From positions 1 to 52,041 of the IMG/VR virus record IMGVR_UViG_3300025836_000002: a stretch of DNA of 52,041 bases; one strand, written 5' to 3'. Both the position numbers and the translations under genes were made by a program. Source of the DNA: a virus (taxonomy: Duplodnaviria > Caudoviricetes). The notes beneath the pieces are model-generated. The model saw only the letters and a list, made by a program, of their open reading frames with translations. It searched no databases and was not told the origin of the DNA. Positions 1 through 52,041 of the stretch are shown one piece after another (the first letter of the stretch is position 1; every line of letters begins with the position of its first letter).

Positions 1-127
1 GCTGCATCCGTAACAGCTGAAACGTCTAATATTTTCATTTTATAATGGCTTTTTTATTATGCGTTAAATGTAATTAATTATTTCGTATCTTATTGATGCC
101 GGAATGTATTTGTCTACGAAATTATGA
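1..127. repeat. Terminal direct repeat (identical to 51915-52041); assembly overlap showing a circular or circularly permuted genome of 51,914 bp
   Basis: gctgcatccg...attatga is found at both ends; 127 bp matches a common assembler k-mer size. Confidence 0.95.
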
Positions 128-735
128 ACCGCTTCGGCATTCCCAGATATTGTCAAATCTAAAACAGTGGCAGGAATATGAATAATGAAGTTATTAAGGT
201 AAACCGATGGAAGATTACCCCCGATTGCATCCGATGATGTTGTTTGCCCTACACTACTACAGTACGGTTCGGTAATCCCGACTAAAAAACCGTCAATTAC
301 CGGAGTGTCATTTGTGATGTAAATATCGCTCAATACGTCCGGTTGTCTGAATACTGAATCAAACTGTTTATTTAAAGCATATTCCAAAACCAATTTTGAA
401 CCATTGTAGAGAATTCGTTCTTTTACCCCGATGAAGTTATCCTGAATTAATAACCACGTTGCCGGAACGGTCATTGGCAAAGGTGGGTTAATATTACTTT
501 CGATCAAACTAACATAAACTCGTTTTTGATAAGTCGCCTGTTCTAAATAGTGATATGTTCGAACTTCGTAATCCGATGCGATTAATCCATTATAATACGA
601 TCCAAAAAGTAAATTGCGCGCCCATTGAAGTGGGGACAATAGAGCATTAATCAACTGCAATGTTCGCGGTTTGCGCTTATCTGGTGGAAGTATTTCTATA
701 ACCGCCGGTGCAATATTGAAGTCGTATTTACTCAT
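64..735 (-). CDS. Baseplate wedge protein (P2 gpI-like)
   Basis: Follows the J-like gene; LPPDKRK..LLSPLQW, LEYALNKQF and terminal KYIPASIRYEI motifs; carries a short aromatic CBM-like insert. Confidence 0.65.
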   Translation of the reverse strand: MSKYDFNIAPAVIEILPPDKRKPRTLQLINALLSPLQWARNLLFGSYYNGLIASDYEVRTYHYLEQATYQKRVYVSLIESNINPPLPMTVPATWLLIQDNFIGVKERILYNGSKLVLEYALNKQFDSVFRQPDVLSDIYITNDTPVIDGFLVGITEPYCSSVGQTTSSDAIGGNLPSVYLNNFIIHIPATVLDLTISGNAEAVHNFVDKYIPASIRYEIINYI

Positions 736-1598
736 TATTCAGGTATAAAGTTCAATGAATCATCAAATGTTTTTAGCGTTGTTGTTTCTTCGCTTACATA
801 TCCTGCAACTGAATTCCATAATCTCGCGATAGTTGTTTGATTCAAAATTAAATCAATCCCTGCGCTAAATGGTGCGGTATCTTCGCGGCCTCTCACATTA
901 AGCAATACGACATCATTTACGCCCTCAACGTTTCTAATTACCGCCTCTAAATCTGTCATTTTAAGACTGCCGTTAAAATTGGTTATCGAAAGGTTTTGTA
1001 AAAACGAATTAATTGCTGCGATTACATCTGTTTTTATCACTACCGAATACTGACCCTGGTAATAGATGTTTGCATTAATGTAAATCTTATCGGAATTCCT
1101 TGATTCGACCGTGTAATTTATTCCGGCTGTTCCTTTTTGATTAATGTATCCCTGTGCTGCCGCTTTTTCAATATCGGTCAATGCGACAAATGGACTTTCT
1201 TTGGCGACCTTGATAGTTACAACATTTGGAGCCGTCGACGTAACAGAACACGCTGTAATTATCCTTAGTTTAGCGTCAATAAATGGATATTGCGGAATGG
1301 TGTTTATTAATTGCAGTATTTGCGGATCTAATAGTGAAAACTGAAAAGCAAACATTTGCGACTGAATCCAAAGCGATGAAGCGGCGGCTGATTGGCTGGC
1401 CGTTGTTTCAATTGACAATTTTAAAGCATCCATTAACTGTTCAATGTATGCAGCACAAACAGCAAATGTAAAGCAAATCATTCTAAGCATATTTCGTTTG
1501 CTCCATTGGTTCGGGTCAACCGTTATCCCTATCGTTGCAAGATTAGTCACTAATTGAGTGACTACTTGATTTTGAATGTCAGAAACTGTGCGCGCCAT
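735..1598 (-). CDS. Baseplate J-like protein
   Basis: MARTVSDIQ N-terminus, 'GTAGINYTVES', 'LEAVIRNVEGVNDV' C-terminal motif typical of J-like wedges. Confidence 0.75.
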   Translation of the reverse strand: MARTVSDIQNQVVTQLVTNLATIGITVDPNQWSKRNMLRMICFTFAVCAAYIEQLMDALKLSIETTASQSAAASSLWIQSQMFAFQFSLLDPQILQLINTIPQYPFIDAKLRIITACSVTSTAPNVVTIKVAKESPFVALTDIEKAAAQGYINQKGTAGINYTVESRNSDKIYINANIYYQGQYSVVIKTDVIAAINSFLQNLSITNFNGSLKMTDLEAVIRNVEGVNDVVLLNVRGREDTAPFSAGIDLILNQTTIARLWNSVAGYVSEETTTLKTFDDSLNFIPE

Positions 1599-2192
1599 CT
1601 ATTTATGTGTATTATTTTGATTAATTATAAAATAGTCCGTTTCAGGCAATGGTTCCGGTGGTACACCACCATTAATTACATTTGCATCTAAATCCGGTGT
1701 GATTTCTTCATACATTCCTGTTCTTTCTGCTTTGCTTGCTGTGCTATCAACAAAATTACAAATAAATTCGATAATGTAATGATAAATGTTTGTATGATCG
1801 TAATCCTGTGATTCATTAATCATATTTAACGGCCCGCAACCGGTCGGACAATAAGCCGACATTCCGGATATGATTTTATCTCTCAAATCGAATATATCCA
1901 AGTCCTGTTCGAATGTCCCCTCTTCGTTGTAAAAAACGTGAACCAAATGAATTTTAACTCCTAAGTCTGCATTTAAAAAACATTGCCCCATTTGCTCAAA
2001 AGTTACCGGAGTAACGAACTCAACAAAGGCAGCAGGAGTGGGATACGAATAAGTTTCGCCTGTCTCTAACCCTCTTATTTGGTTATTCCAAATTCGGGTA
2101 TATAAATTTACCGTTTGATGATCTAAATTTAAAACCTGAATAGTTGCAAGTTTCGTGAGAATATCGGTTAGAGGTTGCTTAATTCCGGCCAT
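1599..2192 (-). CDS. Tail terminator / Mu gp37-like neck protein
   Basis: WNNQ..PAAFVEF motif; position next to the gpG-like gene. Confidence 0.55.
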   Translation of the reverse strand: MAGIKQPLTDILTKLATIQVLNLDHQTVNLYTRIWNNQIRGLETGETYSYPTPAAFVEFVTPVTFEQMGQCFLNADLGVKIHLVHVFYNEEGTFEQDLDIFDLRDKIISGMSAYCPTGCGPLNMINESQDYDHTNIYHYIIEFICNFVDSTASKAERTGMYEEITPDLDANVINGGVPPEPLPETDYFIINQNNTHK

Positions 2193-2311
2193 AGAATAGT
2201 TTATTAATAAAACTTAAAACAGGGATAATAATCGGCTTCATAGATTCAAGTATTTCCACTTTCAATTCATCAACTGCATTCCTTAGATTATTAAATTGAT
2301 TCGTTTCCATA

Positions 2312-2776
2312 TCAAATAAATATTCGTGTGATTATTTCGTTTATCTTTTGATCTTGCATTAATGTTAATTCCCGCGTCTGACCTATGAATTGTCTCTGTG
2401 GCATTTTATCTGTGCCATCATTCAAATAACTCGCATAAGGAACATCTACGATCATTTTGAATCCGTCATTCATTATCTGACTTGTTCTACTCATTGAACT
2501 AACTGCCCTGCGAAGTGTTCCACCTCTTTTTTTATATCCGGCTCCGATCAATATCGGTTGCGTTCTTCGTTGCAGTCCTCGCGTCTTTGGATATTTGTAC
2601 GCTGCGAATCCTGGCTTTCTTCGTTGAACTTCCGCCCACTGTTTGCCGTCGAATCCTTGCTTTTGCCATGAGTCTACAAAATAATTTTGCGCTTGATTAG
2701 GTAATAGGACAAGTATTTCACGCTTTGCCCTAACTAATCTCTGTTGAACCTGTGCAAAATTAAATTGATTGGCCAT
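2312..2776 (-). CDS. Virion morphogenesis protein (Mu gpG / P2 S-like)
   Basis: GTLRRAV, VPYASYLNDG and MPQRQFIG motifs. Confidence 0.8.
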   Translation of the reverse strand: MANQFNFAQVQQRLVRAKREILVLLPNQAQNYFVDSWQKQGFDGKQWAEVQRRKPGFAAYKYPKTRGLQRRTQPILIGAGYKKRGGTLRRAVSSMSRTSQIMNDGFKMIVDVPYASYLNDGTDKMPQRQFIGQTRELTLMQDQKINEIITRIFI

Positions 2777-2779
2777 TGC

Positions 2780-3094
2780 TTATATTTTGTAAGACTGAAT
2801 CCAAAGAGCAGCACCCAAAGTAGTATTGATCGTAATTGATGTAATCGGGACCGGAAAAGGAATATATTCTCCGTTATTCAAAGCGACATTTTGCCACGTC
2901 TTATTCGTTATTGCCGCGCCTCCTGCCGGTGTAATAGAAGATATTTGCGTTGCATCGATCCTACAAGAACATGCGTATGCTGCTTGTCCTGTTGGTAATG
3001 TGTATGCACCTGTTCCAACTACGAAAACGGGTTCTATCCCGATCATTTTGTCCTGTGGTGATGGTCCGATTAAATTGTCTTGTGCGTTTGCCAT
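2780..3094 (-). CDS. Hypothetical, possibly structural protein
   Basis: Beta-rich 104-aa ORF in the morphogenesis block; TAACTTTG promoter-like site just upstream. Confidence 0.5.
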   Translation of the reverse strand: MANAQDNLIGPSPQDKMIGIEPVFVVGTGAYTLPTGQAAYACSCRIDATQISSITPAGGAAITNKTWQNVALNNGEYIPFPVPITSITINTTLGAALWIQSYKI

Positions 3095-3102
3095 TGTGTT
3101 TT

Positions 3103-3465
3103 TTATTTCAAAGTTAATAAAAATAGTGTCTGATTTATCAATTGTTTCATATCTGCGATAATATTATCTAAATCCGAATCCGTGGCCGGTTCAATGATGT
3201 TTAAAATATCATCATTTAGGTAGGCCATTAATTCAATTAAGTAAGTTCGGCTGTTGGTTCCGGCATTCGCTTCGATGGTATAATAACCGCCAATTCTGCC
3301 GTATTTGCCTTGATACGTTTCAATGAATTTATCAACCTGATCGAGCCAACCATCATAAAAATCGTTTAATGCTTTGTGTTCGGCGTATGAAGTTGTATTG
3401 AGGTGAATCAAATGGATTACATCCCTTGCTTCGAATAGTTTCTGCTGTACTTTTTGTGGTGTCAT
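3103..3465 (-). CDS. Ferritin/Dps-like four-helix protein (DUF5856-like)
   Basis: HLIHLNTTSYAEHKALNDFYD...DKFIETYQGKYG, C-terminal LLTLK. Confidence 0.75.
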   Translation of the reverse strand: MTPQKVQQKLFEARDVIHLIHLNTTSYAEHKALNDFYDGWLDQVDKFIETYQGKYGRIGGYYTIEANAGTNSRTYLIELMAYLNDDILNIIEPATDSDLDNIIADMKQLINQTLFLLTLK

Positions 3466-3635
3466 ATTTTAACTTTTTTATCAATTGCAAACCATATACC
3501 CCAATAACCTAATTTAATGTCAAGTAAAAGTATATTTTTAAATATTGGATTACAAATGCAGTTGTCGTATATCATTACTGTTATTCCTAATCCTATAAAT
3601 TTACGACTAAAAAACGAATGTAGTTTTATCATGTC

Positions 3636-4418
3636 TTAATCTTTTGATGGTATCGGGAGGTTGAAATTGTTTTTTGCATATTCCTTATCTTTTGCTGAAA
3701 CTTCAAAATAAGGGTGGGATTCGGAATAAATAACTTTGTCTTTGCCGCTATTCATTTGAAATACTTCAGGTACGGTTTCTTTCCTATCCTGTATTTCGTT
3801 ATACTTTTCTTTTGACGATACGGCGTGAGTGTCTTCGTGCTGCAATAAAATGCATTCACAATTAAAATGCAGCAAAGGTGTCGCCCAATTCCAAACCTTA
3901 TCTGTTACTGGTGCTGAAAAGTTATTGTACGGTGCACATATTTCACACGGTTTGCCATTGGTTGAAAATTCAAGAATAGGCAATATATCTGCGTTCCGTT
4001 CGATCTCATTCCATTTAACAGCCATTTGAGCCTGACCAATAGCGGTTTGTCTTTCAGACAGACCCCAATTCACATTCCACGTTTCAAACTCTTTTGCGGC
4101 CAACTGTGTGAACTCTCTTTGACTTCTTAAGTTACCTGAATCATCTAACAGTAAAGTTCTGTATTCTTTGATTTGATGATATGCTTTGCCCCCTGAAAAT
4201 AAAAAGGTATTGGTCCTTAAATCTTCGAGTAACTCCAAATCTTTGCCTGTAAAATCCAAAAGGTTGCCGCCAAAGCCTTCATATAATCCGGCCTTAAGAT
4301 AGTTTGCGATTTGCAAGTACAGTGATTCCGGTATGGCATATTCGGTAATAGCACCCGAATAGATGCCGTTAAGTAAATCTTTTAACTCTGAATCGCTATA
4401 TTGGAATTTATCTGTCAT
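3636..4418 (-). CDS. Minor head protein (Mu F / SPP1 gp7-like)
   Basis: CEIC...PLLHFNCEC motif, FQMNSGKDKVIY..HPYF. Confidence 0.8.
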   Translation of the reverse strand: MTDKFQYSDSELKDLLNGIYSGAITEYAIPESLYLQIANYLKAGLYEGFGGNLLDFTGKDLELLEDLRTNTFLFSGGKAYHQIKEYRTLLLDDSGNLRSQREFTQLAAKEFETWNVNWGLSERQTAIGQAQMAVKWNEIERNADILPILEFSTNGKPCEICAPYNNFSAPVTDKVWNWATPLLHFNCECILLQHEDTHAVSSKEKYNEIQDRKETVPEVFQMNSGKDKVIYSESHPYFEVSAKDKEYAKNNFNLPIPSKD

Positions 4419-4495
4419 TTGATTAAAAATCGGTACATTTTACTTTCATTCTTTACAAACCTTTCGGGTACAATTTTTAAAAGTGTAAGTTACAT

Positions 4496-4807
4496 TTAAT
4501 TCCTGCTTAATTCTCGCAAAACTTTCATCTTATAAGTTTCTTTTGTTTTCTGCATTACCTCAGCTGGCGTCATTGCCTCCATTTTAGCAACCGTTTCAAC
4601 TCCGTAAACATTAACCAATCTAACCCATTGAACCCGTGTTCTGTTGATCTGATTGATGCCAAATGCAGCCTCGAACTTCTTACGGGTATCGTACATTAAT
4701 TGCGGATTATCCAATAATCCCAAGTGTAGTTTCTTATACGCTTTTGTTTGCGCCCTTTTGCGGAAATATTCCTTAATGAATGTGAACATGGTTATAGATT
4801 TTTTCAA
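4496..4807 (-). CDS. Hypothetical protein
   Basis: ORF in operon between the portal and F genes. Confidence 0.5.
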   Translation of the reverse strand: MKKSITMFTFIKEYFRKRAQTKAYKKLHLGLLDNPQLMYDTRKKFEAAFGINQINRTRVQWVRLVNVYGVETVAKMEAMTPAEVMQKTKETYKMKVLRELSRN

Positions 4808-6116
4808 GTTTGTTTTTTACTGATTCGGTTAATTTTGGAATGGCAGGTACAACTGGTGCAGGTGGGGGCGTTACTGGTATGCCTGTTTGCGCTGTAAAAT
4901 ACTCGTTATCCATCGTTAATCCAGCTTTATACATCTCAACTGCTTGAGCTATTACTGCATTGTTTAATTCCATTATTTCAGCATCATTCTTTAATACTGC
5001 AATAGTTTCTTCCGGTATTGCGAAACCTAAATTTCGCATATTGACTAATAAGCCGTTATTCACAACATTTGCGATAAACGCCCCGTCTTTGGTTTGCTTA
5101 TCTTCCATTGCTTTTTCTGCCGGTGACTTTTCGCCTGAATTGCCAAGTTTGCCAGGTACGCTATCGATAGCGTCGGCATGGCCTAAAATGATCTTGCTAA
5201 TCTTTTTTTCAAGTCTTAATTCAAAATCGGTATATCCTTTGTATCCTGTTCCGCCTAATGCAGTTTCAAGAAACTCAATTTCATCCTGAGGGTCAATTAA
5301 AGCCCATCCAGACGAACCCATTTGCTGCATGGCTCCGGCCATTGCGTCATAATCAGGATCGCCCGCCTTTTTTGTTGTCTTTCCCACCCTGTAAGGTTGG
5401 CTAAACAATTCAACAAAATCACCGTTAAACCCTATCAGATTGCGTAAAAATATCTCATAGTTAGCGACCTTATAAAGTAATCCGTAGCCGCTTTTAGATG
5501 TCCCGATGTCGTTGTAAGTCTTAACGTAAACATGCCAATCCTTATATGGTTCATCTTCAAATTTAGCCCCCGATATTGAATAAGTAAAGTTTGTGACATT
5601 CATTCTGTCAGGTGATACATTCCAACGCTTTACAATATCCAAATCAGGAAATTCACCATCTACAACGTCCCCCAATGAGATGAGAGAATAACCGAAGTAA
5701 ATAGAATCTAATCCATGATTTAAGAATTTGTTAAACCATTCTTTATTCTGTGATTGACCTTTAACCGTATCCATGAACATATCAGTAGTCTTTTGATCTA
5801 CTTTGCCGTTACGATCAACAAACTCCCACTTGCGCAATAAGGTTAAATCCTTTCTGCGGTCAATGCATGCAGAAACGTGTCCATTGATTACTGTATCAAT
5901 GAATAGCTTTTGAAGTTTAACCCGGTGCGGATACCATACATTTTCTGCCTCATTTAAAGCCTCGCGCCAACTCATTATATCTTGCCGTATTCGCTGTAAT
6001 TGAACAGGTGCGGGGTAATTGGTCAGGTTTTTATTATCCTTTGTTCTTAGTTCGGGATTCATTGAACCACCCCCAAAAGGAATGTAATTTCTTATCTTGT
6101 TCCAGGTTAATGCCAT
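4773..6116 (-). CDS. Portal protein (Mu gp29 / DUF935-like)
   Basis: GHVSACIDRRK, FGYSLI, ELFSQPYRVGKT, ISKIILG motifs; downstream of terminase. Confidence 0.85.
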   Translation of the reverse strand: MALTWNKIRNYIPFGGGSMNPELRTKDNKNLTNYPAPVQLQRIRQDIMSWREALNEAENVWYPHRVKLQKLFIDTVINGHVSACIDRRKDLTLLRKWEFVDRNGKVDQKTTDMFMDTVKGQSQNKEWFNKFLNHGLDSIYFGYSLISLGDVVDGEFPDLDIVKRWNVSPDRMNVTNFTYSISGAKFEDEPYKDWHVYVKTYNDIGTSKSGYGLLYKVANYEIFLRNLIGFNGDFVELFSQPYRVGKTTKKAGDPDYDAMAGAMQQMGSSGWALIDPQDEIEFLETALGGTGYKGYTDFELRLEKKISKIILGHADAIDSVPGKLGNSGEKSPAEKAMEDKQTKDGAFIANVVNNGLLVNMRNLGFAIPEETIAVLKNDAEIMELNNAVIAQAVEMYKAGLTMDNEYFTAQTGIPVTPPPAPVVPAIPKLTESVKNKLEKIYNHVHIH

Positions 6117-6120
6117 TGGT

Positions 6121-6498
6121 TTAAAGTTTTATTTTGAGTTCTTTACCAAAGTCAATGCAAATATTTTGTAATTCATGAATGAATTTAATTATCCTATTAA
6201 TACATTTGCCTTTAATGATAAGTTGGTATTGGTTTGTGTCTCCGGCTACTATGGCCAATCCTATGTCGCCCAAAGTAAAAGTATCATCCATTGAATGCTC
6301 TTTTTTAAATCCCGCATCATTTAAAATATTTTCGGTTAGTGGTGCGCCTATCCAATTGCCTGTTTTTAGACTTAATTTATTATCAACAGCCATTCGGTTA
6401 TCCGATGATAAACTGGTTATAACTCCTTGATAAATACTTACTCCCAACTGATAATTAACTATATTCCCGATCCTAAATTCTTTTACGTCCATTTTCAA
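6121..6498 (-). CDS. Hypothetical protein inserted between adaptor and portal
   Basis: EFRIGNIV...PLTENIL..GF...IHELQN pattern of a small phage protein family. Confidence 0.55.
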   Translation of the reverse strand: MKMDVKEFRIGNIVNYQLGVSIYQGVITSLSSDNRMAVDNKLSLKTGNWIGAPLTENILNDAGFKKEHSMDDTFTLGDIGLAIVAGDTNQYQLIIKGKCINRIIKFIHELQNICIDFGKELKIKL

Positions 6499-7433
6499 TA
6501 GTCGTTAATTTGTTTTTGCCTTCCGCCATAACTTGTTCTTAATCCCTGATCAGGTTGTATCATATTCAATTCTGGCGTAACATCAATACCGGCACTGGCA
6601 GACTGCAACCATCCTAACGCTGAATAGGCAGGGTAAATAATTCGACCTTTTAACGCTACCCTGTCATCGGGATTGCCCCAATACATGTAGGATCTTGTTT
6701 CCGGTATATTACGTGGTGAAATTCTTAAATGAGCCTTAAATATTGCAATATTGATGCAAACTTCAAGTAGTTTCTGGTCCCGGTTGTCGCCTTTAATCCA
6801 TTTTGCATCCGTTATTTGGGTATTCGCCGGAATGGAATAGATAATTCCTGTTCCCCACGACTGAACACCTTTAACGGTATCATCTGGCCAAACATTAATT
6901 ATTCGATCTGTTCCTGATTGTCCTATCTGTAAAAGTGCTGAATGATCAAGTATTGACGTTTCGACTTTGTTTGTGTAAGTGTGCCCATTCCAGTAAATCT
7001 GATCGCCAACACGGTAAATGTTTTTGTAATTGAAAATAGGTTTCGGGCCGACCGCGTAAAATATTTCGTATTGATCACCTAATAATGTCCAATGGCCAAT
7101 CGTAAATACTTCGGCTACTGTAATGGCTGTTGAGCATGAATAAACCTTCCCAGACTGTAATACCTGATCATTTAAAGCGTATGTTTTTGAAGCGTAAGGA
7201 TCAGTATTAAGATAAACCGTTTGACCTGCGCTGTAGATTTTTGTAGGGTTGTGTTGTGTTATTGACCGAAAAGCAGTTGATATGTCGTATTTGTTTTTTA
7301 AAAAACTCTTGCACTCTTCGACCGCAGCTAATTGAATACCATCTAAAACAGTTTGATTGTTGCCAATAACTTGCTGTAAATTATCAACTTGAATTTGTTT
7401 GATATAGTCCCCAATGAAAATAAATGAATCCAT
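6495..7433 (-). CDS. Head-tail adaptor (Mu gp36 / DUF1320-like) with internal repeat insertion
   Basis: N-terminal AVEECKSFLKNKYDISTAF and C-terminal RDQKLLEVCINIAIF..ISPRNIPETR..ALGWL halves are separated by aromatic repeats. Confidence 0.7.
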   Translation of the reverse strand: MDSFIFIGDYIKQIQVDNLQQVIGNNQTVLDGIQLAAVEECKSFLKNKYDISTAFRSITQHNPTKIYSAGQTVYLNTDPYASKTYALNDQVLQSGKVYSCSTAITVAEVFTIGHWTLLGDQYEIFYAVGPKPIFNYKNIYRVGDQIYWNGHTYTNKVETSILDHSALLQIGQSGTDRIINVWPDDTVKGVQSWGTGIIYSIPANTQITDAKWIKGDNRDQKLLEVCINIAIFKAHLRISPRNIPETRSYMYWGNPDDRVALKGRIIYPAYSALGWLQSASAGIDVTPELNMIQPDQGLRTSYGGRQKQINDY

Positions 7434-7470
7434 ATTATCACATTTTGCGTAAAGATAAAAAATAAATTAT

Positions 7471-8844
7471 CTAATTATAACTATTTCGTGAAATGTTTTT
7501 TCCAATGATCGGGGCGGTGTATCTTCCGCCTCTTTGATATTCCGAGAATTTATCAGAAAAAGCACTGCAAACAAGATAATCAAATAAATCTGAATAGTGG
7601 CCTACTTTCTGGAACCTGGCGCCAGTTGCCGGATCGGTTGCCATTTCTTTTAGTTTTGTTCCGTCTGATGCCTCTTTTAGTGTTATGAAGTCGTTTATAG
7701 CCTGTTTACAGTTTTCGCCAATTATAAAGCTCAATCCTCCAATGTTCTTTTCAAATACGGTGTTAATCCAATTTCCACGCATCACTACCGATGGATTGGA
7801 TGCTAAAACTCTATTTGTTGGCTTGTATTGCGTCAAATAATCGGTTATTAATCGAAAGAAATTATAACCCTTTTCAAGTTTAGTGTCTTGTTTATTCGCT
7901 GTCGCATCGCCATAAACAAACAGTCCGGTTGAATGTGCGGGATAACGCCGGATAAATTCAGAGCAAACAGATTTAACGGTATTGTTTGGGGTAATACCCG
8001 ATATTTCATCTATCATCATAACGGAATTGCCAACTATCTGAAATATGCCACATGGTAGATATGGGTTAACGTTATCATCCCAACTCATGTGAATAGGTAA
8101 ATCAGGATTGTATTTTGTTGGTTTAATGTGTTGGTTTATCTCAAAGCATTTATAAAACTCTCCACCTGTTTTTAACTGAACGTTCCAATTTCCCTCAACA
8201 AAAACCATATATTCAAACGTTGGCAGGTTTTTAAGGTTGTCAATGTATTCTTGGGGCAAATGGGGGTTATCGGTTATTTTGGCCGGGATGTACTTCCATG
8301 TTTTTGGCAAAGTATTGTTTTCCCACCGGTCGTAAACTATATTTTTAACCCATCCGTAAGTAGGGTTACATGTTGCTAAAATGATTGGTTTTGGCTGTAT
8401 TTTGGTGTGCGGTATAATCCATGATCCAACGCGCTCAAATGCTTTGTTAAACGTCTTTTGTTGGCATTCATTGATTTCTTCGAAAAGTATTCCATTTACT
8501 TCAAGTCCTCGCATCCAATCTAAGTCTTTATCCTGTGCGTAGTTTTCAGACTTAAATAAAATTACCGATCCATTGGGATGTCTGTATTCGTAAGGTGATT
8601 GTTTTAATTGACCTGGAGCCTCCAATTTACCAAACGATGGTATTGTAGTGGTTCGGATCTTTTCCATATCTTCACGAATAACGCACCACCTGGAACCCGG
8701 GAATATTGCACACATAACCAATAATGCAGATAGTCCCCAAATTGTTTTCCCGCCCCGAATTGCACCGCCATAAAGAATAAAATTGAACTGTTCAGATTCA
8801 ATTGCCTGCATTGCCTCGGTTTGCTTTGGAGTCATTTCGATCAT
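7471..8844 (-). CDS. terL: Terminase large subunit
   Basis: Walker A GGAIRGGKT, Walker B ILFEE, ATCNP coupling motif, nuclease WDDN / GDAT / HYSDLFDY. Confidence 0.92.
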   Translation of the reverse strand: MIEMTPKQTEAMQAIESEQFNFILYGGAIRGGKTIWGLSALLVMCAIFPGSRWCVIREDMEKIRTTTIPSFGKLEAPGQLKQSPYEYRHPNGSVILFKSENYAQDKDLDWMRGLEVNGILFEEINECQQKTFNKAFERVGSWIIPHTKIQPKPIILATCNPTYGWVKNIVYDRWENNTLPKTWKYIPAKITDNPHLPQEYIDNLKNLPTFEYMVFVEGNWNVQLKTGGEFYKCFEINQHIKPTKYNPDLPIHMSWDDNVNPYLPCGIFQIVGNSVMMIDEISGITPNNTVKSVCSEFIRRYPAHSTGLFVYGDATANKQDTKLEKGYNFFRLITDYLTQYKPTNRVLASNPSVVMRGNWINTVFEKNIGGLSFIIGENCKQAINDFITLKEASDGTKLKEMATDPATGARFQKVGHYSDLFDYLVCSAFSDKFSEYQRGGRYTAPIIGKNISRNSYN

Positions 8845-9290
8845 AGAATAATCTCTTTATCCCCCCACTTGATTATTTGCGTTATCTTTTCGCCTCCACT
8901 TGTTATGTCCTGACTTATCTTATCTCCGTATTTTTTAGGGTGCATCTTTGACATTAGCCATTTACGGGTATCAACTCTCAATCTGTCACGTGCGATAATA
9001 CGCGCATTTTCGACCTTCGAGCCGTCTGGCATGGTAATTATATCATTACCGAATTCATCTGCTATATCTAGCGTCTCATCAGCCATTAAATCAGTACGCA
9101 ACTCCATCGCGCGCGTGTACTGGTCAGCTATTTGCTTATCGGACACCACCCATTCATAAAACTCGGCTCTCGATGGTAGCTTATCCTGATCTCTGTCTGA
9201 TGATAAAATTGATCGTACGCTTTCACCTTCTGATATCCTGTTTAATATTTCAGATAATGCTATTTGCTTGCTATCGTCGGTTACAATCAT
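8841..9290 (-). CDS. terS: Terminase small subunit (Sf6-like)
   Basis: ISEGESVRSI..LPSRAEFYEW..ADETLDIAD..RLRVDTRKWLMSKMHPKKYGDK. Confidence 0.9.
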   Translation of the reverse strand: MIVTDDSKQIALSEILNRISEGESVRSILSSDRDQDKLPSRAEFYEWVVSDKQIADQYTRAMELRTDLMADETLDIADEFGNDIITMPDGSKVENARIIARDRLRVDTRKWLMSKMHPKKYGDKISQDITSGGEKITQIIKWGDKEIIL

Positions 9291-9545
9291 ATCTTAATTC
9301 TTTTCATCAAACTTACACAACTTTTTTTGATTATCAAAATTCAATCAATATTAAATTGGTTTTCATTCTTATTCCCTTTCCTGATCCGATCAATAAACGA
9401 TCCTACTTTCCGACAATCAATTACATCTTTGTCCGGTCGCTCTCTATGTCCGCATTTCGGGCAAATCATCCAATGGGTACACATTGCGAGTTTCTTTGAG
9501 TCTTTAATTAATGGCTCTATACAGTCAGGGCAAATTTGCATGATG

Positions 9546-9848
9546 TTATTTTAGTTCTATTGGTCGCCAATGGGTGACTTTACTTCTATTAAGATGCTCA
9601 ACATTAAACTGACTATCCATAAAGCCTCCGATTGATATTTTGCCATTCCCCTGTTTTAAAAGAACATCTGTTAAATACTTCGGTAATTCTTCTTCAACCG
9701 GAATCCAACGCTGTGCAAATTCGACACCTTTTAAAAATGCTGATTCTTCCCTGATTGAAACAGTAACGTAATCAATCGTTTTTGATACGCCAAGCAATAA
9801 TAGACTGTTTGCTCGTATTTCCTTTGCTTTATCTTCAATTGTTTTCAT
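9546..9848 (-). CDS. DUF551-like hypothetical protein
   Basis: WIPVEEELP...VTHWRPI. Confidence 0.65.
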   Translation of the reverse strand: MKTIEDKAKEIRANSLLLLGVSKTIDYVTVSIREESAFLKGVEFAQRWIPVEEELPKYLTDVLLKQGNGKISIGGFMDSQFNVEHLNRSKVTHWRPIELK

Positions 9849-9892
9849 AATTCAAATTTGTTTTGTCCCCACCGTATAGGCAGGGGTGAGGG

Positions 9893-10228
9893 TTAATCAT
9901 TGGCAAACCTTTCAAGTCCTGCCATAAAATCAATTTTTGCGTCAATTTTTTCAAGCGTGATTTCACAAACCGAATATCCAATGTCGATCAAGGACATTAA
10001 TTCTTTAAAATCATTTGTTTGATTTGATTTTTTAATATAGTCAATTGTCTGCACTCCGTCAGCAAACCATTTAGGGTTTAATTCCTTTAGTTTTCTCATT
10101 GCGGCGGGCAATTGATGTGTCATAAGATCATCTGAATATATAAAATTCAGCATTTCGTAAACATCGCCAATGTCGGTAGATAGCCTGCCGTCCAATAAAG
10201 TAAACGCTTTTTTTAATGTTACTTTCAT
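9893..10228 (-). CDS. Conserved phage hypothetical protein
   Basis: GRLSTDIGDVYEMLNF..LMTHQLP; flanked by repeated hairpins. Confidence 0.55.
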   Translation of the reverse strand: MKVTLKKAFTLLDGRLSTDIGDVYEMLNFIYSDDLMTHQLPAAMRKLKELNPKWFADGVQTIDYIKKSNQTNDFKELMSLIDIGYSVCEITLEKIDAKIDFMAGLERFAND

Positions 10229-10272
10229 AATTTCAGTTGTTTTTTATCTCCCCGTATAGGAGAGAGGTTAAA

Positions 10273-10521
10273 TTAAAGTTTCTTGATACATTTTGGACAA
10301 TTAATGTCTCTTGTGGTTTTGGCCCATCCATTACCTCTAATTCCCGGCTCTATTCCGCATAATGATTTATCAAACCAATCACCACCTATGTAGTCGGTTC
10401 TTTTCTTAATTGCGTGAATAATTGTTCCGGCATCTCTGTGTGCGCCATTAAATGCTCTCCCAGACTTATAAACATTGTCAATTTCCATCTCATTTATTTT
10501 TAAGTGTAAATCCCAATTCAT
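10273..10521 (-). CDS. Small zinc-finger-like hypothetical protein
   Basis: H...SLCG...INCPKCIKK. Confidence 0.55.
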   Translation of the reverse strand: MNWDLHLKINEMEIDNVYKSGRAFNGAHRDAGTIIHAIKKRTDYIGGDWFDKSLCGIEPGIRGNGWAKTTRDINCPKCIKKL

Positions 10522-11139
10522 TTAATTTTTAGTATTGTTTATTTTGCAAATATTAAAAATGCCCAATACGCTAAAATAGTGTATGTAAGTGTATATTTAA
10601 ATGCTTCGAAATACCAGGAAATTTCTGTTAATACTTTTATGGTTCGTTTCATTTGAAAAAGTTAATTATTTGTTCGGTTCTGAATTTTATCATCTCGTCA
10701 ATTTTAGTGATAATTGCCTTTTCACTATCATCAAATACCATATTTATTTCACCTGAAGGAGTCATTACATACTTGGGAATAAACGAAGATATTGCCTTTT
10801 GTTTTAGTGCTATGAGTCCAATGATCTCGTTATCTGTCAATATGGATTTGTGTATTTTTTCTTCAATTTTCATCGCTTCTGATTTTGTACTAAATATATT
10901 AAATATAAATGACTTATGCAACTAATTCAAGTTAATTTTATCCCCGATTAAATACAAATCACACTCTTTCCAATACTCGCCACTTTCGCCAATCTCACAA
11001 AATAGCCGGTTAAAACTGTCGTATTGCATCATTACCATTTTTTTATGATGACTTTCAACTTTAATCGGATAAAATCCGGATTCACGTTTTAAATGAAGGG
11101 TATCGCCTGTTGATGGGTCTTTAATATATCTCATTTTGA

Positions 11140-11390
11140 TTATTCTTTGGTTATTTTATACGCTGAAATCATATAATGACCGGAATAAATACCGTTAAAG
11201 TGTTTTTGTTCTGTCAGTTCGTCTGAATGAATATGAACACGTTCGCAATATTTTTCATTGTTTATACCTGCAACGATTGCATGTAGGCATTTTTTAGGAC
11301 TTTCCCAGTCGTATGAAGGAATTAATTCAACTGTTACCCTATCGCCTATTTGTAGATTTCCCATGTCCGTTAAATGTTTAAAGTTTTCCA
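11140..11390 (-). CDS. Hypothetical protein (probable start MENFKHL)
   Basis: The ORF-track extension to 11484 overlaps a promoter; AAAAACGAT motif precedes the ATG at 11390. Confidence 0.5.
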
Positions 11391-11434
11391 TCTTATCGTT
11401 TTTTAGTGATTCAGCTTCCTTGCTGTTTCTGGTA

Positions 11435-11486
11435 CAAATATAAATCAGAAAATAGCCGATCTGACAAAAGATGTTTTGTAACATGT
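11435..11486 (-). promoter_or_regulatory. Promoter with ACATGT boxes
   Basis: ACATGT..TTTG-N22-TATATTTG. Confidence 0.65.
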
Positions 11487-12173
11487 TTTAGCGTTCAATT
11501 TCCTCCTCTTCATATTTCGTGTTATCAATTTCACACGGATCGTAATAAGTGTCATTCAAATCAAATCTGCCGTTTTGAATCATTCGGCAAAGTTTCCATG
11601 CGCAAAATACGCAAATCAGAACAAATGCAATAAAATAAAGGTAGTTTAATGGGTTCATATAGTTTGCTTTAAGGATTATTTTTTATTTTGATGCAATAGC
11701 CATAATTCATAGAATTCAGCTTCTAATTTTGTTAAATCTGCCATAACTTTAAATTTTAATTGGTTCGTCTTTCCATCCTATTGATTTTCCGGTAAGTATC
11801 TCTATGGAACCATAGGGTAACGAAATAAAATGTTCCCATTCGACGGGTCTCCATTGTATCTCGTGTCTTTTAGGTTTTTCCAAATAGATGTATTCTTTTT
11901 TATCTTCATCAACCGCCAACCATGCCATAACTTTACTTTTTAGATTGTTCAATTCTGCCACACCTTAAACAAATACCATCCCGATATAAATGCCCGTAAA
12001 TAAGCCAACATTTAAACTTAAATAATCGGGTATGCTGTTGCAATACTTCAACACATTGCGTGTCTAATTTCGCCTGAATGTCGGCTTTTACTTTCTTTTC
12101 GATAGCTTGTGTTAATTCGAATATTTGTTCTTTGTATTTCATTTTAATTTGCTTTAAAGTTACTTAACTTCAG

Positions 12174-12863
12174 TTAATTATGCAAATAATCGTTTAAAAT
12201 TTCACGAATAATTTTTGCTTGCTTTAATGTCAAAATGTGCCAAAGTTTTTCTTCATTTATTTGTCTTGTTAAATATCCTATGATCAATTTTAAATCTTCG
12301 GCATTTTGCTTTTCCGGTTCGCATTTTACCTTTTCCATATCTTCATCGGACAAAGAATTAAACCTTTCCCAATTTTTCATACTTAACATGCTGTTATTTG
12401 TCCAGAAATGCTTTTTAACTTCCGATATCGATTCAGCTACCCATCGACCATTATCGTAAATAACAATTGACTTTCTGCCGTCTGTTGCAAGTTTTGACAG
12501 CCCAATTAACTGTAATCTGCCGGACTTCATTTTGTCCATATCGGTTGCTGTTTTGATCGTACAACCGGAAATAAAACCGCGCTTTCTGGCTTCGCTGATT
12601 AGGTATGATTGCCATTGGCCTTCAAGTCTTAATCTTTCTATCCCATTGTAAAAATTACCATATTGTTTTAAAAATTCAATATTGGTCCATGCTGGCAGAT
12701 TGATAATGAATTGCTTTTGCTCGTGTGATAATTCCTTTTTTGCCTCAACCAACTCGACTTTAAATTGTTTGCCGTCAAGTTCAAAAAATGTTGTTTTGCT
12801 CATTTTGTTTAGTTTTAATTTTGGTCTGCCAATGTTGTTTCTTTTACTTCGTGACCGGGACAT
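12174..12863 (-). CDS. Hypothetical protein
   Basis: Long ORF; real start probably MSKTTFF. Confidence 0.55.
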   Translation of the reverse strand: MSRSRSKRNNIGRPKLKLNKMSKTTFFELDGKQFKVELVEAKKELSHEQKQFIINLPAWTNIEFLKQYGNFYNGIERLRLEGQWQSYLISEARKRGFISGCTIKTATDMDKMKSGRLQLIGLSKLATDGRKSIVIYDNGRWVAESISEVKKHFWTNNSMLSMKNWERFNSLSDEDMEKVKCEPEKQNAEDLKLIIGYLTRQINEEKLWHILTLKQAKIIREILNDYLHN

Positions 12864-13078
12864 CCGTGTCCAAAATAATCAAATCCCTCGCATGGTTCGC
12901 CCATCGGAATTACTTTCCATCCTTTTGCTTGACATTCTGCAAGATATTGCCGTGCTTCTTTGTCGGTAGATTGACTGCCGTCATTATTATCGAAAATTTT
13001 AATTTTACGTCCTTTGTGATTTCTTAAACAGCCTTCGATGCTCATGCACATGTGATGCGTCATTCTTTTTGCTTCCAT
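12815..13078 (-). CDS. Conserved phage hypothetical protein, Cys-containing C-terminus
   Basis: KGWKVIPMGEPCEGFDY..GCPGH. Confidence 0.55.
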   Translation of the reverse strand: MEAKRMTHHMCMSIEGCLRNHKGRKIKIFDNNDGSQSTDKEARQYLAECQAKGWKVIPMGEPCEGFDYFGHGCPGHEVKETTLADQN

Positions 13079-13273
13079 TTTAAAATAATTTCATTGTTAG
13101 TTCTATTCTGTTTTCCTTGCTTATTTTCTTTCCCTTAACACACGCCAAAAATCTCAAAGTTTCAAAAGAATATTTCAAAAGTTGAACATTTCCGGCATGA
13201 TATTTAAACTTTCGCTTATCCCATCGCTTTATGATTTTTGCATTAAATCGGGATTGGGATGTATAGAAGGTGT

Positions 13274-13702
13274 TCATTTAATGTTATCATGAATATTCCC
13301 TATTACCTCATTTCTGCCATATGCAAAAGAAAGATCAAAATAATGATCATTTGTCGTCAGCCATTTATGGCTATCTGGTCTTGTTTCTTGTTTCATAAAC
13401 TTACCATTATAGAACGATACGGGAAGAAATACTTTTGAATAAACGTCTGTATATCCCAAAAGATCATCTTCAAATATCTTTGTGTCGTTCTTGTCTAAAA
13501 GTCCTGTGAATTGTCCAACCGTTTCGGGAATTACCTCAAAACCATCGAGAGGATCGCATCCGCCACCTAAATAAGCAAGATTTAAAACAATAGGCAGAAT
13601 AAATGATTTTCCTTTTTTCCATCCAACTCCGTGAATAAAATCACCTTCAACCCATTCTCCGTTATCAATTCGCTTGCCTTTAAATAGAAATTCTCGTTTC
13701 AT
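13274..13702 (-). CDS. YopX family protein
   Basis: REFLFKGKRIDNGEWVEG, TVGQFTGLLDKN..IFEDD, EVIGNIHDN. Confidence 0.9.
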   Translation of the reverse strand: MKREFLFKGKRIDNGEWVEGDFIHGVGWKKGKSFILPIVLNLAYLGGGCDPLDGFEVIPETVGQFTGLLDKNDTKIFEDDLLGYTDVYSKVFLPVSFYNGKFMKQETRPDSHKWLTTNDHYFDLSFAYGRNEVIGNIHDNIK

Positions 13703-14080
13703 AACCTAAAATTTTAATCCTTCGTTTAAATCGTTTTTATTTAATTGCCTCTTTGCCTCTTTATCGAATTCAGACCAGTAGAATGTATTGACAATCGAAT
13801 CTGGAAGTAATTGAACACAACCGCAAACTCGGTTTTTATTCATGAATTTGACAAAATCAATTAAGGCTTGGCGTTCTGATCGTTTGCGTGAGGTCATTTG
13901 CTCTTTATTTTTTAAATTCAGATTCAAATGCTGATATTATAGCAATATTTTCCATTGTGTCTTTAATTGGAACAATATAACTATCATCAAACATTATTCT
14001 GATTTTACCATTGTCGGTTTTTATTACCGTTATTTCAATTTTTATTTTTTCCATTTTTTATCGTTTTTTAAATTGCACTG

Positions 14081-14132
14081 TAAAAATACATCGAATATTA
14101 ATGCATTTCACAAAAGCTGTTTTTAAACATGT
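14081..14132 (-). promoter_or_regulatory. Promoter with ACATGT boxes
   Basis: ACATGT..TTTG-N22-TATTTTTA (variant -7). Confidence 0.55.
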
Positions 14133-14395
14133 TTTATCCCATTCTTTGCCATAAATTCAGCGTGAATCTGCATTAGTTCGGATTTGGTGTATGGTGCTTT
14201 TCCAAAATGGGTATCGCGGTGAATTTTACCGGTAATCGCAATCATATTTTTAATATCTAAAAGATTTTTACCAGTCCTCCCATTAATATGATGAATCGAG
14301 TTTGCAACAGTTCCGTCATTAGTTACCTCGCAGATAATATCTTCCAGTATTTTATAACCGAAATAGTCGCAATATACTTTTTGATACGGTTGCAT
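14123..14395 (-). CDS. HNH-like protein
   Basis: CEV..SIHHINGR..DIKNMIAI...H..H. Confidence 0.6.
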   Translation of the reverse strand: MQPYQKVYCDYFGYKILEDIICEVTNDGTVANSIHHINGRTGKNLLDIKNMIAITGKIHRDTHFGKAPYTKSELMQIHAEFMAKNGIKHV

Positions 14396-14815
14396 TTATT
14401 CGAGTTTTAAGTATGAATCTATGACGGTCTTTGCCTCATTCCATCCAATTGCAAACCCTGCGCAATATCCTTTGGCCCTTAATATATTTATGCAGTTAAT
14501 TTGATCCTGAACGTGTTCTGTGACCGCTTCGCCGTTTCGCTTATAAAGTACTTCGCCTTCTTTTTTTAGCTCAACGAATAATCCGTGAAACTCTCCGCGT
14601 GGTTCATAAATGGCAATATCCGGGAACCCTTTATTGCTTCGTAGTTTTGATGCCTTAACTGCTTGACCTTTTGTAAGTTTAATACCAGACATATCACTAT
14701 TAAAAATAATTTTAGGATATTGAACTTTTAAATAATCACAAATTGACTTATGAAGCGACTCTTCACTTTGCACTTTAAGCACTGTTTTTGCCCTGTGTGT
14801 TTTATGTTTATACAT
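14396..14815 (-). CDS. VRR-NUC domain nuclease (putative resolvase)
   Basis: SEESLH, KGFPD, GLFVELK, Q...LRAKGY. Confidence 0.85.
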   Translation of the reverse strand: MYKHKTHRAKTVLKVQSEESLHKSICDYLKVQYPKIIFNSDMSGIKLTKGQAVKASKLRSNKGFPDIAIYEPRGEFHGLFVELKKEGEVLYKRNGEAVTEHVQDQINCINILRAKGYCAGFAIGWNEAKTVIDSYLKLE

Positions 14816-14838
14816 TTGCTTATTTATTTACTTATTCG

Positions 14839-15159
14839 TTAAATTTGCTTTGTTTCTGCCTTAATGTCGGCTAATACGTCCCCTAATTCAATTACAAAAT
14901 AAGTTACTCCTTTAACTGCTCCCCATTCCGGCTTACCTGACCCAGTCCAAATGCCTTTACATTCAACTGTAATTTGTGGACTGTTTGCGGAATATCCGTT
15001 TGTGAATTTAACATGGCTAAACGGCCTGATCTCGTCTGTTGGCCAATATAATAACCTGTTTTGCCAATACGGCTTAATTTCCCGATACTCCTCCAGTTTC
15101 ACGCCCGACTTAATCAAGTCGAACCATTGCTTTTTTAATGTCAGCTTTAGCGTTTTCAT
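14839..15159 (-). CDS. ASCH/PUA-like domain protein
   Basis: LTLKKQWFDLIKSGVKLEEYREIKPYW..FTNGY. Confidence 0.8.
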   Translation of the reverse strand: MKTLKLTLKKQWFDLIKSGVKLEEYREIKPYWQNRLLYWPTDEIRPFSHVKFTNGYSANSPQITVECKGIWTGSGKPEWGAVKGVTYFVIELGDVLADIKAETKQI

Positions 15160-15347
15160 ATTTTAATATTAAATTTTGTTTGTCTTTGTCCGTTTCTTTG
15201 ATCATCTCAATTGCGCCCCTCAGAATTCGGTTATATTCTTTGAATGACATTGAACCTGGATTATCGGCAGCATCGCAAATTTCATCGAATGTTATTTTCA
15301 TGTTTCTTTGTTTTATCCGGTAGGAATTACCCCACCGGAATGGTTAA

Positions 15348-17732
15348 TTATTCAATTACGTTTCCATCAAGATCGATTTTTACGCTGCATTTTATATCTG
15401 CATCTGAAAATAACTGAAATTGTCCTTCTTGTTCGCACGCCGTCATATGGTTACGTTTATTTATTTCAAAGTAACTATCTTTTAGCTCGATTGAAATTGA
15501 CTTACGCCCCATCTTGATGGATTGAAAACCTTCTGAACCAATGCCACCAAATGGACTTAAAACAGTATCGCCACGATTAGAATACAAAAGTATAATTCTT
15601 TCAATTACGCCCAGCTGAAGAGGGCAGATATGTTTTTCATCTCCGTTTCCTTTTGCGTTCATATACTGTAAAGTATTCGTTACGTCAATATCCATCCATA
15701 CCGGCGAAGCGTAACGCTGCCAAACCTGGTGTGAATACTGTTCTGTTTTGCTATATTTGCTTTCCTGATCGTATCCCCAAAATTCATTAAATCCTTCGAC
15801 TGATTTTGGAAATGTATCAAATTGGTGCATTGGTACATAGTAAGTAAATCGAATATCATCTAACTGAATAGGCACTTCATTTACTTCTTTGGTCTTAAAA
15901 CAAAGCACTCTATCGGGTAATCCAGCGCGAATAATACTCATATCTTTTGTGACTTGTTTATGAGCTAATCCGATTGTTTTTGTCCTTACTGCTGCCAAAA
16001 GTGGATCTTTCCAAATCGTAAATTCAGAATGCAGGAACATATCTAAACTTTCAAAAATATCGCCAATCATCGCGCTAAATCTGCGAATTCCGATAAATCC
16101 ATCGCGTCCCTTTTGAGTAGGCAAATCCATGCAGTGAATTGCAATTATCCGACCTGGTTTAATTACTCGTTTTAATTCAATCGCCAAATATTTAAACTGT
16201 TCCACAAATTGATCATATCCGGTAACGTTTCCCATATCCTCGATATAATTCGAATAACAATATAAATCCGCGAAAGGTGGGGAAAAAACGATTAAATCTA
16301 CTGAATTATCAGCAACCTCTTTAATCCTTTGCACACAATCCCCGCGCATTAATAAAAATTTGTCCGTTTTTAAGTCTAATGAATTCATAGCATAATTTGT
16401 TAATTGTCCTTTTAAGTTTTTAGTAATTGCCTTAACCATATTCAACTGCATTGCTTCAAATGATTTTTGTTTGTCGTTTTGAATTTTCATAACATTAATC
16501 ATTCTGTCTGTTGTAACCATCCAACAAGTAACCTTTTCAGTTCTGCCAAACCTCCAGCTTCTACGCATCGCCTGAAATGCTTTCTCGAAACTAAAGTCAA
16601 TCGAATTGAAAATCTGATAACCGCAATTCTGATAATTCAATCCCATACTCGCAATTGATTCTTTTGTAATCAATATTTGAAAGTTGTTATGTGCGAATCC
16701 AAGTAGATCGGTTTCCTTTTTTTCGTTTGAATCTGAACCCTGAACATTTCTGCAATCATATCCTAATGTGGTCAGCTGCCTATAGATATTTTTGGCTTCA
16801 TCGTTCTGTTTTGTCCAAATTATAACCGGTTCAGTCTTTGGAATTGACTGGATTATTTCAATAGTTTTTTTAATACGTTCGTTCTCTGTTCCCCTTAAAC
16901 TGGAATTGTAATCAGTTGCGTTTACCGCAATACCTGGAAACATTACGCCTTCTGGCAATGGAGTTGATACCTGAACTTCTATTATTTCAAGTTCTGGCAA
17001 ATCGAATTCCGATGCCTCAAATCCGATATCTTTAGGATGTGAATACATGATAGCCCACGAAGAAACAAACTCATAAAATTTATCAACTGCATGGCCTTTT
17101 AAACGCCATTTTTGAGTCTGCTGCATATCGTTTACAAAGAACATCGCCAACATTTCATTATAGTTCATCGCGTCTAAAAATTGGCTATGATTACCTAATT
17201 CCATCGGGTCATTAGGCGATGGAGTTGCAGAAAAGCAAAACTTATACGGCGTATTCTTGAATTTTTCAATTAATAAATTCCGATATTTTCCGGATTCATT
17301 TTTCAAAATTGAACTTTCATCCAGACAAATACAACCGAATTGATCACAATCAATATTTTCAAGTTGTTCATAGTTTGAAATATAGACTCCTTGCCCGAAT
17401 ACGTCACTTTTAAGACGATCAACCGGAACATTGAATTTAATTCCCTGCTCAATTGTTTGACCTGATACAGCCAACGGAGAAAGGATTAAAGAAGGTTTTC
17501 CAGTTCTTAATGTGACTTGTTTTGCAATCTCTAATTGCATCGGAGTTTTACCCAGCCCAGTATTAGCAAAAATAGCGTATTTACCATGTTTTAACGCTCT
17601 GACTACCGTAAACATTTGAAACGGTTTTAACATCGGATTAAGTTCGCTTTCGTCAATATCGAACCCCGATACAATTTGCGTTTTTTGCTTTGTTTTTAAA
17701 AATTCTAAATAATCGTCTTTTACTTCATTCAT
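15348..17732 (-). CDS. SF2 (SNF2-like) helicase fused to an amino-DNA methyltransferase (N4C/N6A)
   Basis: GLGKT, LDESS, SATP, RSWRFGR helicase motifs, then FSPPF catalytic and PFGGIGS SAM-binding motifs in one ORF. Confidence 0.88.
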   Translation of the reverse strand: MNEVKDDYLEFLKTKQKTQIVSGFDIDESELNPMLKPFQMFTVVRALKHGKYAIFANTGLGKTPMQLEIAKQVTLRTGKPSLILSPLAVSGQTIEQGIKFNVPVDRLKSDVFGQGVYISNYEQLENIDCDQFGCICLDESSILKNESGKYRNLLIEKFKNTPYKFCFSATPSPNDPMELGNHSQFLDAMNYNEMLAMFFVNDMQQTQKWRLKGHAVDKFYEFVSSWAIMYSHPKDIGFEASEFDLPELEIIEVQVSTPLPEGVMFPGIAVNATDYNSSLRGTENERIKKTIEIIQSIPKTEPVIIWTKQNDEAKNIYRQLTTLGYDCRNVQGSDSNEKKETDLLGFAHNNFQILITKESIASMGLNYQNCGYQIFNSIDFSFEKAFQAMRRSWRFGRTEKVTCWMVTTDRMINVMKIQNDKQKSFEAMQLNMVKAITKNLKGQLTNYAMNSLDLKTDKFLLMRGDCVQRIKEVADNSVDLIVFSPPFADLYCYSNYIEDMGNVTGYDQFVEQFKYLAIELKRVIKPGRIIAIHCMDLPTQKGRDGFIGIRRFSAMIGDIFESLDMFLHSEFTIWKDPLLAAVRTKTIGLAHKQVTKDMSIIRAGLPDRVLCFKTKEVNEVPIQLDDIRFTYYVPMHQFDTFPKSVEGFNEFWGYDQESKYSKTEQYSHQVWQRYASPVWMDIDVTNTLQYMNAKGNGDEKHICPLQLGVIERIILLYSNRGDTVLSPFGGIGSEGFQSIKMGRKSISIELKDSYFEINKRNHMTACEQEGQFQLFSDADIKCSVKIDLDGNVIE

Positions 17733-17799
17733 CGTTTTTATCGTTTTTAGTATTCTGCAATATTAACTTTTAATTCCTTTGGTGTGTAGAAAACTGTTG

Positions 17800-18291
17800 T
17801 TAAACACGTTTATCAAAATTCAATTTTGCAAATTCTCCAAAATATTTAATTGCCATTTCGTCATAAACATGTGCTGCGTCTTCTTCGTTATTAAAAAGGC
17901 CAAAATAAATTTGTTTTCCATCTATTTGTATGTGTACTATCCATTTTTTGGTGCTCTTGTGCCAACATACACCCTTATAGACAGAAGAGTGATTCTTATT
18001 TGGTCCTCTATTCATTTGATTTTCGGATCTGGTACAAAACCTCAGATTTTCTTTCTGATTATTCAGTCCGTCACCATCTCTATGATCAATGTCTAATTTT
18101 AATGGATTGTCACCCATAATAAATTTGTGCATATACTGAAGATTCCGTTTACCATTAACCGTAACGCTTCTTGCTGCATAAAAAGTATTTTTACCCTTAA
18201 GTGCAAACCACTTGAACGCATTCGCTCTATCAAAATCACCATCGTCAACCAAAGCTACCTGTCCCTGAGTTAATTTAATCTCTTTCATCAT
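17800..18291 (-). CDS. HNH-AP2 homing endonuclease
   Basis: [45 protein letters not shown]; start trimmed to MMKEIKLTQG. Confidence 0.9.
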   Translation of the reverse strand: MMKEIKLTQGQVALVDDGDFDRANAFKWFALKGKNTFYAARSVTVNGKRNLQYMHKFIMGDNPLKLDIDHRDGDGLNNQKENLRFCTRSENQMNRGPNKNHSSVYKGVCWHKSTKKWIVHIQIDGKQIYFGLFNNEEDAAHVYDEMAIKYFGEFAKLNFDKRV

Positions 18292-19057
18292 TTTAATATA
18301 AATGCAAAGCCCCTCCGAATGTGTACCAGACAATCTTTGGGGCCTCATTCAACAATTAAGTTGAAATATCTTTATGATCTGGTACATCATATTGCAAATA
18401 TACAAAAAAATATTCTATTATAAAACATGTTTTCACAATATATGTGATATTCCCTGTTGCGATGCTCGCCGTTTTAGTATTCCCATGATTCGCTCCTGAT
18501 CTTTAATCTTTTGCGATATTTCAACTTGCATCTGATTCAATTCAATTAGCCGGAATCTCGTATTATCGTAAGCTCTTTGAATTTCAGTTTCCCTATTTTC
18601 GATTTTGGTTTTAAGATCGTCGGTCATATTTTACCTCTTTGAATATTCCATCTTCGCCACATTCCTGATCATATAGACTTAACCAGCAATTAAATTCGCC
18701 GTATTTGAAATAACACCCTTTGCAGTTGTTCGTTTCATCTGTTCCTGGTTCCGGAGTTGTTAATTTGACTTTTACCCCTTCAATCGTTTTAATTTCGCCT
18801 AATTTCATAATTATTTAGTTTTAAAATCATCACAATACCGATAATAACCACCATCATCATAATGCAGACCAGACGCACCCCACCTGTTTAAAAGCGGCAT
18901 CCTGAACATTACACGTTTACCTAATTTACATTTAGCATTTTCTTTGATCATTCCGTTTCCATCTAAGTGCGGCCATGTGAAATTTAAACATTCATTACAT
19001 TCTACTCGATTTGCTTTCATCTTCTAATTGTTTTAAAACTGATTCGTTGTGTTTGAT

Positions 19058-19300
19058 TTATACTCTCTTGTTCCATTTTTCAATGCTCCATTTTGCCACT
19101 GTTTCCGAATTTGAATGTATTCCACCGGTAATTATTGTTACGCGACAATCTCGATTACCGCACTTTATTTCAACCTGTCTTTTTTTGGTGTAATCATTAC
19201 CGATAAACATAATTTCTGGAGTGCATCCACAAAAAGGACACGGCAACATATCGTCAAATGTAAATTCTCCTGAATTTGAGTTGTAAATAGCTTGTTTCAT
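19058..19300 (-). CDS. Lar-like restriction alleviation protein
   Basis: LPCPFCG...C..C...WNKR. Confidence 0.7.
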   Translation of the reverse strand: MKQAIYNSNSGEFTFDDMLPCPFCGCTPEIMFIGNDYTKKRQVEIKCGNRDCRVTIITGGIHSNSETVAKWSIEKWNKRV

Positions 19301-19340
19301 TTTGCTTTTTGTTTAAATATTAAAAATCTTAATTGTTCGA

Positions 19341-20777
19341 TTAAAAGGGTTTATCTGGTTTTTCATTGTTGTAAAAATCTGTACTTGGTGTCATTTTCCA
19401 TGTTCCCGTTTCAATTATTTCATCATCCCACATTTTATTTATTTCTTTGTGGCAATTTACGATAAAATCCATTGTTCCGGTATTCCTACCTTTACCCATA
19501 ATGATTTGAGCTTTGCCTCTCATATCGATTTCGCCACCTAAGTTTTCGTCTTTAATAAATGAAAAGCCTTCTTTTTCTGGAATCCAAACCATGAACACAA
19601 TGTCCGCGGCCTCTTTGATCTGGCCGGACCCGCGAAGCCTTCCAATGGTAGGAACATGACTTTCTGAGTTTGAAAATTGAGAAAGTAATATAACGACAAT
19701 ATCCAATTCCTTTGCAATGTTTTTAAACATTCGGGTATTCTGTCCAATCTCTTCCTCGCGCCCCTGTTTTGAATCACCAGATACTAATTGAAGATAATCT
19801 ATCATTGCGACTTTAATGCCGTATTTTAGCACCATTTTACGAATTGAGGCACATATCTTTTGACTGCTTGCTGTGCTTTTATCGTCAAAGTAAATCGGCA
19901 GGCCGTCAAGTTTTGAAATATGCTTTTCAACTTGCATTATTGATTCGGTTCTCATCTTTTGAAAAAGCATGTCTTTTGCTGATATTCCTGATTCAATCGA
20001 AAGGATTCGACTTACTAACTGCTTTGCCGACATTTCTAAACTGTGAACATCGCATGGATAACCTTGCTTTGCGGCGTAATTAACAATATTTGTTGCTAGC
20101 ATAGTTTTCCCGTGTGATGATTCACCAGCGATCACAACTAAATCGCCTGGTTGCATTCCATGTGCAAAATTATCAAACTTTATAAATCCGGTAGGTATTC
20201 CGGTTGAATCTGTTTCGTCTTTTGCATTACTGGTCATTGTTTCGGAAATAGTCAAAGCAACTTCGCTAAATGACTTTACACTTTCAGATTCATCGCTTAA
20301 AAGTTTCATAAAAATAGCCTGAGCTGATTCGATTATTTCTTCGAGCTCTGTATTTTCATCGTATGCTGATTGTTGAAGCTCTGCACTCATTCGGATCATT
20401 TCGCGCCGTAAATATTTATCTTTTAAAATAAGTATCCAATGTGAAATATTTGCAACGCTTGAAACATTTGAAGTGCATTGAGTAATGTAAATTGGCCCGC
20501 CCACCTGATCGAGTATTTCTTTTTCTTTTAATCGAATTGTGACCGTTAATAAATCGATCTTTTTACCGGCCTTTGTCATTTCCTGAATTGTAGTACAAAT
20601 TTTCTGATTTTCTTCTTTGTAGAATAATTCAGGCTGGACCGGATTTAAAAGATAAGCATCTGATTCAATCATAAAGCAACCGATTATACCCATTTCGACA
20701 TCTATTGCCTGAGGTGGTATTTTCCCATAGATGCTAATATCGTATGGTTTTTTGTCGTTTCGTTTTTCGTATGCCAT
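19341..20777 (-). CDS. dnaB: Replicative DNA helicase
   Basis: PPQAIDVE, GIPTGF, AGESSHGKT, SLEMS, IDYLQL, LRGSGQIKEAAD. Confidence 0.93.
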   Translation of the reverse strand: MAYEKRNDKKPYDISIYGKIPPQAIDVEMGIIGCFMIESDAYLLNPVQPELFYKEENQKICTTIQEMTKAGKKIDLLTVTIRLKEKEILDQVGGPIYITQCTSNVSSVANISHWILILKDKYLRREMIRMSAELQQSAYDENTELEEIIESAQAIFMKLLSDESESVKSFSEVALTISETMTSNAKDETDSTGIPTGFIKFDNFAHGMQPGDLVVIAGESSHGKTMLATNIVNYAAKQGYPCDVHSLEMSAKQLVSRILSIESGISAKDMLFQKMRTESIMQVEKHISKLDGLPIYFDDKSTASSQKICASIRKMVLKYGIKVAMIDYLQLVSGDSKQGREEEIGQNTRMFKNIAKELDIVVILLSQFSNSESHVPTIGRLRGSGQIKEAADIVFMVWIPEKEGFSFIKDENLGGEIDMRGKAQIIMGKGRNTGTMDFIVNCHKEINKMWDDEIIETGTWKMTPSTDFYNNEKPDKPF

Positions 20778-21481
20778 TAGTGTCTAAAATTAGTAATTGC
20801 AACGTTTGATTTAGTTTCTTGGGTGTGCCCATTTGTTTTGGGTTTTATTTCTGGTAATTCTTGCAACCAACATTTTTGATTTATCCATGTTGATAGGTTT
20901 TTCCATTCAGGGCAAAAAGCGCCTAATTCAATAGATTTTTGTTTGTATTGTTTTTCCTTGATTAGTGCAGGAAGTAATAATTCAACATCTTCATTTTTGC
21001 ATTTTTTTTGGAAGTTTTTAAATTCAGGTTCAAAACCTCCTTTAGTTCCAGTATATTGTTTTCTGAAAATTTCAAATTTCTCCTTTATTTCTTTAGTATT
21101 TACAATTACATTTTCATTTTCAATTAGGTTATCGGTAGGATAACCATTAGGTTTATTTTCTTTTTTAGGTCTTCCGCCCATAACTCCATTATTTCTACGA
21201 CTTTGAATAAAATTATCCCTTTTTTCAATTTCCTGCTCAAGTCTTTCGTTGAAAAATAAACCCTTTTCGTCCTGTTTAAACTTTAACCTAAGAGTATCCG
21301 AAAATAAACCTACCAATAACCTTATGGTTTCCTCACTCATTCGGCCTGTCTGATGCTGGTAACATATTAGTGTTATATATCTTCCTCTTTCCTCAAATGG
21401 CATTGCAAGTGTGCCAACGAGAAAGTCCTGACTGTAGAATAAAAATGCCGGATCTTTCATAGTTTTAAAATTCAAAATCAT
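20777..21481 (-). CDS. Replication initiator (DUF1376/YdaU-like N-terminus)
   Basis: DPAFLFYSQDF..ERGRYITLIC..GGRPKK; C-terminal STWINQKCW; adjacent to dnaB. Confidence 0.75.
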   Translation of the reverse strand: MILNFKTMKDPAFLFYSQDFLVGTLAMPFEERGRYITLICYQHQTGRMSEETIRLLVGLFSDTLRLKFKQDEKGLFFNERLEQEIEKRDNFIQSRRNNGVMGGRPKKENKPNGYPTDNLIENENVIVNTKEIKEKFEIFRKQYTGTKGGFEPEFKNFQKKCKNEDVELLLPALIKEKQYKQKSIELGAFCPEWKNLSTWINQKCWLQELPEIKPKTNGHTQETKSNVAITNFRH

Positions 21482-22007
21482 TACTTTCGGGTTTTTTAAA
21501 TCCGGTCATTTTTACCAAATATTCAACTTGATATCTAAGTTCGTTGATTCTTGAGTGAAGTTCAATATCGTTTTCTTCTGCCCTATTTTTGGCGATAATA
21601 TCCGCAAATCCATCATCAAATCCAATGGCGGCCACGTATGACATAGCAGTATTAAATTCATCCATATTTTCAGAATTTACGGTATTGCATATTCCTTCAG
21701 AAAACCAATGAATAACATTATCATCAAACGGATTTAAAAATTCTATCAATTGCTTATATCTCTTTGGGATAGCAAAAACAACCTTCTCTTTTGGTACGTG
21801 TTCTTTTGTATGACAATCTTCGCATAATACCTGAAATACATCATTATCATATTGCCATGGTTCGCGTCCTTTTAAATAAAACCTATGATGAACATGTAGC
21901 GTTTTTTCTTCCGACTTGCATTCATCACATTTGAATTTGTGAATATCCAAAATTTCCAACCGTTTCTTTTGCCATTTAGGACTTTTTAATTTGTCTGAAT
22001 AAGTCAT
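21465..22007 (-). CDS. HNH-domain protein
   Basis: PKWQKKRLEIL..CDEC..LHVHH..LCEDCH. Confidence 0.8.
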   Translation of the reverse strand: MTYSDKLKSPKWQKKRLEILDIHKFKCDECKSEEKTLHVHHRFYLKGREPWQYDNDVFQVLCEDCHTKEHVPKEKVVFAIPKRYKQLIEFLNPFDDNVIHWFSEGICNTVNSENMDEFNTAMSYVAAIGFDDGFADIIAKNRAEENDIELHSRINELRYQVEYLVKMTGFKKPESNDFEF

Positions 22008-22051
22008 AATAGTGTTATATTTTTATTACTATTTGGGGGTAAAAAATGATT

Positions 22052-22216
22052 TTAAGCATACAGCAATTTTTTAAGTCTGTATTCAATATCCTTTGGCATT
22101 GATCGTTTATCGTTAAGGTACATTGAAAGTGATGGCTGGCTGATCTTTAATTGATCTGCAATCCATGTAGTTTTCAATCCCTTTTCTTTGATTCTCTGTT
22201 TAAAAACTTTGCTCAT
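22052..22216 (-). CDS. Cro/XRE-type HTH regulator, 54 aa (below the ORF-track cutoff)
   Basis: Manual translation MSKVFKQRIKEKGLKTTWIADQLKISQPSLSMYLNDKRSMPKDIEYRLKKLLYA; heads the replication genes. Confidence 0.8.
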   Translation of the reverse strand: MSKVFKQRIKEKGLKTTWIADQLKISQPSLSMYLNDKRSMPKDIEYRLKKLLYA

Positions 22217-22444
22217 ATTTTTATTACAATTTAATCCAATTAAAACCGGAACATTTCATCCGGTTCACATTGCAATATTACTAAATTAATTTGACAATTC
22301 AAACAAATTTTAAAAATAAATTCAGGCCTTAGCGATGTAGCAGTTTACCCGACTTTCACACCCAACTTAATGTCAGTATTCGGGAACCTGAATAATTAAG
22401 GCCGTATGCAGTTCTAATGGTATGCAGTCCGGCACATTTTGAAT

Positions 22445-22550
22445 CAGTACAGCTCTAAGCCGCCATCTTCATTTCAATTGTTTTGCCTATTATTGGCTGT
22501 AATACCCTCAATTAATCTACTTTTCTGCCAATCAAAACCAAACATCCCCC
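22445..22550 (-). ncRNA. ssrA: tmRNA coding piece with tag ORF (A)GKTIEMKMAA*; 3' end uncertain
   Basis: Starts GGGGGATGTTTGGTTTTGATTGGCAG; pairs 7 bp with ATCCTCC including G3-U70; tag frame 22487-22455 after ATAATA. Confidence 0.85.
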
Positions 22551-22629
22551 AAATGTTTCCTGTTTTCCCAATCGGGCCGGCTCCAGAATTCCGGCGGTCT
22601 TTCGACGTTACAAATTGGCGATTTGTATG

Positions 22630-22692
22630 TGGAGGATCGGGGAGTCGAACCCCGGTCTTAACAGTTTTTCAAATAACTTCAACGGATATTAT
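22630..22692 (-). ncRNA. ssrA: tmRNA acceptor piece (3' half of the tRNA-like domain), permuted gene
   Basis: Minus strand ...CTGTTAA GAC CGGGG TTCGACT CCCCG ATCCTCC A: T-arm, acceptor 3' strand and discriminator A. Confidence 0.85.
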
Positions 22693-22698
22693 GAGGTA

Positions 22699-22706
22699 CA
22701 AATATA
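22699..22706 (-). promoter_or_regulatory. Bacteroidota -7 promoter element upstream of the tmRNA
   Basis: TATATTTG matches TAnnTTTG, just upstream of the acceptor piece. Confidence 0.65.
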
Positions 22707-22710
22707 GTAA

Positions 22711-22908
22711 TTATCTAAACACGTTCGGACATTTCCGATCAAAAAATTCATTTCGTGGCTCCCCGTGTGACTTAATAAATGCCGCTCTTTTAGCGTACAT
22801 CGTTTTTGAATGCGATCTTTTAACTGTCACACATGATGATGATAAAAATGCAATTAGTGTTAATAATGAAATAAGCAATAATAATTTTTGCATTGTTTTT
22901 TCTTTCAT
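22711..22908 (-). CDS. Small putative lipoprotein
   Basis: Hydrophobic signal followed by LSSSC lipobox-like sequence. Confidence 0.5.
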   Translation of the reverse strand: MKEKTMQKLLLLISLLTLIAFLSSSCVTVKRSHSKTMYAKRAAFIKSHGEPRNEFFDRKCPNVFR

Positions 22909-23092
22909 GTTAAATAGTTTTTAAAAGTAAATAAAAGCATCCTGCAAAAATAGTCAGTATCACAATGATCATGTATTTGATCTACCTTAAATTTGATTCC
23001 AGGTTTTGATAGCATTTTTCTTGGTACATTAATCCTTTAGTTTGTGGTAAACAATCGTTAAAATGGTGACTAATAAATGTAAAAGTTTTAAT

Positions 23093-23599
23093 TTAAAACC
23101 CGCATAATTTAAGGTATGTTTGAATAAATATTTCGTTGGCATCTTTAAAACTTAATGAAATTAAAAAAGGCGCAAAATTTTCTTCCAACATTAAATTATG
23201 CCATTCGGTTACCAGCGCCATTTCATCAGCTAATTTTATATCATTATGAAATGGGTATTCAAACGAAAACTTTTCAGCTATTTTCATCATTAAACCATTT
23301 TCAATATCTTTATAATTTGATAATCTTTTCTTAATTGGGCTTGGAATATCTAATAGATAAGCCTCGGAAGCATCGTGCAAAAGAGCTGCAAGTTTATGTT
23401 CTTTCGGAACTAATTCAGAACAATACAGGCTATGCTCTGCTACTGAATAGAATTTAGGTAAATGTCCCCCAAACCTACATTGCATTGATAAAGCGTGTGC
23501 AATATCTTCAATGCAAATCATTTCAAGGGTTGGTTCAAAAACATTAATATAAATACCTGTAAATGTTCTGATACAATCTGTTGTATATAAGTTTTCCAT
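23093..23599 (-). CDS. HD-domain phosphohydrolase (YfbR/YfdR-like 5'-deoxynucleotidase)
   Basis: IAHALSMQCRFGGH, YSVAEHS, LLHDASEAYLLDIPSP, ADEMAL..E. Confidence 0.88.
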   Translation of the reverse strand: MENLYTTDCIRTFTGIYINVFEPTLEMICIEDIAHALSMQCRFGGHLPKFYSVAEHSLYCSELVPKEHKLAALLHDASEAYLLDIPSPIKKRLSNYKDIENGLMMKIAEKFSFEYPFHNDIKLADEMALVTEWHNLMLEENFAPFLISLSFKDANEIFIQTYLKLCGF

Positions 23600-23685
23600 T
23601 TTATTTGTTTTTAAATAAATTTAAGAATATAAGTTTCAAAATCTTCTAGCGAAATGTCTTTTAAGAACGTTCTAACGATAGATCG

Positions 23686-24147
23686 TTACAACACATACGG
23701 AAAATTTAATTTGGCAAATTCTCCAAACAGCTCCTTTGCTTTTATATCATAAGCGGAGGCGGCATCTTCTTCTGTTTTAAACGTCCCTAAATAAATTCTT
23801 TGTTTATTGGCAGAAATGGCAGCCCTAACAGATTTACCAGAAAAATAAACACCCAAATAATTTGATTTTCCAAAAGGATTATGGTTTCTTCTATTTTGGA
23901 TGCTTGTGCAGTTTCTCATGTTGTATTTTTGACAATTTAATCCATTGTGATCAATGTGATCTACTTCATTATCGTCTAATGTATTCATTATGATTCTGTG
24001 CATCAATATTGATTTGCCATTTTCTTTTCTTTCTGCATAATAAGTGTTTTTATGCTTATGCGCATACCAATTAAATTGATTAAGATAATCAAAATCATCA
24101 TCATCAACATGAACAGCCTTGTTTTGTGTGAGGAAAATAGTTTTCAT
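23686..24147 (-). CDS. HNH-AP2 homing endonuclease
   Basis: [48 protein letters not shown]. Confidence 0.9.
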
Positions 24148-24261
24148 TTATTCGAGAATTTTAATTAATCGAGCAGAAAAGGAATTGGAAAGAGTCTCGA
24201 TTTCTCCTTATCGGTGGGTAATTACTTCCACCTATCCAATCCCAAAGATACAAATTATAAT

Positions 24262-24747
24262 TCAAAGTTTTGCCATAAAGCGTTCGTATTCTTTTTCAAT
24301 GGTATTAATAATTGAATCATAAATTTCGCCTTCAAAGAATTTTCCGATTACATTTTCATAAATAAATGGTAATTGTTCGCGTATGAATGATTCAAAGCGT
24401 TTTTGAGACATATTCCCGAAAGATATACTTTCATACTCAACCATCTTCGTACCGTCTGAAAAGTCAAATAAAACAGCGTATTCACCTTTTAAATGTTTGA
24501 TGAATATGTAAAATTTATCTTCTGGTACTGCTTTTCTGAATTTCAAAGGTAGGTAATTATAGATGAAATTTAAGAGCGAAAAATAGCAGCGGTGCATTGA
24601 AATGTCGCGGGCTGTTACTTCTTTGAATGAAAGTATTTCGCCTTTTCGCGATTGATCTAAAAGTTCCGATGCGTTTTCATTTGCCGGAATAAAACCGCCT
24701 CCAACATTGGCCAACTCGATTAATTTGAAGTAATCAGAATCTTTCAT
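24262..24747 (-). CDS. DUF1367/NinB-like recombination accessory protein
   Basis: R...HRCYFSLL, SISFGNMSQKRF. Confidence 0.6.
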   Translation of the reverse strand: MKDSDYFKLIELANVGGGFIPANENASELLDQSRKGEILSFKEVTARDISMHRCYFSLLNFIYNYLPLKFRKAVPEDKFYIFIKHLKGEYAVLFDFSDGTKMVEYESISFGNMSQKRFESFIREQLPFIYENVIGKFFEGEIYDSIINTIEKEYERFMAKL

Positions 24748-24748
24748 T

Positions 24749-25048
24749 TTAAACTAACCTTTTAATACTTTTATAACATGCCTTAATTTCTGGAATATGA
24801 TTTTTTACATATTCATCAAAACTTCCAACACCTCCAAAAACTTCATCTAATCTTTCTGATATTTGACCAGTAAACGAAGTCCAACAATCTTGCTTGCTTT
24901 CTTTTGGGCTATAAATAACCAATAGATTAGCCTGACTGTCGTAATGTGCGCACATTGTTACGTACGCTGTTAGTTTGTTTTCAGAAACACATGAGAATTT
25001 AGAACTCATTGCACCGTATTCATACGTAATCATTTTGTCGTTTTTCAT
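24749..25048 (-). CDS. Hypothetical protein
   Basis: ORF in operon. Confidence 0.5.
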   Translation of the reverse strand: MKNDKMITYEYGAMSSKFSCVSENKLTAYVTMCAHYDSQANLLVIYSPKESKQDCWTSFTGQISERLDEVFGGVGSFDEYVKNHIPEIKACYKSIKRLV

Positions 25049-25196
25049 CTGTAAATTGTTGTTTTATTGTTTAATTTAATTGCTTTTAGCTTGCTTAAGT
25101 CCGGCGACGTTATACCGGATTCTTTGATTTTTTGGCTGTCGTTACCGTTTAATTTTGATAATTTGGAATGACTGCCAGGTGTTTCGATTTGTGGAT

Positions 25197-25727
25197 TCAT
25201 TTACGTTCAATTACTGAATTAATATATTCTTCATGCGATATTCGCGTATCTAAAAGTTCGCCTGTTAATTTCCGGTACATCATTCTCTCTTGATCGTAAA
25301 CCATAAATCTATGAGCGGTATTATGGTCTTCAGATGCGATATAAATAACATCTTTGTAATGTTCTTTATTATATGACCAATGATGTTTTTCAACCCCCTC
25401 GATTGTCGGCAAATTTCCACTATTGCTTTTTGCCGCAATTTTTTCAGGATATTTATTTTTATACCTTTCCATTATTAATTTTTTTGCATCATGTGTTGGC
25501 TTGTGTTTTTCAAGATAATTTAAACGATGGTATTTTTCCCTGTGTCTTTCCCTTTCTTTATCTAATCCTTCTGGTGTAGATATTAAAATATCAGATCGTT
25601 TTTTCGTATCTGTCTTAGTACACTTTTTACACTTATTCAAATGACCGTCACCCATTGCGGGGTGTTTGTAGTAATCAGATAAATTTTTTAATTCTCCACA
25701 TTTAAAGCAAATCTTTGTTTTTTCCAT
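25197..25727 (-). CDS. Zinc-finger/HNH-like endonuclease
   Basis: KICFKC..YYKHPAMGDGHLNKCKKC, HHWSY..H...H; own TATCTTTG promoter; directly after SSB. Confidence 0.65.
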   Translation of the reverse strand: MEKTKICFKCGELKNLSDYYKHPAMGDGHLNKCKKCTKTDTKKRSDILISTPEGLDKERERHREKYHRLNYLEKHKPTHDAKKLIMERYKNKYPEKIAAKSNSGNLPTIEGVEKHHWSYNKEHYKDVIYIASEDHNTAHRFMVYDQERMMYRKLTGELLDTRISHEEYINSVIERK

Positions 25728-25795
25728 CTTGTTAATTTAAATGAATAATTACAAAGATAAGCATTAAAATGGTAATTACAAATAAATTTACCTTT

Positions 25796-26164
25796 TTAAA
25801 ATGGTAAATCTGAAACTTCATCTATAATAACTGGTGCGGCCGTTCCTGAATCTGATCCACCTGAAAAGTTTTTAAAGTTACCTAAAATTGGCAGTTTTTT
25901 GAACTCTTCTTTTTGTGCGTCGGTTGCATCTTTGTAAATCTTCGATCCGACTTTTTGACCTATAAAACCATCATTCCCGTATTTGTCCTGTGTATCATGT
26001 ACGACAATTGACACCGGCAAAGCAACGCGATTCTCTGCAAATTCATCGAGAAAGTTTTGAGCGATCGGAATAAATAAACCTCGAATCATTCCGGATTGTC
26101 CTTTCTTTTCAAGGATTACACACTTTAATTTTGTTAATTCGATTTGTCCTGAATAGCTTTTCAT
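25796..26164 (-). CDS. Putative single-stranded DNA-binding protein
   Basis: Acidic tail DEVSDLPF; follows the SSAP gene. Confidence 0.65.
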   Translation of the reverse strand: MKSYSGQIELTKLKCVILEKKGQSGMIRGLFIPIAQNFLDEFAENRVALPVSIVVHDTQDKYGNDGFIGQKVGSKIYKDATDAQKEEFKKLPILGNFKNFSGGSDSGTAAPVIIDEVSDLPF

Positions 26165-26182
26165 TTTCTTATTTTTAAATTA

Positions 26183-26749
26183 TTAATCTTCAAGTAAACT
26201 GTTTAATTTTTCGTCACGTGCAAAGATTGGATTTTCTGCTAAAGAATCATAATTGGCCTGATCTTCACGGTTTAAATTCTTTCCGAATATTGCACCCAAC
26301 ATATGCGCCGCGTCCTTTATTGCGTATGATTTTGCTGCCGGAGCTGCCAGCATTACAGCGTTTGACCTTAACTTATTAAAATCAGTTGCCCCGGCTCCTT
26401 TTTCTGTTTGAAGTGGTGCGGCTCCTACGCCATCCTGCCAATCCCATGCGTCCAAAACCGGATTAAAATAATGTAACCTAACTTCGCAACAAACTGAATT
26501 TCCAATCAGTTGAATATTTTTAATTTCAACTTTCCATTCAAAAAATAAACGTGTTAATAAATACTCAACCCTTTCGATTGGAAGATATTTTAACTTCTTT
26601 TCCATTGGATTGACCTTTAACCAATTTTCAGGCGGTTGTTGGTTTAATAAAATATTAAGGTCGTTAACCTCTTCTAATTTAGCCAGATCAGTATTCATTA
26701 AATCTGATAATTTTGGCAATGATCCTTTGATTTTTGCTGGTGTGTTCAT
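26183..26749 (-). CDS. Single-strand annealing recombinase (Rad52/Sak-like)
   Basis: YLPIERVEYLL, DGVGA, AKSYAIKDAAHMLGAIFGKNLNR; beside the exonuclease. Confidence 0.7.
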   Translation of the reverse strand: MNTPAKIKGSLPKLSDLMNTDLAKLEEVNDLNILLNQQPPENWLKVNPMEKKLKYLPIERVEYLLTRLFFEWKVEIKNIQLIGNSVCCEVRLHYFNPVLDAWDWQDGVGAAPLQTEKGAGATDFNKLRSNAVMLAAPAAKSYAIKDAAHMLGAIFGKNLNREDQANYDSLAENPIFARDEKLNSLLED

Positions 26750-26762
26750 CGTTTTTTTAGTA

Positions 26763-27674
26763 TTAAAATTTATGATTAAACCAATTAATTTCTCTTATTG
26801 AATAGGCGGGTAAATTAAGCTCGTTTACGCCGAATTTGTTTTGTGTGAAAACTTGATAACCTGGCCATTTGTCCTCTTCTAAACAGAAGGCATAAAGCAT
26901 TAAAAGCTGTTCCCATTCGTACCGGCCCTGTGCCATAAATTGCGATCCGGATTCAAAAATATTGAATGCAAAAGGCTTCGTTTTTTCCTGTGCAATAAAG
27001 AAAAAATTCCATCCCATCTCCTTTCCTTCGATTGCGTTCATAATATCAGAATACATTGCAGCCTGAATGTGGTAATCAAAATCAGCAGCATGACGTGGAA
27101 AGTCGTGAATGCTGGCCCCTGTTGTAGTTTTCAAATCTGTGATAAGTCGTTTTTCTTGTTTGAAATAATCAGGCCTGATCTTAACTAAAATCTTTTGGCC
27201 GGTCATTATTGTAATTTCACAATATACGCTCATTTCAGCTTGTCCATTTGATAAAAGAGACCTGACATACTTATGCCTAAATAAACGATCGTTCATTGCC
27301 TCCAGTGTTCTGTATGTGCCATTGTCGATAGTCACCTTATCACCCGCCAATCTCATTTCGCCTTCATACCAATCTTTGTAGTTTTTTGTGGCCCGTGGAG
27401 ACTTTGCGCCTTCGGCAATTAAAATAGAACAAATTGCTGAATCATCAAATACCATATATTCCTGATCGAATAATTCACGCTCTAAATTAAAGGTATGATA
27501 AGCACTTCCAAAAGTCATTGCCTCGGTTGTTTTTTTCTCCTCTTCCTTGAAATGTAACGGACTTTTTTTAATCTGTTTAAGGCCGGAACATGAAATATAT
27601 TCTTTTTTGGAATGATATTCTTCGTTTGAATCCTTTTTAATTTCAAACTCGATTTTAGTAATGAAGTTTTCCAT
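26763..27674 (-). CDS. RecE-like PD-(D/E)XK exonuclease (DUF3799-like)
   Basis: EEYH..ISCSGLK, FGSAYH, KIRPD, DLKTT, YHIQAAMY, FIAQEK. Confidence 0.88.
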   Translation of the reverse strand: MENFITKIEFEIKKDSNEEYHSKKEYISCSGLKQIKKSPLHFKEEEKKTTEAMTFGSAYHTFNLERELFDQEYMVFDDSAICSILIAEGAKSPRATKNYKDWYEGEMRLAGDKVTIDNGTYRTLEAMNDRLFRHKYVRSLLSNGQAEMSVYCEITIMTGQKILVKIRPDYFKQEKRLITDLKTTTGASIHDFPRHAADFDYHIQAAMYSDIMNAIEGKEMGWNFFFIAQEKTKPFAFNIFESGSQFMAQGRYEWEQLLMLYAFCLEEDKWPGYQVFTQNKFGVNELNLPAYSIREINWFNHKF

Positions 27675-28053
27675 ATCGTTTTTAAAGTGTTTAAAGATAC
27701 AAAATTATCGTCAACTCCGTATCTTTTAATTGTTTATTTATTCTGAATCTTCGTTTTGATCAAACTTTTCTTCGTCCATATCTGCCTGTGATGGTTCGTC
27801 GTCTGGTTCGTACATTCCATCTGGGCTGTCGTAATCGTAGCGTGCGTATTTCATGATAAAACCTCCTCTAATTCATTAATGAAAGTTCTGTAACATCCGA
27901 TCTTTACGGTTAGTCGTTTTCTGGTTTCTTCGTCTTTTTCTTTAAGATCGTCTAACATGAATAACGCTGTTTTTAACCTGACTTTGTAGGTTTTCAAAAG
28001 CTCATCTAAAGGTTGTTTTTCCATTTTGTATCGTTTTTAAAAAGTTTGTACTT

Positions 28054-28105
28054 CAAAGATAATCTAAAGAGTAATTGATATTACAAAACGTGTTTTTAAA
28101 CATGT
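28054..28105 (-). promoter_or_regulatory. Promoter with ACATGT boxes
   Basis: ACATGT..TTTG-N22-TATCTTTG. Confidence 0.65.
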
Positions 28106-28233
28106 TCTGACTGCCTCCGATCAAATTCCTGTATGACCGGAGGCGTGTAACAAAAAAAGGTGTCTGTATCGCTATGGTAGGCTAAGAAAACCAGACTATA
28201 ACAAATCGGAGGCTCAACTAAACCTCGGATATT

Positions 28234-28479
28234 TTAAGCCGGTAAATAATGATTAATTCGCTTAATACCGGTCTTTGTAAAAATGGTTTGTACGAATCTG
28301 ACAAACTTTGATTCTTTCAACACGGTTAAATTCACGTGCCTTGTATTCCCTTTAAATCGGATTTCGTTCTTAAATGATCTCCGTGCTTTCCGGTTGTCGA
28401 ATTTTGACAAATAAACTTCTTTGATCGGATTTTTAACGGTTCCATTTTCGTTGTAAACTTTTACATAAGGATTATTCAT
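28234..28479 (-). CDS. Hypothetical protein
   Basis: Basic ORF with NRKARR motif. Confidence 0.5.
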   Translation of the reverse strand: MNNPYVKVYNENGTVKNPIKEVYLSKFDNRKARRSFKNEIRFKGNTRHVNLTVLKESKFVRFVQTIFTKTGIKRINHYLPA

Positions 28480-29321
28480 TGTTTTTGTTTTTAAAGTGTG
28501 AAATTTATAATTAAAGTAATGTGCTCATATGTTTTCGTTCATTCAGCATCCTGATTTGCCAAACTGTTTTATCGTGAACTTGCTTTTTGATGCGTCGTTT
28601 TTCTTTGTCGTACACTCCCCACAAAATGCAGAGAAAACCAATCATGCAAAAAATAATTATTCCGAAACATTCGTAAGGATCACCGATTAACTCTTTCATT
28701 TTATTTGTTTTTAGACATTAATATTGCACTTACTAAAATTACCATAATTCCGAGGAATACGATTATATACCACATAGTTTTATCGTTTTAAACTGTTTTG
28801 CATGGTTTCTTTCATCTTATACATCCCACCGTTTAGGACGATGATTTTAGGGTATTCGTACATGGTGAATTTCAATTTCTTTTCACCTTTTGGAAGTGGC
28901 TTGCGTCCTGCTTTTTCAGATGCCGTGCCGTCAAGTTTGATTTTTGAATAGCTCATTTTATTTTTAAATTATATTTAATTATCCCACTCAACTGAGTATA
29001 ATTCGGTTCTGTATTGATCCCTGTCGTTTGCGTCAAAAATGTATGGAATCTCAAGTTTTTCATTTCCGGCTTCGCGCTGATCTTTTATGGCGCGCTTGTT
29101 CATTTCGTTTCTTGCTAACATACTGCCGAACACATTAGGATTATTTGCAATAACCTGAACTTCGTAATCTGTCATTTTAAATAAAGGCTTCATTTTGTCA
29201 TTTTTAAAGTTTGTAGTACAAATTTAGGTATATATAAAACAACCTCCTAATCTTTTGCCATTTATTTTCACTTTCGATCACATGTTATAAAACATGTTTT
29301 TGTAAGTGATTGATATAATGT

Positions 29322-29351
29322 AAAAACCCGCAAGACTGGGAATCCTGCGGG
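29322..29351 (-). terminator. Intrinsic terminator after the lysis block
   Basis: CCCGCA/TGCGGG stem followed by T5 on the minus strand. Confidence 0.6.
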
Positions 29352-29416
29352 CCTGAATTACTAACTAACTTACTTTAAAAACGATTTTCAAATGTAATCA
29401 TTAAATCAATACTAAA

Positions 29417-30076
29417 CTACTTTGCGATAAAATAACCACCCACCAATCCAGCGCTGGCCCAAATATACCACTTCTTGTAAAAAGGCGTTTTGTTAATCAC
29501 ACTGATTTGATAACCTGATGTTATTTTAGCATTCGGATCATCCGTATAAATCGTAATCTTTGTTTCTTTTCCTTTGGTCTCGGTTATTGAATTTAATTTG
29601 ACCTTGTAATTGTGCTTTAAATCGTTAATTGTGTACATTTTTACATATCCGCTTAATGTTAGGTAGTCATCCGTCCATGCGAAGTGTTTTGCGGCCTCCG
29701 AAATGCCATCGTGAACATAGACTGTATCTATTAATCGGATTGAATCAATACGTCCTGATGCTTCTAATTCGGCCTGCAATGTAGCGGTGATGTTTCGCCA
29801 TTTAATGTCTTTCTGTCTTAATTCTTTAATGGTTAATCCGGTCAATTCAAGTGACTTTTTTAACACGTTAGATTCAATCACAACGGAATTTAATTGAGAG
29901 TAAACTTTTCCGGCCTTCGTTTTGTAAATCTTTGCGCTGTCATTGGCGATCAATAATTCAACTGACTGCAAATCGATTGTTTTATCTTTACCTTTGATTT
30001 TGAAGTACTGGACAATGATAATAATTAACATTCCTGCGAATAGTGCATAAATGGCATACTTTAGATATTTATTCAT
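29417..30076 (-). CDS. Putative spanin-like lysis protein
   Basis: N-terminal TM, coiled-coil, C-terminal KWYIWASAGLVGGY segment; follows a holin-like gene. Confidence 0.5.
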   Translation of the reverse strand: MNKYLKYAIYALFAGMLIIIIVQYFKIKGKDKTIDLQSVELLIANDSAKIYKTKAGKVYSQLNSVVIESNVLKKSLELTGLTIKELRQKDIKWRNITATLQAELEASGRIDSIRLIDTVYVHDGISEAAKHFAWTDDYLTLSGYVKMYTINDLKHNYKVKLNSITETKGKETKITIYTDDPNAKITSGYQISVINKTPFYKKWYIWASAGLVGGYFIAK

Positions 30077-30336
30077 GGTTGTGGTGTTATTGGTGTATTT
30101 GTTGAATTTGTTGCGATATTGCTAAGCGTTTCATCTTTTTTTGCACTTGAAGAACTGGAACCAAAGAAGTAGCTAACGATGGTTGCAAATGATCCAATGA
30201 GAGCCCCCACAACTAAGTTTAATAGATCCTTATTTTGTTCTGGAACAGTTGTGTAAACCAGTACGATTAGCAGGATAAAAAACCCCACTATTATTAACCC
30301 GGCCAATATATATTGAAATACGTCTTTAGCTTTCAT
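30073..30336 (-). CDS. Putative holin (2 TM)
   Basis: Two TM segments, IVSYFFGSSSSSAKKD motif. Confidence 0.7.
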   Translation of the reverse strand: MKAKDVFQYILAGLIIVGFFILLIVLVYTTVPEQNKDLLNLVVGALIGSFATIVSYFFGSSSSSAKKDETLSNIATNSTNTPITPQP

Positions 30337-30718
30337 TTTCTTGCTTGTAAAATGGAGTTACTGAAATGTCCAAATAATATTCGCGATCTTCAAATCTCAT
30401 CCATTCGCCATTTTTATTGCCCCTATTAAGTTGAATAGTATAGCAATGTCTGCCACCCGGAAGAACAGAAAAATTAACGTCCCCTTTATTGGTTAAAACA
30501 TTTATTCCAGTTAGATATTCCTGAAAATCCTTAATCATATCCTGTTCCGGTCGTGGGTTATCAATCCATGGAATTGCGATTAAATCTAAATCCCTATTCA
30601 TTGACCCATGTACTACAAGATTGTAACCGTATGTTTTTGCTATTTCTTTTAAGTATTCGTAAAAAATAGCATATAATCCCGGTTTTGCATTTATTGGTTT
30701 ATCACTCATCATCTTCAA
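30326..30718 (-). CDS. Possible minimal nucleotidyltransferase-fold protein
   Basis: VHGSMNRDLDLIAIPW resembles hGS..DxD; third acid in YLDISV. Confidence 0.5.
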   Translation of the reverse strand: MKMMSDKPINAKPGLYAIFYEYLKEIAKTYGYNLVVHGSMNRDLDLIAIPWIDNPRPEQDMIKDFQEYLTGINVLTNKGDVNFSVLPGGRHCYTIQLNRGNKNGEWMRFEDREYYLDISVTPFYKQENES

Positions 30719-30729
30719 TTCTTAATTTA

Positions 30730-31140
30730 TCAAACACTACATTTAATACTTTCTAAATATCGACATACGGTTAGGTAGTCAGCAAATTCTTTAAATCCCT
30801 TATCCGTGTTGTATCCTCTTCGCTTATCTAATTCAATTCCTAAATAAACATATTGAACCCTTAATTGACCTTTGTAGTCTGAATATGGTACAATTTCATC
30901 ATTTTCACCTTCATTTAAACGATACAAAGTCCATCCATATTCATATTCTGTTCGCTTAATGGTATAAACTCCTCCACTGGAATCACATAAATCATCAATG
31001 ACTATATCTGTATTTGTTAATTTAATTAACTTTAATTTTTCACCTATAAAAGAGCAATTCCCGCTATGTCCTTTGGTTGGGCAAACCCTTGTTATAATAT
31101 CGCCCTCTTTAAAATTTTTAATACTTAATATTTTAATCAT
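30730..31140 (-). CDS. Hypothetical protein
   Basis: ORF inside the lysis block. Confidence 0.5.
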   Translation of the reverse strand: MIKILSIKNFKEGDIITRVCPTKGHSGNCSFIGEKLKLIKLTNTDIVIDDLCDSSGGVYTIKRTEYEYGWTLYRLNEGENDEIVPYSDYKGQLRVQYVYLGIELDKRRGYNTDKGFKEFADYLTVCRYLESIKCSV

Positions 31141-31399
31141 TTTTTGGTTCTAAATAGTTAATAAATAGTTCTATTTCAGTTTTTAATAATTTCATTTTGG
31201 TTATAAAGTCCGATATTGAATCTTCGTCTTTTTTATGAAGTTTAATGGAGTATTTACAATCAGATATTTTAATAAAAGTGTCTCGATATATCTTATCTGA
31301 GTACTGAACGTCTCCATCAAATGCAACCACGCTGCTGGTAGATGATGATTTTATACCATTTAACCAAGTTCTTTTATTATAATTATTCATCATCTTCAA
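31133..31399 (-). CDS. Hypothetical protein
   Basis: RTWLN..ISDC..IKLH motif. Confidence 0.55.
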   Translation of the reverse strand: MKMMNNYNKRTWLNGIKSSSTSSVVAFDGDVQYSDKIYRDTFIKISDCKYSIKLHKKDEDSISDFITKMKLLKTEIELFINYLEPKND

Positions 31400-31435
31400 T
31401 TCTTAAACGTTCAATTAATTGCCTTATTTCGTCAC

Positions 31436-31954
31436 TCATTCGCTAAATGTAAAGTCTGCCAATCGATTAAGCCATCCCTTAATAAATTTGCTTTGCGAAG
31501 GATTATTTTTGACAATATCCCAAAAGAATTTTTCACGCGCTTTTTTAATGTCCTGGAATAATCCCTTTTGATTTGCGGTATTTACGGCTTTTAATGTCAT
31601 TGGACCAACTATTCCATCTTCGACTAATCCCAGGATTCTTTGCGGTATAATAATGCCCCATTTGCCACTACCCCACAACCAATCGACTAAAATATTTGCA
31701 ATTGATTGATTATTGATTTGATCAGATTGCCATTTATCCCAGAAAAATAGTTGTAAAACAGCTTCCCATTCATCCGGTGAAATGTCTTTTAAGTCTCCAA
31801 TTGTCGGCGCTGGTAACCCTTTCTTTTTGCGGTACGAAATGAATGTGCGCATCGTTATACCGGCCATGGTCGATCCCCCGGAATCTTCCGGATCATTGGA
31901 AAATTTGCCTTCCCACTTCTGAATTAACGGGATTACTTGTTTAATGTCTGCCAT
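31436..31954 (-). CDS. Endolysin, glycoside hydrolase family 108 with peptidoglycan-binding domain
   Basis: WEGKFSNDPEDSGGSTMAGIT, DGIVGPMTL, KFIKGWLNR. Confidence 0.9.
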   Translation of the reverse strand: MADIKQVIPLIQKWEGKFSNDPEDSGGSTMAGITMRTFISYRKKKGLPAPTIGDLKDISPDEWEAVLQLFFWDKWQSDQINNQSIANILVDWLWGSGKWGIIIPQRILGLVEDGIVGPMTLKAVNTANQKGLFQDIKKAREKFFWDIVKNNPSQSKFIKGWLNRLADFTFSE

Positions 31955-32470
31955 TATATATTTGACTTAATAGTATATTCCGATTCTTTTAATTTTGTTT
32001 TAAAAAATGATTCAATGTATTCAATACATTCAGCCGTTGTTTTTCTGAATAATGTACACGGGATCATCTTGGATAAAATAGAATGTTTTTCAATTTGCTC
32101 AAAGTCGTATTCAAATTGAGATTGATACATTTTGCCTACCTTTTTAATGAGAATATGAGTAAATCTTAATCCCGATTCTCGAATGTAAATTGGTTCTTTA
32201 TTTTCCATCGTTTTCGTTTTTAGTTTATCAAAGATAGTAAATTTATTTGATATGGTTTATTCGACTGGTATTTCTTCGTTTGTAAACGTTGCAACTTTCA
32301 AATATTCAGTAATCGCATTAATGCATTCCGGTGTTAAGTGCATCCAAGTAGTTGAGTATCCGTTACAATCTCTAAATTTTACAGACGGTAACGGATTACA
32401 TGAGTTATTGATTTTAAGTAATTGGACTGAGTAGAAATCCATTGTTTTAGTTTTTAAGTGTGCCTTTTAG

Positions 32471-32914
32471 CTACGGTTTTTTTTCTAGTACCCCCATAAC
32501 TATCGCAGTAATGGCGATGATTATCCCGATTATCCCAGTAATAACACCCCCTATATTTCGAATGCCTTCATCCTTTCCGTTGTTTGAACTTTTGTAGTCA
32601 CTTAAATTTTTAAGGTCTTGCGAAATCCGGTCAAGGTTTTTATTATATGTTTCGGCGAAGTTGTCAAATCGTTTTTCTGCTGCTGTTTCAGCTTTCTGTA
32701 CCGCCTTTTCCGCCGCCGCCAACGCTGCGTTTACCGCCTTTTCCTGTGCGTCCAGTGCTGATTTGACGGCTTCCTTTGCCTCCGTGGAGTTCTTGTTGAT
32801 CAGTTTCTCAAGTGATTCGTACCGATCTTCAAAACGCTTGTCGCTTGATATAATCATATTTGTGAAGAATTCCTTCAATGAAACTTGCGCCTCTAAAAAC
32901 CCATTTTCATCCAT
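32471..32914 (-). CDS. Coiled-coil protein with C-terminal TM (holin/antiholin-like)
   Basis: A/E/K-rich helix, C-terminal hydrophobic segment, upstream of endolysin. Confidence 0.5.
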   Translation of the reverse strand: MDENGFLEAQVSLKEFFTNMIISSDKRFEDRYESLEKLINKNSTEAKEAVKSALDAQEKAVNAALAAAEKAVQKAETAAEKRFDNFAETYNKNLDRISQDLKNLSDYKSSNNGKDEGIRNIGGVITGIIGIIIAITAIVMGVLEKKP

Positions 32915-33300
32915 TTCGCTGATTTTAGATTACAAAATTTACTCATTTAAGGTAGTTTAACATGTTAATTCTTGCACAATTCAAAAGTAAAGAATATTAT
33001 TGAATAAAAAACGAATTATTTCAGATATTTTCATAACAAAGTCTTTAAGTCCTTGCAAACCCTCTTTAAGATTAATATTACATCTTAACTGTTAATATCA
33101 ACACTGCGACTCCTAACTCTTCAAAGAGTACCGATTAGCTTCCAATTACGGTTTTTGTCCTCGTTTTCGGCGTTTTGCAAGTCGTATGTCGTCAGTAGAA
33201 CGTTGCATACTCTGGTATTTGCCTATTCCGTTTGATAGTAACTACTTTCTCGTTCTCATTCGATATAATCAATGAAGGTGAGAATACTGTAAGAACCTTG

Positions 33301-34125
33301 TTATTTATTTAAAATTGCTTCGTAAATTGATTTTTTACCCTTCATTACATCATTTAGCGACTTGTCCGGTATATCTGCAAATTCAACATCGCAAATCATC
33401 CCACATGAAGGCATTATTATTTTGCTTTTCATTCCTGAATTTAGGTTTAATTCATCTAAAAACTTGCCATTTAAGCACGAATAACCAACTTTACGCTCTA
33501 ATTTAGCCATTCTATCAAACGATTCAGGAAAGTCTATCCTGATCTTGTTCCAGTATCCCTGACCACCCTTAACGCATCCTATGCAGTTATTATTGGTGTA
33601 ACCCAAATCATACATTACCGGTAATTTAATTCCAGCGCTCAAAAGTATTCCGGCACATGTATTTTTATCTAATCCCTTTTCGATTAGCGGAAATAACGGT
33701 TTTGTTTCCGGGTATTGTTGTCCATGGCGAATTGCCCGGTTAACTTCTTTTTTGGTATATTCAAAACCCCAAATCTGATTTAAAATAACTTCATCGTTAA
33801 ATAGGTTTTTGCTGTGTAAATCTTCGAAGTTAAACCTGACTTGTTTTTTTAAATGTTTAGTGCATGGTGCGCCCTGTGGAGTGTTTACACAACCCGTATC
33901 TTCGATTACTTCAAATTGATCTTTATATTTTATGCTTTGTAATTCGTGTATTTTTACACCATACCAATTTTCACATTCCGATTTAAAACGCTCATTATCT
34001 TCATGCGCCGAATTTATTTTAATATAGTAAAGTTTGGTATTTGGGTACATTTCTAAGGCGTACTTACAAGCGACCGCCGACGTTATGCCAGCAGACCACC
34101 AACCTAAAGCAAAACCGTTATCCAT
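33301..34125 (-). CDS. PAPS reductase-family (PP-loop) protein
   Basis: WWSAGITSAVAC, PCTKHLK, YDLGYTNNNCIGCVKGG..YW, SCGMIC. Confidence 0.8.
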   Translation of the reverse strand: MDNGFALGWWSAGITSAVACKYALEMYPNTKLYYIKINSAHEDNERFKSECENWYGVKIHELQSIKYKDQFEVIEDTGCVNTPQGAPCTKHLKKQVRFNFEDLHSKNLFNDEVILNQIWGFEYTKKEVNRAIRHGQQYPETKPLFPLIEKGLDKNTCAGILLSAGIKLPVMYDLGYTNNNCIGCVKGGQGYWNKIRIDFPESFDRMAKLERKVGYSCLNGKFLDELNLNSGMKSKIIMPSCGMICDVEFADIPDKSLNDVMKGKKSIYEAILNK

Positions 34126-34252
34126 GCCCTATTAAATGCAAAAAGCTCTAAAACAGGGTTGCAGTCTGTTCTTCGAGCTTTCAGGTTTTTTACGCCTGTT
34201 AAATTTTATATTGATCTGCAACATCAACACTGCAAAGATACTAATTTTTCAA

Positions 34253-34642
34253 TCAATTCAAACGATTATTAAATGTTTGTTTTAGTTTTTTTTCAAAGCA
34301 CCCATATCGGAAATAAAGCGATGCGGATGCAATGATGGTAGAGCAGCAAAGCAGGATTAGTGATCTGACATAAAAAATAAAGCCGATTTGATGAATATTT
34401 TTATCGAAAAGTACGATTAATGAAATAATGGCTAAATTGATTATGAATAAACGATGCCAGAAACAGAATTTAAAAGCCTTTGAAAAATACCACCAACATA
34501 TTGAGGTGAATAAGGAACAGCCGAAAATAGGGGTAATAAACGAATATGTATTGACATTAAATAAAATGGTGACCATTCCAAACATTACAGCAAACGTAGT
34601 CAGAACAGGCCACCATTTTACAAGTTGGATTATACCCCTCAT
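34253..34642 (-). CDS. Four-TM membrane protein
   Basis: Four hydrophobic segments, FKFCFWHRLFI motif. Confidence 0.65.
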   Translation of the reverse strand: MRGIIQLVKWWPVLTTFAVMFGMVTILFNVNTYSFITPIFGCSLFTSICWWYFSKAFKFCFWHRLFIINLAIISLIVLFDKNIHQIGFIFYVRSLILLCCSTIIASASLYFRYGCFEKKLKQTFNNRLN

Positions 34643-34746
34643 GGAAGTGGAGGCGTAGGATCAGGATTCGGAGGCGGCGGATTAGTTGGCCCCGGCCCCG
34701 GCTTCGGTTTTTCCTCTTCGACAAATAAACGATCTGTTTTTTTCAT
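34639..34746 (-). CDS. 35-aa proline-rich micropeptide
   Basis: MKKTDRLFVEEEKPKPGPGPTNPPPPNPDPTPPLP*; stop overlaps the next ATG (ATGA). Confidence 0.65.
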   Translation of the reverse strand: MKKTDRLFVEEEKPKPGPGPTNPPPPNPDPTPPLP

Positions 34747-35140
34747 GTTGTTAAATATTGGTGAATTGTTTTTATTTTAAAATGTATGAATAGTTCCTAT
34801 ATGTGAACCTAAGAATACCCTAATCGTTTTGCAACTTTTAAGGCGTATGCCATAGATTCGTATTTCCTTATTGTTATCCAAATTCCCATTTTTAGGATTT
34901 GAAAACAATAAATGCGACACATGCAATGTCTTTTTATTCTTAGTTTCGTTTCCATGTTCCTCTATGTTAACCTTTTGAATTTATGATTTTAAGTCTATAT
35001 TAAAGACATCGTTTAATTTTTCAATCACAGCGTGAATATCTATTGGTTCCAATTGATCATCATATACAAACCGTGCATCGCCAATTAAATCCATCAATAA
35101 GTCTAATAATGCCTTGCGTTCTTTATCATTCATTTGTTTA

Positions 35141-36439
35141 TTATTTGATATATCTCCGCATAATTTCAGCCATTTTATCAGCACCAACTAAGTTTAGATG
35201 AACGGAATCTCCATTACTATAAATAGGATTTAGGTCGTCTAATAATCCGGTAGAACTGCGCACAACGGCCATTTCATCATGACACTTTATTAATGTCCAT
35301 CCGTTTGTCGTGCAGTAATTCGCATAATTTACGTTCATGACTCTTGTGGTGACCGCCTGAGCGTCAGTACAGGCCCACGGATTTATTTCATCTAAATAAA
35401 ACAATGTGCCAACTGGAAATTTATTTCTTATTATATCAAGATTTGCAGATATTTGCACCCATGTTTGCCCTGTATTTATATCATTAACCCCGCAATGAAT
35501 GAAAACTGCCTTTGGGTCAGCATATGAGGCACGAAACGATGTAGGCATGTAGTATAACTCATCACCTTTTGTAACAAGATTTGCAAACGTACTACCGCTC
35601 CTTGCGAAATTTTGATATTTAAAATTAGAAGGCAATCGCAATGATAATCTATAAGGTATTGAAAGATTTATATCTCCCGGAAGTCCACCCGGTGTGTGAT
35701 AATCTCCCGCAGCAGTTTCCTGATCCGTATGCCAGCATTCCGTTTTATCACTTAGATAATAGCTATTTCCACATCCAAAAATACTATCACCAATAAATAC
35801 CGCCCAGGGTCTGTTAGAGTATGCGGCAAGGTCAATAAATAAACCATTTGGGCCATATTGAGTCAGAGCATTGGTAGTAAAAGGATCACTATCACCTACA
35901 TTAATGTCTCCTGTTTTAATTTTCACAAATGGTCCAAATCTTTGCATTGCAAGAGCCCCCGGAATATCTGCACCCGGTCTCGCTGTATTGTTTATCGGTA
36001 AGCATAAACCTGGAATATATCCCTCTAAGGCTAATATAGGAGGATTTAGAATAAAGGTCTGAATATTGTTTGTCACACCAGATCCAATAGGAATAAATGA
36101 TTGTGACTCCCTGCACCGATAACCTGTCCCATTCCACGTAAGTAACTTAAAAGCCCATGCTGCGGAAGGAGAAGTATTGTAAATATGTACTTTTATGCTT
36201 TTTATATAACCTGATTGCCTAATTGATTGACCCGGATTAATAAACGTATAACTCACCAACTTAGACGTAGGACTGTCGGGCATAACACCTGTTGCAATCC
36301 AATTCGCAGGTAAAACACCCGAAACATATACGTCTGATCCGGTTGTTTGCCACGCGTCGAATTTAGCAATCAAAGGGTTCACACTTGCCCCACTGCGAAC
36401 TACTCCTTTTATCCCTGGCAGATTCGGTATTCCTGGCAT
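35141..36439 (-). CDS. SGNH/GDSL hydrolase-domain protein, probably virion-associated esterase/deacetylase
   Basis: FIGDSI, NFARSG, CGVND, DSVHLN blocks; end of the tail operon. Confidence 0.8.
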   Translation of the reverse strand: MPGIPNLPGIKGVVRSGASVNPLIAKFDAWQTTGSDVYVSGVLPANWIATGVMPDSPTSKLVSYTFINPGQSIRQSGYIKSIKVHIYNTSPSAAWAFKLLTWNGTGYRCRESQSFIPIGSGVTNNIQTFILNPPILALEGYIPGLCLPINNTARPGADIPGALAMQRFGPFVKIKTGDINVGDSDPFTTNALTQYGPNGLFIDLAAYSNRPWAVFIGDSIFGCGNSYYLSDKTECWHTDQETAAGDYHTPGGLPGDINLSIPYRLSLRLPSNFKYQNFARSGSTFANLVTKGDELYYMPTSFRASYADPKAVFIHCGVNDINTGQTWVQISANLDIIRNKFPVGTLFYLDEINPWACTDAQAVTTRVMNVNYANYCTTNGWTLIKCHDEMAVVRSSTGLLDDLNPIYSNGDSVHLNLVGADKMAEIMRRYIK

Positions 36440-36503
36440 TTTGTTAAGGTATTAATTTGACGTTTCATGTTTTTATTTCAAAGTTAATAAATATTTCAAT
36501 ATT

Positions 36504-37841
36504 TTACAGATTCGATAAATTATTTTCATAAATGCATTGTCCCGGTGTTCCCAATAAGCTCCATTCGGTATTATCTTCGACTAAAGGAATTGGCGTACCA
36601 TCGTTAAATTTCGTACATTTCCAGTTTTTAGTAGTCCACACCTGATCACCGATCTTTACCGTAGGATATATATTGCCATCTATATCCGTTAATGTATCTC
36701 CGGTAGTCCATGTTGACGGATCATCTTTCACTAATCTAATGGCCATTCCCATGCCATCTACAGGAGCAAATCCCATAAAACTAAGTCCGTCCTGAATTAC
36801 AACATAAACATTATATCCAGGAGTTTCAGATTCTTTTAACAAAAATCCACCAATATATTTAAAGTATTGAAATAAACCATCACTAAGTCTCATGCCATTC
36901 CCAACGCTGCTAAAACCCGACTCGTTTGTTCCATATATATTAGTGTCCCAATGTAATAACCCAACTTCCATTAATTTGGCGGATATATTTATTCCTCCCA
37001 AAAATGAATCCAGCGCATATACATCATTATTATAATCTGGAACATGCCATCCCGCCGGAGCGATACTTGCCGTTTCAAATGCGTTTGCCTCGTCATTATC
37101 ATAGGCACACATAGCACCTGTCGTTAATGCAGCCCAAGCGGTATTGTCTGTAACTTTAGAAATTAGATCACCATTGCGGTATTGGGTTTCTGCCAAATTT
37201 TCAGCCGTGTACCATACCCCATTTATAAGACAACATTTATAACGGCGAAGGTCGTTTCCTACGTAAATCGCTGAATTATCGACAATTTCAATGGGTGAAT
37301 CAACTATAAGTCGAATTGAAGCCCCTATATTCGAAACGAGAAAATTTATCCAAATAGTAGGCGTGGATGATCTTAATTGTGCGGCAATACCCATGCTATG
37401 ATCAGTGAAATAATCTGCCGTAGTCCAAAAATAACATTCGTTTTTTATGTTCTGAAAAATATTTGATCCTCCATAATTTCTAACGCCGCTTCCGAACGCA
37501 TTAAATAAATAATCGTTTGTTCCGGTATTATCACTTGACCAATGTGTAAATCCTGATTGTTTTAGTTTTCCGCAGGCAACGCTTTCGCCACCAACATATG
37601 CAATCAATGCATTCCACTCTGCATATGATGGGACATGTGCATTAGATGCTGAAATATTTCTACTATCCCAAACTGAATAAGCATTATATAAATACCCATT
37701 CCCTGGCCGTGGTTGCGGTTGAGTACAGAACCAATTATAAAACCTGCCATAACCGCCAAGTTGGACAACATAAAGCAACTTTCTTATACCCCCGCTAAAA
37801 CTTGTCAATATATTTCCCGATACTCCTCTTAGTATTTTCAT
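36504..37841 (-). CDS. FISUMP (Fib_succ_major)-like domain protein, putative receptor-binding/tail protein
   Basis: YGRFYNW, APAGWHVP, TNESGFS, IRLVKD, DIDGNIYPTVKIGDQVW motifs, duplicated. Confidence 0.82.
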   Translation of the reverse strand: MKILRGVSGNILTSFSGGIRKLLYVVQLGGYGRFYNWFCTQPQPRPGNGYLYNAYSVWDSRNISASNAHVPSYAEWNALIAYVGGESVACGKLKQSGFTHWSSDNTGTNDYLFNAFGSGVRNYGGSNIFQNIKNECYFWTTADYFTDHSMGIAAQLRSSTPTIWINFLVSNIGASIRLIVDSPIEIVDNSAIYVGNDLRRYKCCLINGVWYTAENLAETQYRNGDLISKVTDNTAWAALTTGAMCAYDNDEANAFETASIAPAGWHVPDYNNDVYALDSFLGGINISAKLMEVGLLHWDTNIYGTNESGFSSVGNGMRLSDGLFQYFKYIGGFLLKESETPGYNVYVVIQDGLSFMGFAPVDGMGMAIRLVKDDPSTWTTGDTLTDIDGNIYPTVKIGDQVWTTKNWKCTKFNDGTPIPLVEDNTEWSLLGTPGQCIYENNLSNL

Positions 37842-37851
37842 TCCAATATAG

Positions 37852-39153
37852 TTATGGTACTATAATCCAATCAAAAGTAACGGCACCCGTTATGGCCGTT
37901 AAGTACGTTACCGTAAATTGCGTTGTCGATTTACTTGTCACATAAAAAACGGCAGCCGCTAACATATCCGTAGGAGTTACGCAAACTTTATATGTAGTAT
38001 TTGCCATTGTTTGTCCAATTGTCACTACAAATGTAGTAACTGCCGTAACTGTTTGAGAAAATGACCCCGCAATTGGCAAGTTAGGTGCAGTGATGCTACC
38101 AGTAAAAGCTCCTGAACCAGGAAAATAATGATTGGTAATTGAATTATTCCCCCAAGTAGCAGTATTGGAACCATGCCCAACGGTTCTATAACCTACGATC
38201 ACTTCATTAACTGATGAATTGGCTAATGCACGACAATCATAACCAATAAATATAGAATTAGTAGATGTTGTTAAATTACCACCAGTACCGTCAGCATTTC
38301 CGTAACCATTTCCTGCATATATGCCAAGAGCAATATTACCATTAGCATTAACTAAATTAGTTAAATTACTATCGCCAAAACCAGTGTTTTCTTTACCTAA
38401 AACATTTGCGAGAGTAAAGCTTCCAAAGGCATTATTAGCACCCTCAGAAATAACATTGCGAAGCGCCATATAACCAAAAGCATTATTAGTACCGCCATCA
38501 CTCCCGGGAGATGTTAAATTTTTTAAAGCATAATAACCAAAAGCACAATTATAATCAGCATTTATGCTGGAACTTAATGCAGAAACACCAACTATAGTAT
38601 TATGCGTAAGATTACCGCTGCCCAAGCCAATACTAAGACTATTAACGGTTAAATCATAAGCTCCTAAATTAACTGCTCCTGTAGCTCCTGTGTAGGGCAC
38701 CGATCCCGATAATGGTATAAATTCAAGCCCTGTTTCGTCCACCTTAACACTAACCAATGATCCTCCACTTCCAGTGTATAATGAAGGAACATCTGCTAAA
38801 TCTATAAATTCTGCCTCTTTTGTCTCAGTAAATTCTAAACCATTCTCTGCTAAATTAACCGTGGGGACACTTAACGCCTCCCCTGCGTACGTCGATGGGC
38901 AATCTGTTAAATCAGTAAATGCGGCAGTTGTCCCGGTTCCTTTTGGTGTAAGAGTTGTTAAGTCGGCCTCAAAGTAGTACCAATGACCTGATATATTTAC
39001 TTCTAAATAATGAGCGCGTGAAATTAGTGGAATGTTTGCCAAAACTTCATCGGTCGAAATATACGGAACGCCATTATTATATTTCCGTTCGTCCACGTCC
39101 GGCATCTCGGATTTTGGGTAAAAACCTATTGATATTTCTGTTCCTATTGTCAT
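37852..39153 (-). CDS. Tail fiber protein
   Basis: Duplicated FTDLTDCPSTYAG / FIDLADVPSLYTG repeats, N-x-A-F-G repeats, C-terminal FDWIIVP. Confidence 0.7.
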   Translation of the reverse strand: MTIGTEISIGFYPKSEMPDVDERKYNNGVPYISTDEVLANIPLISRAHYLEVNISGHWYYFEADLTTLTPKGTGTTAAFTDLTDCPSTYAGEALSVPTVNLAENGLEFTETKEAEFIDLADVPSLYTGSGGSLVSVKVDETGLEFIPLSGSVPYTGATGAVNLGAYDLTVNSLSIGLGSGNLTHNTIVGVSALSSSINADYNCAFGYYALKNLTSPGSDGGTNNAFGYMALRNVISEGANNAFGSFTLANVLGKENTGFGDSNLTNLVNANGNIALGIYAGNGYGNADGTGGNLTTSTNSIFIGYDCRALANSSVNEVIVGYRTVGHGSNTATWGNNSITNHYFPGSGAFTGSITAPNLPIAGSFSQTVTAVTTFVVTIGQTMANTTYKVCVTPTDMLAAAVFYVTSKSTTQFTVTYLTAITGAVTFDWIIVP

Positions 39154-39821
39154 AGCGTAAAGATATAATTTACTGTGTAATCGGTTACCGATGTTTGGCG
39201 GGCAAATGTGTAAATAGTGTAATTTTCGATTATTCCGGAATTGGTAAAATTTAAGGTAGTCTTTATGAATCCGCTTATTATTTCAAACCCGCTTTGATCT
39301 TTTACGCTTACAATATCACCCCACGATGTAGGATACGAAACACAATACCGTTTAGTGTCAATATTGTAAACAAATGACTGATTCGATTTTTCGGACGGCC
39401 TATTTTCAAGTGTTTTAATAATTGCCTCCGATGGGTTTAGGTTACTCACGAAACCAATATAAACAGATTTGCGCGTTTCAGTTGGAGTTGGAATAACTAC
39501 GTCAGGCAAAGATTCGCCGCCCGTGGGATTGCCGCCCCCGACTATTGCACCGCTTGTTCCTGATAGTACCGTTGTTGATTCAGGACTGTTTGGTAAAAAT
39601 CGTGTTGCATAAACAATATCGGCATTTTGCGAAATTTGATTTACCGCCTGATCTGCGGTTAATGTTTCATCCCAGATAAATAATTGACCGCTGGCAGGAT
39701 TTACATTAATATTGTCGATTCCGTTATCTTCGATCAACTTATTAAGCAAATCTAACGTGCCATAAGTATTCAAACAAACGTCGAATATGTTTTGATTGTC
39801 AACTGATCTATATTGTAACAT
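39150..39821 (-). CDS. Tail X/LysM-like baseplate protein with C-terminal extension
   Basis: NQNIFDVCLNTYGTLD..LIEDN. Confidence 0.6.
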   Translation of the reverse strand: MLQYRSVDNQNIFDVCLNTYGTLDLLNKLIEDNGIDNINVNPASGQLFIWDETLTADQAVNQISQNADIVYATRFLPNSPESTTVLSGTSGAIVGGGNPTGGESLPDVVIPTPTETRKSVYIGFVSNLNPSEAIIKTLENRPSEKSNQSFVYNIDTKRYCVSYPTSWGDIVSVKDQSGFEIISGFIKTTLNFTNSGIIENYTIYTFARQTSVTDYTVNYIFTL

Positions 39822-40110
39822 TGGTCTGTATTTTTAATGATCCGTTTGCGTCATAGGTAACTATTGGCCGTGCATCGTACCCATCTGACTGAAGGTTTAA
39901 CTTCATTGACCTGGCCAATTCTTGCTGAATTCCTTTTGCTTTTAAATAGGTTTTAATTCCTACGCCTTCGGTAAAGTTTTCTTTCCACCATCCCGGCGCT
40001 GAATTGATCGTATCAACAATATGCTGATCGTCTGATTCAGCCATAAAAACATCGTGATTTGAAATTACAATGTCGTTATTATCTAATAAAATATCGGTTC
40101 TAATTGCCAT
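39808..40110 (-). CDS. gp25/W-like baseplate wedge
   Basis: DILLD..DQHI..PGWWKE..GVGI; synteny. Confidence 0.65.
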   Translation of the reverse strand: MAIRTDILLDNNDIVISNHDVFMAESDDQHIVDTINSAPGWWKENFTEGVGIKTYLKAKGIQQELARSMKLNLQSDGYDARPIVTYDANGSLKIQTNVTI

Positions 40111-40645
40111 GTTTTATTTTGGGATTTTCAAGATCGTTAATTTTTGTTTTGGTCAAGGATTGCCCGGACCATGCAGCGGCGATTGTTTTTAAAGCTAATC
40201 CCCCGTCTGATGGAACAATTACCCATGAATTAAACGCATTTTTAAGGTTATTTAAATCCTTTTCCAGAGCGTTTAATTTATCAACTGTTTCTTTAATTTT
40301 TAACAGCCCGCCAAACGAACCGTCATTGAATTTAATTGTCGTTACCGCATCGATGGTTATATTTTCAAGTTCTGAATATTGGCAAACAAACGGCTCAACT
40401 AATCGCGAAAATATCACCTTAACGGTGGACCCAATAACCGGCTCAAATAATACCCCATCATCAATAACGGCCATTAATCTCACGTTTGGCAATTCATATT
40501 CGGTTTGCCCGTCAATTACTATACAGTCGCATGTACGATTTGAAACATCAACACTAACGACTTCGGCATTGCAATAGTTTACCTGATCGACCTTATGAGT
40601 ACCGACCATTTTGTTAATTGCTTCATTTATGCTTCTGTCGCTCAT
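40100..40645 (-). CDS. Baseplate spike (gpV/gp45-like)
   Basis: OB-fold VVSVD..TCDC..NVRL..PVIGSTV; terminal KIKHG. Confidence 0.75.
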   Translation of the reverse strand: MSDRSINEAINKMVGTHKVDQVNYCNAEVVSVDVSNRTCDCIVIDGQTEYELPNVRLMAVIDDGVLFEPVIGSTVKVIFSRLVEPFVCQYSELENITIDAVTTIKFNDGSFGGLLKIKETVDKLNALEKDLNNLKNAFNSWVIVPSDGGLALKTIAAAWSGQSLTKTKINDLENPKIKHGN

Positions 40646-41862
40646 ATAACTAATTTATAATCAAGTTCAATGGTCTGGCGAAGCCCATCAAAACCGCCAG
40701 AATATTCAACGCCTTTCACTTTATATAGTCCATTTCGTTCAGGTAATTTAGGATCAATGAAATTCACATTGTCGCCCATCCGGACAAATGGCAATCCAAA
40801 TGTAACAAATTTGCCCTTAAATCCGGTATAGTAAAACTTTTTTATTTCAGCTGTCGCTAAACTGATTAATTCAGTAATATTCTTTGCAAAAGGGTAGGGC
40901 AGCGTCATTCGTTCGCCTCCGGTATTTGGCGGATAATCTTCGCCTTTTTTCTTAATAAATACAGTCGGCTTATCGCTTCCACCCCTTAGTGTGACCAATA
41001 CTTCTAATCGATTGCATTTCGTTTTGGCATGACCGTCTTTTGTCATTTTCCCAGTTAGTTCCTCGACTTTATTGGATGCCACAATACTAATTACTGTATC
41101 TTCTTTTCGTTGATATTCAAGTTCGTCTGATATTATATCTTGCTGAAAAGTAAACGTGTGTGTATTCGCTTCGCCTTCGATATAAATAACGGCGCCGCAT
41201 CTTAATTCGTTGCCTTTAAAATAGCTTTCAAAATGATAATGCTTACGTAATCGGGCCAATACTTCGGCTATTGTTTCGTCGCCCGTCCTGAACTCTCCAA
41301 GCGTTGTAGATGTCAAAGAATTAACTGTGAATTGATAATTAGGATTTGCTTTATTGTAATCAACCAAAAGTATTTTTAAGATATTCTCAAGCGTTTCGGT
41401 CGCCTTAAAAGTCCGCGTTAATGCCGGGATTTGCTTTAATTTCCATGTATTATCTTCAAAATGTAATTCGATAGGTTTTTTTGATGTGACCTTTGAAATA
41501 AATCCTTGAAATAAATGGCTGTTTTTTTCCTGATTAAACGTACCTCGAAAGACTTCTTTCCCTTTATCGAAAAACTTGTATCCCCAATCCAAAGTAATTG
41601 AATCGCCACGAAGGAACAAAGGATTTGAATTTGAAAAACCGCCAATATTTACATTTGTCCCATAAAGCGAAATTAACTTATTCCCTGCGTCTCTAACGTA
41701 TAGATTTTTGGGAATTACAATCTTGCCATCATTGGTCATATCGCGCCAAGTATCGGAGCATTCCATTTCATGAACAAAATCAAAGCTGATTGTTTTTGTC
41801 CGCTGTGGAAAATCCTCTGTCGGGATTTGAACTATTGTAACCTGTGTGACTACTCTATACAT
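40642..41862 (-). CDS. Baseplate hub (gpD/gp44-like)
   Basis: FQGFISKV, FKGKFVTFGLPFV, GLYKVKGVEY..GLRQTIEL. Confidence 0.75.
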   Translation of the reverse strand: MYRVVTQVTIVQIPTEDFPQRTKTISFDFVHEMECSDTWRDMTNDGKIVIPKNLYVRDAGNKLISLYGTNVNIGGFSNSNPLFLRGDSITLDWGYKFFDKGKEVFRGTFNQEKNSHLFQGFISKVTSKKPIELHFEDNTWKLKQIPALTRTFKATETLENILKILLVDYNKANPNYQFTVNSLTSTTLGEFRTGDETIAEVLARLRKHYHFESYFKGNELRCGAVIYIEGEANTHTFTFQQDIISDELEYQRKEDTVISIVASNKVEELTGKMTKDGHAKTKCNRLEVLVTLRGGSDKPTVFIKKKGEDYPPNTGGERMTLPYPFAKNITELISLATAEIKKFYYTGFKGKFVTFGLPFVRMGDNVNFIDPKLPERNGLYKVKGVEYSGGFDGLRQTIELDYKLVI

Positions 41863-42509
41863 TACATTCCTGTTATTTTCAATTCCTGAGGCGTGTCAGA
41901 TATTGCATTTAATGAAAATGTTTGATACGAATATCCGCCCTCTTCCTGTTCTAAGTTTCTATCTTCGAAAATTACTGAATCTATATCCATTGTCTGAAGG
42001 TAAACAGAAAAAACAGGAATAGGAACAGGCGCCTTAATTAATTTCATTAATTCAGCAACTTGCTCTTCGGGATAGTGTCCATTTTTACCCGTTATAATAC
42101 CCCTAAATGATATTTGTGCATCGCCTTCCCCGATATACTCCTTTACTGTTCCGTTGCGCCCCTGAATCTCGGTTTTAACAATATTGCGCGGAAAAGAAAC
42201 AGAAACAAGAATAGCCTGAAAAGTAATCTTCGGAGTTGTTATTGATTTGCCTGTTGCGTCCGTATATTTTACCGATCCGAAAGTGACCTCAACCCAGACA
42301 TCTGTACCAAAATCAGTTTTATGCCCGTGAATGGGATTGTCCATATCGCTTGTCTGATCTATTTGTCCTACATATGGGTTATTGTCCGGTGCAAATCTTC
42401 GCGCATCCTGCTGTAATCCGGTTGCAATAATTCCTGCAGTCCTTCCGCCGATCATGCCTATTTGAGCGGCCGAAACTCGCGGTATAACAAATTCTCGTAT
42501 AGTTGTCAT
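41862..42509 (-). CDS. Tail tube initiator (DUF6046-like)
   Basis: NIVKTEIQGRNGTVKEYI..AISD. Confidence 0.7.
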   Translation of the reverse strand: MTTIREFVIPRVSAAQIGMIGGRTAGIIATGLQQDARRFAPDNNPYVGQIDQTSDMDNPIHGHKTDFGTDVWVEVTFGSVKYTDATGKSITTPKITFQAILVSVSFPRNIVKTEIQGRNGTVKEYIGEGDAQISFRGIITGKNGHYPEEQVAELMKLIKAPVPIPVFSVYLQTMDIDSVIFEDRNLEQEEGGYSYQTFSLNAISDTPQELKITGM

Positions 42510-44086
42510 TAGTGATCTGCTATAATTAATGAATCATGCGTTGCGTTTACTAATACGGCGGTAATCTTTTCTTTCAGGCTTCCGATCCCTTCTTTTACGT
42601 TGGTTGTCGAAATTGTAAATCCCTGTATTAAAGGTGCATTATAGGCAATATGGATATTGATATTCTTTGCTCCTTCAGCTTTGGTTTTTGGCATTGCACC
42701 CTCCGCACCTGGTTCGCCCTTTTTGCCTTTTGCATTCATTGCGGATGGAATCAAAGATTCATTCGCCCCTGCATTTTTTACAGCCCCCATTCCGCCGTAA
42801 ATAGTGCCAAGCCTATCTTTTGCGTCTAATGCTGCATCAACAGCCGCATTAACTCCAGACTTAACCATTGCAGGATCAAATGTAAGTACTCCCATTATTG
42901 CCTGACCTACGCCCTGAAATACTCCAGCTATTCCATTTCCGACTACTTTAGCCATTTCCCAAACCGCACTAAGCATATTTCCGAAACTTCCAAAATGATT
43001 TGTAAGTGCAATTACGCCTCCGACCAATGCGGCAACTCCTGCAATCAATATTCCAATTGGATTTGCATACATTGCACCGTTTAACGCCCATTGTGCGACT
43101 GTTAAATTACCTGTTGCGACAAATTGAGCTACCTGATAAGCTGTTTTTAAAGCAATCCATCCTGCATGTATTTTTTCAATTGCAATAATGCTTAATGTTA
43201 TGGTCTTGTATGCAGCATACGAAGCAATAACCCAAGTAATAGCATCTTTGTGATCTTTCACGAATTTGACCGATACGGCAAAAGCTGTATTTAACTTTGT
43301 TATTCCGGCTAATGCAGATTCCAAAACAGCGGTAATTAATGGCTTTGCCTCAATGTATATATTATTCATGAATTGGAAAAGCGAATCTCCGACGTTTGAA
43401 AGTACGACACTTGTATTTTTAGCCATATTTTCAAGTCCGTGATAATAAATACCACCTTCGGCATGAGCAACTTTTAATGCTTTTGTGATTTGCTGATAAG
43501 TTATTCTTTGCCCTTCGCCCGTCTTTATTCCTGCCTCATTTAACGCTTTGTAGATATTAACCCCTGCATATGCAAATTGCTTAATATCTAATGCAGACGC
43601 AAAGCCCACGTTCTTTATTTGCTGTAAATTTACAACCATTCGCGTAAGTTCATCATTTCCTCCGCCGGTTGCACTTATTGCATTAGCTAAATTATATACT
43701 GCCTCCCTTGCCCCTTCGGCTGTTTCATCTGCTGAAATTAACGCTTTGTTCGCTGCTAAAAGTCCTTTAAATTCAAATGGTGTAGCCATAGCATCGATCA
43801 TCACGTTTTTTATAACCTGAGTTGCGGCGGATGAACTTTTTAACAGTGTAGTTAGACCGGTTGTTGCATCTTCCACAACTGATCCGGCTGTAACTACATT
43901 TTTGATAAACATTGCAACTCCGGCAACTCCAAACGCTATACCCATAGCAGAACCAAGTGACAATGCGGCCCCTCTGGCCGTTCCCATTGCACCGGTCAAC
44001 TGATTAGTCGCTGAGGTTGCAGAATTGACTTGAGGTGTAAGATTACCCCTTAAATTTAAAATATATTCGACTAAAGTACTACTCAT
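42509..44086 (-). CDS. Tape measure protein
   Basis: ATPFE, NLQQIK, AQWALNGAMYANPIG; Ala/Gly-rich; follows the chaperone. Confidence 0.88.
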   Translation of the reverse strand: MSSTLVEYILNLRGNLTPQVNSATSATNQLTGAMGTARGAALSLGSAMGIAFGVAGVAMFIKNVVTAGSVVEDATTGLTTLLKSSSAATQVIKNVMIDAMATPFEFKGLLAANKALISADETAEGAREAVYNLANAISATGGGNDELTRMVVNLQQIKNVGFASALDIKQFAYAGVNIYKALNEAGIKTGEGQRITYQQITKALKVAHAEGGIYYHGLENMAKNTSVVLSNVGDSLFQFMNNIYIEAKPLITAVLESALAGITKLNTAFAVSVKFVKDHKDAITWVIASYAAYKTITLSIIAIEKIHAGWIALKTAYQVAQFVATGNLTVAQWALNGAMYANPIGILIAGVAALVGGVIALTNHFGSFGNMLSAVWEMAKVVGNGIAGVFQGVGQAIMGVLTFDPAMVKSGVNAAVDAALDAKDRLGTIYGGMGAVKNAGANESLIPSAMNAKGKKGEPGAEGAMPKTKAEGAKNINIHIAYNAPLIQGFTISTTNVKEGIGSLKEKITAVLVNATHDSLIIADH

Positions 44087-44271
44087 TTAAATTGGACTTG
44101 ATGAACGGTTTCTAAATAGTATTTTGTTTGCCCCCATAGTTTATAAAACTCATTGGCCTTTTCTTCGTCTGTCCCTGATAGCTTGTCGGTGTCAACAAAA
44201 AGGCAGCCCCGAATAAGAGCTGCCATTCGTGCGGTTGGCGCACTCGAATTGTCGATTTTGCTATCAGCTAT
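44083..44271 (-). CDS. -1 frameshift extension of the tail assembly chaperone
   Basis: -1 frame open IADSKIDN...VHQVQFK*; stop overlaps the tape measure ATG. Confidence 0.7.
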   Translation of the reverse strand: MADSKIDNSSAPTARMAALIRGCLFVDTDKLSGTDEEKANEFYKLWGQTKYYLETVHQVQFK

Positions 44272-44654
44272 TTTTTTTTAAACGAACTTTCGATAACCTC
44301 GCCCAGTCCGATGCAAATACGACACATTCCTATTTTGTACGGTGTGCAGTCCGATGAACTTTCGTATGTCTTCGAATCGGATTCCTCACGAAGCGTTAAT
44401 GTTTCTCGCATTTCGTCGGCTGCAATCCATGTGCCTGAACCTGTAATTTTATCCATGAAACACAACGTTTGAATATAGTTAGGTTCTTTGATGTAGCCTA
44501 CTATTCGATCATTTGTTTCGGGATCAATACCAACGTAAACATGAACCTTAACAATTCCGTATTTCTTTGCTAATTCTGCGGCTTTTGCTTCAAATTCAGC
44601 GTTTTCTTTGTCTGTTAATTGTGTGATTTCCATATTATCGGGTAATTTGAGCAA
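44268..44654 (-). CDS. Tail assembly chaperone
   Basis: Between tube and tape measure; ends in slippery TTT AAA AAA AAA TAG. Confidence 0.75.
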   Translation of the reverse strand: MLKLPDNMEITQLTDKENAEFEAKAAELAKKYGIVKVHVYVGIDPETNDRIVGYIKEPNYIQTLCFMDKITGSGTWIAADEMRETLTLREESDSKTYESSSDCTPYKIGMCRICIGLGEVIESSFKKK

Positions 44655-45048
44655 TAATTAAAGGAATTTTAACAGTCAATTTTGTATCGCCTTCTTTTGC
44701 ATTAAAGGGATCTTCAAGGAATTCGCACGCCCTGAGAGTATCCTTTGTTGCGTCTGCTACCGAATTGCCATAAACAACAGGAATATCAAACCATCCGATA
44801 GCCAAGGGATCTCTATTTGGAGCGGCTGCAATTACTTTTTTCCATTCGTCCAAATAAATCTCAATTGAGCCGTCGTACTCTTTCCGACCATATCCGCGGC
44901 TTACTGGTTCTGGCCCGGCACCGTAATTGTTGGTTTTCGACTGCTTTCTGTTGAATTCAATCGAAGTGATACCAGACACCGGGACGCCGAACAAAACGAA
45001 GTTTACACTCGACCATGAATACGAAATTCCATTAATTAGTGGGGTCAT
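44635..45048 (-). CDS. Tail tube protein
   Basis: INGISYSWS..GITSIEF..YGAGPEPVSRGYG..GSIEIY. Confidence 0.82.
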   Translation of the reverse strand: MTPLINGISYSWSSVNFVLFGVPVSGITSIEFNRKQSKTNNYGAGPEPVSRGYGRKEYDGSIEIYLDEWKKVIAAAPNRDPLAIGWFDIPVVYGNSVADATKDTLRACEFLEDPFNAKEGDTKLTVKIPLIIAQITR

Positions 45049-45734
45049 AATATATTGATTTTTAATTTATTAACCATTTTTGTATTTTTCATCTTATCTT
45101 TTGATTCTTGCGTCCATACTCTTTTTTTATTTGCCTCTGACACTGCTTTTCTCATTGATTCAGAATTAATTCTTCCCATATTGGATTGCCCTATTTTAAA
45201 TTTATGCTCATCTGTAAATATTCTACCCTTACCTGCAATGCTTAACTTTAGGCGGTGTCCGTCGGTGCAAACAGTTCCTTTTTTGGATTCGCTATTCTTC
45301 CTTTTAGATTCATCACTCCAAATACGGTTTTTATTTCTTTCTGAAAGAGCAGCCCTAAATGCTTCGTCATGTATTGGCTTTCCTTTTCTCCTTTCACTAT
45401 GATTCCTTTTAGTTTCTTCGCTATGATTAACTCCTAAAGGACTTCCAGCGGTAGGCGAACCATTAAACCACGGTTTTAATGAATCAATATAAAACTGCTC
45501 TCTTTCAATAAGCAAAGAACTGCATTCCACCTTTTCAATAACTTCAAACTTAAGGCAATCAATTCCATGTTTGTCGTAAACATTTTGCATTTTACGACTG
45601 CAATGTATTCCCTTTTTTAAAGCCAACAAATGAGCATTTTTTCTTTTCCTAAAATCAACAGAGCTACCTATGTATATTCTGTCTTTGTGGTCTGATATTT
45701 TGTATATTACGTTTTTCATACTGTAAATATACAA
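45045..45734 (-). CDS. GIY-YIG homing endonuclease with NUMOD3-like repeats
   Basis: VIYKI..IYIGSS..R..H, EREQFYID, HSEETK repeats; probable start MKNVIY. Confidence 0.9.
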   Translation of the reverse strand: MYIYSMKNVIYKISDHKDRIYIGSSVDFRKRKNAHLLALKKGIHCSRKMQNVYDKHGIDCLKFEVIEKVECSSLLIEREQFYIDSLKPWFNGSPTAGSPLGVNHSEETKRNHSERRKGKPIHDEAFRAALSERNKNRIWSDESKRKNSESKKGTVCTDGHRLKLSIAGKGRIFTDEHKFKIGQSNMGRINSESMRKAVSEANKKRVWTQESKDKMKNTKMVNKLKINIL

Positions 45735-45768
45735 AAAATACTCAATGGTGTTACTTATTAATGGTATT

Positions 45769-47295
45769 TTATTTAAAAGATATTGGAATTGAAATGTTGC
45801 GAGCTATTCCGTTTTCATTCAGTAAAATATTGACTACTAACGTACTCGTTAAAGAAACGTTTTGTGTTGGATCAATATAAACATCGCCTTCTGAAACTTC
45901 GCCCAAATCCTGATCACGTGCCATTTGATAAAGCGGTTGAATTGCCTGTGATTCAAGAAATGCAATTGTAGTATCTGCCAACGTTCCGTCTGCATTCTTC
46001 AATAGCTTACTTTTCAGGTAAGGAATTAAAGCGGAATAAACGCCGCGAATAGCCTTGTCGATTACCCTATTGTCATTTATATAAGCGTAATCCGAAGCGG
46101 TTGTAATAGCGGTGTGATTGTCATTAAAGAACGTTCCTGCGTAGCCTACATACTGTTGACCAAAAATATGACGTTTGTCATTAATCGCGTCAAGTGCTGA
46201 ATCCGATAAAGCGGGATCGCTTAAGAGCTGACCATTTGCAAATCCCGGAATGTCATTTTCTGTGCCATTCGATAAATTGAATTTTGCAGGCTCTCCAAAA
46301 TCTTCGCTTACTGCACTTAGCGATAACATACCTAATGCGATACCTAATTGAGTAACAGATTTCCCGGTAATCAAAAATAAATAATTACCTAACGCTGCAC
46401 CATCCTGACCAATAATTGAACTTGCTTTATTTGCTGTCAACGTGGTTAAGTCTGCAACCGTTGTAATATCGGTTACAGCTTTCATATCGGCTGCATAAAG
46501 TGCGCTTAGTGGTTTATGTCTTGCATCATTCATTGTTTTAATCACCGTATCAATGGCAGTTAAATCACCTGAAGCGTAAGCGGCTGAATCCTTGAAAATA
46601 CCTACCTGTCGAATTGTTCCGGCTGCAAATGTTTGCATTGCTGTAATTTCGGCGAAAGTATAAGGCGAAGGAACCGGAAAGAATCCAACGTAAAGTGAAC
46701 TGTTCGGATTGCCTCTGAAATACTCAGCGATATGGTAATGCCATACGGCTTGTTTTGAAGCAACTCCACCTGTGAATTGAGTAATAGTTCCGGCCATTGT
46801 CGCGCCCGCGCTTAATGTTGCGGAAAGTGGTGTTCCTGAGTTAAGGAATATTCCAAGTCCGGCGCGTGAAGTAATTGCAACTGATCCGGCTGTATTGATA
46901 GCGGTATATCCGTGTACTTTAGTACCTGCGTTAATTGCGGCGGTCAAGCCATCGCCAACTAATGAAACAGTTGAATCCGTTGACAATTTAGCGTATGACC
47001 CCAGAGTAATAATAACGCCTCGCGGCTCTGTTACTTGCAGCGTGATTACATCACCTGTCGTTCCGGCGGTTGTTATAAGATATATCCCTGCTGCTTTTGT
47101 GCCATCTGAATAATCGGATTTAATACCGGCATTTTCAGCATCAACAATAGAAAACATCTGTTTAATATTCGCCGTGGTTGTAAATCCTGAAGGTAACGTG
47201 GCAGTGTAAAGAATAAGGCCGGATATATAATCCTGTCCGGCGCCTACTCTTTTACTTTGTCCTTGACCTTTGATGAATGTTATATCTGGCCTCAT
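45769..47295 (-). CDS. Tail sheath protein (DUF2586-like)
   Basis: HYHIAEYFR, IRQVGIF, DYAYINDNRVIDKAIR, IDPTQNV. Confidence 0.85.
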   Translation of the reverse strand: MRPDITFIKGQGQSKRVGAGQDYISGLILYTATLPSGFTTTANIKQMFSIVDAENAGIKSDYSDGTKAAGIYLITTAGTTGDVITLQVTEPRGVIITLGSYAKLSTDSTVSLVGDGLTAAINAGTKVHGYTAINTAGSVAITSRAGLGIFLNSGTPLSATLSAGATMAGTITQFTGGVASKQAVWHYHIAEYFRGNPNSSLYVGFFPVPSPYTFAEITAMQTFAAGTIRQVGIFKDSAAYASGDLTAIDTVIKTMNDARHKPLSALYAADMKAVTDITTVADLTTLTANKASSIIGQDGAALGNYLFLITGKSVTQLGIALGMLSLSAVSEDFGEPAKFNLSNGTENDIPGFANGQLLSDPALSDSALDAINDKRHIFGQQYVGYAGTFFNDNHTAITTASDYAYINDNRVIDKAIRGVYSALIPYLKSKLLKNADGTLADTTIAFLESQAIQPLYQMARDQDLGEVSEGDVYIDPTQNVSLTSTLVVNILLNENGIARNISIPISFK

Positions 47296-47493
47296 TTATG
47301 ATTTTTTTGGACGTCCCGAAGAACGCGGTTTTATTTCTTTGTCTTCCTGATATTCGCTAACTGAAAGGTCGTCATTCCGGATAATGTGTTCGCCTCCGTT
47401 GGCAGGGTGTAAATGAAACTCTCCATCGCTTGTTACCCATATTTCGGTAACATGTGGAAGGGCTTCAAATACTTGTTTATACCTCTCTAACAT
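47296..47493 (-). CDS. Hypothetical protein
   Basis: VTSDGEF motif; between head and sheath genes. Confidence 0.55.
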   Translation of the reverse strand: MLERYKQVFEALPHVTEIWVTSDGEFHLHPANGGEHIIRNDDLSVSEYQEDKEIKPRSSGRPKKS

Positions 47494-47496
47494 AGC

Positions 47497-47871
47497 TTAT
47501 GCAGTTACCGTTCTATCGGTTTCGCACCATGCAGCGCCATTGAACATGAATTGCATATTAGCTGTTTTACCTGCTAAAACTGTAAGCGTTCCGGTCGACA
47601 ATACGCCGGTAGTAAAAGTAACAATACGATCAGCAGCAGCAGTGAACATCATTATGACTACATCGCCTACAAACGGAGCGGTAGAAGATGTACCTACACC
47701 CATAGTCACGGTCAATGCGCCGGTTAATGCTGCAAAATTTACCAATGTTTTGCTCTTGGATGGATTCAGTGCAATTGTAGCGGCATATGCTGGGGTTAAA
47801 TACTCATTGGTTCTAATCCTATCTGTGTTGTCTGCCGATGGGGTATTCGGGAATCTTGAAATTGTACTCAT
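47497..47871 (-). CDS. Putative head decoration/structural protein
   Basis: Thr/Ala-rich beta protein directly after the capsid gene. Confidence 0.5.
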   Translation of the reverse strand: MSTISRFPNTPSADNTDRIRTNEYLTPAYAATIALNPSKSKTLVNFAALTGALTVTMGVGTSSTAPFVGDVVIMMFTAAADRIVTFTTGVLSTGTLTVLAGKTANMQFMFNGAAWCETDRTVTA

Positions 47872-47887
47872 TTTGAATATTGTTTTA

Positions 47888-47911
47888 AGGGGGTGGAATT
47901 AACCGCCCCCT
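47888..47911 (-). terminator. GC-rich hairpin after the capsid gene (weak terminator or mRNA stabiliser)
   Basis: AGGGGGCGG/CCACCCCCT stem, poor U-tail. Confidence 0.5.
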
Positions 47912-47920
47912 GTATTTTAA

Positions 47921-48931
47921 TTATGCGTTAAAAGAACCGGATGTCAATGTGGTGAACATGAAAATCTGATCGCTGAATCCGTATTGTACTGCAAACTTCA
48001 TCAATCCCTTTAAGAAGAAAAGTTCTGAATTGGCCTGTAATCTTTGGAGTTGAAGGTTGTTGTCTTCCGTACTATTCATTCCAATATAAAGGTTAGAACT
48101 TACATCGTCAAGACCTTCGCAAAATAGAATAGTATCGTCTGCCATACCTGCAAGAGCTACAATCTCATAACCTTTAAACTTATTAATACCGCGTTCGGTT
48201 GTATTTACGCCCTTGTAAGTTAAAGTGGTAGTAAGATATGTTTCGTAAATCTGTTCGGTGTTAATCGAAACAAAAAACTTCATTCTCTCATACCTTTTAG
48301 CCCTACTTAAAAGTGCTTTTTTGTTTGTTGCAGCAAGTGCGATAAGAGCGTTAAAGGCATCAACGATATTATACAATGATCCGGCAGTTGCGGCGGTAGT
48401 CAATGGATAAGGCGAAGAAACTTTAAGAACGGCTGAATCATTTACCATCAATTTCAGGAACCCGTCAAAGAAACAAATCTGACCATTACCAGCCGAACCA
48501 GGTGCAGCGGTGTAGGTTGTTGAACCCTGCCATAAACCAAGTTCAATCTGCTCGAATGTTCTTTCGAGAGCGATTTGAATCATGTAGTTTTCAGCAGTTA
48601 CTGGAAGTTCACGCGCCAAAAGAGTTGGACTTAATTGTTCTGCCAACCAATGAGCCTCATAATCACGTGGATTAAATTCAGTATAAACCATAACGTCAGC
48701 AGGCGTCAATGTTCTGCCCGAAACCGTGAATGTACCTGATCCGGTTGGAGTGGCTGCACGTGGTTGCAATGGATTTGAAAAGTCAATTCTGCCGATGGTG
48801 TGTGCTTTCTTAATGCCGTCCTGAACATAGACGCCCCCTTTTTGAAGAGTATCCATTCCGAAGGTTGCCGGTAACCAGAAATATGATGCAAACGTACCGG
48901 CGTATGATGTATCTGTAATGTTTAATGCCAT
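47921..48931 (-). CDS. Major capsid protein
   Basis: Follows the protease; TSYAG, EFNPRDYE, WQG, FDGFLK; biased codon usage; strong hairpin downstream. Confidence 0.8.
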   Translation of the reverse strand: MALNITDTSYAGTFASYFWLPATFGMDTLQKGGVYVQDGIKKAHTIGRIDFSNPLQPRAATPTGSGTFTVSGRTLTPADVMVYTEFNPRDYEAHWLAEQLSPTLLARELPVTAENYMIQIALERTFEQIELGLWQGSTTYTAAPGSAGNGQICFFDGFLKLMVNDSAVLKVSSPYPLTTAATAGSLYNIVDAFNALIALAATNKKALLSRAKRYERMKFFVSINTEQIYETYLTTTLTYKGVNTTERGINKFKGYEIVALAGMADDTILFCEGLDDVSSNLYIGMNSTEDNNLQLQRLQANSELFFLKGLMKFAVQYGFSDQIFMFTTLTSGSFNA

Positions 48932-48956
48932 TTTGTTTTATTATTAGAATTTAAGA

Positions 48957-50135
48957 TTAAATTTTGCCTTCGCGTTTCAGTCTGTTTTTAACAGCTAATC
49001 CAATAGATGACGTTGGTATTTCGCCCGCGCCTAATTTTTGAGCCTCGGCATCGACTGCCTTTGTTGCCACCTTATTTAAGGGAAGGTCTTCGATCATTGA
49101 TTTTGTTCCTTCAAAGTCAACCTTTGCCATGTTGGTCCATTTCAAAATAACAGTAGCTTCATTTTTGATGCGGCCAAGTTTTGCAAAATTGGTTACCATG
49201 TTTTTGGCTTCCTCTTCTTTCATTGCGTTTTCAGCTTTCAATTTGTCTTCTGTCATTGCATCGAGCGAAGCCTTGCAATCATCATACGCCTCATCTTTGG
49301 CTTTCTTTTCCTCTTCCAGCTTTTTGAATTTGTTTTTCAGTTTTTCAAATTCCTCGTCTGCTGTTTTAGATTTGTTCTGAGCCTCCTGAATAGCTGCATC
49401 CTTAGCCTGTTCTGCTAAAGTTACTTTATTCATAATGCTGTCAATGGCTTGAACGATACTTTCTTCTGGAGTGCCATCATTAAGCCCCAGCTTCATACAT
49501 ACTTTAATCATTGTATTACTAATTTTTGGGTTATTATTTAAAATCGAATTTAAAACTAAATTACATTCTTTATGAAAAGTCATTTGGTCGGTAATCTTTC
49601 TCAGATATTTTGTATTCTCATCAACGCTTGCATCTACTTTGTCGCAAAGGTTCATATTGAGAGCCTCCCCTGCTGCAATGAAGGTTGTGCGGGCCATCAT
49701 TCGAGAAACTTCATCTTCGGACATTCCGCAACGCTGTTCGATCATTTTAATGATGCTTGCTTGCATTGTCTTTAAAATACCGTCTGTTCCACCGAAAGGA
49801 TTGTGATACATTAACCAGCCATAATCAGACATAATGCGTTTTCTGCCTGCCTGAAATATAACACCGGCAATCGAAGCGGCTGCCCCGATGCAATAGGTAT
49901 CAACTGGAGTGTTTGATTTGAGAATTGCACTGTAAATATTGTAGCCGTCAGTCACCACTCCGCCAGGTGAATTAATCCAAACCTGAATGCGTTTTTTGCC
50001 AAGCGTATCTAATTGAAGTAATTCCTGCTGGAAAATACTCCCATCAATACCCATTCCATCCTCTTCATCAAATCCGATGTGCTTATTTAAAAGCATGATA
50101 GGCTCGCTAACTGTTGGATCAATACAATAGTTCAT
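48957..50135 (-). CDS. ClpP-type prohead protease with C-terminal scaffold
   Basis: INSPGG, AASIAGVI, LMYHNP; coiled-coil C-terminus. Confidence 0.88.
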   Translation of the reverse strand: MNYCIDPTVSEPIMLLNKHIGFDEEDGMGIDGSIFQQELLQLDTLGKKRIQVWINSPGGVVTDGYNIYSAILKSNTPVDTYCIGAAASIAGVIFQAGRKRIMSDYGWLMYHNPFGGTDGILKTMQASIIKMIEQRCGMSEDEVSRMMARTTFIAAGEALNMNLCDKVDASVDENTKYLRKITDQMTFHKECNLVLNSILNNNPKISNTMIKVCMKLGLNDGTPEESIVQAIDSIMNKVTLAEQAKDAAIQEAQNKSKTADEEFEKLKNKFKKLEEEKKAKDEAYDDCKASLDAMTEDKLKAENAMKEEEAKNMVTNFAKLGRIKNEATVILKWTNMAKVDFEGTKSMIEDLPLNKVATKAVDAEAQKLGAGEIPTSSIGLAVKNRLKREGKI

Positions 50136-50197
50136 GCAATAAAAGTAAATTTATTAAATTGCATGTGTGAATAGTGTAACACTATTTTAATAAACGC

Positions 50198-50225
50198 AAA
50201 AAACCGGACGTTTTTAATGTCCGGT
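50198..50225 (-). terminator. Intrinsic terminator upstream of the head genes
   Basis: ACCGGAC/GTCCGGT stem plus T-run. Confidence 0.7.
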
Positions 50226-50420
50226 CAATGAGTAGATGTTTTATTTTAAGCTGGCAATATTGCCTTATTTACATTTATTCGTTTTCTTATCTGAAAAATA
50301 CACCACTAATGCAGCAGCCACAAAGAAGGCAACAACACAAATGATCAATAAGGCTGGCGATAAAAATTCTCCGTTGGTCCAAAATAGATTTGTCATAACT
50401 TTTAGTTTTAAATTATGCCT

Positions 50421-50472
50421 CAAATATAATATCAATAATTGACGATTCGACAAAACATGTTTTTAAACATGT
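50421..50472 (-). promoter_or_regulatory. Promoter with two perfect ACATGT boxes
   Basis: ACATGT-N6-ACATGTTTTG-N22-TATATTTG. Confidence 0.7.
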
Positions 50473-50498
50473 AAAAGCCTCACATTTCTGCAAGGCTT
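50473..50498 (-). terminator. Intrinsic terminator
   Basis: AAGCCT/AGGCTT stem plus T-run, abutting the next promoter. Confidence 0.55.
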
Positions 50499-50685
50499 AA
50501 ACTAAAAAACGAACGGAAAGAAAAATGATTATTTCACAACAGGGAACCAATTTAAATTTATCATCGGATTGTAATTTTTCCAAATCGCAAATTGATACCT
50601 TGCAACTCTTAAATTATAAATGCTGCCAATAAAATTGCATTCCCATCCGGATCCCACTCCATGTTTAAAAAATTTGATTTTCATT

Positions 50686-50871
50686 TTATTTGTTTTTAAT
50701 GATATTTAAAATTCGTTCACGTTCTGAACGAGGCATATTATCGAACTTATCCTTAACGGCCTCAGCTATAATTGAGCTGGCGGATTGTCCTGATTGTTCG
50801 GACATATTCTTAACTAATCGAGCCTGTAACGGCTGCAAATAACCTACAAATCTACGTTCTTTCGGAATCAT
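50686..50871 (-). CDS. Ribbon-helix-helix-like DNA-binding protein
   Basis: RRFVGYL (strand) then helix..SGQSASSIIAEAV (helix). Confidence 0.6.
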   Translation of the reverse strand: MIPKERRFVGYLQPLQARLVKNMSEQSGQSASSIIAEAVKDKFDNMPRSERERILNIIKNK

Positions 50872-51182
50872 ACTAATTCGGATTGTTTGTAATATTCGAT
50901 CATTAATTCACTGCCAAATATAATCGTTTCTTTGCGAATTTCAACACCTTCGATAAAGAATTGCTTATAAAGATGCTCTTCGCCCCACTCTTTGGCCACC
51001 CATCGCTGAAAGACTTCGTATTTAGCCTTGTTTAGAATAATCGCCTTAATTGGTTTATTAAACTTCATTTCGTGTTGAATGCAGGCTACGCACATATCTA
51101 CTGCAAGATTACCAACACTCTCATAATTGTAAATGTCAATCGGTTTCGGTTCTTTCATTATACTACTTTTTGTATTAACCAA
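50868..51182 (-). CDS. Hypothetical protein
   Basis: ORF in operon. Confidence 0.5.
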   Translation of the reverse strand: MVNTKSSIMKEPKPIDIYNYESVGNLAVDMCVACIQHEMKFNKPIKAIILNKAKYEVFQRWVAKEWGEEHLYKQFFIEGVEIRKETIIFGSELMIEYYKQSELV

Positions 51183-51952
51183 TAATCAAAAATAATGCTT
51201 TGTGTCCATGCCCCTGCCTCTCTCATTGTTAGTGTAAAGCCAGTTGGTGTGCGGTCTTTTACTGACCACGGAATAGTATCAAATCCGGGATCTGTCGCCG
51301 CGCTTATAATTGAGCCTCCAACGAAATAATCAGATGTTCCAACTGTCGGAAACGTAACGCTGAAACTTTGTGTAGTTGTCGAAAGATTACCCACAGGGAA
51401 ACTGCCACCGTATAAAATAGGGTAAGCGTTGCTTAATCCTGGAATAACAAAGTTTGGATAAGTTCCCGTAACTCCGGCGCCAGTTAAAACTACTTTTTCA
51501 GGAATGGTAAAATTTAAAAAAAATGCCTGCGAATAATCTGCCGTTCCCGATCCTGTTTCCCCTGCTGCTAATGATAGTTTGCGTATGTTGTGAACGTTGT
51601 GAGTAGTCGAATCCGTAAATGTCATAGGATCGGCGTCTGTTGTATATTGAGTTATTGCAATTGAAAAAACAGCAACATCCAAACCTGTCACACTAAACGT
51701 TGCAGCATCAATCGGGAATACTTCGCCCTGATAAAAAGCAGCCCCGGCAGAAATGATATAGTTTACTAAATCTCCGGTATTTAAACACCCATGAATAATA
51801 TAAACTGCCAAAGGATTATAAAGCGGACCAATTAGCCCAACAAGAACCGATGAAACTATTTCTTTCGGCGCATCCTGTAAGAATTGTAATGTTCCTTTTT
51901 TAATCTTTATTTGCGCTGCATCCGTAACAGCTGAAACGTCTAATATTTTCAT
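51158..51952 (-). CDS. Baseplate-attached tail fiber protein
   Basis: Directly follows the I-like gene across the circular junction; C-terminal SVTFPT..TPTGFTL..FDYW. Confidence 0.65.
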   Translation of the reverse strand: MKILDVSAVTDAAQIKIKKGTLQFLQDAPKEIVSSVLVGLIGPLYNPLAVYIIHGCLNTGDLVNYIISAGAAFYQGEVFPIDAATFSVTGLDVAVFSIAITQYTTDADPMTFTDSTTHNVHNIRKLSLAAGETGSGTADYSQAFFLNFTIPEKVVLTGAGVTGTYPNFVIPGLSNAYPILYGGSFPVGNLSTTTQSFSVTFPTVGTSDYFVGGSIISAATDPGFDTIPWSVKDRTPTGFTLTMREAGAWTQSIIFDYWLIQKVV

Positions 51953-52041
51953 TTTATAATGGCTTTTTTATTATGCGTTAAATGTAATTAATTATTTCGT
52001 ATCTTATTGATGCCGGAATGTATTTGTCTACGAAATTATGA
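51915..52041. repeat. Second copy of the 127-bp terminal overlap
   Basis: Identical to 1-127. Confidence 0.95.

What the first reader, a model, noticed from the sequence alone, without database searches (positions are those of the whole stretch)
22445..22706. Phage-encoded, circularly permuted (two-piece) tmRNA gene
Seen on the minus strand, in order: TATATTTG promoter (22706-22699); acceptor piece ending GAC-CGGGG-TTCGACT-CCCCG-ATCCTCC-A (22630); a 79-nt spacer; then the normal tmRNA 5' end GGGGGATGTTTGGTTTTGA (22550) and a tag frame GGC AAA ACA ATT GAA ATG AAG ATG GCG GCT TAG (GKTIEMKMAA*). The pieces pair: a 7-bp acceptor stem with the G3-U70 alanine determinant, TTGGCAG/CTGTTAA, and GGGTATTA/TAATATCC. 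The 3' half therefore precedes the 5' half. Established: permuted ssrA is classically described in Alphaproteobacteria, some Cyanobacteria and Betaproteobacteria, and some mitochondria, while Bacteroidota hosts generally have one-piece genes. Inference: an independent phage-borne permutation that uses host SmpB, AlaRS, RNase P and CCA-adding enzyme (no smpB here, CCA not encoded) to rescue or redirect stalled ribosomes.
Basis: partly seen in the sequence, partly recalled or inferred. Interest (0 to 1): 0.9.

Follow-up and report, generated by a model that had tools for sequence, protein, structure and literature searches.

The report
Two-piece tmRNA gene in Bacteroidota phage
A complete 52-kb phage of Bacteroidota carries a real, conserved ribosome-rescue RNA gene (tmRNA) whose two halves are encoded in swapped order; such phage genes have been reported before, but this compact pseudoknot-free clade has not been described as far as I could find.

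Summary
ARAGORN calls a permuted tmRNA (22364-22719, minus strand, tag GKTIEMKMAA). Rfam's tmRNA_permuted model passes its cut-off narrowly (49.8 vs 47 bits).

I found 12 further distinct contigs with the same gene. A covariance model built without the window scores it 132 bits. Over 14 distinct sequences, 24 of 38 base pairs, including those joining the two pieces, show compensatory changes, against 8.9 in shuffles. The tag frame changes mostly synonymously. The spacer varies from 46 to 211 nt.

A Bacteroidota host is supported. Sampled Bacteroidota genomes hold only one-piece tmRNA: 144 of 151 standard, 0 of 151 permuted.

The novelty claim is weakened. Two-piece tmRNAs in phages were published in 2022 (PMC9004378). 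RefSeq crAss-like phages carry annotated tmRNAs that ARAGORN also calls permuted.

What looks undescribed is a Bacteroidota-phage clade only 57-65 nt from 5' end to resume codon, so with no room for pseudoknot 1, and with a conserved spacer hairpin.

An independent permutation event is unresolved. No RNA data were found.

The parts
22699..22706 (-). Promoter -7 box TATATTTG (Bacteroidota sigma-A type, TAnnTTTG). The implied transcription start is about 22694-22692 (inferred).
   Evidence: Sequence. A TAnnTTTG box lies 43-52 nt upstream of the T stem in 13 of 13 family contigs. The consensus and its -12 to -5 position come from PMC9723704 (passages). On the gene strand, 16 of 51 boxes fall in the 17.7% of bases that are intergenic (p 0.013), against 4 of 33 on the other strand.
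22630..22691 (-). Acceptor piece (3' half of the tRNA-like domain). P2 3' strands: TAATATCC 22691-22684, GTTGA 22683-22679, TTATTT 22676-22671, CTGTTAA 22664-22658. T arm 22654-22638. Acceptor 3' strand 22637-22631. Discriminator A 22630.
   Evidence: Pairing and covariation.
22551..22629 (-). Intervening sequence of 79 nt, presumed to be removed. It contains a hairpin at 22627-22609 with the conserved loop CGCCA (22620-22616).
   Evidence: Spacer length varies from 46 to 211 nt among 13 contigs and is largely unalignable. Contigs of two other metagenome runs cover both pieces but not 22546-22613. The CGCCA motif is present in 12 of 13 contigs, TGCCA in 1, with differing stems.
22500..22550 (-). 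5' part of the coding piece. Acceptor 5' strand GGGGGAT 22550-22544 (G3 at 22548). D-loop analogue TGGTTTTGA 22540-22532. P2 5' strands: TTGGCAG 22531-22525, AAGTAG 22522-22517, TTAAT 22515-22511, GGGTATTA 22507-22500.
   Evidence: (cofold).
22455..22487 (-). Tag reading frame. Resume codon GGC at 22487-22485, peptide GKTIEMKMAA, stop TAG at 22457-22455. Only 12 nt separate the last P2 strand from the resume codon, so there is no room for pseudoknot 1.
   Evidence: ARAGORN. Synonymous changes among homologues. Distance from 5' end to resume codon.
22450..22462 (-). Hairpin CGGCT-TAG-AGCTG that presents the stop codon in a 3-nt loop (helix-5-like).
   Evidence: Sequence and fold. The L065/L111 homologues have CTGCA-TAG-TGCAG, two compensatory pairs. 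There is a weaker alternative in L043 and none obvious in L045.
22312..22449 (-). 3' tail of the coding piece, with uncertain extent. A long hairpin is closed by ATTCAGG (22393-22387) and CCTGAAT (22326-22320), followed by a T-rich run at 22319-22312.
   Evidence: The closing stem is kept, with changes, in L021, L061 and L091. But the fold is no more stable than shuffles (z -0.47). The terminator scan flags nothing on this strand. One contig of a relative keeps 22438-22337 while lacking the tmRNA gene.

Best explanation
This is a functional, circularly permuted (two-piece) tmRNA gene carried as its own small transcription unit by a virulent-looking 52-kb myophage of Bacteroidota. Transcription starts a few bases before 22691, from a Bacteroidota-type -7 box. 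The precursor folds so that the upstream acceptor piece pairs with the downstream coding piece. The pairing uses a 7-bp acceptor stem (G3-U70, discriminator A) and about 26 bp of interrupted helix 2. Host RNase P would cut 5' of G22550. A host 3' tRNA-processing nuclease would cut after A22630. The host CCA-adding enzyme would then complete the 3' end, removing the 79-nt spacer (inferred from how known two-piece tmRNAs mature). Host AlaRS would charge the RNA with alanine, and host SmpB and EF-Tu would deliver it to stalled ribosomes. Translation would resume at GGC 22487 and add A-GKTIEMKMAA. Shown here: the anatomy, conservation, covariation of the inter-piece helices, purifying selection on the tag frame, the Bacteroidota affiliation, and the absence of smpB. 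Inferred: the processing, charging and trans-translation, and the benefit to the phage. The most likely benefit is extra ribosome-rescue capacity when infection or host defence nucleases create non-stop mRNAs. A second possible benefit is a tag that keeps the C-terminal Ala-Ala degradation signal but lacks the Tyr-containing middle seen in the sampled host tags.
For: ARAGORN reports a permuted tmRNA with the tag GKTIEMKMAA. RF04321 scores 49.8 bits against a cut-off of 47 over the full model. Model R1 was built from five homologues without the window; it scores the window 132.2 bits (E 3e-28) and L021 135.3 bits, while no permuted tmRNA outside the family exceeds 56.2 bits in those searches. 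Three crAss-like genes later scored 37.9-60.6 bits. The close relative L021 shows 2 compensatory pairs in the T stem and 2 in the acceptor stem, next to an unalignable spacer of 178 vs 79 nt. On 14 distinct sequences, 93.4% of cells are paired against 80.2% in shuffles (0 of 500 reach it). Twenty-four of 38 pairs change on both sides, against 8.9 in shuffles and 1-5 in slid controls. G3-U70 is kept in 14 of 14. Tag frame: L045 vs L236 differ by 5 synonymous and 0 non-synonymous changes; L065 vs L043 by 3 synonymous and 1 non-synonymous, plus TAG to TAA; the window vs L061 by AAG/AAA. All 13 family contigs keep a TAnnTTTG box 43-52 nt upstream of the T stem. Host: 7 of 7 confirmed TerL relatives in genomes are Bacteroidota MAGs, and the best cultured relatives are Bacteroides and Flavobacterium phages. 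No SmpB and no tyrosine integrase match is in the window. The same gene order was assembled independently in 12 other contigs, and contigs of two other runs join the two pieces across a different spacer.
Against: There is no RNA evidence. No RNA run holds the stretch, so processing, charging and tagging are untested. The Rfam score is only 2.8 bits above its cut-off. None of the lineage-specific models comes near its own cut-off; the best is beta_tmRNA at 31.4 vs 84 bits, and that match is local. Pseudoknot 1, normally next to the resume codon, has no room here, so efficient resumption is not guaranteed. The alignments used for pair counts were fitted to the model, which favours the structure, and 5 of the 14 rows were the model's seed. 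R1 failed to report family member L043, which has a 211-nt spacer. The 3' end of the coding piece is undefined. The benefit to the phage is speculation.
Confidence: 0.85

Rival explanations
1. The RNA is made and binds host SmpB or ribosomes, but it acts mainly as a competitor or re-router of host trans-translation. It would titrate SmpB or replace the host tag, so that phage or host products escape or change their proteolytic fate, rather than simply adding rescue capacity.
For: The phage tags (GKTIEMKMAA, GNxFEMKAAA, GK..RMAV) differ from all 32 sampled Bacteroidota tags, which carry Tyr before the final (A/R/S)(L/M)AA. There is no room for pseudoknot 1. A phage tRNA-like-domain-only tmRNA that inhibits host tmRNA is described for mycobacteriophage DS6A in PMC4131195 and PMC11915505 (passages).
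Against: The tag frame, stop codon and resume context are conserved with synonymous changes, which a pure decoy would not need. The C-terminal Ala-Ala is kept in 9 of 13 contigs; the other 4 end Ala-Val.
Confidence: 0.1
2. It is a remnant of integration-site biology: a copy of the 3' end of a host tmRNA gene (attP-type fragment) next to unrelated sequence, or a decaying pseudogene.
For: tmRNA genes are frequent integration sites, and fragments occur in prophages (PMC9004378 and PMC11915505, passages). The T arm plus acceptor strand is identical or near-identical to that of many Bacteroidota tmRNAs; the L043 string matches 13 of 29 sampled.
Against: The 5' half follows and covaries with the 3' half. 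The window has no tyrosine integrase match. The record has terminal repeats and is rated complete. The gene has its own conserved promoter box.
Confidence: 0.02
3. The swapped order is an assembly artefact.
For: The window is a metagenome assembly. The one run holding 98% of the sampled words may be its source.
Against: The same order is found in 12 other distinct contigs from IMG/VR and JGI metagenomes and in three fetched crAss-like GenBank records. Contigs of two other runs join coding piece to acceptor piece across the spacer.
Confidence: 0.01

Closest known systems
Two-piece (permuted) tmRNAs of Alphaproteobacteria, some Betaproteobacteria and Cyanobacteria (Rfam RF01849, RF01850, RF01851, merged in RF04321)
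   Same: The gene order is acceptor piece, spacer, coding piece. The tRNA-like domain is assembled from two RNAs. G3-U70 is present, and the tag ends in Ala-Ala. The window passes RF04321, which was built from those three lineages (model description in PMC11915505).
   Different: The window fails the lineage-specific models; the best is beta at 31.4 vs 84 bits. The distance from 5' end to resume codon is 63 nt, against 78-118 nt in 63 other viral permuted genes. The hairpin that RF04321 places after helix 2 is deleted in the window's alignment. The carrier is a Bacteroidota phage, not one of those bacterial groups.
Two-piece ssrA of marine phages (OM43 phage Melnitz and pelagimyophages; Buchholz et al. 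2022, PMC9004378)
   Same: A phage-encoded permuted tmRNA without a phage smpB being reported. It was found with ARAGORN and is proposed to support or redirect host translation quality control. That paper counted 53 unique two-piece structures among 18,146 phage genomes (passages).
   Different: Those are alphaproteobacterial-type genes in about 140-kb T4-like phages, and one sits under a glutamine riboswitch. The alpha/beta-type viral genes I fetched score 92-108 bits on RF04321 (5 of 5 tested) against 49.8 here, and at most 56 bits on the family model R1. Whether any Bacteroidota phage is in their Table S1 could not be seen, because supplements are closed.
Annotated 'transfer-messenger RNA, SsrA' features of crAss-like phages (Crassvirales, Suoliviridae: cr10_1, cr50_1, cr273_1, cr272_1, cr130_1, cr60_1)
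   Same: They belong to Bacteroidota-associated phages. ARAGORN of 3 fetched genes permuted. The resume codon is GGC and the tags start GN. The distance from 5' end to resume codon is 59-65 nt. RF04321 scores 49.6 and 60.3 bits for 2 of 3.
   Different: They are distant in sequence: R1 gives 38-61 bits, against 96-189 within the family. Their tags are longer and different. They sit in about 98-kb podovirus-like genomes. The records call them tmRNA without saying permuted.
Standard one-piece tmRNA of Bacteroidota cells
   Same: They share the acceptor and T-arm sequences. Some share a GGC resume codon in an AUAAC(U/A) context. In 20 of 29 sampled genes, as here, a C follows the discriminator but CCA is not encoded.
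   Different: They are one-piece, with 89-102 nt to the resume codon (n=36). Tags are of the types GE.NYALAA, AN..Y..(L/M)AA and DNNYSY.LAA. RF00023 passes its cut-off in 144 of 151 sampled genomes and RF04321 in 0 of 151.

Membership tests
tmRNA (general) | tRNA-like domain: 7-bp acceptor stem with G3-U70, discriminator A, T arm with a T-loop | tested here: met
   Sequence. G3-U70 is kept in 14 of 14 distinct sequences, and acceptor and T stems are 100% paired.
tmRNA (general) | mRNA-like part: resume codon, short tag frame ending in hydrophobic or Ala residues, in-frame stop | tested here: met
   ARAGORN gives the tag GKTIEMKMAA*. Changes among homologues are mostly synonymous.
tmRNA (general) | Pseudoknot 1 between helix 2 and the resume codon | tested here: not met
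   Only 12 nt lie between the last helix-2 strand and GGC. The distance from 5' end to resume codon is 63 nt, against 78-118 in other permuted genes and 89-102 in Bacteroidota standard genes. The RF04321 hairpin at model positions 134-148 is gapped out. That this pseudoknot can be dispensable is recalled knowledge and was not checked here.
tmRNA (general) | Alanylation, SmpB binding and trans-translation | not testable with these tools
   No RNA run holds the stretch. No biochemical data are available.
Permuted (two-piece) tmRNA, Rfam RF04321 | Gene order of 3' tRNA-like half, intervening sequence, then 5' half plus tag; score at or above the gathering cut-off | tested here: met
   Order read directly. 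The score is 49.8 vs 47 bits over the full model. ARAGORN marks the gene with an asterisk; that the asterisk means permuted is recalled from ARAGORN usage.
Permuted (two-piece) tmRNA | Precursor cleaved into two RNAs held together by base pairing | not testable with these tools
   Indirect evidence only. The spacer is variable and largely unalignable (46-211 nt), while the inter-piece helices covary.
Alpha-, beta- or cyano-type two-piece tmRNA (RF01849, RF01850, RF01851) | Score at or above the lineage model's cut-off (lineage-specific helices and pseudoknot 1) | tested here: not met
   The best is beta_tmRNA at 31.4 vs 84 bits, covering the tRNA-like domain only. Two lower-scoring matches of the same clan were suppressed by the tool.
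attP-type tmRNA 3' fragment of a temperate phage | Only the 3' end of the gene is present, associated with an integrase | tested here: not met
   The 5' half and tag are present and covary. There is no PF00589 match in the window.

The most novel reading that the evidence does not exclude
Bacteroidota phages, including this 52-kb myophage group and crAss-like phages, share a fourth, phage-restricted lineage of two-piece tmRNA. It would have arisen by its own permutation event, from a Bacteroidota-type or phage-borne one-piece tmRNA rather than by transfer from alpha, beta or cyano lineages. It is the most reduced tag-encoding tmRNA seen in this survey: no room for pseudoknot 1, about 26 bp of helix 2, and a conserved CGCCA-loop hairpin in the spacer that may act as a processing signal. 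Its hosts keep a standard one-piece tmRNA, so infected cells would hold two tmRNAs with different tags competing for one SmpB.
Probability: 0.3. Interest if true: 0.65.

Novelty: new variant of a known kind. Interest (0 to 1): 0.42.

Why it matters
It shows that phages of Bacteroidota, including relatives of the abundant gut crAss-like phages, bring their own ribosome-rescue RNA. The RNA has a different architecture and a different tag from the host's. That gives a natural test of how little RNA a tag-encoding tmRNA needs, with no room for pseudoknot 1. It raises the question of what a phage gains by adding a second tagging system during infection. It also offers a compact, easily recognised marker for this phage group: a TAnnTTTG box, then acceptor piece, CGCCA hairpin and coding piece. 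It does not change the known list of what tmRNA does, and the gene class is found by standard annotation tools.

Tried and rejected
1. blastn of the 551-nt region against 50,697 deposited phage records gave no match. Only shorter homologue queries reached the crAss-like tmRNAs, through the T arm.

2. The exact 24-nt T-arm/acceptor string of the window gave 0 IMG/VR hits. A 16-nt helix-2 string gave 39 loci, of which only 2 (L065, L112) hold the gene; the rest look like chance.

3. No RNA holder was listed for the stretch, so expression and processing could not be examined.

4. The whole-window count of TANNTTTG is not enriched: 84 against 75 +/- 8.6, with 18 of 100 shuffles as high. Only the strand and intergenic split gives modest support.

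5. I first read a second TAnnTTTG promoter just downstream of the gene. The pattern scan shows there is none there, so I dropped it.

6. A structured 3' domain is not supported: the fold has z -0.47 and the scan finds no terminator on the gene strand.

7. The T-arm/acceptor string was tried as a marker of origin and is not diagnostic. The same string occurs in 35 of 78 other viral permuted genes and in 13 of 29 Bacteroidota standard genes. The resume-codon context is equally generic.

8. A tree of 108 tmRNA tRNA-like-domain segments (84 columns) was unresolved. AU tests reject none of three groupings: all permuted together p 0.56, family plus crAss-like p 0.82, family plus Bacteroidota standard p 0.67.

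9. The family was not found in prokaryote genomes. R1 gave 0 strong hits in 151 Bacteroidota genomes; the 2 hits near 31 bits are standard tmRNA genes. RF04321 was over its cut-off in 0 of the 7 genomes holding TerL relatives. A strict pattern gave 0 hits in the genome-contig collection.

10. The first covariance model was too long to calibrate, so a shorter alignment was used. R1 did not report L043, which has a 211-nt spacer.

12. Literature searches for permuted tmRNA in Bacteroidota or crAss-like phages found no description. Supplementary tables that might list such genes (Table S1 of PMC9004378, Table S2 of PMC11915505) could not be opened.

Full report
**Observation.**
- A TATATTTG box lies at 22706-22699.
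- The acceptor piece ends with GAC, the T stem CGGGG/CCCCG around the loop TTCGACT, the acceptor strand ATCCTCC and the discriminator A at 22630.
- A 79-nt spacer follows.
- Then come GGGGGAT at 22550 and the frame GGC AAA ACA ATT GAA ATG AAG ATG GCG GCT TAG at 22487-22455.

ARAGORN finds one RNA gene in the whole window, a permuted tmRNA at 22364-22719 with the tag GKTIEMKMAA. Rfam's general permuted model RF04321 matches 22455-22688 end to end at 49.8 bits, against a cut-off of 47 (E 7e-07). The lineage-specific models do not pass. The best is beta_tmRNA at 31.4 vs 84 bits, covering only the tRNA-like domain.

**Setting.** The window is a complete IMG/VR virus record of 52,041 bp with direct terminal repeats. 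Every ORF with a phage-family match lies on the minus strand. PHROGs matches include tail sheath, tape measure, baseplate hub, head protease, large terminase, DnaB-type helicase, and helicase/methylase. Near the gene are a dNMP phosphatase-like protein, recombination proteins and HNH endonucleases. There is no SmpB match and no tyrosine integrase match. No tRNA gene is present.

**Host.**
- The large terminase has 7 confirmed relatives in the species-genome collection, out of 37 pattern candidates. All 7 are in Bacteroidota MAGs: Bacteroidia, Parafilimonas, Flavobacteriales, Chitinophagaceae, Mucilaginibacter, Chitinophagia and Bacteroides, at 57-75% identity.
- Among deposited phages the best matches are Bacteroides phage BS-TP1 and Flavobacterium phages, all under 60% identity.
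- The box upstream of the gene fits the Bacteroidota sigma-A -7 consensus TAnnTTTG, placed at -12 to -5 (PMC9723704, passages).
- The motif is not enriched in the window as a whole. On the gene strand, however, 16 of 51 copies fall in the 17.7% of bases that are intergenic (p 0.013), against 4 of 33 on the other strand.

**Homologues.**
- A relative with 91% identical DnaB (L021) carries the same gene with the same tag. Against the window, its T stem changes from CGGGG/CCCCG to GTGGG/CCCAC, and its acceptor stem from GGGGGAT/ATCCTCC to GGGGGTG/CACCTCC. That is four compensatory pairs. Helix 2, the tag and the promoter are nearly identical, while the spacer is 178 nt and unalignable.
- Pattern scans of IMG/VR, followed by ARAGORN in a script, gave 122 tmRNA calls over 187 loci plus the window. 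Ninety were permuted and 32 standard, duplicates included.
- Most permuted calls are of a different type, with tags beginning AND. Five fetched examples score 92-108 bits on RF04321, three also pass RF01850 and one RF01849.
- The window's own family comprises the window, L021, L061, L091 (identical to L110), L043, L065, L111 and L045.
- A metagenome scan added 9 loci, all family members by R1 and ARAGORN. They add four further distinct contigs, and two of these carry the new tag GKHINFYQPSFRMAV.

**Family model and covariation.** I built covariance model R1 from five homologues, leaving the window out.
- It scores the window 132.2 bits (E 3e-28) and L021 135.3 bits. No permuted tmRNA outside the family exceeds 56.2 bits in those searches; three crAss-like genes later scored 37.9-60.6 bits.
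- It failed to report L043, which has the longest spacer.
- On the model-fitted alignment of 7 sequences, 96.1% of cells pair and 8 pairs change on both sides, against 2.7 in shuffles.
- With 14 distinct sequences, including two crAss-like genes, 93.4% of cells pair against 80.2% in shuffles (0 of 500 reach it). Twenty-four of 38 pairs change on both sides, against 8.9 in shuffles and 1-5 in slid controls. G3-U70 is invariant.
- These alignments lean towards the model's structure, and five rows are seed sequences. The L021 comparison, made with MAFFT alone, shows the same compensation.

**Tag frame.** The frame is under selection.
- L045 and L236 differ by five synonymous and no non-synonymous changes.
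- L065 and L043 differ by three synonymous and one non-synonymous change, plus TAG to TAA.
- The window and L061 differ by AAG/AAA.
- The stop codon sits in the 3-nt loop of a 5-bp hairpin: CGGCT-TAG-AGCTG in the window, CTGCA-TAG-TGCAG in L065 and L111. L043 has only a weaker alternative and L045 none obvious.

**Architecture.** The distance from the first base of the coding piece to the resume codon separates the groups:

| Group | Distance (nt) | n |
|---|---|---|
| This family | 57-63 | 8 |
| crAss-like permuted genes | 59-65 | 3 |
| Other viral permuted genes | 78-118 (median 81) | 63 |
| Bacteroidota standard genes | 89-102 | 36 |

- In the window only 12 nt separate the last helix-2 strand from GGC. 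The hairpin that RF04321 expects there is gapped out. So there is no room for pseudoknot 1.
- The acceptor piece starts within a few bases of the predicted transcription start.
- The spacer (46-211 nt) carries a hairpin whose stem differs between contigs: ACAAAT/ATTTGT, CTAAT/ATTAG, CTTAA/TTAAG, CGCTT/AAGTG, ACACT/AGTGT. Its loop motif CGCCA is kept in 12 of 13 contigs, with TGCCA in the other. Its role is unknown.
- The 3' end of the coding piece is not defined. The fold there is unremarkable and no terminator is flagged on the gene strand. In L065, L230 and L231 a tRNA gene follows closely.

**Hosts' own tmRNA.** In 151 sampled Bacteroidota genomes, RF00023 passes its cut-off in 144 and RF04321 in none.
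- All 32 loci examined hold one-piece genes. Six of the 30 top-scoring loci have tags beginning with Gly.
- Twenty of 29 of these genes do not encode CCA but have a C after the discriminator, as the phage genes do. CCA addition by the host is therefore the normal route in this phylum.

**Assembly.** Contigs of two other peat-metagenome runs cover both pieces but not the spacer, and join 22540 to 22628 across different sequence. One 206-nt contig from a glacier metagenome joins 22438 to 22697 with 35 other letters. That is a relative that keeps the promoter and downstream flank but lacks the gene. In L043 and L045 a promoter-like stretch is repeated on both sides of the gene. These are hints that the gene moves as a cassette.

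**Prior knowledge.**
- Phage two-piece tmRNAs are in print. Buchholz et al. 2022 described one in phage Melnitz and counted 53 unique two-piece structures in 18,146 phage genomes, 50 of them from marine or aquatic phages (PMC9004378, passages).
- The 2025 tmRNA database lists 79 phage sequences and built RF04321 (PMC11915505, passages).
- blastn with family members reached annotated 'tmRNA, SsrA' features in crAss-like phages. At least six such records exist.
- ARAGORN calls all three that I fetched permuted, with tags starting GN. Two of the three pass RF04321.
- I found no paper that describes permuted tmRNA in Bacteroidota or crAss-like phages (searches; passages read). The supplementary tables that might list them are closed.

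**Origin.** The T arm and acceptor sequences and the resume-codon context are shared with Bacteroidota standard genes, but also with other permuted genes. On an 84-column tree the family sits with two crAss-like genes and five viral one-piece tmRNAs (SH-aLRT 95). AU tests reject none of the three groupings tried.

**Verdict.** This is a genuine permuted tmRNA gene under selection, in a Bacteroidota phage that depends on host factors. It belongs to a published kind. It is also part of a compact clade, without room for pseudoknot 1, that appears undescribed. Function in infection is inferred, not shown.

Noticed in passing
window 22609-22627 (loop 22616-22620); also L061, L065, L043, L236, L240: A small hairpin lies in the spacer just after the acceptor 3' end. 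Its stem sequence differs between contigs, but the loop motif CGCCA is kept in 12 of 13 family contigs (TGCCA in L045). In L021 and L043 an insertion of roughly 80 nt pushes it away from the acceptor end. It may be a processing signal.
   Followed up: partly
window 22438-22697; run X7, record 19: One 206-nt contig from a glacier metagenome joins the promoter flank to the downstream flank with 35 unrelated letters in place of the whole tmRNA gene. In L043 and L045 a promoter-like stretch is repeated on both sides of the gene. The gene may behave as an insertable cassette.
   Followed up: partly
window 21465-22007, 23686-24147, 17800-18348 (minus strand): Three HNH endonuclease ORFs (PHROGs 119 and 99) lie within 5 kb of the tmRNA gene, two of them flanking it. 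They could be homing endonucleases linked to local gene mobility.
   Followed up: no
L230 872-1038 and L231 130-308 (crAss-like phages cr50_1, cr10_1): The Rfam families RAGATH-22 and RAGATH-9 match above their cut-offs a few hundred bases upstream of the crAss-like permuted tmRNA genes.
   Followed up: no
L231 spacer (cr10_1) and L230: The spacer of the crAss-like permuted tmRNAs contains a second T-arm-like element (GAGG-TTCGACT-CCTC). A tRNA gene overlaps or directly follows the ARAGORN tmRNA call.
   Followed up: no
IMG/VR loci L034-L150: Permuted tmRNAs are common in IMG/VR contigs. One 30-nt T-arm pattern alone returned at least 119 loci. Tags such as ANDNDSFADIRLAA (20 loci) and ANDNVAFALAA (12 loci) recur. 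Several viral one-piece tmRNAs encode unusually long tags of 20-33 residues.
   Followed up: no
window 22439-22924 (plus strand): A 161-aa TTG-started ORF on the opposite strand overlaps the whole tmRNA gene. It is almost certainly spurious and could mislead automatic annotation.
   Followed up: no
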